A stretch of DNA of 45,936 nt. It comes from an uncultured bacterium (lineage in GTDB: Bacteria; Abyssobacteria; SURF-5). The stretch covers positions 1 to 45,936 of the forward strand of contig CAZEBC010000011.1 of NCBI GenBank assembly GCA_964510165.1, read 5' to 3'. The position numbers were made by a program, and so were the translations under genes. Below are positions 1 to 45,936 of the stretch, in pieces. Positions within the stretch are counted from its first letter, which is position 1; the number at the start of each line of letters is the position of its first letter. The notes beneath the pieces are model-generated. The model did not search any database, was not told the DNA's origin, and was given only the letters and a program-made list of their open reading frames with translations.

Positions 1-36
1 ACATTGGAAAATCACAAGGCGCGGCTGGGTGATAAA

Positions 37-366
37 ATGACACGCACATACACTCATATCGAACTCGATACCGAAGTGCAGGCCATCGGCGGCCATTACA
101 CGCTCGAAAAGGAAGTCAGGATGCCTTACGACGGAAGAGAAGTGCTCTACGTGGTGGGCATGGCGCTGGTCGATTCCTCATGCTGCGCCGTCACCGGCTG
201 CAAGTACGCCATCGTGCCCGGCTTCATCGTCAACTGGAAATCCGGCGTAAACAAGGACAATCTGCCCGTCACCGAGGTCGAACCCATCCGTGATGAGCAA
301 ACTCGAAGCGAAATCACGGCCCGCATCAAACAGACTGAATTCGTTCAACTTGTCGAGTTCCATTGA
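37..366 (+). CDS. Conserved-looking hypothetical protein with a DSSCC-x3-GC Cys cluster (possible metal binding)
   Basis: ORF 4..366; ATG at 37 is the more likely start; ends 19 nt before the next gene's ATG, so it is probably co-transcribed. Confidence 0.7.
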   Translation: MTRTYTHIELDTEVQAIGGHYTLEKEVRMPYDGREVLYVVGMALVDSSCCAVTGCKYAIVPGFIVNWKSGVNKDNLPVTEVEPIRDEQTRSEITARIKQTEFVQLVEFH

Positions 367-385
367 CACCGAAAGGAGATGCGCT

Positions 386-1807
386 ATGGTTGGGATTACG
401 TCATACGGCGCGTACATTCCCCTCTGGCGACTCTCGCGCGAGGTCATCGCCGGACAGTGGGGGATGCCCGCTGCGCCCGGGGAAAAGGCAGTTGCCAACT
501 TCGATGAAGATACGCTCACGCTCGGTGTGGCCGCCGCAATCGATTGCCTGAACGGAACCGAGCGAAGTTCCGTCGACGGCGCTTTCTTCGCCACAACCAC
601 GCCTCCGTTCCTCGAACGACAGCTTTCCGTCACGCTCGCCGCGGCCACGGACCTTCGAAAGGACGTGCTCACCAGCGACTTCGGCGACTCGCTCCGCGCG
701 GGCACGCAGGCGCTCCGCGCAGCCGCCGATGCCGTCAAGGCTGGCACGGCAAAGCGCGTGCTCGTGTCGGTTGCCGACACCCGCATGCCGCCGCCCCGCT
801 CACAGTTCGAGACACTTTTCGGCGACGCAGCCGCCGCCCTCATGGTCGGCAACCAAGATGTCGCGGTCGAGATTCAGGGTTTCCACACCATGTACCATGA
901 GATTCCCGACGTCTGGCGCGCCGAAAAGGACACCTTCGTCAGGGCCTGGGAAGACCGCTTCGTCGTCGAGGAGGGCTTCCAGAAAGCCTTCAAGCAGGGC
1001 GTGTCCGAATGCATGAAGAAGTTCGGCTGCAAGCCTCAGGACTTCGCAAAAGTGGTCTCCTACGCGCCCGACTACCGCCGTCACATTGACCTCGCGAAGA
1101 TGCTGAAGATCGATCCCGCCCAGCTTCAGGATGGCCTGTTCGCAAATGTGGGCCTTACCGGGTGCGCGCATCCGCTGCTGATGCTGGTCGGCGCGCTCGA
1201 AACCGCAAAGCCCGGCGACAAGATTCTTCTCATCAGCTACGGTAACGGCATCGATATCTTCATCCTTGAGGTGACGCCGAACATTGAAAACATCCGCAAT
1301 CGCAGGGGCGTCAAGGGGCATCTCATCCCGAAAAAGGACGTGCCCGACTACGCCTCCTATGCGCAGTGGCGATGCATCGTGAACGCCGAGGCCGCCGCTC
1401 GACGCCCCGCCGCTTCAGCGCCGTCTTCATCCGCACTCTGGCGCGAGCGCGACCGCATTCTCAGGCTCTACGGCGGAAAGTGCAACAACTGCGGCACGCT
1501 TCAATTCCCGCCGCAACGTGTGTGCACCCGCTGTCAGAAGAAAGACGACTTTGAGACCGTTAGATTCTCCGACAAGAAAGCCAAGCTGTTCACCTACTCG
1601 CTCGATTACATCGCGGGTACCCTCGACGTGCCGCTCGTCGTCTGTATCATAAATTTCGAGGGCGGCGGCCGCATGCTTTGCACAATGACCGACCGCGACA
1701 TAAATGAAATCAAGGTGGACATGCCGCTCGAAATGTCGTTCCGCCGCGTGGCCACGATTGACGGCGTGCCCAATTACTACTGGAAATGTATTCCCGCGAG
1801 AGCGTGA
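386..1807 (+). CDS. HMG-CoA synthase/KAS-III-like protein fused to a C-terminal DUF35 (Zn-ribbon + OB-fold) domain
   Basis: AAAGGAG SD then ATG at 386; N-terminal VGITSYGAYIP, DED-x2-T, GDAAAA and YGNG motifs; C-terminal CNNCG..FPP...CTRC Zn ribbon and OB-fold ending YYWK. Confidence 0.85.
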   Translation: MVGITSYGAYIPLWRLSREVIAGQWGMPAAPGEKAVANFDEDTLTLGVAAAIDCLNGTERSSVDGAFFATTTPPFLERQLSVTLAAATDLRKDVLTSDFGDSLRAGTQALRAAADAVKAGTAKRVLVSVADTRMPPPRSQFETLFGDAAAALMVGNQDVAVEIQGFHTMYHEIPDVWRAEKDTFVRAWEDRFVVEEGFQKAFKQGVSECMKKFGCKPQDFAKVVSYAPDYRRHIDLAKMLKIDPAQLQDGLFANVGLTGCAHPLLMLVGALETAKPGDKILLISYGNGIDIFILEVTPNIENIRNRRGVKGHLIPKKDVPDYASYAQWRCIVNAEAAARRPAASAPSSSALWRERDRILRLYGGKCNNCGTLQFPPQRVCTRCQKKDDFETVRFSDKKAKLFTYSLDYIAGTLDVPLVVCIINFEGGGRMLCTMTDRDINEIKVDMPLEMSFRRVATIDGVPNYYWKCIPARA

Positions 1808-1823
1808 ACGGGAGGTGGGATAG

Positions 1824-3005
1824 ATGACTCAACCGATAAGGGACAGAGTCGCAATAATCGGAATGGGCTGCTCAAAATTCGGCGAGCGGTGGGACTGCGA
1901 CGCGACCGATCTCATGGTCGAGGCGGCGTATGAGGCCTACGAAGACGCCGGCATCAGCCCCAAAGACATCGAGGCGGCATGGCTGGGAACGGTACAGTCC
2001 GGCATGACCGGCCAACCAGCCGCTGCCGCCCTGAAGCTTGATTATGTTCCGATAACTCGCGTCGAGAACGCGTGCTGTACCGCAACCGATGCGTTCCGAA
2101 ACGCGGTCTATGCGGTCGCGGCGGGCATCCATGACATCGTGCTCGCGATAGGCGTCGAAAAGCTGAAAGACACGGGCTGGACGGGCCTCGGCGGGTTCGG
2201 AATTCCCGGCAGCCCGATGGTGGACGCAAACACGCCGCCGCCCGTGCAGTTCGCGCTCGCGGCGACGCGCTACGCGCATCACTACGATATCCCGATGAAG
2301 GAACTCAAGAAGACCCTTGCGCGCATCGCCGTAAAGAATCACAAGAATGGCGCACTCAACCCGAAGGCGCATTTCCAGCGCGAAATCAAACTGGAGCAGG
2401 CCCTTAATGCGCCGATGGTCGCCTGGCCGCTCGGACTGTTCGACTGCTGCGGCGTGAGCGATGGTGCAGCCGCCGCCATCATCACCACTCGCGAATTGGC
2501 GAAAAAATTCAGGGACGACTACGTGCTCGTAAAGGGCATCGGCATGGCCGTCGGCGGCCAGCAGGGGATGCTGCAGGACGATTACGACTTCGTCCATTTC
2601 GAGGAAAACGTGCGCGCCTCGCAGATGGCGTATCGGGAAGCCGGCGTCAAAGACCCGCTTGAGGAGATCGACCACGCGATGGTGCATGACTGCTTTACCA
2701 TTACCGAGTTGATCATAACCGAAGACCTGGGGTTTGCGCCGAGGGGCAAAGGGCCGGAATATCACGAGGCGGGCACGTTCGACAGGGACGGCCAGCTTGC
2801 TATCAATATTGACGGCGGGTTGAAATGTTTTGGACATCCGATCGGCGCGAGCGGCATCCGCATGATTTACGAGGTGTACAAGCAACTCCAGGGCAAGGCT
2901 GGCCCGCGCCAGAGGAAAAATCCGCGCCTCGGCATGACGCATAATCTGGGTGGCCGTCCCGGCTCATTCACTTGTACGGTCGCGATTTTCGGCAAGGAGG
3001 ATTGA
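1824..3005 (+). CDS. Acetyl-CoA acetyltransferase, SCP2-type thiolase
   Basis: GGAGG SD; motifs VENACCTA, DGAAA, HDCF, GGLK-x-FGHPIGASG and HNLGG. Confidence 0.9.
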   Translation: MTQPIRDRVAIIGMGCSKFGERWDCDATDLMVEAAYEAYEDAGISPKDIEAAWLGTVQSGMTGQPAAAALKLDYVPITRVENACCTATDAFRNAVYAVAAGIHDIVLAIGVEKLKDTGWTGLGGFGIPGSPMVDANTPPPVQFALAATRYAHHYDIPMKELKKTLARIAVKNHKNGALNPKAHFQREIKLEQALNAPMVAWPLGLFDCCGVSDGAAAAIITTRELAKKFRDDYVLVKGIGMAVGGQQGMLQDDYDFVHFEENVRASQMAYREAGVKDPLEEIDHAMVHDCFTITELIITEDLGFAPRGKGPEYHEAGTFDRDGQLAINIDGGLKCFGHPIGASGIRMIYEVYKQLQGKAGPRQRKNPRLGMTHNLGGRPGSFTCTVAIFGKED

Positions 3006-3029
3006 TCCACGAACGCCGCGGATTATTGC

Positions 3030-3070
3030 GAAAAGCGGAAACACGATGTCTCACGTGTCCCCGCTTTTCT
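3030..3070 (+). terminator. Probable intrinsic terminator / palindromic repeat after the thiolase gene
   Basis: GAAAAGCGG-aa-ACACG...CGTGT-cc-CCGCTTTTC inverted repeat ending in a T-run. Confidence 0.55.
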
Positions 3071-3088
3071 CACATCTGAATCGCCCGA

Positions 3089-3117
3089 TTGACCATTCCT
3101 GCCGGTTATGTTAGAAT
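3089..3117 (+). promoter_or_regulatory. sigma70 promoter of tRNA-Thr
   Basis: TTGACC-N17-TAGAAT with extended -10 TG, ending 13 nt before the tRNA. Confidence 0.7.
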
Positions 3118-3130
3118 GAGTCCGTTAGAA

Positions 3131-3206
3131 GCTGGAGTAGCTCAGCCGGTAGAGCACCTCACTCGTAATGAGGGGGTCGTGGGTTCGAGTCCCATCTCCA
3201 GCTCCA
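3131..3206 (+). tRNA. tRNA-Thr (anticodon CGT)
   Basis: Cloverleaf: acceptor GCTGGAG/CTCCAGC, D-arm GCTC/GAGC, anticodon stem CCTCA/TGAGG with loop CT-CGT-AA, T-arm GTGGG-TTCGAGT-CCCAT, encoded CCA. Confidence 0.97.
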
Positions 3207-3271
3207 CCCTTTCTCAAGACCCATCCTGACGAGCAAATCACAACTCATACCGGAAAAGCGCGGACCCGCCC

Positions 3272-4033
3272 TCATAATTCCACCACAAGTCCGTCATAGC
3301 AGGGGTGGACCTGGGCCGGAAGTTCGGATTCCAGTTTTTCGTGGTCGAAGTCATGGCTGAGGTGGGTGAGGAGCGCGCGCCCTGGAGCGAGACGCTTTAT
3401 CATCTCCAGTGCGCCCTCAAGGTTGAAGTGTGTCGGATGCGGCCTGTAGCGTAGCGCGTCAATTATCATCAAATCCAGCCCCTTCAATCGCCCGAGCGAT
3501 TCGTCGGGGATGGCGCTGCAGTCCGTGAGGTAAGCGGCGTCATTGAAACGGAACCCCAGAATCTCGGCTCGGCCATGGAGCAGTTTGATTGGGGTGATAC
3601 GCACGTCATCAATCCTGAGTTCCCGGGGAATGGCCTTGAGCGTGATATGAGGAATCGCGCCCCAGGAGTAATCATGCTCGAAGGCATAGAAGAACACGCG
3701 CCTCAGGCGTTCGATGGTGACCTCATCTCCATAACATGAGATCGAGTCTTGTGCGGCCCAGTTGAACACGCGCACGTCGTCGAGTCCGTGGATATGGTCG
3801 GCGTGGTAGTGGGTGAACAGGATGAGTTCGACCGAAGCGATATTGTTTTGGACGGCCTGGAGTCGAAGCTCGGTGGCGGTATCCACGAGGATGTTCTTGC
3901 CTGAGCCCGTCTGCACGCAGATCGAGGCGCGCGTGCGCTTGTTCTTCGGGTTATCGGATTTGCAAACCTCGCATTTGCAGCCGATGACGGGAACCCCCAT
4001 CGAGGTGCCCGACCCCATGATGATTATCTTCAT
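3272..4033 (-). CDS. MBL-fold metallo-hydrolase, PhnP-like phosphodiesterase
   Basis: GSGTSMGVP, CxCxxC, THYHADHIHGLDD, YLTDC, HPTH and THLSH motifs. Confidence 0.9.
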   Translation of the reverse strand: MKIIIMGSGTSMGVPVIGCKCEVCKSDNPKNKRTRASICVQTGSGKNILVDTATELRLQAVQNNIASVELILFTHYHADHIHGLDDVRVFNWAAQDSISCYGDEVTIERLRRVFFYAFEHDYSWGAIPHITLKAIPRELRIDDVRITPIKLLHGRAEILGFRFNDAAYLTDCSAIPDESLGRLKGLDLMIIDALRYRPHPTHFNLEGALEMIKRLAPGRALLTHLSHDFDHEKLESELPAQVHPCYDGLVVEL

Positions 4034-4168
4034 TCGCTGCTGTCCGAAGCGAAACTTATTGTCATTTGGCGCGTCTTATCCTTATCCCGACCCTGTCCCT
4101 CTAAAGGTGCAGGCTGGAAGTCTGCGCGACAACCCGGCCCCGTTCCATCGGGGGAGGGCGACAACAAT

Positions 4169-5212
4169 TCAATCCTCAAACAAGGCCTTGACGAATTCGT
4201 CGGGGCGGAAGGGTTTGAGGTCGTCGAGCGTTTCGCCGACGCCGATGTATTTGACCGGGATGCCGAATTCCCGCTGGATCGCGATGACGATGCCTCCCTT
4301 GGCGGTGCCGTCGAGTTTGGTCAATGCGATGCCGGTGACGCCGATCGCCTCGGTAAACAGGCGCGCCTGCGACAGCGCGTTCTGGCCCGTGGTCGCGTCG
4401 AGCACCATCAGCACCTCGTGCGGGGCGGTCGGGTCCAGTTTTCCGAGCACTCGCTTGATCTTTTTGAGTTCCTCCATCAGGTTCGTTTTGGTGTGAAGCC
4501 TGCCCGCGGTGTCTATGATGATGCGCTCGCACTTCCTCGCAATCCCGGCGGAAAGGGCGTCATACGCGACCGCCGCGGGATCGGCCCCCGACTTGTGTTT
4601 GACGATGTCGGCCCCGGCGCGTTCTGACCAGATTTCGAGCTGTTCCACCGCTGCGGCGCGGAATGTGTCGGCGGCGGCCACCAGCACTCGCTCACCTTGC
4701 TGCCTGTACATGTTGGCAAGCTTGCCGATGGTGGTTGTCTTGCCCACGCCATTGACGCCGATGATCATGATGACGTGTGGCCCGACTCGCTCGGAAGGCT
4801 GCGGCCCGGGCTCGCCGTTAAGCTTAACCGTCAACAGCGAAATTAACTCCTCCTCGAGCACCGAATAAAGCTGATCGGCGGTCGTAAGCCGGTCGCTCCT
4901 TACGCGCGCGCGCATTTTCTCTATAAGTTCGGCGGTGGTCTTGACGCCCATGTCGGATTGGATGAGGACTGACTCGAGTTCCTCGAAAACATCTTCGTCA
5001 ATCTTGCCCGCGCGAAGCACGGAGCGCACGCGCGCGGCGAAGCCCTCGCGTGCCTTTCCCAACTGGCTCCGCAGCCTGGCTATGATGCCGACTTTGTTCT
5101 TTTCGGGCGAGGGAGCAGGGGAGGCGGCGCTATTGACCGCGTTGCCGTTGGGCTTTTCCCCCGAGTCATCCCTGGCGCTGGATTTGGATTTGGAAAATGG
5201 ATTCCAAACCAT
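4169..5212 (-). CDS. ftsY: Signal recognition particle receptor FtsY
   Basis: GVNGVGKTTT, DTFRAAA, DTAGR, TKLDGTAKGG and GVGE..DDL motifs; GGAGG SD supports ATG at 5212 rather than 5335. Confidence 0.95.
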   Translation of the reverse strand: MVWNPFSKSKSSARDDSGEKPNGNAVNSAASPAPSPEKNKVGIIARLRSQLGKAREGFAARVRSVLRAGKIDEDVFEELESVLIQSDMGVKTTAELIEKMRARVRSDRLTTADQLYSVLEEELISLLTVKLNGEPGPQPSERVGPHVIMIIGVNGVGKTTTIGKLANMYRQQGERVLVAAADTFRAAAVEQLEIWSERAGADIVKHKSGADPAAVAYDALSAGIARKCERIIIDTAGRLHTKTNLMEELKKIKRVLGKLDPTAPHEVLMVLDATTGQNALSQARLFTEAIGVTGIALTKLDGTAKGGIVIAIQREFGIPVKYIGVGETLDDLKPFRPDEFVKALFED

Positions 5213-5285
5213 GATATTGAACGAGACCTCCAATCTGTTGGCGCCACATCGCTTGAAATTGCGGGACCGCGCGGATTGGTCCCGC

Positions 5286-5317
5286 AAAAAGAAGGCGGGA
5301 CAAAGCAGTGTCCCGCC
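5286..5317 (-). terminator. Intrinsic terminator downstream of smc
   Basis: GGCGGGACA/TGTCCCGCC 9-bp stem (5294-5317) followed on the minus strand by TTCTTTTT. Confidence 0.6.
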
Positions 5318-5342
5318 GCGTGGGAACCAAATCATTATACCA

Positions 5343-8300
5343 CTATGTCACGCTGGTCTCAAGGAATTCGAAGGCGGGGGCTTTCTTGAATTTGACGGAG
5401 ACAAGCTGGCTGACGCCGCGCTCCTCCATGGTCACGCCGTAGAGCAGGTCGGCCAACTCCATGGTGCGCTTATTGTGGGTAACGATGATGAACTGGACGT
5501 TCTCGGAGAACATCTTGACAAGCCGGGTGAATCGCAGGATGTTGCTGTCGTCCAGCGCGGCGTCCACCTCATCAAGCACGCAGAAGGGGCTTGGCTTGGT
5601 CTTGAAGATGGCGAACAGGAGGGAAATCGCCGTGAGCGCTTTTTCTCCGCCGGACAGCGCCGAGATGTTCTGGAGCTTCTTGCCGGGGGGTTGCACGCTT
5701 ATCTCGATCCCGCTCTCGAGCGGATTGGCGGGGTCGGTGAGATATACGTTTGCTCTGCCGCCTCCGAACAGGTGGCGGAAAATCTCGTGAAAATGGGCGC
5801 GTATGAGGTTGAAGCTGGAAAGGAACATCGCCTGGGTAGTTTCATTGATCTTCCTGATGATTCCCAAGAGCGCTTCCTTTGCCTTTCTCAAGTCGGTTTC
5901 CTGCTGGACCAGGAATTCATAGCGATGCTGCAGTTCTTCAAATTCCTCGATGGCGATGAGGTTGACCGCGCCGAGCGACTCGATTCTGCTCTTGAGCCTG
6001 GCAACCTCTTCTTCGGCGGTGTGCGGGTCAAAGCCCTCTTCGATGGTGAATTCCTGCGCGATCTCCGACATGGAGAGCCGGTATTCGTCAATCGTCTTCT
6101 GTTTGAGGAACGATATTTTTTCCTCTGTCTGCGCCAGAGTGATCTCGACCTGATGACTCTGAGAGCTTATCTGTTGTCTCTGCGCACGCGCCTGCTTGAG
6201 GTTAGCCTCCAGGGTTGCCATGTCTTCGGACAACAGACGTTTTTGTTCATCCAGCTTCGCTATCTCGGAGTCAAGCATTTTCTTCTGTTCAAATACCGTC
6301 TGAATGGAAGCGCGGCACGCCTCGATCTCGTTGATGTGACTTGTGCGTGCGCCTGCCCCCTCCTCGATCTGCTTTTGCTTCTCGGATATGCGGCGGTTGG
6401 CCTCTCGCATTTCGCCCTCGAGCCGGCCGAGTTCATGTCGGAAGGTCTTGCAGGTGAGTTCAAGAGAGGAAACGCTGACCTTGAAGTCGGTGATCTGCGC
6501 GGACAATTCATCCTTTTGCCTTCTCAGGTCGCCCAGGCGCTGGCTGGAGTCACGAAGCCGTTCGTTCGTTTCCGTCTCGACTCTGGCGGCGTGCTCTATC
6601 TGCTGTGAGAGGCTTTCGCGCTGTTTTCGCAACTCCTCGCTTTCGGTAACTGCGAGCGAGTGTTCATTGACGAGCACATCAAGCTCTTCCACGTCGCGTT
6701 TCTTCGCCTCGGTCAACTGCTGAAGGTCGCGTTCCGCTTTGGCGAGTTCGACCTCATGAGAGCCGATGGCCGCCCTGAGTTTCTGGAGCAGTTCGCGGGC
6801 GTGCTCGATGTCGCGCTTGAGCGATGTGATGCGCGCGCTTTCTGCCTCGCTTCTGGACTCCATCTGCGTGATGAAGTGGCGGAGTTCTTCAATCTCATTC
6901 TTGCGCCCGATCAGGCCCCGACCTTGTCCGGCGTTGCCCGCGCTTATGACGCCAAGCGAGGAGACGGCCTCGCCGCGCGTCGTGACCAAGTCGAGCCGGG
7001 GCGAACCGTTATCTGAATGGTTGAAGAAGGCAAGGGAAATGGCGTTGTCGAGCGAGTCGACGATAAGGGTGGACCCGAGAAGCATCTGCGCGAGGGGCCG
7101 CACGGTTTCGTCGCACGTGATCTTGTCGATCGCTTTGCCGAGAACGCAGCCATCGAGCGGCGGCAGTTCGGGCGTATGTCCGTTCGAGTTGAGCGAACTT
7201 AGCGGAATAACGCTGGCCCGACCGGTTCGACTGGATTCGAGCATCTCGGCGCAACGGTGCGCGGTTTCGATGTCTCTCACCGCGATATGCTGAAGCCTGT
7301 GGCCGAGGGCGGCCTCAATCGCGGCTTCCTGCTCCCTCTCGGCGTGGATGATCTCGGCCACTGTTCCGAGAACGCCGTCGGCCTGCGGATTGCCCTGTTG
7401 CCGGGCGAGCATGATGGTGCGGACGCCCTCGTCGTATCCTTCAAACCTGTCGCGGAGTTCCTCGAGCGACGCAAGCTTTGAACGCGCGGCGCTGAGCGAG
7501 TCGCGGATCGAGTCGCGCTCGGTCACCGACTGCTCAAGTTCGGCTTCTCTTGATGCGATTGTGGCAGTCACCGAATTAATTTCCGAACTGAGCGAGGCCA
7601 GGGCGGCGCGGAGGGATTTGGTCATGTTCCTGGTCTCGCTCAGTCGGTTTTCATACTGTTGTACGCTTTCCTCAAGTTGCGATTTTCGCTCCAGAAGTCT
7701 TGTCTTCCGTCTGGAGAGCATGTCGAGGTTGGTGTCAACCGTTCCGAGTTCGTTCTTGAGGTTGACCTTCTTATTGAGCTTGTCAAGGGAAAGCGAGCGG
7801 AGGTTCTCTATCTCGCTTTCGCATAGCGCAAGTTGCTCGGACAAGCGGTCAAGCAGGGCTGTCTTGGCCTGAAGTTCTCGTTGTGCTTCCGAGGCGCAAA
7901 CCAGAGCTTCACGCTCTTTTTCGGTCGTCTGCTGGTGTTCTTTCGCGAGGCCGTCGAGCAGGGCCTTGAGTTCCTCGATTTCGGCGAGGTCGCGCTTTTC
8001 GCGGGAGTCAATGGCGGCGATCTTCTCGCGCAGCAACGCGATCTGGCTCTCGGATTTTTCTATTTGCGATTGGAGGTCGTGCGACTGCTCATTCGAGCGT
8101 GAAAGCGTCTTCTCAAGCTCGAGCATCGCGAGACGCGCCCGTTCGACCTCGGTCTCGTGGCCGGTCTCCTTGGCCGAAACCTCTTGCAGGCTGTCCCGCA
8201 ATTGCTTTGCGCGGGCGGTCATTTCGGTGAATTCGGCGTCCAGGCGCTGGTATTTGAAGAGCGCCAGCTTGAGCTCGGTGGAGCGAAGGTCGTCGCGCAA

Positions 8301-8951
8301 TTGTCGGTAGCGTTGGGCGGCGCTTGCCTGACGCTTAAGGGAGTTTATGCGTCGGCGCACCTCGATGATGGTGTCCTGAAGCCTGAGAAGATTCGCGTCG
8401 GCGCGCTCCAGCTTTCGGAGGGCGGCGTCTCTACGGCTGTTGTACTTGATGATTCCGGCAGCGTCTTCGAAGATGTAGCGGCGTTCCTCCGGCTTTGAAC
8501 TGAGGAGGAGGTCAATTCGGCCCTGTTCGATCAAGGAATACGAATCGGCGCCGACGCCGGTCCCCATGAACAGTTCGACGACGTCCTTCCTTCTGCACGG
8601 CTGTTTGTTGATGTAATATTCGCTTTCGCCCGAGCGGAAAAGGCGGCGCGTGACGCTGATCTCGTTGTACTCCAAGGGAAGACTCGAGTCGGAGTTGTCA
8701 AGGACGAGCGTGACTTCCGCCATGCCGAGAGGATGGCGCTCATCGCTCCCCGCAAATATGACGTCCTCCATATGCTGGCCGCGGAGCACCCGCATCCGTT
8801 GTTCCCCGAAGACCCAACGGATGGCGTCGCCTATGTTGCTCTTGCCGCAGCCGTTGGGGCCGACTATCGCGGAAATTCCCTTTTCCAGTTGGAGGCAGGT
8901 CTTCTCGGCGAACGATTTGAACCCAAAAAGCTCAAGCTGCTTGAAATACAT
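5343..8951 (-). CDS. smc: Chromosome segregation protein SMC
   Basis: GFKSFA, GPNGCGKSN, long coiled coils, hinge domain, LSGGE, LDEVDAALD and VTHN; canonical smc-ftsY order. Confidence 0.97.
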   Translation of the reverse strand: MYFKQLELFGFKSFAEKTCLQLEKGISAIVGPNGCGKSNIGDAIRWVFGEQRMRVLRGQHMEDVIFAGSDERHPLGMAEVTLVLDNSDSSLPLEYNEISVTRRLFRSGESEYYINKQPCRRKDVVELFMGTGVGADSYSLIEQGRIDLLLSSKPEERRYIFEDAAGIIKYNSRRDAALRKLERADANLLRLQDTIIEVRRRINSLKRQASAAQRYRQLRDDLRSTELKLALFKYQRLDAEFTEMTARAKQLRDSLQEVSAKETGHETEVERARLAMLELEKTLSRSNEQSHDLQSQIEKSESQIALLREKIAAIDSREKRDLAEIEELKALLDGLAKEHQQTTEKEREALVCASEAQRELQAKTALLDRLSEQLALCESEIENLRSLSLDKLNKKVNLKNELGTVDTNLDMLSRRKTRLLERKSQLEESVQQYENRLSETRNMTKSLRAALASLSSEINSVTATIASREAELEQSVTERDSIRDSLSAARSKLASLEELRDRFEGYDEGVRTIMLARQQGNPQADGVLGTVAEIIHAEREQEAAIEAALGHRLQHIAVRDIETAHRCAEMLESSRTGRASVIPLSSLNSNGHTPELPPLDGCVLGKAIDKITCDETVRPLAQMLLGSTLIVDSLDNAISLAFFNHSDNGSPRLDLVTTRGEAVSSLGVISAGNAGQGRGLIGRKNEIEELRHFITQMESRSEAESARITSLKRDIEHARELLQKLRAAIGSHEVELAKAERDLQQLTEAKKRDVEELDVLVNEHSLAVTESEELRKQRESLSQQIEHAARVETETNERLRDSSQRLGDLRRQKDELSAQITDFKVSVSSLELTCKTFRHELGRLEGEMREANRRISEKQKQIEEGAGARTSHINEIEACRASIQTVFEQKKMLDSEIAKLDEQKRLLSEDMATLEANLKQARAQRQQISSQSHQVEITLAQTEEKISFLKQKTIDEYRLSMSEIAQEFTIEEGFDPHTAEEEVARLKSRIESLGAVNLIAIEEFEELQHRYEFLVQQETDLRKAKEALLGIIRKINETTQAMFLSSFNLIRAHFHEIFRHLFGGGRANVYLTDPANPLESGIEISVQPPGKKLQNISALSGGEKALTAISLLFAIFKTKPSPFCVLDEVDAALDDSNILRFTRLVKMFSENVQFIIVTHNKRTMELADLLYGVTMEERGVSQLVSVKFKKAPAFEFLETSVT

Positions 8952-9021
8952 TCTTTGACTCTCCGAGATGACTAATTGTTACGCCGCTTATGATGTTTGG
9001 TAAGGAATGTATATTGCTAAC

Positions 9022-9049
9022 AGTGTACCATATTTTTGGGATTTGTCAA
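9022..9049 (-). promoter_or_regulatory. sigma70 promoter of smc
   Basis: Minus strand TTGACA-N16-TACACT with extended -10 TG, in an AT-rich intergenic region. Confidence 0.65.
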
Positions 9050-9104
9050 GGGAAAAATACCATATGTAGTAAGGAAATTGGGGAGGGACATCTAGATTTT
9101 GTGG
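9026..9104. promoter_or_regulatory. Three NrdR-box-like sites (9026-9041, 9057-9072, 9089-9104)
   Basis: Cores CATATTTTTG, CCATATGTAG and CTAGATTTTG fit the NrdR consensus core CwAtATaTwG; spacing is 31 and 32 bp. Confidence 0.55.
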
Positions 9105-11443
9105 ATAAGCGGCTCCTCAGAGGCCGTGACGGGCCAGAAAACAGTCCCTGGTTGGGCCGCTTGGAGGCCGACGAGCAAAAGAGAGATGCCGAGCACGCTA
9201 AGGGCAACTCCGGCGTAAAATGTCCGGGGGCGGTAGAGGAACTCTACCGTATGGTTTCCGGGAGGAACGTAAACCCCTCGAAACAGATAGTTTGCGCAAT
9301 AAACCCTTGTCCGTTCTGCGTCGAGAAAGGCAGTCCAGCCCGGATAATACGAATCGGTAAGGAGCAGAATGCCGCCTCTTTCGGCGAACACATTCAGGGA
9401 GACCCGATGCGGAGAATATGACCCGATGGTTACTTTATCAGAGGCCGAAGATAAGTCCTCCAGCGGGGGGATTTCGCCGGCGTCTTCCGCTTCGATGACC
9501 ACGCCTCTATCGCCGAAGGACTCGAACGTGAGGGCGCGGAGCGAGTCATACTCATCGGTCGCAACCAGTGCCGCGCCGGAAAAGCTCGCCCTCGGCCTTG
9601 CGGTAAGGTTTTCGTAAAGCACATAGTTGAGAAAAACACGCGCCACACGCAGGTTATTTGCGAATCTGGCCATCGGGCTTCCCGGATCGGCCGTCTCGAA
9701 AATGTTCTTGTTGCTGTGAACGAGTAAGTACTTCACCGACAGCAGGTTAAGAATATCGGGGCGGGGAGCCTCGGATGTGAGTTCTATGCGTCCATCGGGA
9801 TATGCGGACTTTCGGCCTGTGATTTTCCTGATAACCTCGTCGGTACGCGCGAAAATGGCGGGGTGATAGTTGCCGACCACGTTCAGGCCGGCTGAGGCCG
9901 CCCGGATCGAGGAGAATGGGCGGGGGGGAACCCCTCGTTCCTCGATGAATATTCGCTCCATTCCGACAAGCTCCGGCAACTGCTCGAGCATCTGCCTGTC
10001 GGCTGGGCTGAGGTAGTCGGGCATGGCCTGTGGATGGCTGCTCAGGATGGACACGCGGTCGCTCATCTCCCATGCGCTCAGGCCAATTATCGCCAGAACT
10101 GCCACTCTTGCGAGCCAGGTTTTGGGCTTCACAATCACAAGCACAATAGCGGGCACACTGGCAGCAAGGTAAAGCAGCCGCCCCTTCGTGTGAAGCAGCC
10201 ATAGGGCGACTCCCAGAATCGCGCCGCAAGCGAGAATCTTCAGCAATAGCATGATTTGTTTCTTTTGATCTGACTCGTCCTCTTGCGAAAGAGCATCGAG
10301 CCCGACGGCGGCGAGGAACGCCAGCGCGAATGCGGTGACGGCTCCCAGGCGGTTGGGCTGGCGTGACAGGCCAACCCCCGGCAGAAGCGCGAAATAGCCG
10401 TACAGCGGGGTCGCGTAACCGGCTGAAAGGAGCATGGAGATGGCACACAGGATGGCTGCGATGGCGATTTTGCGTTCGCGCAACCTCATCAGCGCCACCA
10501 ATACGAATAGAACCTGAAGGAAGCCTCCTTGATGATAGAGGTTCTCAAAAAGCTCGGTTTTCGGTGAGTCCAGCGGGGCCAGGAAAGCCTGCCACCAAGG
10601 CACGCGGAAGCCCAGAAAATGCACCGACTCTTCCGGCAGGGCCGACGCTCTTACGCTGTGTCTGAGCAGTTCGAGCGTCGGAAGCAGTTGCACGCCGCAG
10701 ACCAGCATGGCGACAACAACGGAGAGCGCAAACGACATCGCGACCTTCGCCTTCTGCCGTGCCTGACCGGACGTTCTCTTGTCGAAGACCAATCTCAGCG
10801 CAACGTAAAAAGCCACGAAATATATTGAGTAGATGAAGAATTGGCCCGCGCCCGACAAAAACTGGATGCTCAGCAAGACGGAAAGAGCGAGCGAGTTCCT
10901 GAGGGTTGGCTTGAGATTCACTCGTTCGGCGAATAGGAACACCGCCGGCATCCAAGCCAATCCTGCAAGGTAGTGAGGATTGATGTAGTTGTCCCAAACA
11001 GCATTACTCATCAGATATCCGATTCCGCCGAGCACGCTTACGGATGGTCGCAGATTGTGGACGCGGCAGAATCCGTACATCGTCAGCCCCGCCAGAATGA
11101 AATGAAATTGGGAAATGATTCCCATGGCGAGCGGGGCGGGCAGGATCAGGTAAAGAAAATTGGGCGGATAGAATACAGCCGTCGAGAGAGTGGCTATGAA
11201 GGGCATGCCCGCGCCCGTATTCGGAAACCACAGGGGCAGCGAGAAGTCATGCAGTGAGGCGGCGGCGTATTTGTGCCAAGGGAGGAACTGCTGGTACAGG
11301 TCTACGGTGCCGAGATTCACCTCATGGGGCGGCGCAAGGATGAACTTGATGTGCCAGAAAGCGATTCCGATAACAAGGAATGCCGCCGAGGCCGGTAAAG
11401 CTTCGGTTATTATTTTTTTGCGAGCGGAAGCGACACCCATCAT
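9092..11443 (-). CDS. YfhO-family polytopic membrane protein (GT-C-like glycosyltransferase)
   Basis: LPLW-x-P..GAGMPF...FYPPN, QLLP and R-x-P-x-R motifs, many TM segments, C-terminal DSYYPGW..ANYLFRGV.VPPG.H.VEF.YRP. Confidence 0.85.
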   Translation of the reverse strand: MMGVASARKKIITEALPASAAFLVIGIAFWHIKFILAPPHEVNLGTVDLYQQFLPWHKYAAASLHDFSLPLWFPNTGAGMPFIATLSTAVFYPPNFLYLILPAPLAMGIISQFHFILAGLTMYGFCRVHNLRPSVSVLGGIGYLMSNAVWDNYINPHYLAGLAWMPAVFLFAERVNLKPTLRNSLALSVLLSIQFLSGAGQFFIYSIYFVAFYVALRLVFDKRTSGQARQKAKVAMSFALSVVVAMLVCGVQLLPTLELLRHSVRASALPEESVHFLGFRVPWWQAFLAPLDSPKTELFENLYHQGGFLQVLFVLVALMRLRERKIAIAAILCAISMLLSAGYATPLYGYFALLPGVGLSRQPNRLGAVTAFALAFLAAVGLDALSQEDESDQKKQIMLLLKILACGAILGVALWLLHTKGRLLYLAASVPAIVLVIVKPKTWLARVAVLAIIGLSAWEMSDRVSILSSHPQAMPDYLSPADRQMLEQLPELVGMERIFIEERGVPPRPFSSIRAASAGLNVVGNYHPAIFARTDEVIRKITGRKSAYPDGRIELTSEAPRPDILNLLSVKYLLVHSNKNIFETADPGSPMARFANNLRVARVFLNYVLYENLTARPRASFSGAALVATDEYDSLRALTFESFGDRGVVIEAEDAGEIPPLEDLSSASDKVTIGSYSPHRVSLNVFAERGGILLLTDSYYPGWTAFLDAERTRVYCANYLFRGVYVPPGNHTVEFLYRPRTFYAGVALSVLGISLLLVGLQAAQPGTVFWPVTASEEPLIHKI
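9100..9108 (-). promoter_or_regulatory. Perfect DnaA box TTATCCACA
   Basis: Plus-strand TGTGGATAA, about 50 bp upstream of the smc -35 element. Confidence 0.5.
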
Positions 11444-11549
11444 TCTCTATCGCAAGCGCGGCCAACTCGTAACGGCCCGTGCAGAAGAAAGACACGTACG
11501 AACGCCATTCTAGCAAATGCATTGGACGCATTACAAGGGAAGCGCCCGT

Positions 11550-11578
11550 TTGTCATTGCGGACAAAATAAGATAGAAT
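11550..11578 (+). promoter_or_regulatory. Putative sigma70 promoter with an overlapping short inverted repeat
   Basis: TTGTCA-N17-TAGAAT; TTTGTC-N6-GACAAA at 11549-11566 overlaps the -35. Confidence 0.45.
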
Positions 11579-11643
11579 GGTGCGCGTCTAAGTTGAAGAG
11601 GCGCGCGCGACCTGTTCCCCAAGCCAACACAAGGAGGCTGATA

Positions 11644-12426
11644 ATGAAAGTTGCAAGAGCAATCCTCACGGTATCCTTCCTGATATTCATCACCGCGCTT
11701 GCCTTCGCCGAGGCTGACCCCAAGACGAAGCAGATGATGGATGAGGTCATGAACAAGGCGCAGAAGGTTGAAAGCTACCGGGTTGACCTCAGGATGGAGA
11801 CCACGATGATGAATCAGGAAATGGTCACCGAAGGCGAAATGGCGTTCAAGAAGCCGAACAAGATGCATATGGTGACCGTCATGAGCGCGATGCCGGGGAT
11901 GAAGCAGGAGATTTTCTCCAAGGGCGACATGGTATGGACGTACATGCCCTCGATGAATATGGTCACCAAGGTCGACATGTCCAAGATCAAGGCCAACGCA
12001 GCCGACGTTCCGGGCGGCATGAGGGATACGGCTGACATTACCAAGCCCTTCGAGGGATTTGCCGAGGAAAACATCAAGTTCCTTGAAAAGAAGACCGAAA
12101 ACGACAAGGAATACTATCTCTTTGAGGTCAAGCCCTCCGAGCCCGCCGGCGAAGCGCAGAGCCCTCAGATGCTCCCTAACAGGATCGTCTTCTGGATACA
12201 TGCGGGAACGGGGCTGCCTCACCGGGTCACCATGTACGCCAAGGACGGCGCCCGCATGATGGAGCAGAAGTATTCCAACTTCAGATTGAATGTTCCGATG
12301 GAGGACTCCGAATTCGAATTTACTCCTCCGGAAGGCGCCCAGGTTATGGATATGACCGACGCCACAATGAATATGATGAAACAGATGAAGGAAGGGCAAC
12401 CCGTACAGCCGCCGCCCACGGAGTAG
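11644..12426 (+). CDS. Secreted LolA-fold (outer-membrane lipoprotein carrier-like) protein, Met-rich
   Basis: AAGGAGG SD; Sec signal peptide ending AFA; G-x-MAFKKPNK, G-x2-VWTY-x-P, W..TGLP and F-x-FTPPEG motifs. Confidence 0.75.
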   Translation: MKVARAILTVSFLIFITALAFAEADPKTKQMMDEVMNKAQKVESYRVDLRMETTMMNQEMVTEGEMAFKKPNKMHMVTVMSAMPGMKQEIFSKGDMVWTYMPSMNMVTKVDMSKIKANAADVPGGMRDTADITKPFEGFAEENIKFLEKKTENDKEYYLFEVKPSEPAGEAQSPQMLPNRIVFWIHAGTGLPHRVTMYAKDGARMMEQKYSNFRLNVPMEDSEFEFTPPEGAQVMDMTDATMNMMKQMKEGQPVQPPPTE

Positions 12427-12449
12427 AGGTCGCCCCCAAGGATTCTCTC

Positions 12450-13232
12450 ATGCGAAAGGCATCTCTGAAGTTTGTCCCTTGCCTGAAGGATGGGTACACC
12501 CGAATCGTCTCCCCCGACAATGCCCGGCTCCGCTTGCTCGAATTCGGCGTCATCCAACTGTCCCGGGGAGGGTCCGCCGAATTGCCGGCGCGAGAGAAAG
12601 AACTGGTCGTGACGTTGTTGAGCGGGCGGGGTCTCATCGAAGCCAACGGGAGCAGGTTTGAAATTGGCCCGAGAAAGAGCATATTTCAGGAGTATGCATG
12701 GGCGCTCTATGTGCGCGGCGGCAGCCTGAAGGTGACCGCCCGCTCAGCCCTCGAGGCGCTGGTGTCTTCAACTCCTGCGAGCACACGCAAGGAGGTCGCC
12801 GAGCTTATCCGTCCCTCCGATGTGACCGAGCGGATTGTCGGCGCCGATACCTACGAGCGGCGCGTGAGGACGATAATTGGAGAGAGTTTCCCCGCACAAC
12901 GGCTGCTTGTGGGCGAAACCATCAATGGGGCGGGGAAGTGGTCGAGCTATCCTCCGCATCGCCATGAGAAGGATTCACCCCCGCACGAGGTCCGGCTCGA
13001 AGAAGTCTATTACTACAAACTCGAAAAGCCGAATGGCTTTGGAGTTCAGCGCATATACACCGACGACGGCAAGATCGATGAGACGCATACCGTGCGCGAC
13101 GGAGACCTCTGCGTGCTGCCTCGCGGCTATCATCCAGTGGCGGCTGCGCCGAGTTCAAGGCTCTATTATTTTTGGGCGCTCGCCGGGCGAACGAGAAAGA
13201 TGCTCGTGCGGACCGACCCGAGTTTCGTGTGA
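12450..13232 (+). CDS. iolB: 5-deoxy-glucuronate isomerase (IolB family)
   Basis: LLVGET, WSSYPPHRH, LEEVYYY, GFG-x-QR-x-Y and PRGYHP motifs. Confidence 0.88.
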   Translation: MRKASLKFVPCLKDGYTRIVSPDNARLRLLEFGVIQLSRGGSAELPAREKELVVTLLSGRGLIEANGSRFEIGPRKSIFQEYAWALYVRGGSLKVTARSALEALVSSTPASTRKEVAELIRPSDVTERIVGADTYERRVRTIIGESFPAQRLLVGETINGAGKWSSYPPHRHEKDSPPHEVRLEEVYYYKLEKPNGFGVQRIYTDDGKIDETHTVRDGDLCVLPRGYHPVAAAPSSRLYYFWALAGRTRKMLVRTDPSFV

Positions 13233-13269
13233 GGGTGCGAACGACGCTATCGCTGAGTCAATCGCGCTT

Positions 13270-13292
13270 GTAGGGGCGCACGGCATGCGCCC
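13270..13292 (+). repeat. GTAG-type REP-like palindrome
   Basis: GTAG followed by GGGCGCA-cggca-TGCGCCC, intergenic. Confidence 0.55.
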
Positions 13293-13325
13293 GAAGAAAA
13301 CACCGATTTACAAAGGGAACGCATC

Positions 13326-14111
13326 TTGGGCGATCTATTAAGAGACAAATTCGGACTCGAAGGAAAAGTGGCCGCCGTCATAGGAGGCACCAGCGGCATA
13401 GGGCGCGCGATTGCGCTCGGCCTGGCGGGCGCGGGCGCCGACGTGGTCCCTCTGTCCAGACGGAAAGAGAAGGTAGAAGAGACTGCGAACGAGCTCGAGA
13501 AGATCAGAAGCAGGAGGCCGCCCGTCCATCCGCTCGACATAAACGACCGTGAGGCCACGGAGCGCACCCTAGAGACGATCGCTTCACAGCTCAGCTCGCT
13601 CGATATCCTTGTCAATTGTGCGGGCGCGACGTTGAAAAAGCCGTCGGTCGAGCTGACCGAGGAAGAATGGGACCGGGTGGTGGATACGAACCTCAAGGCC
13701 CTCTTCTTCGCGTGTCAGGCCGGCGCTCGGATCATGATGAAAGGGAAGCGCGGCGGCAAGATCATCAACATCGCGTCGCTGGCGTCGTTTGTGGGGCTGA
13801 ATGAGGTGGCCGCCTACTGCGCCAGCAAGGGCGGCGTCCTCGCGCTTACTCGCGCGCTTGGCCGCGAATGGGCGCAGCATGGAATCAACGTGAACGCGAT
13901 TGCGCCGGGAGTGTTCCGAACTCCGCTCAACGAGCACCTCTTGGCAATCAAGGAACGCTACGAGATGTTTGTGTCGAGGACACCGATGGGGCGCGTCGGG
14001 CACGTTGACGAGCTTGTCGGGGCCGCCATCTATCTGGCGTCGCCTGCGTCGGACTTCGTGACGGGGCAAGCCATTATTGTTGACGGCGGTTTCCTGGCGA
14101 TGGGAGTGTGA
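13326..14111 (+). CDS. SDR-family oxidoreductase (KduD/gluconate 5-dehydrogenase-like)
   Basis: GGTSGIG, NCAG, YCASK, NAIAPG and DGG motifs; TTG start. Confidence 0.88.
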   Translation: MGDLLRDKFGLEGKVAAVIGGTSGIGRAIALGLAGAGADVVPLSRRKEKVEETANELEKIRSRRPPVHPLDINDREATERTLETIASQLSSLDILVNCAGATLKKPSVELTEEEWDRVVDTNLKALFFACQAGARIMMKGKRGGKIINIASLASFVGLNEVAAYCASKGGVLALTRALGREWAQHGINVNAIAPGVFRTPLNEHLLAIKERYEMFVSRTPMGRVGHVDELVGAAIYLASPASDFVTGQAIIVDGGFLAMGV

Positions 14112-14113
14112 AG

Positions 14114-15220
14114 ATGACTCCGTCCGACAAAAAGACTCTTTCCGCCGCTGTGTTGAAAAGACCGAATGAACTCCGACTGGTCGAGATACCGGAGTTCGAA
14201 CTGGCCGCAGACCAGGTGATGATCGAGGTCGCCGCATGCGGCGTATGCGGGAGCGACCTGCGCTATTACCAGGGTGAAAACCCCTGGGCGCTCCACACGC
14301 TCGGCGTCTCATTGCCCAACCCGCCCAACATCGTGTTGGGACACGAACTGGCGGGAAGGGTTGTGGATGCAGGCGGCACGCCTGAACTTCTTGACAAGCG
14401 CGTGGCGGTGCTTTCGTTCAAGACGTGCGGGAAGTGCGCCGACTGCCGCGCGGGACGCGAGAACCTGTGCCGCCAGACGATGCACTTGGGCCATGGGGCC
14501 GGGTGGGGCAAGCGAGAGTATTATCCCGGCGGAATGGCAGAGAGATGCCCCGCATGGGGAACGCTTTGCTTCGAGATTCCTGATAACATGGCCTATGAAG
14601 AGGCGGCGCTGCTCGACGTGGTGGGGGTCGGAGTGCATGCCGCCAGAGTTGGCGGAGTCGGCCCAGGGGCGGCGGTCGCGGTGTTCGGGGTCGGCCCGAT
14701 CGGAAACGCGATCATGCAGGCCGCCCGCGCGATGGGCGCGAGCCGGACATATGCAATTGACACATACGATGTCGCGCTCGACATCGCCCGGGCATGCGGC
14801 GCGACGCTCGTGATTGATGGCTCAAAGACGGACCCCATAGCCGCCATACGGAAGGCAAACCGCGGCAACTGCTCGGTTGTTTTCGACACCGTCGGCACGA
14901 CGGAGACGCTCAGGAAATGCGTCACCCTGTTGGATGTGAGCGGGACTCTCGTGAACATGGCGGTGCATGACACGGAACTGTTCCTGAATGCGCTCGACCT
15001 GGGTTCCGAGAGGGCAGTGAGAACTTCATGCAATTTTCTGCCCGAAGAGTACCCGCTCGCGCTCGCGATGGTCGCGAGCGGCCAGATTGATGTGAAGCCG
15101 TGGATCACTCACAGGTTCCCGCTTCGCGATATCGAGGCCGCGTTCGAGGTCGCGCTGGACAAGGAAACCCATCGCTCGTTCAAGGTCATCATCAAACCTG
15201 CTTCAGAGAGGACGCCTTGA
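14114..15220 (+). CDS. Zn-dependent polyol/alcohol dehydrogenase (MDR family)
   Basis: CGSD, GHE, structural Zn C-x2-C-x2-C-x7-C and GVGPIG motifs. Confidence 0.88.
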   Translation: MTPSDKKTLSAAVLKRPNELRLVEIPEFELAADQVMIEVAACGVCGSDLRYYQGENPWALHTLGVSLPNPPNIVLGHELAGRVVDAGGTPELLDKRVAVLSFKTCGKCADCRAGRENLCRQTMHLGHGAGWGKREYYPGGMAERCPAWGTLCFEIPDNMAYEEAALLDVVGVGVHAARVGGVGPGAAVAVFGVGPIGNAIMQAARAMGASRTYAIDTYDVALDIARACGATLVIDGSKTDPIAAIRKANRGNCSVVFDTVGTTETLRKCVTLLDVSGTLVNMAVHDTELFLNALDLGSERAVRTSCNFLPEEYPLALAMVASGQIDVKPWITHRFPLRDIEAAFEVALDKETHRSFKVIIKPASERTP

Positions 15221-16401
15221 AAAATAGAATACGAGTCGAATCGCAAAAACTCTCGGACTGGCTCGTCCAGATACGCCGCGATTTGCACGCGCATCCTGAG
15301 TTGGGACTTGACGAAAAGCGGACGTCGGCGAAGGTGGCCGAGGCGTTTCGTGAGATGGGGCTGGAGGTAAGGACGGGAATCGCAACAACGGGCGTCGTCG
15401 CCACGCTCAGGGGCGGAGCGCCTGGCCGGACAATCGCGGTCCGCGCCGATATGGACGCGCTTCCGATTCAAGAAGAAACGGGTCTTCCATTCGCCTCACA
15501 AAGGGCGGGTCTCATGCATGCGTGCGGACACGACGCCCACGTCGCAATGGCGCTCGGCGCCGCGCGCATTCTCTCCGGGATACGCGGAGAGCTTCGCGGC
15601 AACGTCAAGTTTCTCATGCAACCGGCAGAAGAGAACTATGGCGGCGCCAAAGACATGGTGGAAGAGGGCGCGCTCGAGGACCCGAAGGTTGACGCGATAA
15701 TCGCCCTGCATATAGAGACCGATGAGAGTGTCGGAAAGCTCGTGATAAAGGAAGGGCCTATCGGGGCATCTGCAGATGTGTTCATGATCTCGATAAACGG
15801 AAAAGGCGGTCACGGTTCCGAGCCGCAGGCGTGCGTTGATCCGGTGCATATCGCCGCTCACGCCATAATTGCGCTTCAGACCATGATTCCGCGTACGCTC
15901 GACGCAAGGGACCCGACGGTGATGAGCGTGTGTTCGATCCAAGGCGGCAGCGCCTTCAATATCATTCCAGAAAGCGTGCATTTCGGCGGCACGGTCAGGA
16001 CTCTCTCTGACGAGCGGCGCGCCATCATGCCCAAGAAGATAGAGGATATCGTGCGTGGCATTTGCGCCACGTTCGGGGCAACGTTCGACTTCTCATATAT
16101 CCACGGCGCGCCGGTCACCTCGAACGAACGAGGAATGACGGAACTGATGAGACGCGTGGCGGTGGAGCTGTGGGGCCCCGGTGGCGTTGTCGAGATGGAC
16201 AAGCCGCACATGGGGTCTGAGGATTACTCGTACTACCTCCGCAAGGCGCCCGGCGCGATGGGGATGCTTGGGGCAAGGAAACCCGATGGCGAACATTACC
16301 CGGCGCACCATCCGAAATTCGACCTTGACGAGCGCTGCCTTCCATTGGGCACCGAACTGCTCGCGGCGTCAGCCATCAAGTTCCTCAACGGAGCGCTTTG
16401 A
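15217..16401 (+). CDS. M20D amidohydrolase
   Basis: RRDLHAHPEL, RADMDAL, MHACGHD, QPAEE, GGHG, SED and HHPKFD motifs; TTG start overlaps the upstream stop. Confidence 0.9.
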   Translation: MKNRIRVESQKLSDWLVQIRRDLHAHPELGLDEKRTSAKVAEAFREMGLEVRTGIATTGVVATLRGGAPGRTIAVRADMDALPIQEETGLPFASQRAGLMHACGHDAHVAMALGAARILSGIRGELRGNVKFLMQPAEENYGGAKDMVEEGALEDPKVDAIIALHIETDESVGKLVIKEGPIGASADVFMISINGKGGHGSEPQACVDPVHIAAHAIIALQTMIPRTLDARDPTVMSVCSIQGGSAFNIIPESVHFGGTVRTLSDERRAIMPKKIEDIVRGICATFGATFDFSYIHGAPVTSNERGMTELMRRVAVELWGPGGVVEMDKPHMGSEDYSYYLRKAPGAMGMLGARKPDGEHYPAHHPKFDLDERCLPLGTELLAASAIKFLNGAL

Positions 16402-16403
16402 TT

Positions 16404-17498
16404 ATGGACCTTGCGAAGCGAGTGGGCGAGATGCGCGAGCGCGTGCTCGCATGGCTGGATACGATGCGAGTGAAGGACAGCCTGTTCGGGGTTCATCGCG
16501 CGAGCACACATCACGACACGTCTGCGTTTCCCTCAATGCTCCTTCCAGCCACGTACAATGCAACTCATTGTCGCACGTTGCTCGACGATTATAAGAATCT
16601 GGCTCCTGCCAAGAGAGAAGAACTTGCCGGATTCATAAACACCTTTCAGCAGGAAGCCGGCAACTATCGCATGCCGCAGATGCGCGATGACGACATCTAC
16701 CAGACGTGGGAATACATAGACTTTCATACGACGAATTACGCAATGGGTGCGGTGCTCTCGCTTGGCGCACATATGAAGTATCCTCTGAGGTTCGTCGAGA
16801 AATACTCTTCCGTCGAGGCCCTTAAGGATTGGCTGGACCGCCGCGAGATGTCTGATCCCTGGAACGAGGGCAACAATATCGTGAATCTGGCCAGTTTCTA
16901 TTTCGTCCTGGAAAAGCAGGGCGATACGCGGATGCGCGCACTCATCGAGCATCTGCTTTCGTGGCACGAGGAGACGCAGGACCCGGAGACCGGCTACTGG
17001 CTCGACACGAAAGCTGAATGGCCGGTGCATCCGATGGTCGCGATGGCGGGCGCGTCCCACAATTTCCACATCTATTACCACCTTAATCGCCCGATTCGAT
17101 ATGTCGAGCGAATCGTGGACCATTGCCTGAGCTTCGTGAGCGACGGCGCAACATCGGCGTGCGTGGATATTGACGTGGTGGACATACTTGCCAACATGCG
17201 TGTGTACGGGTATCGAGCACACGATATCGAGGCCGGACTGGAGAAAAAGCTTAGGGACCTGCTCGAGTGCCAGAATCCGGACGGCGGCTTCCCCGACGTG
17301 TGTGAGGGCGACCGCCGCTTCGACGGCTGGAACGCCTATGTGGAGCCGCAGGGGCTCAGTAACTGCTTCGCCACGTGGTTCCGCTCGGCCACTATCGGCA
17401 TGATCTGCGAGGTTCTCTTCCCCGGCGCGTTCCCGTGGCATTTCCGCAACACCATAGGGATGGGATACTTTAATCCGCTCTATGGCCCCCGCGCCTGA
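16404..17498 (+). CDS. Hypothetical alpha/alpha-toroid protein with prenyltransferase/squalene-cyclase-type (QW-like) repeats
   Basis: Repeats QQEAGNY, QDPETGYW and QNPDGGF; starts 2 nt after the upstream stop. Confidence 0.65.
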   Translation: MDLAKRVGEMRERVLAWLDTMRVKDSLFGVHRASTHHDTSAFPSMLLPATYNATHCRTLLDDYKNLAPAKREELAGFINTFQQEAGNYRMPQMRDDDIYQTWEYIDFHTTNYAMGAVLSLGAHMKYPLRFVEKYSSVEALKDWLDRREMSDPWNEGNNIVNLASFYFVLEKQGDTRMRALIEHLLSWHEETQDPETGYWLDTKAEWPVHPMVAMAGASHNFHIYYHLNRPIRYVERIVDHCLSFVSDGATSACVDIDVVDILANMRVYGYRAHDIEAGLEKKLRDLLECQNPDGGFPDVCEGDRRFDGWNAYVEPQGLSNCFATWFRSATIGMICEVLFPGAFPWHFRNTIGMGYFNPLYGPRA

Positions 17499-17533
17499 TT
17501 CTGAATTGCGCTGTGAGTTCATGGATTTCGGTT

Positions 17534-17567
17534 AATTGGGACGCCACACCGCATGATGTCCCCAATT
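17534..17567. repeat. Imperfect palindrome AATTGGGAC...GTCCCCAATT (REP-like)
   Basis: Intergenic inverted repeat sharing the TGTCCCC core with palindromes at ~3056 and ~29686. Confidence 0.4.
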
Positions 17568-17653
17568 TAACGTCAGCTTTTAGCTGCCCAACTCGACTGT
17601 GATAAAATATCGCAAGAGCGGAAAACCGGCATAGTCATTCAGCGGGTCATTCC

Positions 17654-19799
17654 ATGAATCTCAGCCAGCTCATAGGGTTTATCGGTCATTTCATGGGGGC
17701 GGTCCTGCAACTGATCCTCATCATGATGATGGCCCGGCGCAAGGACAAGCGGCACAGCGAGACGCTGTTTTTCGTGCTGGTGGTTGTCGTCTTCATATGG
17801 CATTCCGGAAATTTCGTCATCACGTTTTCAAGATTGCTGACCGGTGAGCGGATCGTCATCGTCGGCCTGATATGGGATACGGCTGCGGCATTGAGCATCG
17901 GACTTGTGCCCGCATTGCTCATACATACGCTTCTCGCTTTCCTCGAGGAGGCGCCGCAGAACATCTATTCGAGGCGCAGGCATCTGGTGCTCTTGGCGGC
18001 ATACGCGCCTCTTCCGTTCTTCTGGCAGGCGCCGATCAGGCTCGTTCAGCATCCCGAACTCCCGCGCGCCGAGAACCTGCTGCTGGTCATTCAGATGTTT
18101 CAATACTGGACCATGGCGGCATTGGCCGTGGCGACGCACATGTGCCACACGCTTTCGAGTCTCTCACAAGACGACGTGCAGCGCCGGTTTTATATGTCGC
18201 TTGTGAGGATGTTTGCGGTCATCTTCGGGCTGATGGTGTTTACGCACCTGTTCTACGCCAAATATATTCCCGGCCTGGGGACCTACTTTCTCGCGGCCTG
18301 CTCGCTTGCGCCGATGTTTCCCACGATAGTGTTCTCATACTTCATTCTGCGTTATAACTACATGGAATACGTGCTCAAGAGGAGCATCTATTACGCGCTG
18401 CTTGCGACATTCGTGTTGACCGTTTACATTCTCGGCATTCGCCGCGTCGGTGATTTCCTGGAGCGCACACTCGATATTGACTTCAGGATAATCGAGGCGA
18501 TATTGGTCATAGGATTGTTTCTCCTTATTGATCCGTTGCGTGAGTGGTTCACGCGGGTGTTCAACGCCCTGTTCTTCCGGGAACAGTCATATTACCGACG
18601 CGTGTTCTCGGAACTCAGCCATCACATGAGTTCCATGCAGGGGATCGAGGTCGGCAGGATGCTGCGCTATGTCGCAGGAAGCGTTCAGGCTGCCATGCAA
18701 CTGAGCAACTGCAGGATCGTCCTTTTCCGGGAGGAAGACGGTCAGCGCACGATTGACGAGGCCTCAGCGGAGATTCCACTCGCAAACCTGGAGAATATCG
18801 CGCGGCACTTTCAGACGATACACGCTCACAGCATCTCGCTGTGGCAGGCGCCCGATCCGGCCATTGTTCGCGAGATGAAGGCGATCGACGCCACGCTGGT
18901 GCTTCCCATCTATCGGGATGGCGGCTTGACCGGCATCATGTCGCTCGGCGCGAGCACGCAGTATCGCGAGCTTTATGAGGACGAGATCGAGCTGCTCTCG
19001 ATATTGCTCAATCACCTCATAACCGCCATTGACAACACGCGTCTGTTGCAGGACAAAATCGAGATGGAGCGCCGCATGGCCGCCAATGAGAAATGGATGA
19101 CCATCGGGAGGCTGTCGGGCCAAATTGCGCACGAGGTGAAGAACCCGCTGAGTTCCATCAAGGCGATAACCCATGTCATGCGAGAGGAATTATCGCCTGA
19201 AACCCAGTTCTACAAGGACCTTTCCATCGTCGAGGACGAGATAGACAAGCTCTCCGGCGTGGTGAGCCAGTTGTTGCAGGTGTCGCGGCCGGCGTCGCGC
19301 GAAGAGCATTCCGCCAACCTTCGCGACATCATCGAGAACGTCGCCAGCGTGCTTCGCGCGAAAGCCTTGCAGGACGACATTTCGATCGAGTGTCAATATG
19401 AGCACGGCCTGCCGACAGTCAAGGCCGACCCTATCGCGCTGCGCGAGATTGTGTTCAACCTGATGCATAATGGCATGCAGTCGATGAGTTCGGGCGGGAG
19501 GCTCTCGGTTCAAGTGATGCGCTCAGCCGAAGACGACAGGCGCTCCGTGACCATCGTGGTGCACGACACCGGCCCGGGCATCTCGGAGGAAGACATGCCT
19601 AGGATTTTCGAGCCGTTCTACACCACAAAGGAAGGCGGCAGCGGGCTTGGACTCTGGATCGTCCGCGAAAAGCTGACGGACCTCGGCGGCACGATTTCCG
19701 TCGAAAGCAATCAAGGGACCACCGTGCGAGTGATGATCCCCCTTGAAGGCAAACCCGCCATGATGCGGCCAAATTCATCACAACCACAGGAGACAGGGA

Positions 19800-19807
<8 letters not shown>
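17654..19807 (+). CDS. Membrane-bound sensor histidine kinase (multi-TM N-terminus, GAF-like domain, HisKA, HATPase)
   Basis: AHEVKNPL H-box, N-box NLMHN, DTGPGI, FEPFYTTK and GSGLGL. Confidence 0.93.
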
Positions 19808-21200
<1,393 letters not shown>

Positions 21201-21228
21201 GACCTGAACCTGATGAGAGGGGAACCCT

Positions 21229-21666
21229 ATGGTTGAGAAGTCAGTGATCGGCAAGACTACCGCGGTTCACAAGATGGAGGTGGAGAAGGGGCATATACGC
21301 CGATTCGCCCAGGCAATCGGCGACGATAATCCACTCTATCATGACGAGGAATACGCGAGGAAGAGCCGATACGGCGGCATTGTTGCACCTCCCACTTTTC
21401 CGACAGTCTTCGGTTTCGAGGGCCAACGCGTGCTTGAAGGCCTCGAGATCAATCGCGCGCGCCTGCTGCACGGCGAGCAGGAGTACGAGTATTTCAGGCC
21501 GATTATGGCAGGTGACACGATCAGTTTCAGCACGAAGGTCATAGACGTGGATGTGAAGGAAGGCAAGAGCGGCGTCATGGATATCATCAGGACGGAGATG
21601 ACCGGCTACAACCAGCGAGCCGAAAAGGTGTTCGCCGCGCGCTCGACCGTTGTCATACGCAGATAG
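21229..21666 (+). CDS. MaoC-like dehydratase, N-terminal-type (FAS1-like hotdog) subunit
   Basis: IRRFA-x-AIGD-x-NP, APPTF and LLHGEQ motifs. Confidence 0.88.
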   Translation: MVEKSVIGKTTAVHKMEVEKGHIRRFAQAIGDDNPLYHDEEYARKSRYGGIVAPPTFPTVFGFEGQRVLEGLEINRARLLHGEQEYEYFRPIMAGDTISFSTKVIDVDVKEGKSGVMDIIRTEMTGYNQRAEKVFAARSTVVIRR

Positions 21667-21677
21667 GAGTGGATACC

Positions 21678-22118
21678 ATGTCCAAACAAACACTCTATTT
21701 CGATGACATCAACGTAGGCGACGAGATCCCAAGCCTGACGAAACCGCCAATCACCGAGGTGCAGCTCGTCAAGTATGCGGGCGCCTCGGGGGACTTCAAT
21801 CCCATCCACACGGTTCATCATTACGCCGAGAAAGCCGGCCTTGGCGGCGTTATCGCTCATGGGATGCTGAGCATGGGATTCGTGGGCGAGCACATCACCA
21901 AATGGATAGGGGAGACGGGCGACCTGAAGCGTCTTAAGGTTCGCTTTGCCGCCATCACGAGGCCGGGCGATGTGATCACTCTCAAGGGAAAGGTTATCCG
22001 AAAAGAGAAGTCCGACGGCGACAACCTGGTCTTCTGCGAGGTATGGGCCGAAAAGCAGGACGGCGTGAAGACCGTCACGGGCGAGGCGACTGTCAGGCTC
22101 TTGTCGCGCCAATCTTGA
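21678..22118 (+). CDS. MaoC-family (R)-specific enoyl-CoA hydratase/dehydratase, catalytic subunit
   Basis: YAGASGDFNPIH and IAHGM hydratase-2 motif; AGGAG SD. Confidence 0.9.
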   Translation: MSKQTLYFDDINVGDEIPSLTKPPITEVQLVKYAGASGDFNPIHTVHHYAEKAGLGGVIAHGMLSMGFVGEHITKWIGETGDLKRLKVRFAAITRPGDVITLKGKVIRKEKSDGDNLVFCEVWAEKQDGVKTVTGEATVRLLSRQS

Positions 22119-22152
22119 GAGAGATCCACACAAACAATCAGCGAGAAACCTC

Positions 22153-22530
22153 ATGAAAAGAACGAAAGGGCAAGTGGAAGAGGACATCTGCAAAGCGCTC
22201 ATCAAGTTTGAAAAAGACTACATGGGCCGGGGACCGCTCGAAGCAAAGGCCTATGTCATTGATGACATGATTCTTGTGCGTCTCAGAAAAGTACTTACCC
22301 AGGCTGAACTTAACCTTGCCCAGTCGGGCGAAAACTCTAAGGGTCGCGAACTCATAAAACAGATGCGGGTCGAGTTGCTGGAAAGGGGCCGCCCTCTCCT
22401 TGAGGCTGCCATCCAGGCCATCACCCGCAGAAACGTGGTCAGCCTCCATACGGATATAAGCACGGTCACGGGCGAAAGGATATTCATCTTCACCCTTGAC
22501 GGCGAACCCGAATTCACCGGTTCCGAATAG
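22153..22530 (+). CDS. DUF2294 / MpsC-family protein
   Basis: TKGQ-x-E, GRGP, LT-x-AE, GR-x-LIK-x-MR and HTDIS-x2-TGE-x4-FTL signature of DUF2294. Confidence 0.85.
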   Translation: MKRTKGQVEEDICKALIKFEKDYMGRGPLEAKAYVIDDMILVRLRKVLTQAELNLAQSGENSKGRELIKQMRVELLERGRPLLEAAIQAITRRNVVSLHTDISTVTGERIFIFTLDGEPEFTGSE

Positions 22531-22548
22531 GTTCTCAATCATACGGAC

Positions 22549-22577
22549 TTGACGACAGCGCCATAATATGTCATAGT
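22549..22577 (+). promoter_or_regulatory. sigma70 promoter driving the structured leader and the biotin carboxylase
   Basis: TTGACG-N17-CATAGT with extended -10 TG. Confidence 0.6.
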
Positions 22578-22592
22578 ACTTAAACTAATGAG

Positions 22593-22691
22593 TGCAGGCC
22601 CGGAGCTGAGGGCGAGGTCATTCGCCATCAGCCTGAGTCTGGAAGTGCGGATTCAAGTCTGGCCGGGCTCCCCGAAGGGGGTGCGGCTGCG
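22593..22691 (+). ncRNA. Candidate cis-regulatory structured RNA (riboswitch-like aptamer; no family I recognise)
   Basis: Five nested or adjacent stems folded by hand, immediately followed by a terminator that has an overlapping antiterminator. Confidence 0.6.
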
Positions 22692-22699
22692 GAAATGAA

Positions 22700-22740
22700 A
22701 GCCGAAGAGTCAATATGTGATTCTTCGGCTGTTTTCTTTA
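22700..22740 (+). terminator. Intrinsic terminator/attenuator in the biotin carboxylase leader
   Basis: 13-bp stem AGCCGAAGAGTCA/TGATTCTTCGGCT followed by GTTTTCTTT. Confidence 0.8.
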
Positions 22741-22777
22741 TGGCCATGTGGGGAACGACGGTTCCCGGAGGTCATTG

Positions 22778-24418
22778 ATGCATGGGACTTGCTTGAGCAA
22801 AGTGCTTGTCGCTAACAGGGGTGAGATAGCCATACGCATAATACGCGCCTGTCAGGAATTGGGAATAGAGACGGTGGCGATTTATTCAGACGACGACCGC
22901 AAATCGTTCTATTACCGGATCGCTGACGAAGCCATTCACATCGAGGGTTCCGGCGCTCGCGATACCTACCTGAATATTGACAAAGTAGTACATGTCGCGA
23001 AGAAGACCGGATGCGACGGGGTGCATCCAGGTTACGGTTTCCTGGCTGAAAACCCCGATTTCGTGAGTGCGTGCGAAGCGGCCGACCTCCATTTCATTGG
23101 ACCGTCCAGCGCCTGTATGAAGAAGGTGGGCGATAAGGCCGGGCTGAAACGGATAATGGAAGCCGGCGGCGTCCCGGTCCTGCCTTCGGTCGAAAACAGC
23201 GCTACTCCCGACGAAATGAAGACCCTGGTCAAGCGCATCGGATTCCCCGTGATCGTCAAGCCCTCCTTTGGCGGAGGCGGAAAGGGCATGAGAATAGCCC
23301 ACTCCGAGAACGAGCTTGAGGATGCCATTCGATACGCCAGAACAATTGGAATCTCGGCTTTCGGGAACGCGGCCTTCTATGTTGAGAAGTTGTTGGAACG
23401 GCCCCGGCACATCGAGGTGCAGATACTTGTGGACCGTAATGGGAGCATCGCCGCCTTCGGAGAGCGGGAATGTTCGATCCAGAGAAATCATCAGAAGCTG
23501 ATCGAGGAATCCCCCTCATCCGCAATTACTCAGGAATTGAGGGAAGAGGCCCAAGACCTTGCTCGAAAGGCCGCCGCCATTGTCGGCTATGAGAACGCGG
23601 GTACCATCGAGTTCCTGTATCAGGACGGACGCTTCTACTTCCTCGAAATCAACGCCCGAATCCAGGTCGAGCACTCCATCACGGAGCTTGTCACCGGAAT
23701 TGACCTCATCAAGGAGCAAATCAGCCTGATGTGCGGGAATCCGCTGCCCTTTGCCGGCAAGCAGCTATCTCCCCGGGGATGGGCGATCCAGTGCAGGGTC
23801 AACGCTGAGGACCCCTACAACAACTTCACCCCCTGCCCCGGCAAGATTATTGGCTATCGCTCTCCCGGCGGGCTGGGAGTCAGGGTGGACACCGGAGTAT
23901 TCATGGGTTACTCGATACCCGCGCAATACGACTCACTGGTGTCCAAATTGTCGGTCTGGGGCCGAGACCGACACGAAGCATTGTCCAGAATGAGGAGGGT
24001 CCTCAATGAATACGTCATCCTGGGCGTAAAGACCACTCTGCCCCTCTACAGGGCGATATTCAGGGAGAAGGACTTCGTCTCGGGAAACTATGACACCCGT
24101 TACATCGAAAAACATCTCGACGCGCTCCTCAAATCCATGGAGGAAATACAAAGGAGAGAGAAAACTCACGATGAAATGCTGGCGGCCGTCTTCAATGGGT
24201 TGACCCAGGAGCGCCGTCCTGGCAACCGCCACGCCGAGCCTTCAAGACCTTCTCGAGACCAGGAGTTGGCCGTCGTGATAGGCGCCGCCATCGCCCTGGC
24301 GACTGACTCCGTGGCAGCAACGCCCGAAAGCAACGGCCGCCCAAGTCAATGGCGTACGGCCGGGCGACTTGCCCAGATGACCAGTCGGCTCGGAAGCGGC
24401 CTGCGATACTTGACATGA
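22778..24418 (+). CDS. Biotin carboxylase subunit (AccC / two-subunit pyruvate carboxylase alpha-like) with C-terminal extension
   Basis: ANRGEIA, HPGYGFLAEN, GGGGKGM, ERECSIQR, RIQVEH, NAEDP and YDS motifs; GGAGG SD before ATG 22778; no biotinyl (AMKM) domain. Confidence 0.92.
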   Translation: MHGTCLSKVLVANRGEIAIRIIRACQELGIETVAIYSDDDRKSFYYRIADEAIHIEGSGARDTYLNIDKVVHVAKKTGCDGVHPGYGFLAENPDFVSACEAADLHFIGPSSACMKKVGDKAGLKRIMEAGGVPVLPSVENSATPDEMKTLVKRIGFPVIVKPSFGGGGKGMRIAHSENELEDAIRYARTIGISAFGNAAFYVEKLLERPRHIEVQILVDRNGSIAAFGERECSIQRNHQKLIEESPSSAITQELREEAQDLARKAAAIVGYENAGTIEFLYQDGRFYFLEINARIQVEHSITELVTGIDLIKEQISLMCGNPLPFAGKQLSPRGWAIQCRVNAEDPYNNFTPCPGKIIGYRSPGGLGVRVDTGVFMGYSIPAQYDSLVSKLSVWGRDRHEALSRMRRVLNEYVILGVKTTLPLYRAIFREKDFVSGNYDTRYIEKHLDALLKSMEEIQRREKTHDEMLAAVFNGLTQERRPGNRHAEPSRPSRDQELAVVIGAAIALATDSVAATPESNGRPSQWRTAGRLAQMTSRLGSGLRYLT

Positions 24419-24427
24419 AAAGCTCGA

Positions 24428-25693
24428 TCATGCGCGCCGTTCATCGGCCAGCGCCACCGAGATGATCCGCACGATCCACATCGCGAAAATCACCATCACT
24501 GTGGATTGATACGCAATGAGCGGATAGTCACCGTCGGCCCGCGGGAACATCTCTACCATGTGCCCCATCAGTTGGGTGAAGGCCGCTCCGCCGAGAAATG
24601 TGAAGAAGTTGATGATTCCCACGGCTATCCCGAGAATTTCATAGGAATACGATTCGCGCACCATCGCGTGTGTCAGTACCCCGCCGCCACCCGTAACCCC
24701 AGCGATGAACAGCAGCCCGGAAACTGCCGATTCGGGTATGCTGAGCGGGATGAACGCAGGAAAGAACCATACGGCCGTCGCGATAATCGAACTGCCAACG
24801 AGAATCCGCTTGCGCGACTTGAAAAGGCGGTCAGACAAGAATCCCCAAAACGGAGCCCCGCACACGCCCCCGAGCGAGTACCAGAGCAGCGCGTTGCCCA
24901 CTTGCACCAGCGAGAAGTTGTAGCTCCTGCTCAGAAACGGGCCTCCCCACAGGCTCTGGAACCCCTGCACGGAACTTCCCGCAATCATGAAGATTACGAG
25001 CATTATGTAGCTGCGGTTACGCATGAGCGCCCATATCGTAAGCGCTATCTCGCGGAACTTCTCGCCAGGCGTTTCCTTTACCACAGCTTCAACCACTGTC
25101 TTCGGGTCTCCCTCGTCGGGCGCGTTTTGCACGCGGTAACGCACAAGCGTAATTAATCCGACCGCGGCCCCGGCCACTACTACATAGGTGGCGCGCCACC
25201 CCATCAGTTTCACCGAAAGCGCCAGTGGTGTGGTTGCCAGCATATTGCCGATCATACCCAGCGACATCAGCACTCCGAGCACCGTGCCGAACTCGTCTTT
25301 CTCGAACCAGTTGCTCAGTATCTTGATAAGTGAAAGATATATGAAAGATATACCAGCCCCTATGAGCACGCGGCCGAGCAGCGCGGTCCCGAAGCCCGGC
25401 GCCGCCGCGAACACCACCGAACCCGCCGCCGAAAAAACAAGGGAAAGAATGATTGTGCGCCGGGGACCGAGCTGATCGGCGAATACGCCCGAAGGCAGTT
25501 GCATGAAGGCGTAACAATACAAGAGTATTCCGCCCAGGAGACCGAGCTGAGCCGGTTCCAGGCCGAACTCGCCCGCAAGAAGGTCCCCAATGACGGCCAG
25601 TGTTACGCGATGGAAACTGACAAAGCAGTACACCAGCGCCAGTGAGGAGAACAGCGCCAGCCTGCGGCTCGTAAATTTTGAAAAAACGTGCAT
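24428..25693 (-). CDS. MFS transporter
   Basis: About 12 hydrophobic segments; motif A-like SGVFADQLGPRR and GFLSDRLFKSRK. Confidence 0.9.
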   Translation of the reverse strand: MHVFSKFTSRRLALFSSLALVYCFVSFHRVTLAVIGDLLAGEFGLEPAQLGLLGGILLYCYAFMQLPSGVFADQLGPRRTIILSLVFSAAGSVVFAAAPGFGTALLGRVLIGAGISFIYLSLIKILSNWFEKDEFGTVLGVLMSLGMIGNMLATTPLALSVKLMGWRATYVVVAGAAVGLITLVRYRVQNAPDEGDPKTVVEAVVKETPGEKFREIALTIWALMRNRSYIMLVIFMIAGSSVQGFQSLWGGPFLSRSYNFSLVQVGNALLWYSLGGVCGAPFWGFLSDRLFKSRKRILVGSSIIATAVWFFPAFIPLSIPESAVSGLLFIAGVTGGGGVLTHAMVRESYSYEILGIAVGIINFFTFLGGAAFTQLMGHMVEMFPRADGDYPLIAYQSTVMVIFAMWIVRIISVALADERRA

Positions 25694-25741
25694 GAATGAA
25701 GGAGATGGGCTGGGAGATTCCTAAAGCTCGGACTACCACGT

Positions 25742-25771
25742 ATTATAGGGGGAGCGCTTCCCACAAGTCAA
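25742..25771 (-). promoter_or_regulatory. sigma70 promoter of the MFS gene
   Basis: Minus strand TTGACT-N18-TATAAT. Confidence 0.55.
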
Positions 25772-25847
25772 ACGCCGGTGCACCCGCCGTACCTTCACAA
25801 TGGCATGCCCCACCGGCCGCAGTGGTATAATAGTAAGAGAAGCTGAA

Positions 25848-25969
25848 TCTAACGGTTCAAGGCGAGACGCGGAGATAAACGGGACAGCGTCAGGGGACGT
25901 GCGAATTCTTTCGCACCGGCAAGAGTGGTCTCCGCGTTTCGTCTTGATACTCCTGAACATTGTGTTAGA
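25848..25969 (+). ncRNA. Candidate structured 5' leader or small RNA
   Basis: 20-bp stem with three G-U pairs (25857-25876/25928-25947), inner 7-bp hairpin and outer TCTAAC/GTTAGA; lies downstream of TGgTATAAT (25823-25831). Confidence 0.4.
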
Positions 25970-25993
25970 CTTTTCATAGAAAGGGAGAAAGTT

Positions 25994-26593
25994 GTGCCGA
26001 AAGTGCTTGCCATTGCGTCGAGTCCGCGAAGGGGCGGAAACTCCGAACTTCTTCTGGACGCATGTCTGGAGGGAGTGAGGGAAACGGGAACTGACATTGA
26101 AAAGATTCAAGTTTGCGAACTGAGGGTATCGCCGTGTCTGAATTGCGGCGGGTGTCAGGAAACGGGTGTATGCGTCATAGACGACGACATGCAGGCGCTT
26201 CACAGGAAATTCGCCGAGCGGGAAATCCTGATTGTCTCCTCACCGGTCTTCTTCATGGGGTTGCCCGCGCAGCTCAAGGCCCTGGTTGACAGATGTCAGG
26301 CCATTTGGGTCCGCAAGTACCTGCTCAAACGGCGCATGCCGAATCTTGACCTCCGCCGCGCTCTGTTCATTCAGGTCGGCGGAATGAAGCCCGCGAAGGT
26401 ATTCGAAGGAGGCTTAAAAACGATAACCGCGTTCTTCGCCACGCTCGACTACAAGTTCCACGGCAAGCTTCTCCTAAACGATATTGACGCGAAAGGGGCG
26501 GTTCGCTCCCATCCAACCGCGCTTGGTGAAGCCCGAAGGCTTGGCTTGGAGATTATGACTGCCACATCGTCATCCGTGCGAAACGAAAGATAA
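25994..26593 (+). CDS. Flavodoxin-fold iron-sulfur flavoprotein (Isf-like / NADPH-dependent FMN reductase)
   Basis: SPR-x2-GNS, C-x2-C-x2-C-x5-C (CLNCGGCQETGVC), DDM, SPVF and LK-x2-VDR; GGGAG SD with GTG start. Confidence 0.88.
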   Translation: MPKVLAIASSPRRGGNSELLLDACLEGVRETGTDIEKIQVCELRVSPCLNCGGCQETGVCVIDDDMQALHRKFAEREILIVSSPVFFMGLPAQLKALVDRCQAIWVRKYLLKRRMPNLDLRRALFIQVGGMKPAKVFEGGLKTITAFFATLDYKFHGKLLLNDIDAKGAVRSHPTALGEARRLGLEIMTATSSSVRNER

Positions 26594-26616
26594 CCAGGTG
26601 AGTGCGAGGAAATGCC

Positions 26617-27651
26617 ATGGACAAAAGAAAAGTTCGGGAGACGGAAAAGAAGGTCGAGCGGCTCCTCAAGGTATTGTCGGATAAGAAAAAGATATTGATC
26701 ATATCGCACGACAACCCTGATCCCGACACCCTTGCGAGCGCGTTCGCGCTGCGCGACCTCATCTTGAAAAAACTGGATGCGGAGGTTATCATCGGGTTTA
26801 CGGGCATCATCGGAAGGGCTGAGAACAGGGCCATGATCCGGTATCTCAATATCCCGCTTAAGCGCTTGGATGATCTCGACGTCTCGGCGTACGATACCAC
26901 CGTGCTCGTGGACAGCCAGCCGCACACCGGAAAGATAGGTCTGCCGGAGGGGATCAAGCCTGACGTGGTCATTGACCATCATCCGGTCCATCCCGAATCC
27001 CGCAAGATTGAATATCACGATATCCAGAGCCGGATAGGGTCCACCTCCACAATCATCACACAATACTACATTGCCGAGGGAATGGAAATGGATTCGCGCC
27101 TGGCAACGGCCCTGCTATACGGCATCAAGTCCGACACGCGCGACCTGGGCCGCGAGACGAGCAAGCACGACCTCGAAGCCTACCTCTACCTGTATCCTCG
27201 CGCGAACCTGAGACTGCTCTCAAAGATAGAGTACGCGGAAGTCCCGAAGGAATATTTCAAGGTCTATGAGCGGGCCATAGAGAACGCCGTTACCTTCGAC
27301 GGCGTCGTCACAAGCTTTCTCGGCGCTATCGACAATCCTGACATGGTGGCCGAGATGGCGGACATGCTCGTCAGGCTTGAGAACACGCAGTGCGCGCTTG
27401 TGGGTGGCTATTTTGGGGACCACGTTTATATTTCGGTCCGCACGAGAGATTCCGACGTGAATGCCGGCAAGCTGGTGCAGCGCGTCGTCGGAAAGCTCGG
27501 TCCCGCCGGGGGGCACGGCAGCATGTCGGCCGCAAGGATAAAGATGAAGTCCATGTCGGACACCGAGAAGAGCAATATCGAAAAGCTGATAGTCCGCCAG
27601 CTCAAGCGCGCCATGAAAATCAAGAAAGCAAGAGCAAGGAAGCTCACCTGA
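26617..27651 (+). CDS. DHH-family phosphoesterase (NrnA/cyclic-dinucleotide PDE-like)
   Basis: HDNPDPD, VD, IDHH, GIKSDT and GGH motifs. Confidence 0.9.
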   Translation: MDKRKVRETEKKVERLLKVLSDKKKILIISHDNPDPDTLASAFALRDLILKKLDAEVIIGFTGIIGRAENRAMIRYLNIPLKRLDDLDVSAYDTTVLVDSQPHTGKIGLPEGIKPDVVIDHHPVHPESRKIEYHDIQSRIGSTSTIITQYYIAEGMEMDSRLATALLYGIKSDTRDLGRETSKHDLEAYLYLYPRANLRLLSKIEYAEVPKEYFKVYERAIENAVTFDGVVTSFLGAIDNPDMVAEMADMLVRLENTQCALVGGYFGDHVYISVRTRDSDVNAGKLVQRVVGKLGPAGGHGSMSAARIKMKSMSDTEKSNIEKLIVRQLKRAMKIKKARARKLT

Positions 27652-27680
27652 GGCGGGCGCCTCCTCCCTGCGCCTGCCTC
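27650..27680 (+). terminator. GC-rich hairpin after the DHH gene (possible terminator or stabiliser)
   Basis: 11-bp stem GAGGCGGGCGC/GCGCCTGCCTC; no clear U tract. Confidence 0.35.
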
Positions 27681-27736
27681 TCAAGCGACTCAGCGCCTCA
27701 TTTCTCCCGCAATAGCCGCATCTTTCTCTCTTCCAC

Positions 27737-27765
27737 TTGACAGACACTTGTCAGTCTGCTATCTT
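27737..27765 (+). promoter_or_regulatory. TetR promoter with an overlapping operator-like inverted repeat
   Basis: TTGACA-N17-TATCTT with TG extension; CAGAC-N8-GTCTG and TGACA-N6-TGTCA lie across the -35 and spacer. Confidence 0.6.
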
Positions 27766-27774
27766 GCTACCTTG

Positions 27775-28470
27775 ATGACCGCGAACGTCCCCGACAAGAA
27801 TGAAAAGACCTCACCCGGCACACGGAAGACCATAGTCGAAGCCTCTCTCAAGCTGTTCGCTCGACGCGGCTACCACGGCACCTCGGTCGCCCAGATCGCG
27901 GAGGCGACGGGCATGACCAAGGGGGCGCTCTATTGGTATTTCAAGGGCAAGGAGGACCTTTTCCTCAACGTCCTCGACTGCATCCGTGAGGAATGGCAGA
28001 AGAGCATCATGAGCCGGGTGGAGTCATGCCAGGGAGTCATCGAGAAGCTGGAGCAGCTCTTTGATGCGACTTCCGAAATGGTGACCTCGGCTGAGAACCC
28101 CTGCTCGATGCATCTGTTTCTCGTCTCGGCGGGCGCACAGCCTGAAATGCGGGAGTTCGAAGGGGCGATAAAGGCCGCTTACGCCGGATACGTCGAGACG
28201 CTTGCCAGCACGATCCGGGCGGGACAGGAGGACGGCGAGATTCGTAAAGACATCGATGCGCAGTCGGCCGCGGTCGGACTCATCGGATGTCTTGAGGGCA
28301 TCGTTCTCCAGGCGCGCCTGCATCCTCCAACCACGATTGCCGCAGCCATCGCCGAGATGAAGCGGCACTTCATTCGTTCACTCAGCGCGGCGCCCCAACG
28401 TCCCGGCAAGAAGGAAAAACCCGCTGTGCCGGCGCCCGCCGCCAAGCGCGATCAACTCGACTTGTTTTGA
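27775..28470 (+). CDS. TetR/AcrR-family transcriptional regulator
   Basis: HTH GYHGTSV-x-QIA...TKGALYWYF-x2-KE; G-x3-GEIR C-terminal domain. Confidence 0.93.
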   Translation: MTANVPDKNEKTSPGTRKTIVEASLKLFARRGYHGTSVAQIAEATGMTKGALYWYFKGKEDLFLNVLDCIREEWQKSIMSRVESCQGVIEKLEQLFDATSEMVTSAENPCSMHLFLVSAGAQPEMREFEGAIKAAYAGYVETLASTIRAGQEDGEIRKDIDAQSAAVGLIGCLEGIVLQARLHPPTTIAAAIAEMKRHFIRSLSAAPQRPGKKEKPAVPAPAAKRDQLDLF

Positions 28471-29579
28471 TCCCGCAAAGTCTCTTCCACGTAACACCGC
28501 ATCGGCTTGCTGAAGACGTTATCGGAACATTGATTGCATGAAATGCAGGTGGCCTTTCTTGTGTCGCCGGCCTTCCAGCGCTTTATGAGTTGAGGCTCGC
28601 GGATGAGTGGCCTCGAGAATGCCACCATGTCGGCGATGCCTTCCTGGAGAACACGCTCAGCCACCTTCGGGCTGCGCATACCGCCGACAAGCATCAGTGG
28701 AATATCAATCGCTGCGCGAAGCGCTTCGGCATATTGACGGAAATATGCCTCCTTCTGCTCTTTGTTGATGCCCTTGCGGCTCATCTGCTCGCGTGTCTCG
28801 TAGATGCCGCCGGTTATCTCGATGCAGTCAATCCCGCCCTTGGCTATCACCGCCGCAACGCGAGCGGCTTCGTCTCCGGTCAGTCCCTCTGGCACAAAAT
28901 CGCTGCAATTCATCTTTATCATGATCGGAAAGTCGCCGACGAGCTGTCGCGCCCTGCGAACGATGTCCACTATTATCCTGGCCCGCTTGCGCGTCGTGCC
29001 GCCGTATTCATCGGTGCGGCGATTGGTGTAGGGCGAGATGAAGTTGCTCAATAGATAGCCGTGACCGCCGTGAAGCTGGACCGCGTCAAACCCCGCCTGC
29101 TTCACCCGCCTGCACACCTGCGCAAACTTCTCAACCATCTCCTCTATCTCCGCCACGGTCATCTCACGCGGCATCGTGCCGAACGCGCGCTCCTCGACAG
29201 CCGACGGCGCAATCGGGGGCTCGCCGCCCCGCAAAATCGGATTCTCCTGCCTGCCCGGATGAACCACCTGCATCGCTATCGCTGCGCCCCGGGCCTTCAC
29301 GTCGGCCGTGACCTGCTTCCACGGCCCTATCATCTCGTCGCTGTCGATGAACGTCGGATAGGCGAGATCTTCGCCCTCGGGAAGCGGAATCTTGAATCGC
29401 TCTATCAGGGTCGCGCTCGTCACCAACAGCCCAATCTCGCCCTCTGCGAGCGTATTGTAAAGCTGAGCCAGCCGCGGGCTGGGGCGGCCGGTATTTGTGC
29501 CCATTCCCTCATATGTCGCGGAACGAACGGTACGATTGCGAATTGTCAGGTTCTTGATCGTAATCGGTTCGAAGATCAT
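28452..29579 (-). CDS. NADH:flavin oxidoreductase (Old Yellow Enzyme family)
   Basis: NR-x-VRSAT, GFDAVQLHGGHGYL, SP-x2-NRRTDEYGG, SRPLI-x-EP and CISCN-x-C; GGAGG SD before ATG 29579. Confidence 0.9.
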   Translation of the reverse strand: MIFEPITIKNLTIRNRTVRSATYEGMGTNTGRPSPRLAQLYNTLAEGEIGLLVTSATLIERFKIPLPEGEDLAYPTFIDSDEMIGPWKQVTADVKARGAAIAMQVVHPGRQENPILRGGEPPIAPSAVEERAFGTMPREMTVAEIEEMVEKFAQVCRRVKQAGFDAVQLHGGHGYLLSNFISPYTNRRTDEYGGTTRKRARIIVDIVRRARQLVGDFPIMIKMNCSDFVPEGLTGDEAARVAAVIAKGGIDCIEITGGIYETREQMSRKGINKEQKEAYFRQYAEALRAAIDIPLMLVGGMRSPKVAERVLQEGIADMVAFSRPLIREPQLIKRWKAGDTRKATCISCNQCSDNVFSKPMRCYVEETLRDQNKSS

Positions 29580-29660
29580 GGCGCCTCCTGCTTCACATAA
29601 CGTGTTCCGTGTTTGAGCTGTATCCATTGTATCAGATCTTGGGCCATGCAGGCAGCCCTC

Positions 29661-29697
29661 TATTCGGGCACACCATGCTGCATGGTGTCCCCGAATA
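29661..29697. repeat. Near-perfect 37-bp palindrome in the divergent OYE/hflX intergenic region
   Basis: TATTCGGGCACACCATGC-T-GCATGGTGTCCCCGAATA; 17 of 18 positions pair. Confidence 0.7.
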
Positions 29698-29731
29698 AAG
29701 ACCGAACCCCCCCCGAACCCTGCCCCCTTTA

Positions 29732-29761
29732 TTGACCGCGCGGCCCATTTGTTCGTATAAT
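29732..29761 (+). promoter_or_regulatory. sigma70 promoter of the hflX operon
   Basis: TTGACC-N18-TATAAT. Confidence 0.6.
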
Positions 29762-29800
29762 TCTCTGAGAAGGCCAACAAAGGAGTGGATCGGGCTGAAC

Positions 29801-31078
29801 GTGACGAATAAGCCAAATACCGAGGAAAAAGCGGTCCTCGTCGGCGTAAGGATCGCCGATGAACCCGCGTGGGAAGTGCAGGAGTCGCTCGACGAACTGA
29901 AGGAACTCACTCGCACTGCGGGCGGGCGCGTCCTCAAGGCCGTCGTTCAGAGCCGTCCGGTCCCCGACAGCGCCACATTTATAGGCCGTGGAAAGGTCGA
30001 GATGGTCGCCGCCGCGGTTGACGAGATCGAGGCCGACCTTGTCATATTCGACTGTGAACTCAGTCCGGCCCAGCAAAGAAACCTCGAGGACTTGCTCAAC
30101 TGCAAGGTCGTCGACCGCACTCAGCTTATCCTCGACATCTTCGCAAGGCGCGCCGAGACCAAGGAGGGCAAGATACAGGTCGAACTTGCCCAATTGCAGT
30201 ATCTGCTGCCCAGGCTCACCGGCAAGGGTGTCCTCATGTCGAGGCTCGGCGGCGGCATCGGAGCGGCCCGCCGTGGCCCCGGCGAGACCAAGCTTGAGGT
30301 GGACCGGCGCCGCATCAAGGACCGAATCGCCAAGCTCAAACGCGAACTCGACTCCATCCGTCAACACCGCGACGTCCAGCGAAAACGAAGGCTCATCCGC
30401 GACATCCCGACCGCCGCCATTGTCGGCTACACCAACGCCGGGAAATCATCTCTCCTGAACGCGGTCGCCGATGCCCATGCGTTCGTGGAGGACAAGCTTT
30501 TTGCGACGCTTGACCCCCGCTCCCGAAAAGTGGTCCTGCAAAACGGGCAAACTATCATATTCACCGACACCGTCGGATTCATACGCAAGCTGCCGCATTC
30601 GCTCGTCGCGGCATTCCGTGCGACACTGGAGGAGGCCACGCACGCCGACATCATCCTTCTTGTAGTTGACTCCAGTCATGAATTCTACGAAGACCATATG
30701 ACGGTCGCAAAGCAGGTACTGCTCGAGTTGGACGCCGCAGAGAAGCCTATGATAACTGTGTTCAACAAGATTGACCTGCTTCCCGACCCGGCCATTGCGG
30801 AAAAACTGGTGGCCAGAAACCCGGGCAGTGTCGCCATATCCGCCGAAACCGGCGAGAATATAGATGCCTTGTTGCGGCGGCTGGCAGAAGTGCTTTCCTC
30901 CCGGCGCGAAGTCGTCGAGTTCAGCATTCCTCAGGATCGCGGCGACGTGGCCGCATTGGTCAGCGAAAGAGGTCACGTCATCGAAACCCGGTATGAAGAC
31001 GGCGCAATCATCATGGTCGCCGAACTCGAAAAACCGCTGGCATCCAAACTGCGTGAGTTCGTGAGGGAGCAACGATGA
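29801..31078 (+). CDS. hflX: Ribosome-splitting GTPase HflX
   Basis: LSPAQQRNLE, DIFA-x-RA, GPGETKLE, GYTNAGKS, LFATLD, DTVGF and NKID motifs; GTG start approximate. Confidence 0.95.
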   Translation: MTNKPNTEEKAVLVGVRIADEPAWEVQESLDELKELTRTAGGRVLKAVVQSRPVPDSATFIGRGKVEMVAAAVDEIEADLVIFDCELSPAQQRNLEDLLNCKVVDRTQLILDIFARRAETKEGKIQVELAQLQYLLPRLTGKGVLMSRLGGGIGAARRGPGETKLEVDRRRIKDRIAKLKRELDSIRQHRDVQRKRRLIRDIPTAAIVGYTNAGKSSLLNAVADAHAFVEDKLFATLDPRSRKVVLQNGQTIIFTDTVGFIRKLPHSLVAAFRATLEEATHADIILLVVDSSHEFYEDHMTVAKQVLLELDAAEKPMITVFNKIDLLPDPAIAEKLVARNPGSVAISAETGENIDALLRRLAEVLSSRREVVEFSIPQDRGDVAALVSERGHVIETRYEDGAIIMVAELEKPLASKLREFVREQR

Positions 31079-31518
31079 ACTCCCCTCGCATTCGAGTGAG
31101 CGCAGCCGTCAGGCGCGGAAACACGATTCTTCTCGTGAACCACGAAAAGGAACAGAAGAGTTACTGGCTGTTGCCCGGCGGCGGCATACGCGCCGGCGAG
31201 ACTGCTGAGGAAGCGCTCGCGCGCGAGGTATTCGAGGAGACTTCCGTAGCCATCGAGCCGGGACGGATAATCGGTATTTGCGAGAGCATTTGGCCCGACC
31301 GCTCGCGACACGTCGTTCATTTCATTTACGAAGCGCATACGGGCAGCGGCTCGCCCGGCGGATCGAATGACCCGAGGGTGCGCGGCTCCAGGTTTGTCGA
31401 AATCGGTTCCCTCGAAACACTCACCATTTACCCGCCCATACAGGCCTGGCTTGTGAAACGGCTCTCCGGCGAATCCGCATTACGGCCGGACTACCTGGGA
31501 GCGCTGTGGAGTGAGTAG
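31075..31518 (+). CDS. NUDIX hydrolase
   Basis: Nudix box GG-x4-GE-x7-REVFEET; ATGA overlap with hflX. Confidence 0.9.
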   Translation: MNSPRIRVSAAVRRGNTILLVNHEKEQKSYWLLPGGGIRAGETAEEALAREVFEETSVAIEPGRIIGICESIWPDRSRHVVHFIYEAHTGSGSPGGSNDPRVRGSRFVEIGSLETLTIYPPIQAWLVKRLSGESALRPDYLGALWSE

Positions 31519-31542
31519 GAGTCTGGCCTGTGATGAAGCCAT

Positions 31543-32217
31543 ATGCTTATAGATATTCACTGCCATACGATACATTCCGGCGATAGCAGTCTCGATCCGG
31601 AGGAATTGTTGGAAGCGGCGCGCAGGCGCGGGCTTGACGCCGTCTGCGTCACCGAGCATGATTCGTTCTGCGCTTCTGAGCCTATCGAGGAAATCGCAAG
31701 GCGTGAGGGATTCCCCGTCTTCAGAGGTGTCGAGATCAACACCGACAAGGGGCACATCCTGGCGTTCGGCGTCACGGACGACAGTTGGAAAAGCCCGAAA
31801 GGATATTATTCCCCGATTGATTCCGTAAAGCCAAAGGTGGAAGCCTGCGGCGGCATACTGATTCCTTCGCACCCATTTAGGTCCCTCGGGGGCGCGTCGG
31901 CGTTCAACAACGTATTCCTCATGGACTACATCACCGCCATCGAGGTCCTGAACGGCGAAAACAATGAGCGCGAAAACGCAATGGGCGCTGATGCATGGAA
32001 AAAACTCGGCATTCCGGGCGTGGGCGGCAGCGATTGCCATTCCGTCAGGCAAGTCGGAAGATGCGCCACGTGGTTCGAACGAGATATCGTTTCGGTCGAA
32101 CATTTGATCGAAGAAGTCCGCTCCGGACGAGTTGCCCCGGCATACATGCGCCCTGATGGGACGTACGCGAAACTGTCTCCGCCGGTGAAGATCGAAGGAA
32201 AGCGGAAATGGATTTGA
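31543..32217 (+). CDS. PHP-domain metal-dependent phosphoesterase
   Basis: DIHCHT, TEHD, GVE, GH, SHP and GGSDCH motifs. Confidence 0.9.
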   Translation: MLIDIHCHTIHSGDSSLDPEELLEAARRRGLDAVCVTEHDSFCASEPIEEIARREGFPVFRGVEINTDKGHILAFGVTDDSWKSPKGYYSPIDSVKPKVEACGGILIPSHPFRSLGGASAFNNVFLMDYITAIEVLNGENNERENAMGADAWKKLGIPGVGGSDCHSVRQVGRCATWFERDIVSVEHLIEEVRSGRVAPAYMRPDGTYAKLSPPVKIEGKRKWI

Positions 32218-33551
32218 AGGAAATGCGAGAGGCGGCAAAGTCAATCGCATGGGCAGCAATCCGTGCGGTGAACCCCGAAAGCCTCATTCGGAGCACTCTC
32301 AAACTGCACGGCAGCCGGCTTGACATCGGCGAACACACGCTCAATCTCGACGAGTTCTCCCGCATCATCGTGTTAGGAACGGGCAAGGCCAGCGCTTCGA
32401 TGGCGATGGCTCTCGAGGATATCCTCGGTAACCGGATCGAGCGCGGGATTGTAATCGTCAAGGATGGTCACGGCCTTCCGCTAAGGCGAATCGAGGTGCT
32501 GGAGACAGGCCATCCCATTCCCGACGAGCGCGGCGTCAAAGCGAGCGGTCGAATCCTCGCTCTGGCAAGACGGAACAACCAGCCCGACACGCTCATATTC
32601 TGCCTCATCTCTGGCGGCGGCTCAGCCCTCATGCCGCTCCCAAGCAAGGGCGTCTCGCTTGAAGATAAGCAGCGCGTCACAAGACTGCTCCTTGAATGCG
32701 GCGCGACAGTCGAAGAGATAAATACGGTGCGGAAACATATGTCGAGGATCAAGGGCGGCCAACTTGCTCGTGCAGCCTCTCCCGCCAGACTGGTCTCGCT
32801 CATACTTTCCGACGTCGTCGGAGACCCCCTCGACGTCATCGCTTCCGGACCGACCGTTGGCGATTCGTCCACGTTCGAGCAGGCAAGAGCGGTTTTGGAT
32901 AAGTACGAAATTTGGCAGCTCGCGCCGAAATCCGTCCGCGACGTCATCGAGGCAGGCCTGAACAGGGAAATCGAGGATACCCCGAAACCCGAAAGCAAGA
33001 TTTTCGATAGGGTCACCAACATCATAATCGGAAACAATCGGACAGCCGTGCACGCCGCCTCGGCGCAGGCCTCAACCTTCGGATTCCGCACTCTCATCCT
33101 TACCACGGTCGTGACGGGCGAGGCCAGGGAAGTTGGCACTGTACTTGCAACTATAGCCCTTGAAGCTGGAGTGTCTTCAAACCCGGTCGCGCCGCCAGCC
33201 TGCATCCTTGCAGGCGGCGAGACCACCGTGACTGTCCGTGGAAACGGCAAGGGGGGACGCAACCAGGAAATTGCGATTTCGGCGGCGCTCCGATTGGCAG
33301 AGGCAAAGGGGATATCCAAAAACATTGTGATTGGCAGCGTCGGTACCGACGGTACTGACGGACCAACGGACGCAGCCGGTGCTATAATTGACCAGAAAAC
33401 CGTGGCGCGTGCCCGGCAGATGGGTCTCGAACCGCTACAACATCTTCGTCGAAATGATACATATAACTTGTTCAAACAGACCGACGAACTGCTTATCACC
33501 GGGCCGACCGGCACGAATGTCATGGATTTGTTACTAGCCCTCATCGCGTGA
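32208..33551 (+). CDS. Glycerate kinase, class II (MOFRL/TtuD family)
   Basis: GKA, GHP-x-PD, SGGGSAL, KGG, SDVVGD, IASGP, GGETTV, GGRNQE, TDGTDG and TGTNVMD motifs. Confidence 0.92.
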   Translation: MDLKEMREAAKSIAWAAIRAVNPESLIRSTLKLHGSRLDIGEHTLNLDEFSRIIVLGTGKASASMAMALEDILGNRIERGIVIVKDGHGLPLRRIEVLETGHPIPDERGVKASGRILALARRNNQPDTLIFCLISGGGSALMPLPSKGVSLEDKQRVTRLLLECGATVEEINTVRKHMSRIKGGQLARAASPARLVSLILSDVVGDPLDVIASGPTVGDSSTFEQARAVLDKYEIWQLAPKSVRDVIEAGLNREIEDTPKPESKIFDRVTNIIIGNNRTAVHAASAQASTFGFRTLILTTVVTGEAREVGTVLATIALEAGVSSNPVAPPACILAGGETTVTVRGNGKGGRNQEIAISAALRLAEAKGISKNIVIGSVGTDGTDGPTDAAGAIIDQKTVARARQMGLEPLQHLRRNDTYNLFKQTDELLITGPTGTNVMDLLLALIA

Positions 33552-33595
33552 TTTTTCGCGTGAAGGGTTTTTCGACTCAGTTCGAGAGACGGAGC

Positions 33596-34861
33596 ATGAG
33601 AACCACCACCCACACCAAGGTTGTCGCACTCTGTTGTCTGGCTTTGGGCCTCTTTGCGCTCATAGCCGGCTCCGTCTACTCGGCTGCGGTCGAAACTCCC
33701 ACCGGAAAGAGAATCCCCGGCCAGATACTCGAGGAAGGCAAAGACGATGTCAAGATCGGAACCGACCTTCCCGGCGGCGGCCGCATCATCTTCAACGTGG
33801 ACCGTGAGAAGGTTGACCCGCACGGAACGGTTCCCGGCAAGGGCAGAATAGAGGATATGAAAGGGAAAGTCGAGATCAAGAAAGCGGGGATGACAAGATT
33901 TGCGACCGCTCGCAAGAATATGGCGGTCAATCCCGGCGACGAGATTCGCACCGAGGCCGGCTCCGAGGCGGTTGTCACGCTGGAGACTACTGCCGTCAGC
34001 GGCATCGGAGAGAACACCGAGTTCAAGCTCGATTCCTTTGAGGTCAATCCCGACACCAAGGCGGCCCAAGTCAAGGTGAATCTCCCCAAGGGAAAGCTCT
34101 GGTCGGAGGTCGGCAGGTTGAAGACCAAAGATTCCAATTACAACATCGAGACGCCCACCGCAGTGACGGGCGTTCGCGGAACCGTCTTCCTTGTGGAGGT
34201 CGAAAAGGCAACTGCCGATACGAGCGTGTCGGTCATAAGCGGACAAGTCGCGGTCGGCTCGAAGGAGGTTGCCGGTCCGGAAACCATAATCGGAAAACGG
34301 GAGGCGCTCGTCGTGAAGCGCGGACAAGCGCCCAGCAAGTATAGCCCATCCGAGTTGCTGCGTCTCATCGCGCGCGTAATCGAGGAGTGGACCGCCAAGT
34401 CGGAATATTTCAAAACGGTGACCGCTTTGGCCGGCATCGGCCAGGTTGAGGAGATCGAGATTGAACCCGGCCTGCCCGAGGCCGAGCGCCAGAAAATCTT
34501 CGATGCTATTCAAGCCGGTTGGGAGAAGGCCTCTGAGGACTTCTTCCAGATTGATAAGGCGCTCAAGTTGTTCTATCTCGATTTCGGACGCTTCCCCACC
34601 ATGCAGGAAGGCGGGCTCAACGTATTGATCCACTCAAATAAAACGCCTCAATGGAACGGCCCGTACACCGAGGACAAACACCTGAATGACCATTATGGCG
34701 CGCCGTATGGCTACGCGGTGAAGCGCGACATGTACGGCGAAGTCTTTGTGGAAATCACCACGTTCGGCTACGACAAGCAGCCCAATACCCAGGATGACCG
34801 CAGCCGGATTCTCACCGAATCGGATGCGCGTCGCTGGGAAGATGACAAGAATTATCGGTGA
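33596..34861 (+). CDS. Exported FecR-domain protein with a C-terminal GspG-like (type II secretion pseudopilin globular) domain
   Basis: Signal/TM segment; FecR motifs GDEIRT, L-x2-GKLW and TPTAVTGVRGT-x-F; C-terminal ALKLFYLDFGRFPT..GL..L...WNGPY...D-x-YG-x-PY...G-x-D...T-x-DD. Confidence 0.7.
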   Translation: MRTTTHTKVVALCCLALGLFALIAGSVYSAAVETPTGKRIPGQILEEGKDDVKIGTDLPGGGRIIFNVDREKVDPHGTVPGKGRIEDMKGKVEIKKAGMTRFATARKNMAVNPGDEIRTEAGSEAVVTLETTAVSGIGENTEFKLDSFEVNPDTKAAQVKVNLPKGKLWSEVGRLKTKDSNYNIETPTAVTGVRGTVFLVEVEKATADTSVSVISGQVAVGSKEVAGPETIIGKREALVVKRGQAPSKYSPSELLRLIARVIEEWTAKSEYFKTVTALAGIGQVEEIEIEPGLPEAERQKIFDAIQAGWEKASEDFFQIDKALKLFYLDFGRFPTMQEGGLNVLIHSNKTPQWNGPYTEDKHLNDHYGAPYGYAVKRDMYGEVFVEITTFGYDKQPNTQDDRSRILTESDARRWEDDKNYR

Positions 34862-34887
34862 ATTATTTGTGCGCTGCGACCCATATA

Positions 34888-34912
34888 TCATTCCCGCGAA
34901 ATCGGGAATCCA
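34888..34912. repeat. ATTCCCG..CGGGAAT-type REP-like palindrome
   Basis: TCATTCCCGCGAAATCGGGAATCCA, matching the widespread GTCATTCCCGCG-x3-GCGGGAATCC extragenic repeat pattern. Confidence 0.6.
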
Positions 34913-34961
34913 TGATTGGTGAGGCTGGAAACATGCGCAAGTGTTTGTGACGCCATGTATA

Positions 34962-35264
34962 ATGGGGCAGCGAGGAGGAACGGAAATCGATTTCGCTGAC
35001 GGACTCGCCCTTGCGGCTGCGATACTGTGGTTGGCCGGCACGACTGTTATTGCACTGGCCGCAGATGTCTCGCTCGTGACGGCCCTCACACGCGGATTCG
35101 CAGGCGCAACCGTAGTCTATGTCGTGACGTTTGTGGGTGTGCACGTCATGTTTCGCTTTGCCTACACAACGTCTCTAAGGAGAAGAACGGCACAAAAGGA
35201 GTTCGAGCCCGGAACGGTTCCGGCGCCGGAACAGGCGCCCGGCCCGGCCGCTCAACAAGGATAA
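34962..35264 (+). CDS. Small hypothetical membrane protein (2 TM)
   Basis: Two hydrophobic helices and a Pro/Ala-rich tail; 9 nt before the next gene; start uncertain. Confidence 0.55.
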   Translation: MGQRGGTEIDFADGLALAAAILWLAGTTVIALAADVSLVTALTRGFAGATVVYVVTFVGVHVMFRFAYTTSLRRRTAQKEFEPGTVPAPEQAPGPAAQQG

Positions 35265-35273
35265 TGACCAACC

Positions 35274-35693
35274 ATGCCGCTTGTTAACTGCATACGATGC
35301 GGGACGCTGTTTTCGTCGGACAACTCATCCGTGTGCCCGGCGTGTCTCAAGCTTGAGGAGGATGAGTTTGCCATCGCCGTCGCATGGCTTCGCGAAAACC
35401 CGGGGAAAACGATCAGCGCACTCACGGAGGCCACCGGCATCGAGAGGACCAAGATTCTCGCCTGGATTCGCCAGAACCGCATCTGCCTGATGCAGCAGTC
35501 TGAATATGTCCATTGCAAGAAATGCGGAACCCCCATCCCATCCGGCAACTTCTGCGACCATTGCAAGCTCGAATTGGCGCGGGACGTCAAGCAGAACATC
35601 AACGAGATCGGACGGGAAAAGAAGCTGGTTCCCGGCCAGTCCGGAAAAGGCATGCATTATCTGCCGAGCAGGCGGGAGAGCAACGCCCGCTGA
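35274..35693 (+). CDS. YvyF/TIGR03826-like flagellar-operon-associated Zn-finger/HTH protein
   Basis: NCIRCG-x-LF..CPAC, central HTH-like EATGI..I..W, and CKKCG-x-PI-x-SG-x-FC-x2-C. Confidence 0.7.
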   Translation: MPLVNCIRCGTLFSSDNSSVCPACLKLEEDEFAIAVAWLRENPGKTISALTEATGIERTKILAWIRQNRICLMQQSEYVHCKKCGTPIPSGNFCDHCKLELARDVKQNINEIGREKKLVPGQSGKGMHYLPSRRESNAR

Positions 35694-35914
35694 ATCCTCC
35701 TCAAAAAACATTTCCGCCGAATGCTCCCTATCCAAGTGCAGGGTGTTTCGCGAATCCGCCCAGCCTCTAGCCTGTCTCCATCGCTTCGATTACACTTTAA
35801 TAGGGGGTGGATTCGTTGAGAAAAGTCATGCAAATTGCCATTATGTCCGCGACATTGCTGTTGGTAGGTTACTGTTGGCGAGATTCCGGGATTGTCAAAA
35901 AAGAGGTGAATGCC

Positions 35915-36964
35915 ATGTCCACGAACAAAGAAACCACGCGCGTAGCCACGTTTGCGGGCGGCTGTTTCTGGTGCGTCGAGGCCGATTTCGAGAAACTGCC
36001 GGGAGTCGAAAAAGTCATATCCGGCTATACTGGCGGAGAAACCGAAAATCCAACCTATAAACAGGTGTCCTCGGGTACAACCGGTCATCTTGAGGCCATC
36101 CAGGTCCATTATGACCCCTCGAAGGTAATGTATGAGGACCTGCTCGATTACTTCTGGAGGCATATCGACCCGATCGATGCCGGCGGCCAGTTTGTCGACC
36201 GCGGCAAACAATATCGAAGCGCCATCTTCTACCACGACGATGAACAGAGGCGCTTGGCGGAGCAATCAAAACAAACGCTCGCCGACTCCGGCAAGTTTGA
36301 CAAGCCCATCGTCACGGAGATCATCGCGTTTACAAAGTTCTATCCCGCCGAGGACTATCATCAGGATTACTACAAGGAGCATTCGCTGAAATACAAGTTC
36401 TATCGACACGGTTCAGGCCGCGACCAGTTCCTCGAAACGGTGTGGGGCCGCGAGGAGGAAACTCCCAAGACCGTAGGGCCGAATTCATTCGGCCACACGC
36501 GAGTGTACGAAAAGCCTGACGACGCGACCCTCAAGAGGACGCTCACCCCGCTCCAGTTCAAAGTGACCCAGCACGAGGGTACCGAGCCGCCGTTTAAAAA
36601 TGACTATTGGGACAACAAGCGCGAGGGCATCTACGTTGATATCGTCTCGGGCGAGCCGTTATTCAGTTCCATTGACAAATACGATTCCGGTACCGGTTGG
36701 CCGAGTTTCACCAAACCGCTTGAGCCCGAAAACATTGTCGAGCGGGAGGACCGAAGCTTGTTCACAACCCGCACCGAAATTCGCAGCCGACATGCCGATT
36801 CGCATCTCGGCCATGTCTTTAACGACGGCCCGCCGCCTACAGGACTGCGCTACTGCATGAACTCCGCCGCGCTCCGCTTCATCCCGAAGGCGGACCTGCA
36901 GAAAGAAGGCTACGGCGAATACCTCAAGCTTTTCGCCGGCTCGGAGAAGGCCGCCGTGAAGTGA
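35915..36964 (+). CDS. msrAB: Bifunctional peptide methionine sulfoxide reductase MsrA/MsrB
   Basis: MsrA GGCFWC, GY-x-GG, GH-x-E, QYRS and AEDYHQDY; MsrB GTE-x-[16 protein letters not shown] and RYCMNS; an in-frame hydrophobic extension from 35828 is possible. Confidence 0.93.
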
Positions 36965-37008
36965 GGAGAAAGAGAGCGCTCAATTCGGCGACGAGCTTGC
37001 GGATACGG

Positions 37009-38619
37009 CTACGGCTGCCGCTCGATCACGGTATCCTTGAGCCAGTGGGTGTCGTCGCGGTGGGGGTAGTCAAGAGTATAGTGCAGGCCACGGCTCTCCT
37101 TGCGGGCGAGCGCGCAGCGGATGATGAGTTCGGCCACGATTGAGATGTTCCTGAGCTCAAGCAGGTCGGCGGTCACCAGAAAATCCCAGTAGTACTCGTT
37201 TATTTCCTCTTGCAGGTTCTGTATCCGACGAAGCGCGCGCGACAGGCGCTTATCGGTGCGCACGATCCCCACATAGTCCCACATGCAGCGCCTGACCTCA
37301 TCCCAGTTGTGCGAGATGACCACCATCTCGTCGGGATTTGTGGCGCGGCCCGATTCCCACGGCGGAAGCTTCGGCCTTGCGACGGCGCGGCTCTCCTCAA
37401 GCAAGACTTGTGACCTGGCGGCGGCCCGATCGGCGAACACGAGCGCCTCAAGCAATGAGTTGGACGCGAGCCGATTGGCGCCATGCAGCCCCGTGCAGGC
37501 GACCTCGCCGCTGGCGAGCAGAAGGCGGATGTCTGTTTCGCCGTCCATGTTCGTTCTGACGCCCCCGCAAGAGTAATGGGCGGCAGGCACGACAGGTATC
37601 GGCTCTTTCGTGATATCAATCCCGAACTCAAGACATTTCTCGTAAATGTTCGGGAACCGCGTGATGATCTCTTTGGCCGGCTTGTGGGTGACGTCCAGGT
37701 ACACGCATTGGGCGCCCGTCTTCTTCATCTCGCTGTCAATTGCGCGCGCCACGATGTCACGGGTGGCAAGTGAGCCGCGCGGGTCGTAGCGGCGCATGAA
37801 TGGGCGACCGTCTCCGTTGATCAGCTCGCCGCCTTCGCCGCGAACAGCCTCCGAGATGAGAAAGTTCTTGGCCTCGGGATGGTACAGGCACGTCGGATGA
37901 AACTGGATGAATTCCATGTTCGCGATTGACGCGCCCGCGCGATATGCCATCGCCACGCCGTCGCCGGTGGCGATGTCCGGATTGGAAGTATAGACGTACA
38001 CTTTGCCGAGACCTCCGGTCGCAAGCATGGTGACGTTCGCGTCAAAGATGCGCACCTCTCCGGTGAGACGGTCGTACACGTGTGCGCCGAAGCAGTAGTC
38101 GGGCCTGACGCGGGTCTGCTCAAGTTTCCCGAGGGTCAGCAGATCAATGGCTACGTGGTTCTCGAAAATCTTGATGTTGGGCTTTCGCGAAGCCGCTTGG
38201 AGGAGCGCGCGCTCGACCTCGCGCCCGGTCAGGTCCTGCGCGTGTACCACACGATTATGAGAATGCCCGCCCTCGCGGCCCAGGTCGAATTTCTCGCCGT
38301 CGTCCTTGCTCGAGCGTGTGAACCGGACGCCGAGTTCGAGCAGTTCCTCGATGAGACGCGGGCCGTTCCGGACCACCATATCAACGACGGCGCGGTTGCA
38401 CAGGCCGTCACCGGCCGTGAGGGTATCCGCGACATGCGCATCGAAGCTGTCGAGCGGGCTCATGACAGCAGCGATGCCGCCCTGCGCGTAATTTGTGCTC
38501 GATTCGGCGCGGCCCTTCTTGGTCACCACGGCGACGGAGCCGTACTCGCTGGCCTTCAGCGCGAAAATGAGCCCGGCAATCCCGCTGCCCAGCACAAGGA
38601 AATCGGTTTGCATTTTCAT
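37009..38619 (-). CDS. nadB: L-aspartate oxidase
   Basis: [35 protein letters not shown]-x-[14 protein letters not shown] and ESRGLH motifs. Confidence 0.95.
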
Positions 38620-38634
38620 TTCAGTCTATCCACG

Positions 38635-38750
38635 AAAAGATTCTTCCACGAAGGGCACGAAGATCACGAAATTCACCCTTAATTCTCTCACATTCGCCCA
38701 TGCTGTTTCAAATTAGGCAGCCTTCCTTGCCCTTCGTGGACAAATCTTTT
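38635..38750. repeat. REP/MITE-like element with ~23-bp imperfect terminal inverted repeats and CACGAA tandem units
   Basis: AAAAGATTctTCCACGAAGGGCA (38635-38657) versus TGCCCTTCGTGGAcaAATCTTTT (38728-38750); CACGAA occurs four times in 38631-38670. Confidence 0.55.
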
Positions 38751-38765
38751 TCTTGCCCTAGAACG

Positions 38766-38805
38766 AAAAAGGAGCAGCGGGCCATATGCCGGCGCTGCCC
38801 CTTTT
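38766..38805 (-). terminator. Intrinsic terminator (possibly bidirectional) downstream of the beta-barrel gene
   Basis: AAAAAGGAGCAGCG...CGCTGCCCCTTTT hairpin flanked by A and T runs. Confidence 0.6.
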
Positions 38806-38840
38806 GATGTAGGAATACCTCCGCAGGGGAGGGTAGAATA

Positions 38841-39758
38841 TCACCAGAATTTCCAGATCAGTCTCAGCGTGCTGCGCATCCCCTCGGGCCGGTTCTCGGC
38901 CTCGGTCTCGAAGTTGACGGCCCCCATGAAGGTGAGGTCCTTGGTGATGTGCCAGACAAGGCCGGGGCCGATCGCGAATACTTGCTCCTTCGTGTCGTCA
39001 TCGGCGTCGGGCGGAACGAGTCCGTCGAAATCATCGTCCTCCAACTGCTTCAGATAATACCCTGCCACTCCCACCCTCAGGAAATCTCTCACTGCATATG
39101 AGACTGCATAGTTGAAATGAATGGCCTGCCCCGCCTGAATATCAATGCCCGGCGCGGCGTCGTCGTTCTCGCTGGTCCACAGGTAATGGAAACGCCAGCT
39201 TGTCTCCAGCTTTGGAGTGATGAAGTACGTGAACGTGTAATAGGGGTTAATGGCCCATACGTCGCTTCCCGCATTGAGCGAATTGTCCCTGTCGTTAACC
39301 CCCGTCGGCGCAATTATCTGCAGTTCGAGCCGCGAGAAGTAGGGCCGGTCCAATATCATGTGCGGACCCCATTGCAGGAACGGGCCGATGTAGACGTCGC
39401 TCAGCCCGTCTTGCGAAGTCAGCGGAGCATCCACGTCAATATCGGCGAACGGAACTATCAGGTCGAGGCCGGGATTACCGCCGAGGAACGTGACATTCGA
39501 CTGGTAGATCAATTGCGTCAGGCTGACGTATGCCTCAAGGTCCACATCGTCAATCAACGTGTGGCCGTCGTCGTCCTTGATGTCATCGGCTGTAATTATC
39601 TGTACATATTCGGTGAGATACCATCCCGGGCCCGGCGACGCTCCGTCCAGGAAGTTCGTCGCGCCCAAATTGATCGCAAGGGGCTGATTCAACGCAAAAA
39701 CCGGGACCGAAAAACAAATGAGTGCAACTAAAACAATCAGACCAGTCAGCTTCTTCAT
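38841..39758 (-). CDS. Outer-membrane beta-barrel channel, SphA/Phenol_MetA_deg-like
   Basis: Signal peptide; G-x3-FLDG..PGPG, GL-x-D...P-x-LQW, APTG, QAG-x-A-x-H-x-N, G-x-AGYYLKQ and GPG motifs; aromatic C-terminus. Confidence 0.8.
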   Translation of the reverse strand: MKKLTGLIVLVALICFSVPVFALNQPLAINLGATNFLDGASPGPGWYLTEYVQIITADDIKDDDGHTLIDDVDLEAYVSLTQLIYQSNVTFLGGNPGLDLIVPFADIDVDAPLTSQDGLSDVYIGPFLQWGPHMILDRPYFSRLELQIIAPTGVNDRDNSLNAGSDVWAINPYYTFTYFITPKLETSWRFHYLWTSENDDAAPGIDIQAGQAIHFNYAVSYAVRDFLRVGVAGYYLKQLEDDDFDGLVPPDADDDTKEQVFAIGPGLVWHITKDLTFMGAVNFETEAENRPEGMRSTLRLIWKFW

Positions 39759-40012
39759 TGCAACTACCTCCCTGTCTCCTTTATGGTTTCTCTCCCATCG
39801 GGCGGCACTGCAAACGCTCGACCGAATTTCGCAATATGCTAGCAGAAACTCCGGCCAAATTCAAGAAAAAAATGCGACAACTACATGTCCAATAAGACCT
39901 TACATGTCTGATTTGCTCCGCTTTACCTGTCCAGTTTGACTTGCTAATTTCCCCGGTTTCGTGTATCATTGCCGAAATATCATCCGGAACTTTGCACTGG
40001 AGGAACAGGCGT

Positions 40013-41368
40013 ATGGAAGAAACAAGATTTGTGCTTGGAACCAAAGACATACCAAAAGCGTGGTATAACATCCTGCCCGATCTGCCACGGCCGCTCGACC
40101 CGCCGCTCAATCCGGCCACGAAAAAACCCATCGGTCCCGAGGCGCTCGCCGCGCTCTTTCCAATGGGCCTCATCGAACAGGAAGTGGCGACGAAGCCCGA
40201 AATACCGATCCCATCCGAGATACTCGACATCTACACACTGTGGCGACCTACGCCGCTCAGGCGCGCGCGCCGACTCGAGCAATTGCTCGGGACTCCCGCA
40301 AAGATATTCTACAAGGACGAAAGCGTGAGCCCATCCGGCAGCCACAAGCTCAACACCGCCGTCGCCCAGGCCTTCTACAACAAGAAAGAGGGCACGAAAC
40401 GGATCACCACCGAGACGGGAGCAGGCCAGTGGGGGAGCGCCCTCTCGATCGCCTGCAAGTTCTTCGACATGGTCTGCCGCGTCTACATGGTGAAGGTCAG
40501 CTATCAGCAGAAACCCTATCGCCGCTCGCTCATGCAGGTGTTCGGCGCAGAGGTCATCCCCAGCCCGAGCAAACTCACCAAGTTCGGACAGCAGGTCCTC
40601 AAGGACGACCCCGATTGCAGCGGCTCGCTCGGCATCGCCATCAGCGAGGCGATTGAGGATTGCGTCACCTCAAAGAACACCAAGTACTCGCTCGGAAGCG
40701 TGCTCAACCATGTGTTGCTTCACCAGACCATCATCGGACAGGAAGCCAAGAAGCAGATGGCGTTGGCGGGCGTGTACCCCGACTACGTCATCGGATGCAT
40801 CGGCGGCGGCAGCAACTACGCCGGCCTCGCGCTGCCGTTCATGCGCGATAAGCTGAAGGAAGGCAAGAAGACGAAATTCGTCGCGGTCGAGCCGCTTGCG
40901 TGCCCGACCGTCACAAAGGGCAAGTACGCTTACGATTTCGGAGACACCGGCAAGACGACCCCGCTTCTCAAACAACACACCCTCGGGCACGTGTTTGTTC
41001 CTCCGGCGATTCATGCGGGCGGCCTCCGCTATCACGGCATGGCCGGCATCATCAGCTTGCTGTGCAAGGAGGGTTTCATGGACGCCGTCGCGTATCACCA
41101 GAGCGAGGTGTTTCAGAGCGCCATCAAGTTTGCGCAGGCCGAAGGTGTCGTGCCCGCGCCCGAAACCTCCCACGCGCTCCGTAGCGCCATCCAGATCGCG
41201 GAAGAGTGCAAGAAGACGGGCGAGGCCAAAAACATCCTGCTCAATTTCAGTGGCCACGGCTATTTCGACATGGGCGCGTATGACGCCTATCTCTCCGGCA
41301 AGCTCGAGGATTACGAATATCCACAGCACGAGATCGAAGAAGCCCTCAAGTGTCTGCCTGAGGTGTGA
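40013..41368 (+). CDS. trpB2: TrpB-like PLP enzyme (tryptophan synthase beta chain 2)
   Basis: PKAWYN, SGSHKLN, TETGAGQWG, GSLGIAISEA, GGGSN, HAGGLRYHG, APE and SGHG motifs; GGAGG SD. Confidence 0.93.
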   Translation: MEETRFVLGTKDIPKAWYNILPDLPRPLDPPLNPATKKPIGPEALAALFPMGLIEQEVATKPEIPIPSEILDIYTLWRPTPLRRARRLEQLLGTPAKIFYKDESVSPSGSHKLNTAVAQAFYNKKEGTKRITTETGAGQWGSALSIACKFFDMVCRVYMVKVSYQQKPYRRSLMQVFGAEVIPSPSKLTKFGQQVLKDDPDCSGSLGIAISEAIEDCVTSKNTKYSLGSVLNHVLLHQTIIGQEAKKQMALAGVYPDYVIGCIGGGSNYAGLALPFMRDKLKEGKKTKFVAVEPLACPTVTKGKYAYDFGDTGKTTPLLKQHTLGHVFVPPAIHAGGLRYHGMAGIISLLCKEGFMDAVAYHQSEVFQSAIKFAQAEGVVPAPETSHALRSAIQIAEECKKTGEAKNILLNFSGHGYFDMGAYDAYLSGKLEDYEYPQHEIEEALKCLPEV

Positions 41369-41391
41369 ACGATACCCGAAAACAGAACGGT

Positions 41392-41422
41392 GGGGCGCCC
41401 TGGCGGCGCCCCTCTTTGTTTT
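41392..41422 (+). terminator. Intrinsic terminator after trpB2
   Basis: GGGGCGCC-ctggc-GGCGCCCC followed by TCTTTGTTTT. Confidence 0.6.
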
Positions 41423-41463
41423 CTGAAGCCCCGGCCCTCTTCACATCCGGGAACGGAGGAACA

Positions 41464-42255
41464 ATGGACTACACCACACTGACTCTCGACGTTTCGAACG
41501 CCGTCGCAATAATCACACTCAACCGACCCAATGTCCTCAACGCAATGGACAAAGCCATGATGGCCGACCTCAACGGTGTATTCGACGAAGTGGGGGCCAA
41601 CCCCGCCATGAGGGCCGTTCTCATCACCGGCGCGGGCCGCGGATTCTGCTCGGGCGCCGACCTGAAATCCTTTTTCTCGGAACCGGAGGTGGCCGAGCCT
41701 GCACTGTTCAAGAGCTATCTGCGCAGAATGAACGAACTCATCCTCAGGATGATGCGCCTCGAGAAGCCCGTCATTGCCGCCGTCAATGGTCCCGCCACGG
41801 GAGCCGGCTGCAACATCGCGCTGGCGTCAGACATAATATACATGTCGCCCGAGGCCTATCTTTCTCAAATCTTCGTCAATCGCGGCCTCGTCCCCGATTT
41901 CGGCGGATTGTTCCTGCTCCCTCGCTACGTGGGACTCGCGAAAGCCAAGGAACTCATCTTCACGGGCGACAAGATTTTCGGTGACCAGGCGCTCGAACTC
42001 GGAATTGCCAACCGCGTCGTTCCCGCCTATCAACTCGTTCCCGAAGCCATGAAGTTTGCGGAAAAGATGGCGGCAGGGCCGACCGTCGCCATCGGGCTTG
42101 CAAAACTCGGCCTCCACAGGGGCCTCGAAAGCGGCATGGACGCCCTCCTCGAATATGAAGCGCTCGCGCAGGCCCTCGTCAGAACCACCGGCGACACGTT
42201 CGAGGCAATCACTGCATTCATCGAAAAACGCGACCCAAACTTCCAGGGGAAATGA
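41464..42255 (+). CDS. Enoyl-CoA hydratase/isomerase (PaaG-like crotonase)
   Basis: LNRP-x2-LNA, FCSGADL, AAVNG-x-A-x-GAG, GLVPD-x-GG and F-x-EKR-x-P-x-F motifs. Confidence 0.9.
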   Translation: MDYTTLTLDVSNAVAIITLNRPNVLNAMDKAMMADLNGVFDEVGANPAMRAVLITGAGRGFCSGADLKSFFSEPEVAEPALFKSYLRRMNELILRMMRLEKPVIAAVNGPATGAGCNIALASDIIYMSPEAYLSQIFVNRGLVPDFGGLFLLPRYVGLAKAKELIFTGDKIFGDQALELGIANRVVPAYQLVPEAMKFAEKMAAGPTVAIGLAKLGLHRGLESGMDALLEYEALAQALVRTTGDTFEAITAFIEKRDPNFQGK

Positions 42256-42373
42256 TTCGCCATGGCTGTTTCGGTATTCGTGTAATCGGTGGTTTGCGGG
42301 GTATGCCTTCAAACGAGAAACGGGGGAGAATGTCGTGCGGCAAAATTTGGAGGCCTGGCGCTTACCTTCTTCG

Positions 42374-45300
42374 TTACACCAACCCTTCGCTACAGATAAC
42401 CCGCGGGATTCGGTCCTCTTCCTGGAAGACGCGGCGATCCGGCCAATCTTTCATGTTGTGCTGACGGTAGATTCTCACCAGGTGGTTCAATAAGTCATCG
42501 CCGATTATCTTGTTTCGCCGTAATAGGTTTAGTTCTTTCTTAACCGCACCGCTGACCGATCCACGGAATGCTCGTTCCAAGATGTTTATCTGGCCCTTGA
42601 TGTCTTCGTCGCCGGTTTCGCTGAAGATCGCGCGAAGCTCGCGAATGACGTACCTCTGTCCATGCGAAAGCGAGACGGTGTGTTCACGCTCTGACTTGCG
42701 ATGTTTGACTTCCTCGGCAAAGAGTCTCTTAACACGCATGACCGCTGCGTTGTAACCCTCCGGGAGGGGGAGGCCTTTCAGGTCGGGGGTACATTTGATG
42801 GTTCCGAGAATCTGGGGAATATCTCGTGACACAATTTCGCCGTTCTCGTCCAGAAGGAACAGTTGTTGGAAGGAACCCGCCTGACACAACACATACAGTC
42901 CCTTTTTCTTGCATGACATCGCGGTTCGTATGCCGTCGCGCAAATCAGCTATGCGGTCGTATTCGGCGGGGTCTTCGGCTCGCAGCTTTCTCAGGATTTC
43001 CTCGGCTTCGTTGAGGCCAAGGGTTTCCTCTTCCTCGTCCTCAAAGAGGCTCAGTTGTCCACCCTTTATTTCGTAGATGGCGTACATCGCTTCTTCGTTA
43101 AGCTGTTCCGACTTGTCAAGTATGGCGGAATCCTCGCCTATCGTTTCGTGGATTTCCTTGATGCGCCGCTGGAGTTTCTGCCGCAACCCAAGGTTTTTCT
43201 CAAGCGCTCTTTCCGGCAGGAAATTAAATCCGAAAATCACGTCGTGGTCGCTGCCTATGCGGTCAATTCGCCCGAAGCGCTGAATCAGCCGGACCGGATT
43301 CCAATGGAGGTCGTAATTGATAATCTTGTCGCAATCTTGAAGGTTCAGGCCTTCGGCGAGCACGTCGGTAGCCACAACAGTGAACAATTCGGTGTCGCCG
43401 GGGCCAAACTGAAATTCGGGATTCGCCTTCGGCGCAAACCGGCCGACAAGGCGAAGCTTGCTCTTATCTCCGCTGAAAATCACGTCAATGTCGTCTCGCA
43501 TTCCGTCCGGATTCAGATTATTGTGCAGATATCGAGCGGTGTCGGCGTATTGCGTGAAGATAAGTCGTTTCCCGGATTTGATTGGTTCCCGCGCCAGCCG
43601 CCTGATAAGCGTTTGGAGCTTTGCGTCCTTATCCGGAGTTATCGGTTCGACCAGTCGCAGTGTTTTCCCGAGCAGCTCGATATCATGCCCGATATGCTCC
43701 TTCAGGCGTTCGAGGTCAAAATCGGCGGCGTCATATTTCCCGGATACCCGCCGGAGAGCGTCCACCAGGTCTTGTTCTTCGGCCAGATTGGGCTCGTACA
43801 GAATGTCCTGCGCCTCATCGCCGGCGGGCACGATACCTTCCTCCAGCGCGGCAAGGAACCGCTCATGCACATTCAGAAGTCTTCTTACTGTTTGCCTGAA
43901 TGCTTCAACACTCGATTCGAACCGTTTGAACAGCATGACCCGCATGAGGCCGCGCAGGTTTGCCCCGGCACGGTGCAGGCTCGCGTACGGTTCCTTTTGT
44001 TGTTTTTCCTTGACGACATAGTGCCAGAGACCGTAGCGGGCGTACGTGAGCTCATCGGGGGGCGGTTTGGAAGGTTGAGATTTCCGAGATTTTCCTAAGT
44101 AGCCGCGCAGTTGGTCATACAAGCCCTGATAGGTATCCTCGATGCTGTATTCGATGGTTTCCAACTCGCGTTTCGGGAAGAATTGATGACGGTCTCCGAC
44201 TTTCACATAGGCTCGCCTGCGGCCGTCCAGATAATCACGGAATTGCGACGGATCGATTTTTTGGTGCGTGACCGAGTCGTAACCATACCACCGCAGGATA
44301 TGATTGCGTGTCCGCCGGATAAGCAGGTTGGAGAGCAGGTCGGGCAGCTTCTTCTCTCCTTTCTCGATAAGCTTGAAATATTCTTTGAGGTCGGGCGGGT
44401 CCACGGGCAGGTCGGTCTTGTCGTCGGGATGAAACAGCTTGATCTGGTTGTAGATGTCCCACGCGCTCTTGTTGCGGGGGGTGGCCGTCAGAAAGCAGCA
44501 CTGCCTTCCCGTATCGAGGAACGCTTTCATCACCTTGTAGCGCTGGCTGTCGGAGTATCTGAAGTTGTGGCTTTCATCGATGAGGACGAAATCGCGGTCG
44601 CGGTATTTCACATCCTTGAGCAGGAAGTTCGGCTCGCCGTCGCTGCTTTCTCTGAGCAATCCCATCGAAAGCACACGCGCGTTCAGGTCGTACTCTTCGT
44701 TATATCGTTCCCACATTTCCACGAGCGGGGCCGGACACACGATAAGCGGCCGCGCGTGATGGGTTGTTTCGAAGTGCTTCACGATGGCGGCGCCGATGAA
44801 TGACTTGCCCAGCCCGACGACATCGGAAACAAACACGCCATTGTGTTTGTGAATCATCCAAATCGCCTGCTTCACGGCGAATCTCTGAAAGTCGGCCAGG
44901 TCATACATGATTTTATCGTGCCAGACGAAATCCTCCGCCTCAGTGGACTCGAGCCGGTCCTTTACCAGCGTATAGAGCGTCTTCATGTAGATATCATAGG
45001 GCCGCACGGGGGCGAGCGCCCATGAATGCCGGAGTTCGTGCATCAGGGTTTCGTCGAAATCGCGCGCCTCGTTCCAGAGTTCCTCAAACCAGCGGACAAG
45101 CTCGGCATGGTTGTCGTTGCCCTGAACCATAACATTGAGTTCGGTGTTGTGGGTGACGCCGGCGAGCGTAAGATTGGACGACCCGACTATCGCGATGCCT
45201 TTCTCCTGCCGCTCCAAGGGGTTGCCCATTCCGTCAAAGACCGGGCCGTAGTCGAATATGTATGCCTTCGCGTGCAGGCGGCCTTTGGTGTAGACTTTTA

Positions 45301-45706
45301 CCTTGAGGCGCTTTTCCTCGATCATCCGGACCAGGAGAGCAATGAGAGATTCCGCCTCATCGGTCTGCTCCATGACCTCGATTGCCGATTTGATGTTGTC
45401 CGCTGTTTCGGCAGCCATCCGTTTGGCTTCGGCTCGCTTCGGGAATATCTGGGCCTCGACCTCATCGGCCACGAGTTCGAGGCGGCGATAGCCCTCCGCC
45501 AACTGCTCGAGCGTCTCGCGGTTGGTGGTGTTGCCGATGAGCAGGCGAAGCTCTTTGACGCCTACCAGCTTTTCTGCGATGCTGGCAAACCCCGAGAGGA
45601 AGAAGTAGCCGACGGCAAACCGTGCGGCCTCGGTTGACGATAGGATACGGTTGATGTGGTCAACCAGCTTTTCGTTTCGATTGTCAATGATGTCGTGCGC
45701 GGGCAT
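42374..45706 (-). CDS. PLD-nuclease (HKD)-SNF2/SF2 helicase fusion, restriction/defence-associated type
   Basis: N-terminal LHAKAYIFD...GSSNLT...NTELN; helicase motifs SDVVGLGKS, DESHN, TATP, IRRTR, IFTQY-x-DT, TDVLAEGLNLQ and QRFGRIDR. Confidence 0.88.
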   Translation of the reverse strand: MPAHDIIDNRNEKLVDHINRILSSTEAARFAVGYFFLSGFASIAEKLVGVKELRLLIGNTTNRETLEQLAEGYRRLELVADEVEAQIFPKRAEAKRMAAETADNIKSAIEVMEQTDEAESLIALLVRMIEEKRLKVKVYTKGRLHAKAYIFDYGPVFDGMGNPLERQEKGIAIVGSSNLTLAGVTHNTELNVMVQGNDNHAELVRWFEELWNEARDFDETLMHELRHSWALAPVRPYDIYMKTLYTLVKDRLESTEAEDFVWHDKIMYDLADFQRFAVKQAIWMIHKHNGVFVSDVVGLGKSFIGAAIVKHFETTHHARPLIVCPAPLVEMWERYNEEYDLNARVLSMGLLRESSDGEPNFLLKDVKYRDRDFVLIDESHNFRYSDSQRYKVMKAFLDTGRQCCFLTATPRNKSAWDIYNQIKLFHPDDKTDLPVDPPDLKEYFKLIEKGEKKLPDLLSNLLIRRTRNHILRWYGYDSVTHQKIDPSQFRDYLDGRRRAYVKVGDRHQFFPKRELETIEYSIEDTYQGLYDQLRGYLGKSRKSQPSKPPPDELTYARYGLWHYVVKEKQQKEPYASLHRAGANLRGLMRVMLFKRFESSVEAFRQTVRRLLNVHERFLAALEEGIVPAGDEAQDILYEPNLAEEQDLVDALRRVSGKYDAADFDLERLKEHIGHDIELLGKTLRLVEPITPDKDAKLQTLIRRLAREPIKSGKRLIFTQYADTARYLHNNLNPDGMRDDIDVIFSGDKSKLRLVGRFAPKANPEFQFGPGDTELFTVVATDVLAEGLNLQDCDKIINYDLHWNPVRLIQRFGRIDRIGSDHDVIFGFNFLPERALEKNLGLRQKLQRRIKEIHETIGEDSAILDKSEQLNEEAMYAIYEIKGGQLSLFEDEEEETLGLNEAEEILRKLRAEDPAEYDRIADLRDGIRTAMSCKKKGLYVLCQAGSFQQLFLLDENGEIVSRDIPQILGTIKCTPDLKGLPLPEGYNAAVMRVKRLFAEEVKHRKSEREHTVSLSHGQRYVIRELRAIFSETGDEDIKGQINILERAFRGSVSGAVKKELNLLRRNKIIGDDLLNHLVRIYRQHNMKDWPDRRVFQEEDRIPRVICSEGLV

Positions 45707-45725
45707 TAATTGTCTCTAGACCGGA

Positions 45726-45935
45726 TCACGAAACGTAATCCGATAATATTCCAAGATGGCATTCTTGAAGGTGGCTCAACCTCCTCAGCTTTTCAAGCGA
45801 TCTCTTTTCAATCTGTCTTATCCGCTCTCTTGTCAAGCCCATGATTTCTCCAACCTCCTTTAGGGTCCTTTCTTTGCCGTCTTCGAGACCAAACCGGAGT
45901 TCCAGTACTTTTCTCTGATCTGGCTTTAAGTTTTC
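45726..45935 (-). CDS. Partial (5'-truncated by the window edge) protein ending in an RpoD-like sigma70 region 4
   Basis: Manual translation, absent from the ORF track: [69 protein letters not shown]; matches the region 4.2 pattern LRFGL..G..RTL.EVG....TRERIRQIE. Confidence 0.85.
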
Positions 45936-45936
45936 A

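Follow-up and report, generated by a model that had tools for sequence, protein, structure and literature searches.

In Bacillus subtilis, the gene for the small regulator HutP is located directly upstream of the terminator-bearing hut leader and has the same orientation, and in the PyrR-controlled pyr operon as well as in the RAT systems of BglG/LicT a protein recognizes a short conserved hairpin beside an intrinsic terminator. To our knowledge, the sensing of CO2 or bicarbonate in non-photosynthetic bacteria is largely open, and we know of no function for the family MpsC/DUF2294 since it was named. The literature that we searched, with subscription journals outside its coverage, contained nothing relevant on the function of DUF2294 or on a riboswitch for bicarbonate or CO2. 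In the mpsABC operon of Staphylococcus aureus, mpsC is located downstream of mpsAB, behind a weak terminator. It is reported to be dispensable for MpsAB function, its deletion causing no growth phenotype, and expression of mpsA is reported to fall at 5% CO2 (Fan et al. 2019, PMC6689103).

The locus analyzed here resembles each of these systems in part. It lies within a stretch of 45,936 nucleotides from an uncultured bacterium (contig CAZEBC010000011.1 of assembly GCA_964510165.1), and this whole stretch is referred to as the window in the following. A gene on the forward strand (22153-22530, with the stop codon TAG at 22528-22530) encodes a protein of 125 amino acids, which an initial annotation made from the DNA alone had taken for a clear DUF2294 protein. 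The Pfam scan bore this out: the protein matches PF10057 (MpsC, formerly DUF2294) with E=2.7e-35 and 121.2 bits at a cut-off of 23 and, covering profile positions 1-110 of 111, is full-length; a model for it was not found in NCBIfam. A six-frame search of the whole genome (97.05% complete) returned PF10057 just once, at 120.7 bits, and the gene is thus the sole copy. Upstream and on the same strand, Pfam identified genes for a histidine kinase (17654-19807), a sigma-54 response regulator (19800-21200) and two MaoC/HadAB-like hot-dog hydratases (21229-21666 and 21669-22118; FAS1_DH_region, MaoC_dehydratas), the latter being HadA/HadB-like also according to NCBIfam, with scores below the cut-off. 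The second hydratase gene ends 34 nt ahead of the DUF2294 gene, a consensus scan found no promoter-like site between the hydratase genes and DUF2294, and these genes probably share a transcript.

The initial annotation had further placed the end of the DUF2294 gene 18 bp before the promoter of a structured leader, and this spacing is correct. From the stop at 22530, a gap of 18 nt leads to a sigma-70-like promoter on the forward strand (22549-22577), for which the consensus scan gave TTGACG (22549-22554), a 17-nt spacer and, preceded by TG, CATAGT ending at 22577. The leader RNA (171 nt from 22575) folds with -84.2 kcal/mol (z=-6.5), an energy equaled by none of 200 shuffles. Its minimum free energy fold contains a first hairpin, consisting of a stem, a G-rich internal loop and another stem (22605-22632), and further downstream lies an RNA motif which we call R1 (22653-22735 on the forward strand; 68.1 bits and E about 1e-15 with the covariance model described below). 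In the window, R1 comprises the P1/P2 hairpin, which is interrupted by an internal loop, a short linker rich in A and an intrinsic terminator, for which a terminator scan gave a stem of 13 bp (22700-22730) followed by a T-run reaching to about 22740. The next gene on the same strand encodes a stand-alone biotin carboxylase (22748-24418; Pfam Biotin_carb_N/CPSase_L_D2/Biotin_carb_C), whose best NCBIfam match is PRK08654 (E=4.2e-201). Its open reading frame begins with GTG at 22748, and the true start is probably the ATG at 22778, which follows GGAGG at 22767-22771. A convergent gene for an MFS transporter (24428-25693; Pfam) comes after the carboxylase gene.

With the HutP system the locus shares the position of a candidate regulator gene directly 5' of a terminator-bearing leader, an arrangement that we found in the window and also, out of 82 related loci, in 63, and metabolite-dependent binding of the regulator to the leader RNA is what we propose for DUF2294 as well. 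There are differences, however: DUF2294 has no sequence relation and no recognizable fold relation to HutP, of which no entry was found among the fold-search matches listed; at our locus a promoter separates the regulator gene from the leader; the RNA site, instead of being a series of repeated triplets, is a hairpin containing an internal loop; and the DUF2294 cassette stands in front of many kinds of enzyme genes in different phyla. The likeness to PyrR and BglG/LicT lies in several RNA sites per genome for one protein and in the hairpin recognition that is proposed for DUF2294. In those systems, however, the hairpin, once bound, is in competition with an antiterminator or with the terminator itself, whereas the hairpin and the terminator of R1 can coexist, and the protein families are unrelated to DUF2294. 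The S. aureus operon, whose MpsC is the founding member of PF10057, has this protein family in common with our locus, and both are linked to inorganic-carbon supply, but there mpsC is positioned downstream of mpsAB, whereas here the gene is located 5' of an RNA attenuator and a carboxylase gene, and DabA/MpsB was not found in the genome.

DUF2294 loci were collected in a scan of one genome per species, and the best 80 of 316 confirmed loci were analyzed. The search for R1 covered 84 sources, i.e., 82 DUF2294 loci and two carboxylase loci without DUF2294. R1 was present on the forward strand, 113-444 nt (median about 160) behind the DUF2294 stop codon, in the 63 loci mentioned above, and it was not found at the two carboxylase loci. 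The DUF2294 loci stem from Hydrogenedentota, Planctomycetota, Desulfobacterota, Nitrospirota, Armatimonadota, Fibrobacterota and others. Nineteen of the 82 lack an adjacent R1 match; in two of them the sequence breaks off directly behind the gene, and others have different neighbors. A metagenome scan with a pattern derived from RNA copies adjoining DUF2294 yielded 34 matches, six of which are true R1 (61-82 bits), all six with DUF2294 directly upstream. The remaining 28 were rejected as chance matches in GC-rich coding DNA without an R1 score. We also considered autoregulation through an R1 copy upstream of DUF2294 and rejected it: the weak matches of 17-22 bits seen about 110 nt upstream of the gene in three loci (L098, L110, L115) fall within the end of the preceding gene.

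At the level of whole genomes, protein and RNA also go together. Among 11 species genomes of the bacterium's own phylum, PF10057 and strong R1 matches are both confined to the same two (G000 and G005), and three others have weak R1 matches of 25-29 bits, all without PF10057. The genome that contains the window has a single R1 match, the one at 22653-22735. For the class of G045, 61 genomes were sampled; R1 occurs in ten of them, and the same ten carry PF10057, which was otherwise seen in one genome only, as a match of 56 residues. R1 adjoins DUF2294 in nine of these ten pairs. Of the 61 genomes from the phylum of G106, four contain R1 and seven PF10057, including all four with R1, and R1 was not found in the other three. 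Over the three samples, every genome with strong R1 has DUF2294 (16/16) and none has strong R1 without the protein, counts that overstate independence because the genomes within each sample are kin, and that come from a search in which 72-150 candidates were scored per genome and a known copy in G041 was missed. Genome-wide co-occurrence of DUF2294 with the RNA motif, which the initial annotation had named as a check on its proposal of a regulatory role, is clearly positive for loci, genomes and metagenome matches alike.

Four genomes (G044, G069, G071, G081) have two or more R1 copies each and a single DUF2294 gene, which in G069 adjoins none of the R1 copies. The R1 copies without an adjoining DUF2294 gene precede purE, CarB-CarA, a PEPCK-like-PurE-PFOR group or a PurE-SulP-PFOR group. 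In G005, genes for a kinase, a sigma-54 regulator and DUF2294 (70% identical) are followed by a longer leader, which ends in a terminator with compensatory changes, and by the orthologous biotin carboxylase gene. Two further genomes (G004 and G009) encode orthologues of the biotin carboxylase with 65-66% identity and have neither DUF2294 nor an R1 match. Of the four genomes with the biotin carboxylase orthologue, two therefore possess both partners and two neither, which speaks for gain or loss of DUF2294 and R1 as a unit. In G003 (77% complete), a paralogous carboxylase gene is located behind a leader with a similar terminator, in which the conserved hairpin core is absent (28.6 bits), and the interval from the upstream hot-dog gene to that leader contains no DUF2294 gene.

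R1 is a real structured RNA. In the intergenic regions of most loci, it begins with a stem of 4-8 bp, a two-pair step and a conserved internal loop, and continues in the 3' direction with a hairpin of 4-6 bp, whose loop varies, a short A-rich linker and the terminator, the arms of which often read GCCGAAG and CUUCGGC. RNAalifold predicted 21 pairs for 17 aligned copies, 15 of them with compensatory changes, and the covariance model was built from this alignment. When 62 matches (E<=2e-5) were fitted to the model, a procedure that favors the structure, 93.4% of the cells were paired as compared with 77.7% in shuffles, and 0 of 500 shuffles reached the former value. In this set of 62 sequences, 19 of the 21 pairs show changes on both sides, and sliding the 3' partner by 1-3 columns lowered pairing to 30-56%. 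Rfam 15 gave no match beyond noise in positions 21000-25000 of the window (E<=10), none at the gathering score in 14 related loci and none at E<=1 in eight loci. A BLAST search with the leader DNA across the phylum returned chance matches only, and the covariance model was needed to find related copies.

The genes located behind R1 were then assigned in the best 80 of the 316 loci using a simple ORF picker, clustering, Pfam, NCBIfam and the ESM Atlas. Among the three positions downstream of DUF2294 (+1 to +3), a forward-strand reading frame of at least 100 amino acids was present in 66 of the 80 loci, and in 43 of these 66 the first such frame belongs to a family connected with CO2 or bicarbonate. 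Most frequent is a PEPCK-like protein of about 600 amino acids, which has no Pfam match and is named by the ESM Atlas only (score 0.99; 13 loci), followed by SAICAR synthetase PurC (seven loci), GTP-type PEPCK and AIR carboxylase PurE (six loci each), and pyruvate carboxylase or biotin carboxylase and an HMGL-like carboxyltransferase domain (two loci each). One locus each has DUF4914, carbamoyl-phosphate synthase, SbtA followed by a PII protein, biotin ligase followed by pyruvate carboxylase, a POR-like protein, a gamma-carbonic anhydrase and a carboxyltransferase. PEP carboxylase, SulP-STAS, PFOR and AccA appear in the second and third positions. A gene labeled in this way occurs among the co-directional neighbors +1 to +3 in 47 of the best 80 of 316 loci, versus three of 80 for positions -1 to -3, the latter figure being based on 136 of 137 otherwise unlabeled upstream proteins, with one dropped for a size limit. 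The family list was compiled after the data had been seen and includes PurC, BirA, PFOR and the ESM-Atlas-named PEPCK-like protein by association; the asymmetry between the upstream and the downstream side is independent of the choice of list. The downstream gene set matches the reactions that make cells dependent on CO2, and because of this gene content behind R1 inorganic-carbon supply suggests itself as the physiological input.

We consider it very probable that DUF2294 and the RNA constitute one functional system for inorganic-carbon genes. Protein gene and RNA are constant while the targets vary, the RNA was not seen without the protein, and one protein faces several RNA copies, and for these reasons the pattern is typical of a regulator paired with the cis-acting site on which it works. 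The cassette consists of the DUF2294 gene, a promoter, and a leader RNA with structured hairpins and a built-in terminator, and it stands in front of genes for the consumption or import of CO2 or bicarbonate. In the mechanism that we propose, a protein-dependent transcription attenuation, DUF2294 would recognize the conserved P1/P2 hairpin beside the terminator, and possibly also the similar hairpin upstream of it, and would thereby determine whether transcription ends at 22730-22740 or continues into the carboxylase gene. The signal would be the supply of inorganic carbon or a metabolite that reports it, and in genomes with several leader copies DUF2294 would act in trans. The chances that DUF2294 is indeed the protein partner of an attenuator controlling inorganic-carbon genes, with binding, direction of control and signal as we infer them, appear to us to be evenly balanced, and direct binding of the RNA by the protein, taken by itself, is tentatively put at slightly below that. 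We are dealing with a new pair of protein family and RNA motif that most probably works like known attenuation systems, in response to a signal not previously described for them.

The most serious competitor is an autonomous riboswitch. According to this explanation, the leader would respond to a small ligand on its own, and DUF2294 would be a co-localized protein of inorganic-carbon metabolism, be it an enzyme, a carrier or a chaperone, that does not touch the RNA. R1 is conserved, covarying and ended by a terminator as are many riboswitches, it has extra copies at loci without an adjoining DUF2294 gene, and no RNA-binding fold is recognized in DUF2294. Moreover, between promoter and R1 many loci contain a second, different conserved element, often with a terminator of its own, so that, as in tandem riboswitches, two elements stand in series in a covarying 5' leader that ends in an intrinsic terminator before metabolically coherent genes. 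However, R1 has no counterpart in Rfam 15 and is accompanied by one protein family in every genome examined, which includes all 16 RNA-positive genomes counted above, and it is the pair of DUF2294 and RNA that is constant whereas the downstream genes vary. The DUF2294 gene, moreover, is located 5' of the leader promoter and is thus not under the control of the RNA. P1/P2 is a small hairpin, and a conserved antiterminator was found neither between the 3' strand of P1 and the 5' arm of the terminator nor between the 5' strand of P1 and the 3' arm (duplex z values of -0.24 and -0.51), in a crude test that covered pairing inside R1 rather than pairing with sequence upstream of it. A purely RNA-based switch is therefore not evident, and the lack of a competing pairing in R1 agrees a little better with a factor acting in trans than with a self-contained riboswitch. 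Taken together, we regard the riboswitch explanation as unlikely, yet well worth keeping in mind.

Less weight is carried by the idea that DUF2294 is a DNA-binding transcription factor acting on the promoter that begins 18 nt past its own stop codon, with the RNA forming a separate regulatory layer. A regulator gene beside its target promoter is a common arrangement, and the conserved basic residues of DUF2294 could equally contact DNA. In addition, promoter-like sites with a score of at least 10 are enriched between the DUF2294 stop codon and R1 (15 of 63 loci versus 2.2% of shuffles), usually 100-150 nt ahead of R1, and on account of this enrichment the leader probably has its own promoter across the related loci, as it does in the window. 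The Pfam scan, however, did not find a helix-turn-helix or any other DNA-binding domain in DUF2294, the feature maintained from phylum to phylum is an RNA structure showing compensatory changes and not a DNA operator, the extra copies retain the RNA motif, and two stacked regulatory layers are the less parsimonious solution. A role as a transcription factor is accordingly rated as improbable.

The same low probability is assigned to DUF2294 as an adaptor for protein-protein signaling, for example in a partner-switching or CsrA-type network, that influences the genes indirectly. This explanation draws on the histidine kinase and the sigma-54 regulator encoded upstream in the window and in G005, where the pair (locus L004) was recognized by the sizes and the order of the reading frames. 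In the best 80 of 316 loci, however, the upstream neighbors of DUF2294 are heterogeneous, no kinase or phosphatase partner recurs, and the RNA is the only constant neighbor. Because of this heterogeneity in other phyla, the kinase/sigma-54 regulator neighborhood is probably lineage-specific, and a functional link of DUF2294 to the two proteins, which are kept only in G000 and G005, was rejected.

The last explanation, a remnant subunit of an MpsAB/DabAB pump for inorganic carbon, hardly merits consideration: the family takes its name from the mpsABC operon of S. aureus, and PF10057 and PF10070 occur together in B. subtilis, one of our controls, but DabA (PF10070) was not found in the 97.05%-complete genome, in a search in which the control genomes of B. 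subtilis and H. volcanii matched, nor among the annotated neighbors in the best 80 of 316 related loci, and mpsC is reported to be dispensable for MpsAB function in S. aureus (PMC6689103). Likewise, none of the window reading frames scanned against Pfam encodes a NuoL-like protein of the MpsA/DabB type. The absence of DabA from the window, noted in the initial annotation, hence extends to the whole assembly, and because the genome is devoid of DabA, DUF2294 cannot serve as a subunit of an MpsAB/Dab transporter in this organism. The preference of the initial annotation for a regulatory role over that of a transporter subunit is supported to this extent, and also by the linkage with R1; RNA binding and a CO2/HCO3- signal, which it had likewise envisaged, are what we still infer.

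We now turn to the protein itself. Among the candidates scored in homology searches, 1609 were DUF2294 homologues with E<=1e-5, and the best 120 of these are 59-100% identical to the protein from the window. The best 120 originate from Nitrospiraceae, Hydrogenedentes, Armatimonadota, Sedimentisphaerales and others, and the source names of the closest homologues point to Candidatus Abyssubacteria. Homologues with 60-86% identity are present in many phyla, and between phyla the protein is 60-70% identical. An alignment of 36 homologues has 34 invariant columns, all of which are retained in the window protein; among the invariant features are a GRGP loop and Arg/Lys residues on one face of the long helix 3. 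The segment SLHTDIST near strand 3 is conserved in the close subfamily and present in the window protein. The many Lys and Arg residues emphasized in the initial annotation are there (20 of 125 residues), but they are balanced by 20 Asp and Glu residues, and the protein, although rich in basic residues, is roughly neutral overall. At E<=0.01, the Pfam scan of the protein returned MpsC alone, and no HutP, PyrR, TRAP or RNA-binding family.

AlphaFold2 predicted, on the basis of the 36-sequence alignment, a compact alpha+beta domain (pLDDT 89.7, pTM 0.84) with a helix (residues 5-22), two strands (30-36 and 39-45), two helices (50-57 and 62-91) and two further strands (95-102 and 109-115). In sequence searches of solved structures, the single sequence retrieved a PilC fragment only (E=0.015), and the profile retrieved nothing below E=0.24; Foldseek gave no match of the model in the PDB at E<=0.001. 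The highest Z scores obtained with VIA-align, 6.5 (pdb_via_wide) and 7.2 (pdb_via), both belong to FtsK domains, followed at Z 4-6 by collagenase, phage tail-terminator/neck proteins, Bet3, RbfA and ATP-binding domains of histidine kinases, and scores of this order are, according to the tool, common for unrelated folds. The matches to RbfA, the Era KH domain and mitochondrial RBFA (Z 4.3-5.9, rmsd 3.0-4.5 A over 81-90 residues) are within the noise range of the tool. The order of elements assigned by DSSP fits a type II KH domain (helix-strand-strand-helix-helix-strand). Type II KH domains feature a GXXG loop between the two central helices. In DUF2294, the loop between the central helices (residues 58-63) is variable, and invariance is limited to G64-R65, where helix 3 begins. 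Bet3/TRAPP (Z 4.5-6.0), the V4R protein 2oso (Z 4.4), the PoxR sensor (Z 4.3) and YslB (Z 4.4) were also matched, the Bet3/V4R span of 4.3-6.0 again being noise-range values, and Foldseek gave probabilities of 0.75-0.85 for matches of the V4R/Bet3/H-NOX type at a TM of about 0.4. As no match rises above noise, we assign DUF2294 to no fold family. The comparison of folds, which the initial annotation had suggested as a route to an RNA-binding surface or a ligand pocket, thus provided a compact model and no decisive RNA-binding or ligand-binding relative.

A more far-reaching version of the proposed attenuation, which we regard as rather doubtful, is that DUF2294 and R1 form a ribonucleoprotein sensor of inorganic carbon, in which the 125-residue protein would represent a new class of fold, bind CO2 or bicarbonate and grip the hairpin. 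Binding would involve, for instance, the cluster of invariant Arg, Lys, His and Asp residues or carbamylation of a lysine, and the sensor would set the expression of all carboxylation and bicarbonate-uptake genes. Should this apply, it would be the first CO2-responsive transcription-attenuation system, distributed across more than six bacterial phyla. Confirmation of the protein-RNA pair as such would already provide the orphan family MpsC/DUF2294 with a function, enlarge the catalogue by an RNA motif and an attenuation protein that are both new, and make the CO2 response of many uncultured lineages readable from sequence.

Two minor observations concern individual leaders and loci. In one of the six R1 loci from metagenomes, DUF2294 is encoded in two parts that lie in different frames. 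When compared by eye, the first leader hairpin in the window (22605-22632) resembles the 'domain 1' element that is located 5' of R1 in many related loci.

The gene most commonly found behind the cassette of DUF2294 gene and leader RNA codes for a protein of about 600 amino acids, which is encoded on the plus strand of locus L111 (8611-10443) and in 14 further DUF2294 loci. Searches of Pfam and NCBIfam with this family returned no match. Its members contain a P-loop-like motif, and their neighbours in the ESM Atlas fall into clusters that have been automatically named phosphoenolpyruvate carboxykinase, DUF4914 and PEPCK_ATP.

In the window, the cassette is followed by a gene for a biotin carboxylase, the true start of which is probably not the listed GTG at 22748, as judged from the sequence. 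A GGAGG motif (22767-22771) is followed after 6 nt by an ATG at 22778, the likely start codon, and homology sets in a few residues past it. At its other end, the protein continues past the Biotin_carb_C domain for about 100 residues (24100-24418), and this C-terminal tail does not contain a biotinyl domain. A stretch with 47% identity to the tail is present in a separate ORF of 151 amino acids elsewhere in the same genome (contig C18, 2798-2974) and in G002, another genome of the phylum. Carboxyl-carrier and carboxyltransferase partners of the biotin carboxylase are absent from the window.

About 90-110 nt upstream of R1, the conserved hairpin plus intrinsic terminator, and downstream of the leader promoter, many loci carry a second conserved RNA element, termed 'domain 1'. 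It consists of a stem, a G-rich internal loop and a hairpin, often accompanied by a terminator of its own, and is seen in the intergenic regions of L105, L073, L089, L096, L082, L118, L145, L154 and other loci; compared by eye, the hairpin at 22605-22632 in the window resembles it.

Upstream of DUF2294, both cassette-bearing Abyssubacteria genomes encode a histidine kinase and a sigma-54 response regulator (window 17654-21200; locus L004, 2514-6328, where the pair is assigned from ORF sizes and order), and the kinase in the window carries a GAF domain.

Several loci deviate from the common arrangement. In L150 (G003, contig C168, 100-340), the end of a hot-dog gene is followed by a leader and a paralogous biotin carboxylase, without DUF2294; the terminator of this leader resembles that in the window, its hairpin lacks the conserved core (28.6 bits), and the arrangement may represent a decayed or a different version of the cassette. 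Some genomes (L083, 10135-10672; G134, contig C57; G163) encode a second, divergent MpsC paralogue (~53 bits), and in L083 R1 is located directly upstream of this paralogue and does not adjoin the first MpsC gene. On metagenome contig L185 (387-833), the DUF2294 gene preceding a good R1 match is broken across two frames, owing to a frameshift or to an error in sequencing. In one locus, L131 (8464-9912), the gene next after DUF2294 encodes a diadenylate cyclase that combines a DAC domain with the sensor domains DACND/DACNH, and the R1 copy resides 1.7 kb further downstream, ahead of a cytochrome c assembly gene.

Follow-up and report, generated by a model that had tools for sequence, protein, structure and literature searches.

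The mpsC-biotin carboxylase intergenic region

The window, by which we mean the whole 45,936-nt stretch of DNA that was analysed, comes from an uncultured bacterium of the SURF-5 lineage. It carries a set of MaoC-MaoC-mpsC genes upstream of an RNA element, and the element is followed by a gene for a biotin carboxylase subunit. The features of the locus are as follows.

22153-22530, + strand: mpsC (DUF2294) gene, 125 aa (Pfam PF10057, E 2.7e-35)
22549-22577, + strand: sigma-70 promoter of the leader RNA (consensus scan; TTGAC kept in homologous loci), with the -35 element TTGACG at 22549-54 and the TG-extended -10 element CATAGT at 22572-77
22605-22632, + strand: domain-1 hairpin, present in the MFE fold and covarying in homologues, with outer helix CUGA/UCAG, a G/A internal loop and inner helix GGCGAG/UUCGCC
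22634-22655, + strand: window-specific hairpin (full-length MFE fold)
22648-22655, + strand: 5' strand of P0, the antiterminator helix that closes domain 2 (nascent-transcript MFE)
22658-22693, + strand: domain 2, an irregular hairpin (model R1, 62 bits, E 6e-13) with helices P1a (22658-61 x 22690-93), P1b (22662-65 x 22684-87) and P2 (22667-72 x 22677-82) and with G22666 and G22683 unpaired
22696-22704, + strand: 3' strand of P0, which shares the first 5 nt of the terminator stem
22700-22740, + strand: intrinsic terminator, a 13-bp stem (22700-12 x 22718-30) and then a U tract
22778-24418, + strand: biotin carboxylase subunit gene, 546 aa, starting at ATG 22778; the putative regulated gene

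The mpsC product matched PF10057 with 121.2 bits (cut-off 23), or 120.7 bits in a whole-genome search, and a genome search showed the gene to be the sole copy in the window's genome. Pfam analysis of the flanking genes found no mpsAB. The biotin carboxylase product contains the Biotin_carb_N, CPSase_L_D2 and Biotin_carb_C domains (Pfam) and scored 669 bits against NCBIfam PRK08654, under the cut-off of 739. Its start codon is preceded at 6 nt by GGAGG, and the gap between the terminator U tract and the start codon is 38 nt.

Two covarying domains define an RNA family

The + strand from 22584 to 22745 folds at -77.7 kcal/mol (z -5.07), and none of 200 shuffled sequences was as good. Comparison with homologous loci revealed two conserved domains. 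In the domain-1 hairpin, 88.1% of alignment cells were paired compared with 69.0% after shuffling (20 sequences; 0 of 500 shuffles as good); the window's row was out of register in this MAFFT alignment, and its hairpin was matched by eye. For domain 2, the corresponding values were 86.3% and 69.2% (0 of 500), and slid controls reached at most 51%. Double changes were found at all 28 pairs of domain 2 and the terminator. The conserved core of domain 2 reads CGGGCYC...GRGYGCG, and in one homologue (G005) the GGGC/GUGC core has been swapped out through compensatory changes. An analysis of 54 sequences with MAFFT and RNAalifold recovered the terminator alone, because the variable P2 was misaligned; the structure of model R1 was written by hand on a 25-sequence subset, and the sequences were then realigned to the model. 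Like riboswitches in general, the element is a conserved structured domain with covarying helices that lies ahead of genes.

The initial annotation had described a multistem aptamer closed by two long-range helices, GCAG 22594-97/CTGC 22687-90 (its P1) and GCCCGG 22598-603/CCGGGC 22663-68 (its P2). This closure is not conserved: both helices are missing from the MFE fold, and the 3' strand of each is used by a domain-2 helix. Two of the inner stems fared better, as the proposed P3 (22605-32) is the conserved domain-1 hairpin and the proposed P5 (22670-81) lies inside P2 of domain 2, and the expectation that covarying homologues exist held for both domains. The remaining stem, P4 (22634-55), forms in the full-length MFE fold, as had been proposed, but has no counterpart in the other loci compared. 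It is also missing from the nascent-transcript MFE fold, and it cannot form together with P0, because the 3' strand of the one overlaps with the 5' strand of the other.

The window contains a single Rfam match, a tRNA at 3131-3203. No Rfam family matched the region 22400-22900 at E <= 10, none overlapped the element in 15 homologous loci at E <= 1, and the window element did not reach the gathering score of an Rfam 15 family. This search had been recommended in the initial annotation, and its outcome agrees with the view taken there that the element may be new, its aptamer not having been recognised as any of eight named classes. The window element belongs to a previously undescribed RNA family with two covarying domains. 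Literature searches found no inorganic-carbon RNA, although supplementary tables of riboswitch-discovery papers may list the motif under another name; those for DUF2294 returned unrelated work only. In excerpts of the Pelobacter genome paper, the only riboswitches mentioned are those for Moco and cobalamin (PMC3543383).

Model R1 matched on the + strand at 64 of 83 mpsC loci (E <= 0.01). These loci come from five named phyla in addition to the window's own, and R1 gave no match in 141 genomes outside the window's family. About a fifth of the mpsC loci lack the RNA; at one of them (L116) the promoter is kept and no structured leader is present. Within the window's family, mpsC occurs in 2 of 10 genomes, and the RNA was found in both of these, together with one copy cut by a contig edge. 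Carriers include the cultivated Desulforapulum autotrophicum and Desulfosudis oleivorans, and also Candidatus Kuenenia. When the element was compared by BLAST with its own genome and 40 relatives, chance matches alone were obtained; an exact-pattern metagenome scan for the terminator returned one unrelated terminator (L115), and the biotin carboxylase was uninformative as a query, retrieving only generic AccC loci. At three Geobacteraceae-type loci (L111-L113), a promoter, a structured RNA and a terminator are followed by purE; these gave no R1 match, and their RNAs were compared with the family by eye.

Some loci carry two successive domain-plus-terminator units. In one genome (G043), R1 gave four weak extra matches.

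A conserved promoter, a terminator and a predicted competing antiterminator

The promoter found by consensus scan consists of TTGACG, a 17-nt spacer and CATAGT with an upstream TG. Taken alone, the site is within chance, with four promoter-type matches found versus 2.1 expected. Among 56 homologous loci, however, 47 have a TTGAC at a distance of 60 to 220 nt on the 5' side of domain 2, compared with 8 in a control region placed another 200 nt upstream, and this conservation bears out the earlier placement of a promoter at 22549-22577. Transcription of the leader is predicted to start near 22585. The 13-bp terminator that had been assigned to 22700-22740 was likewise confirmed: it combines a GC-rich stem (22700-22730) with GTTTTCTTT, as is typical of Rho-independent terminators, folds alone at -20.7 kcal/mol, and has a helix that covaries (91.5% paired in 56 sequences).

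The antiterminator initially proposed, CGGCU/AGCCG, can form only the first two of its five pairs in most of the 56 sequences and shows no covariation beyond that of shuffles. When transcripts were cut ahead of the 3' strand of the terminator, its 5' strand was instead predicted, for 34 of the 56 homologues, to pair with the segment immediately ahead of domain 2 (nucleotides -1 to -10). In the window, this helix, P0, joins 22648-50 to 22702-04 and 22652-55 to 22696-99 in the nascent-transcript MFE fold. Among 19 type-A sequences P0 was 82% paired, with compensatory changes, and in a covariation test on related sequences, uncorrected for kinship, matched duplexes were more stable than mismatched ones (-5.83 versus -5.23 kcal/mol), with 13 of 5000 permutations as good. 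Outside type A, P0 comprises only 3-5 bp, and a model that includes it (R2) recovered 29 of 70 sources, being too specific to type A. A pairing of GGCY in the 5' strand of P2 with the terminator was weighed by eye and dropped.

Because P0 pairs with the 5' strand of the terminator, the RNA has two mutually exclusive predicted states, the in silico hallmark of an expression platform, with the proviso that P0 is short outside type A. For the full-length window RNA, folding favours the terminator state over the P0 state by about 10 kcal/mol. The OFF-switch logic that had been proposed is not supported: the conserved alternative sets closure of domain 2 against the 5' strand of the terminator, which fits an ON switch, with read-through presumably occurring when the element is bound. 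We consider it very probable that the RNA is a cis-acting conditional terminator.

The RNA is linked to mpsC and precedes genes of CO2 and bicarbonate metabolism

The RNA is single-copy in the window's genome, and five other genomes have one strong copy each, all at mpsC. In a search of 121 genomes that was blind to mpsC, six of the eight matches were true and all six lay directly after mpsC; the other two were plain terminators. Six of 121 genomes is a floor, since the stricter filters of this search lost even the known match in G044. The layout is not uniform, as some Planctomycetota have a related RNA that is divergent from one mpsC and upstream of an mpsC paralogue.

At the 64 loci, the genes after the RNA encode PEPCK-like proteins (17 loci), gamma-CA-like proteins (9), PurC (8), HMGL-like proteins (5), PEPCK_GTP (4), PurE, DUF4914 and biotin carboxylase (3 each), GT4 (2), and CarB, SbtA, IOR/POR and an MpsC paralogue (1 each); no same-strand gene follows soon after the RNA at 6 of the 64. 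This tally is not unbiased, because most loci were gathered through MpsC similarity, and the genomes are related and not independent. A 590-aa downstream family had no Pfam match; its members and the DUF4914 proteins are probable CO2-linked enzymes. The RNA family precedes genes for users or suppliers of CO2 and HCO3-, and at two loci (L153 and L175) domain 1 and the terminator alone stand ahead of sbtA or a PEPCK-like gene.

Of the 58 loci whose downstream gene could be classified, 30 have a coding match that begins <= 60 nt past the RNA match, which leaves no room for a separate promoter. The downstream genes often begin 20-60 nt past the terminator, indicating that the RNA acts in cis. Given the position of the RNA beside mpsC and ahead of CO2 and bicarbonate genes, control of those genes through the terminator is probable; that is, the RNA probably turns genes for downstream CO2/bicarbonate enzymes on or off via transcription termination. 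The suggestion made at the outset, that the element may respond to CO2/HCO3- itself or via the DUF2294 protein, is strongly backed by the downstream genes at the 64 loci and by the linkage to mpsC, from which we infer inorganic carbon as the signal.

MpsC is a candidate partner of the RNA

The AlphaFold model of MpsC has a pLDDT of 92.6, and eight Arg/Lys positions are invariant or nearly so among 45 sequences. Pfam shows only PF10057 in the 125-aa protein, and no ANTAR domain. We found no recognisable nucleic-acid-binding fold: the best Foldseek match was YslB/Bet3 (E 9e-3, TM 0.44), a PDB profile search with the MpsC sequence gave no match, and the best VIA Z of 7.1 is within the stated noise of that tool, which does not make the fold new. 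MpsC is also found fused to a receiver domain, of which it forms the C-terminal partner (REC-MpsC), and the Atlas has a cluster of 69 such proteins. The one REC-MpsC gene that was examined had no adjoining R1 match, and a word-based search for longer fused forms of MpsC found none. MpsC looks like a regulator; with its strict linkage to the RNA and its fusion to a receiver domain, it is a candidate for the cognate RNA-binding protein encoded nearby, the fold itself not being diagnostic.

The gene is named after the mpsABC locus of Staphylococcus aureus (PMC6689103). In the passages of Fan et al. 2019 considered here, deletion of S. aureus mpsC had no transport or growth phenotype, and mpsC is described as collocated with mpsAB only in staphylococci and as dispensable for transport; these passages mention no RNA element and no role for MpsC (PMC6689103). 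Measured against the same passages (PMC6689103), the earlier description of DUF2294 genes as companions of MpsAB/DAB operons goes too far.

A model for control by MpsC, and its alternatives

The interval is best explained as the 5' leader of the biotin carboxylase gene, a structured RNA of about 150 nt with its own sigma-70 promoter. From the sequence comparisons, our best reading is that this leader would be an inorganic-carbon attenuator with the adjacent MpsC as its trans factor, and we attach roughly even confidence to this explanation as a whole; for MpsC as the effector, taken by itself, the chances also seem about equal. The leader would be transcribed from its own promoter directly after mpsC and would end at the intrinsic terminator. 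Formation of the terminator, the thermodynamic default, would be the OFF state, and closure of domain 2 by P0 would allow read-through and turn the downstream gene ON. MpsC may bind both domains at their G-rich internal loops and stabilise the antiterminator when inorganic carbon is limiting, and would then work on the leader RNA as a NasR or ANTAR regulator does.

The main rival is a true riboswitch, in which the RNA itself would bind bicarbonate or CO2, perhaps via a metal, or a carbon-status metabolite, shifting the balance between P0 and the terminator, while MpsC is merely co-located. This is possible, and we regard it as rather doubtful. The two covarying domains have invariant purine-rich internal loops, and together with the terminator they form a typical riboswitch layout directly ahead of functionally coherent genes, in which the closing helix and the terminator exclude each other; the occurrence of domain 1 and the terminator alone at L153 and L175 and the lack of a known RNA-binding fold in MpsC also suit an RNA sensor. 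Riboswitch classes are, however, normally scattered across several unlinked operons per genome, free of any one protein partner, whereas this RNA is found as one copy per genome, at mpsC. Moreover, mpsC is not simply regulated cargo, because the promoter lies between it and the RNA, and the compensatory replacement of the conserved core in G005 would be awkward if recognition needs that exact sequence. Phrase searches of the literature found no bicarbonate or CO2 riboswitch, and we know of no RNA that binds bicarbonate. We think it unlikely that the family is the first natural inorganic-carbon-sensing RNA, with domains 1 and 2 binding bicarbonate, CO2 or a dedicated carbon-status messenger and MpsC as an accessory.

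Another alternative is an independent trans-acting sRNA gene that lies by chance between mpsC and varying neighbours and acts by base pairing or by titration of a protein such as MpsC; in its favour, an RNA of about 150 nt is bracketed by a conserved promoter and a terminator, both of them strong. The variation of the downstream gene between genomes and the 6 of 64 loci without a same-strand gene soon after the RNA would agree with this. Such an autonomous unit would leave the neighbour with its own promoter, but at 30 of 58 loci the next gene starts so close (<= 60 nt), separated from the RNA by no more than a ribosome-binding site, that it must be transcribed through the terminator. The functional coherence of the downstream genes and the conserved pairing that competes with the terminator also speak against an sRNA gene, which we consider improbable.

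It is very improbable that the hairpin is a constitutive terminator of the MaoC-MaoC-mpsC unit with upstream stems that arose by chance in GC-rich sequence: although the promoter-like match alone is within chance and the - strand of the folded region also beats shuffles (z -3.15), both domains are conserved and covary across five named phyla, the position of the promoter is conserved, and R1 has no match in the 141 unrelated genomes. Leader-peptide (ribosome-mediated) attenuation via a 36-codon ORF that runs from ATG 22588 to TGA 22696-98 and covers the whole structured region was rejected, as the longest ORFs of the 56 homologous RNAs vary in length between 0 and 47 codons, have unrelated sequences and encode no conserved peptide, a Shine-Dalgarno-like motif is present in only 7 of 56 and not in the window, and the substitutions are compensatory in RNA helices and not synonymous.

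Implications for the sensing of inorganic carbon

To our knowledge, how non-photosynthetic bacteria sense CO2 or bicarbonate and adjust their carboxylases is largely unknown. Control of the leader RNA by MpsC would give MpsC/DUF2294 a candidate function, as the regulator of a leader RNA, that can be tested. A compact cassette of mpsC, promoter and leader RNA precedes almost every classic bicarbonate-dependent step, namely anaplerotic PEPCK or pyruvate carboxylase, PurE/PurC, CarB, carbonic anhydrase and the SbtA transporter. The element is also a candidate CO2-responsive genetic switch for anaerobes. If direct sensing by the RNA were true, a widespread CO2-responsive regulon would exist in anaerobic Thermodesulfobacteriota, Planctomycetota (including anammox bacteria), Nitrospirota and candidate phyla. 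Since cultivated carriers exist, direct tests are feasible.

Comparison with known systems

The supply of CO2 and HCO3- for carboxylations is the theme that the system shares with MpsAB/DAB, SbtA/SbtB and carbonic anhydrase, and sbtA and gamma-CA-like genes are themselves among the genes found after the RNA. Those systems consist of transporters, enzymes and protein sensors, whereas an RNA element is involved here. Terminator-controlled riboswitches, including tandem ones and the anion-sensing fluoride class, resemble the family in three respects: the helix that closes a covarying, aptamer-like domain competes with a terminator, the RNA forms part of the 5' UTR of genes that are functionally coherent, and some loci have two domain-plus-terminator units. 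The present family differs from them in having no Rfam match, in being single-copy and in being tied to one protein gene.

HutP/hut and PyrR/pyr are attenuation systems of Bacillus in which, as proposed here for mpsC, a small regulator gene lies directly upstream of a terminator-containing target RNA in the same orientation. HutP and PyrR share a promoter with their targets, whereas a conserved promoter separates mpsC from the RNA, and neither the proteins nor the RNA motifs resemble the MpsC system in sequence or fold.

In NasR/nasF, a regulator gene adjoins a leader RNA that has a promoter of its own and an intrinsic terminator at its end. ANTAR-type systems recognise a pair of short hairpins that carry hexanucleotide loops, and the second hairpin overlaps the terminator. 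Here, in contrast to these paired hexaloop hairpins, there are two larger hairpins with G-rich internal loops, and the window's domain hairpins have 4-nt loops; nor does MpsC have an ANTAR domain (PF10057 is its only Pfam match). The gene arrangement is the same as in NasR/nasF and the ANTAR systems (EutV, AmiR, NasT), with a regulator gene, here putatively mpsC, beside a separately promoted, terminator-ended leader. The output domain is fused to a receiver domain in both cases, as REC-ANTAR and as REC-MpsC, and the signal is a small inorganic anion, nitrate or nitrite for the NasR/ANTAR systems and, by inference, inorganic carbon here. By analogy, the proposed mechanism would be shared as well: the protein would stabilise an antiterminator, and this antiterminator overlaps the terminator in the 5' strand of its stem.

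Organization of the mpsC-biotin carboxylase spacer

The element lies in the 247-nt spacer between an mpsC (DUF2294) gene and a biotin carboxylase gene, where the + strand of the window carries the following features.

22153-22530, +: DUF2294/MpsC gene, 125 aa, upstream of the element (Pfam PF10057, E 2.7e-35)
22549-77, +: promoter TTGACG-17-CATAGT, from a consensus scan
22700-30, +: terminator, 13-bp stem followed by a T tract, from a consensus scan
22778, +: ATG of the biotin carboxylase gene, downstream of the element (Biotin_carb_N, CPSase_L_D2, Biotin_carb_C)

For 22584-22745, the predicted folding energy of the + strand is -77.7 kcal/mol (z -5.07), a value that none of 200 shuffles reached; the - strand of the same segment folds less well (z -3.15). 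The biotin carboxylase ATG is preceded by GGAGG and lies 38 nt 3' of the U tract. The approximately 90 C-terminal residues of this protein past Biotin_carb_C (24130-24418) have no Pfam match, and no carrier or carboxyltransferase gene lies 3' of it, where the next gene encodes an MFS transporter and has the opposite orientation. Upstream, mpsC closes a tight same-strand array of five genes (17654-22530), in which it is preceded by genes for a GAF histidine kinase, a sigma-54 response regulator and two MaoC-like dehydratases.

The initial annotation had proposed a new element, and Rfam 15 contained no family that matched it, either at gathering thresholds across the whole window, at E<=10 over 22400-22900, or when homologous loci were searched. 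The sole ARAGORN prediction in the window was a tRNA-Thr away from the element. Full-text literature searches on 'DUF2294', on a bicarbonate/CO2 riboswitch and on broader terms returned nothing relevant, with supplementary motif tables outside their scope.

Homologous RNAs are linked to mpsC

DNA similarity searches of the window's own genome and 40 relatives found no homologues of the element; synteny, unlike DNA similarity, led to them. The mpsC gene is present in 2 of 10 genomes of the window's family, and the only other carrier (G005; MpsC 70% identical at the amino acid level) shares the window's layout of mpsC, near-consensus promoter, approximately 190 nt of structured RNA, recognizably homologous terminator and biotin carboxylase. 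MpsC-based locus searches added 4 and then 80 loci, from MAGs whose record titles name 'Deltaproteobacteria'/Thermodesulfobacteriota, Planctomycetota, Hydrogenedentota, Nitrospirota and Goldiibacteriota. An obvious conserved element was present in the 450 nt 3' of the mpsC stop codon, and an iterated nhmmer profile seeded with the window matched 63 of 80 distinct downstream sequences. Using a structure hand-written on a 25-sequence alignment, which already showed covariation, we built R1, a covariance model of domain 2 (the conserved hairpin next to the terminator) and the terminator. Of 83 mpsC loci, 64 gave a + strand match to R1 (E<=0.01), and in a chosen set 56 of 57 matched at E<=4e-6. 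Roughly one mpsC locus in five is without the RNA; L116 (1863-2050), for example, keeps a near-consensus promoter after mpsC with no structured leader or terminator, and a GAPDH gene comes next.

The window's genome contains exactly one R1 copy, and five other genomes contain one strong copy each, all beside mpsC; a scan of 141 genomes from beyond the window's family gave no match. Among 11 genomes searched from the window's small phylum, R1 was restricted to the two mpsC-bearing genomes and one contig-edge copy, which precedes a biotin carboxylase. When 121 genomes of another order were searched blind to mpsC, each of the six matches containing domain 2 lay immediately 3' of a co-oriented mpsC, and the other two were plain terminators. 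The predicted promoter was borne out: 47 of 56 loci have a TTGAC at the expected spacing, whereas a control region has one in 8 of 56, and this conservation indicates a dedicated promoter for the RNA, situated between the RNA and mpsC.

Some Planctomycetota carry a pair of divergent mpsC paralogues with a related RNA in the interval, placed upstream of one member of the pair. These domain-1-like RNAs with a terminator (L232 2064-2159; L222 2098-2176; L225 2211-2306; L233 1195-1288) precede the second paralogue and use the same parts in another layout, which hints at autoregulation.

Covariation defines two hairpin domains

In the 56-sequence R1 alignment, 86.3% of cells pair, compared with 69.2% after shuffling (0 of 500 as good) and at most 51% with slid partners, and double changes occur in all 28 pairs; being fitted to R1, this alignment favours the structure, and MAFFT-based pairing counts agree. 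The domain 2 consensus is GUY-N-GR-N-CGGGCYC-[hairpin]-GRGYGCG-N-(3' strand of P1)-A-N-RAAGGCCG-terminator. The conserved helices lie in the window as follows.

22605-32, +: domain 1, a second conserved hairpin upstream of domain 2
22658-61 x 22690-93, +: P1a of domain 2
22662-65 x 22684-87, +: P1b of domain 2
22667-72 x 22677-82, +: P2 of domain 2, with unpaired G22666 opposite G22683

Domain 1 also covaries (20 sequences; 88.1% paired versus 69.0% shuffled, 0 of 500), with one pair alternating between 12 GC and 8 AU. Several stems of the initial annotation were recovered: its P3 is the domain 1 hairpin, its P5 forms part of domain 2 in the window, and its terminator is real. Its long-range P1 and P2 did not survive, their nucleotides belonging to the conserved domain 2 helix, and its P4 seems specific to the window.

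By eye, the loci sort into at least three groups: type A (Desulfobacterales-like), with a differently built domain 1; type B (Planctomycetota, Nitrospirota, Hydrogenedentota), with an additional terminator after domain 1; and a Geobacteraceae type, with a divergent RNA in an unchanged layout. In Geobacteraceae/Desulfuromonadaceae MAGs (L111, L112, L113, approximately 2900-3100), mpsC and a promoter are followed by a different structured RNA (GGCAGAGAGCCCGGAG...), which R1 does not match, a terminator and a PurE-like gene. In G005, the nearest relative (L030 2130-2214), all domain 2 helices are kept, and the near-invariant CGGGC/GUGCG core is replaced by UGUAU/AAUGCA through compensatory changes.

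The RNA is very probably a cis-acting terminator/antiterminator leader

Of 58 loci whose downstream gene could be classified, 30 have a coding match that starts no more than 60 nt after the RNA match, often with nothing but a Shine-Dalgarno sequence between them; so near the terminator, the gene must be transcribed through it, as expected of an RNA that acts in cis. A leader-peptide mechanism was excluded, as there is no conserved ORF. We then folded transcripts cut before the 3' strand of the terminator. The terminator 5' strand (consensus AAGGCCG) paired mainly upstream of domain 2 (mean probability 0.55 to 0.77 per position); in 34 of 56 sequences its partner was specifically the 10-nt stretch that immediately precedes domain 2. 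In these models, the resulting antiterminator helix, P0, is predicted to close domain 2 and exclude the terminator. P0 is 82% paired in 19 type A sequences, some changes being compensatory, and cognate duplexes, at -5.83 kcal/mol, are more stable than non-cognate ones, at -5.23 (13 of 5000 permutations as good, in a test that makes no correction for relatedness). The minimum free energy fold of the window's nascent transcript includes P0 (22648-50 x 22702-04 and 22652-55 x 22696-99). The CGGCU/AGCCG antiterminator proposed initially is not conserved.

For the full-length window RNA, the terminator state is ahead by approximately 10 kcal/mol (-77.7 versus -67.6), and termination is thus the default. 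Whatever stabilizes closed domain 2 would promote read-through, a direction that we infer.

Genes downstream of the RNA

The next same-strand gene was tallied across 64 loci; these were gathered by MpsC similarity and include related genomes, so the counts are descriptive.

Table. Next same-strand gene after the RNA (number of loci)
~590-aa family without Pfam/NCBIfam match (NCBI name PEP carboxykinase in several records): 17
Gamma-carbonic-anhydrase-like: 9
PurC: 8
HMGL-like: 5
GTP-PEPCK: 4
DUF4914: 3
PurE: 3
Biotin carboxylase: 3
Glycosyltransferase (GT4): 2
CarB: 1
SbtA bicarbonate transporter: 1
2-Oxoacid:ferredoxin oxidoreductase-type subunit: 1
MpsC paralogue: 1
Nothing classified: 6

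We take these genes to represent classic CO2/HCO3--dependent steps in anaplerosis and in purine and arginine/pyrimidine synthesis, plus inorganic-carbon supply; the leader would then report inorganic-carbon status. The commonest, the ~590-aa family (L162 2136-3362 and 16 other loci, e.g., L146, L121, L127), is replaced in position by DUF4914 or GTP-PEPCK in other genomes, and this common position after the RNA suggests a related CO2-linked job for all three. In L118, the MpsC match (1501-1875) is interrupted by one in-frame stop codon, which might reflect recoding, a pseudogene or an error in sequencing; the region downstream retains both the RNA and a PEPCK-like gene. In L130 (2184-2486) and L132 (1174-1617), the ORF immediately after the RNA is PurC-like but short (101 to 148 aa, when PurC is approximately 295 aa elsewhere), perhaps what is left of a truncated purC; a gamma-CA-like gene comes after it.

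MpsC as a candidate factor and comparison with known systems

The leading candidate for a factor that acts on the leader is the adjacent MpsC, which would bind both G-rich hairpin domains and favour P0; we give this roughly even odds. The main rival, a riboswitch working independently of protein, appears distinctly less probable. By sequence, MpsC has no solved relative. Its AlphaFold model is confident (pLDDT 92.6; alpha-beta-beta-alpha-alpha-beta-beta), and structure searches gave no match above noise (best Foldseek, YslB/Bet3, E 9e-3; best VIA Z, 7.1). Across 45 MpsC sequences, eight Arg/Lys positions vary little or not at all. MpsC also occurs in a 312-aa receiver fusion (L242 1468-2403, - strand; Response_reg 48-136, C-terminal MpsC 189-301), and such proteins form a cluster of 69 in the ESM Atlas; in response regulators, the output domain occupies this C-terminal position. 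No R1 match lies beside the L242 gene. In Staphylococcus aureus, deletion of mpsC is reported to cause no growth phenotype, and MpsAB activity does not require mpsC (PMC6689103).

In mode of working, the closest analogues of the mpsC-linked RNA are NasR acting on the nasF leader and the ANTAR regulators. The latter carry an ANTAR domain and target a pair of hexaloop hairpins, whereas MpsC has no ANTAR domain and its linked RNA no such pair; the mpsC-linked element therefore stands outside the NasR/ANTAR families.
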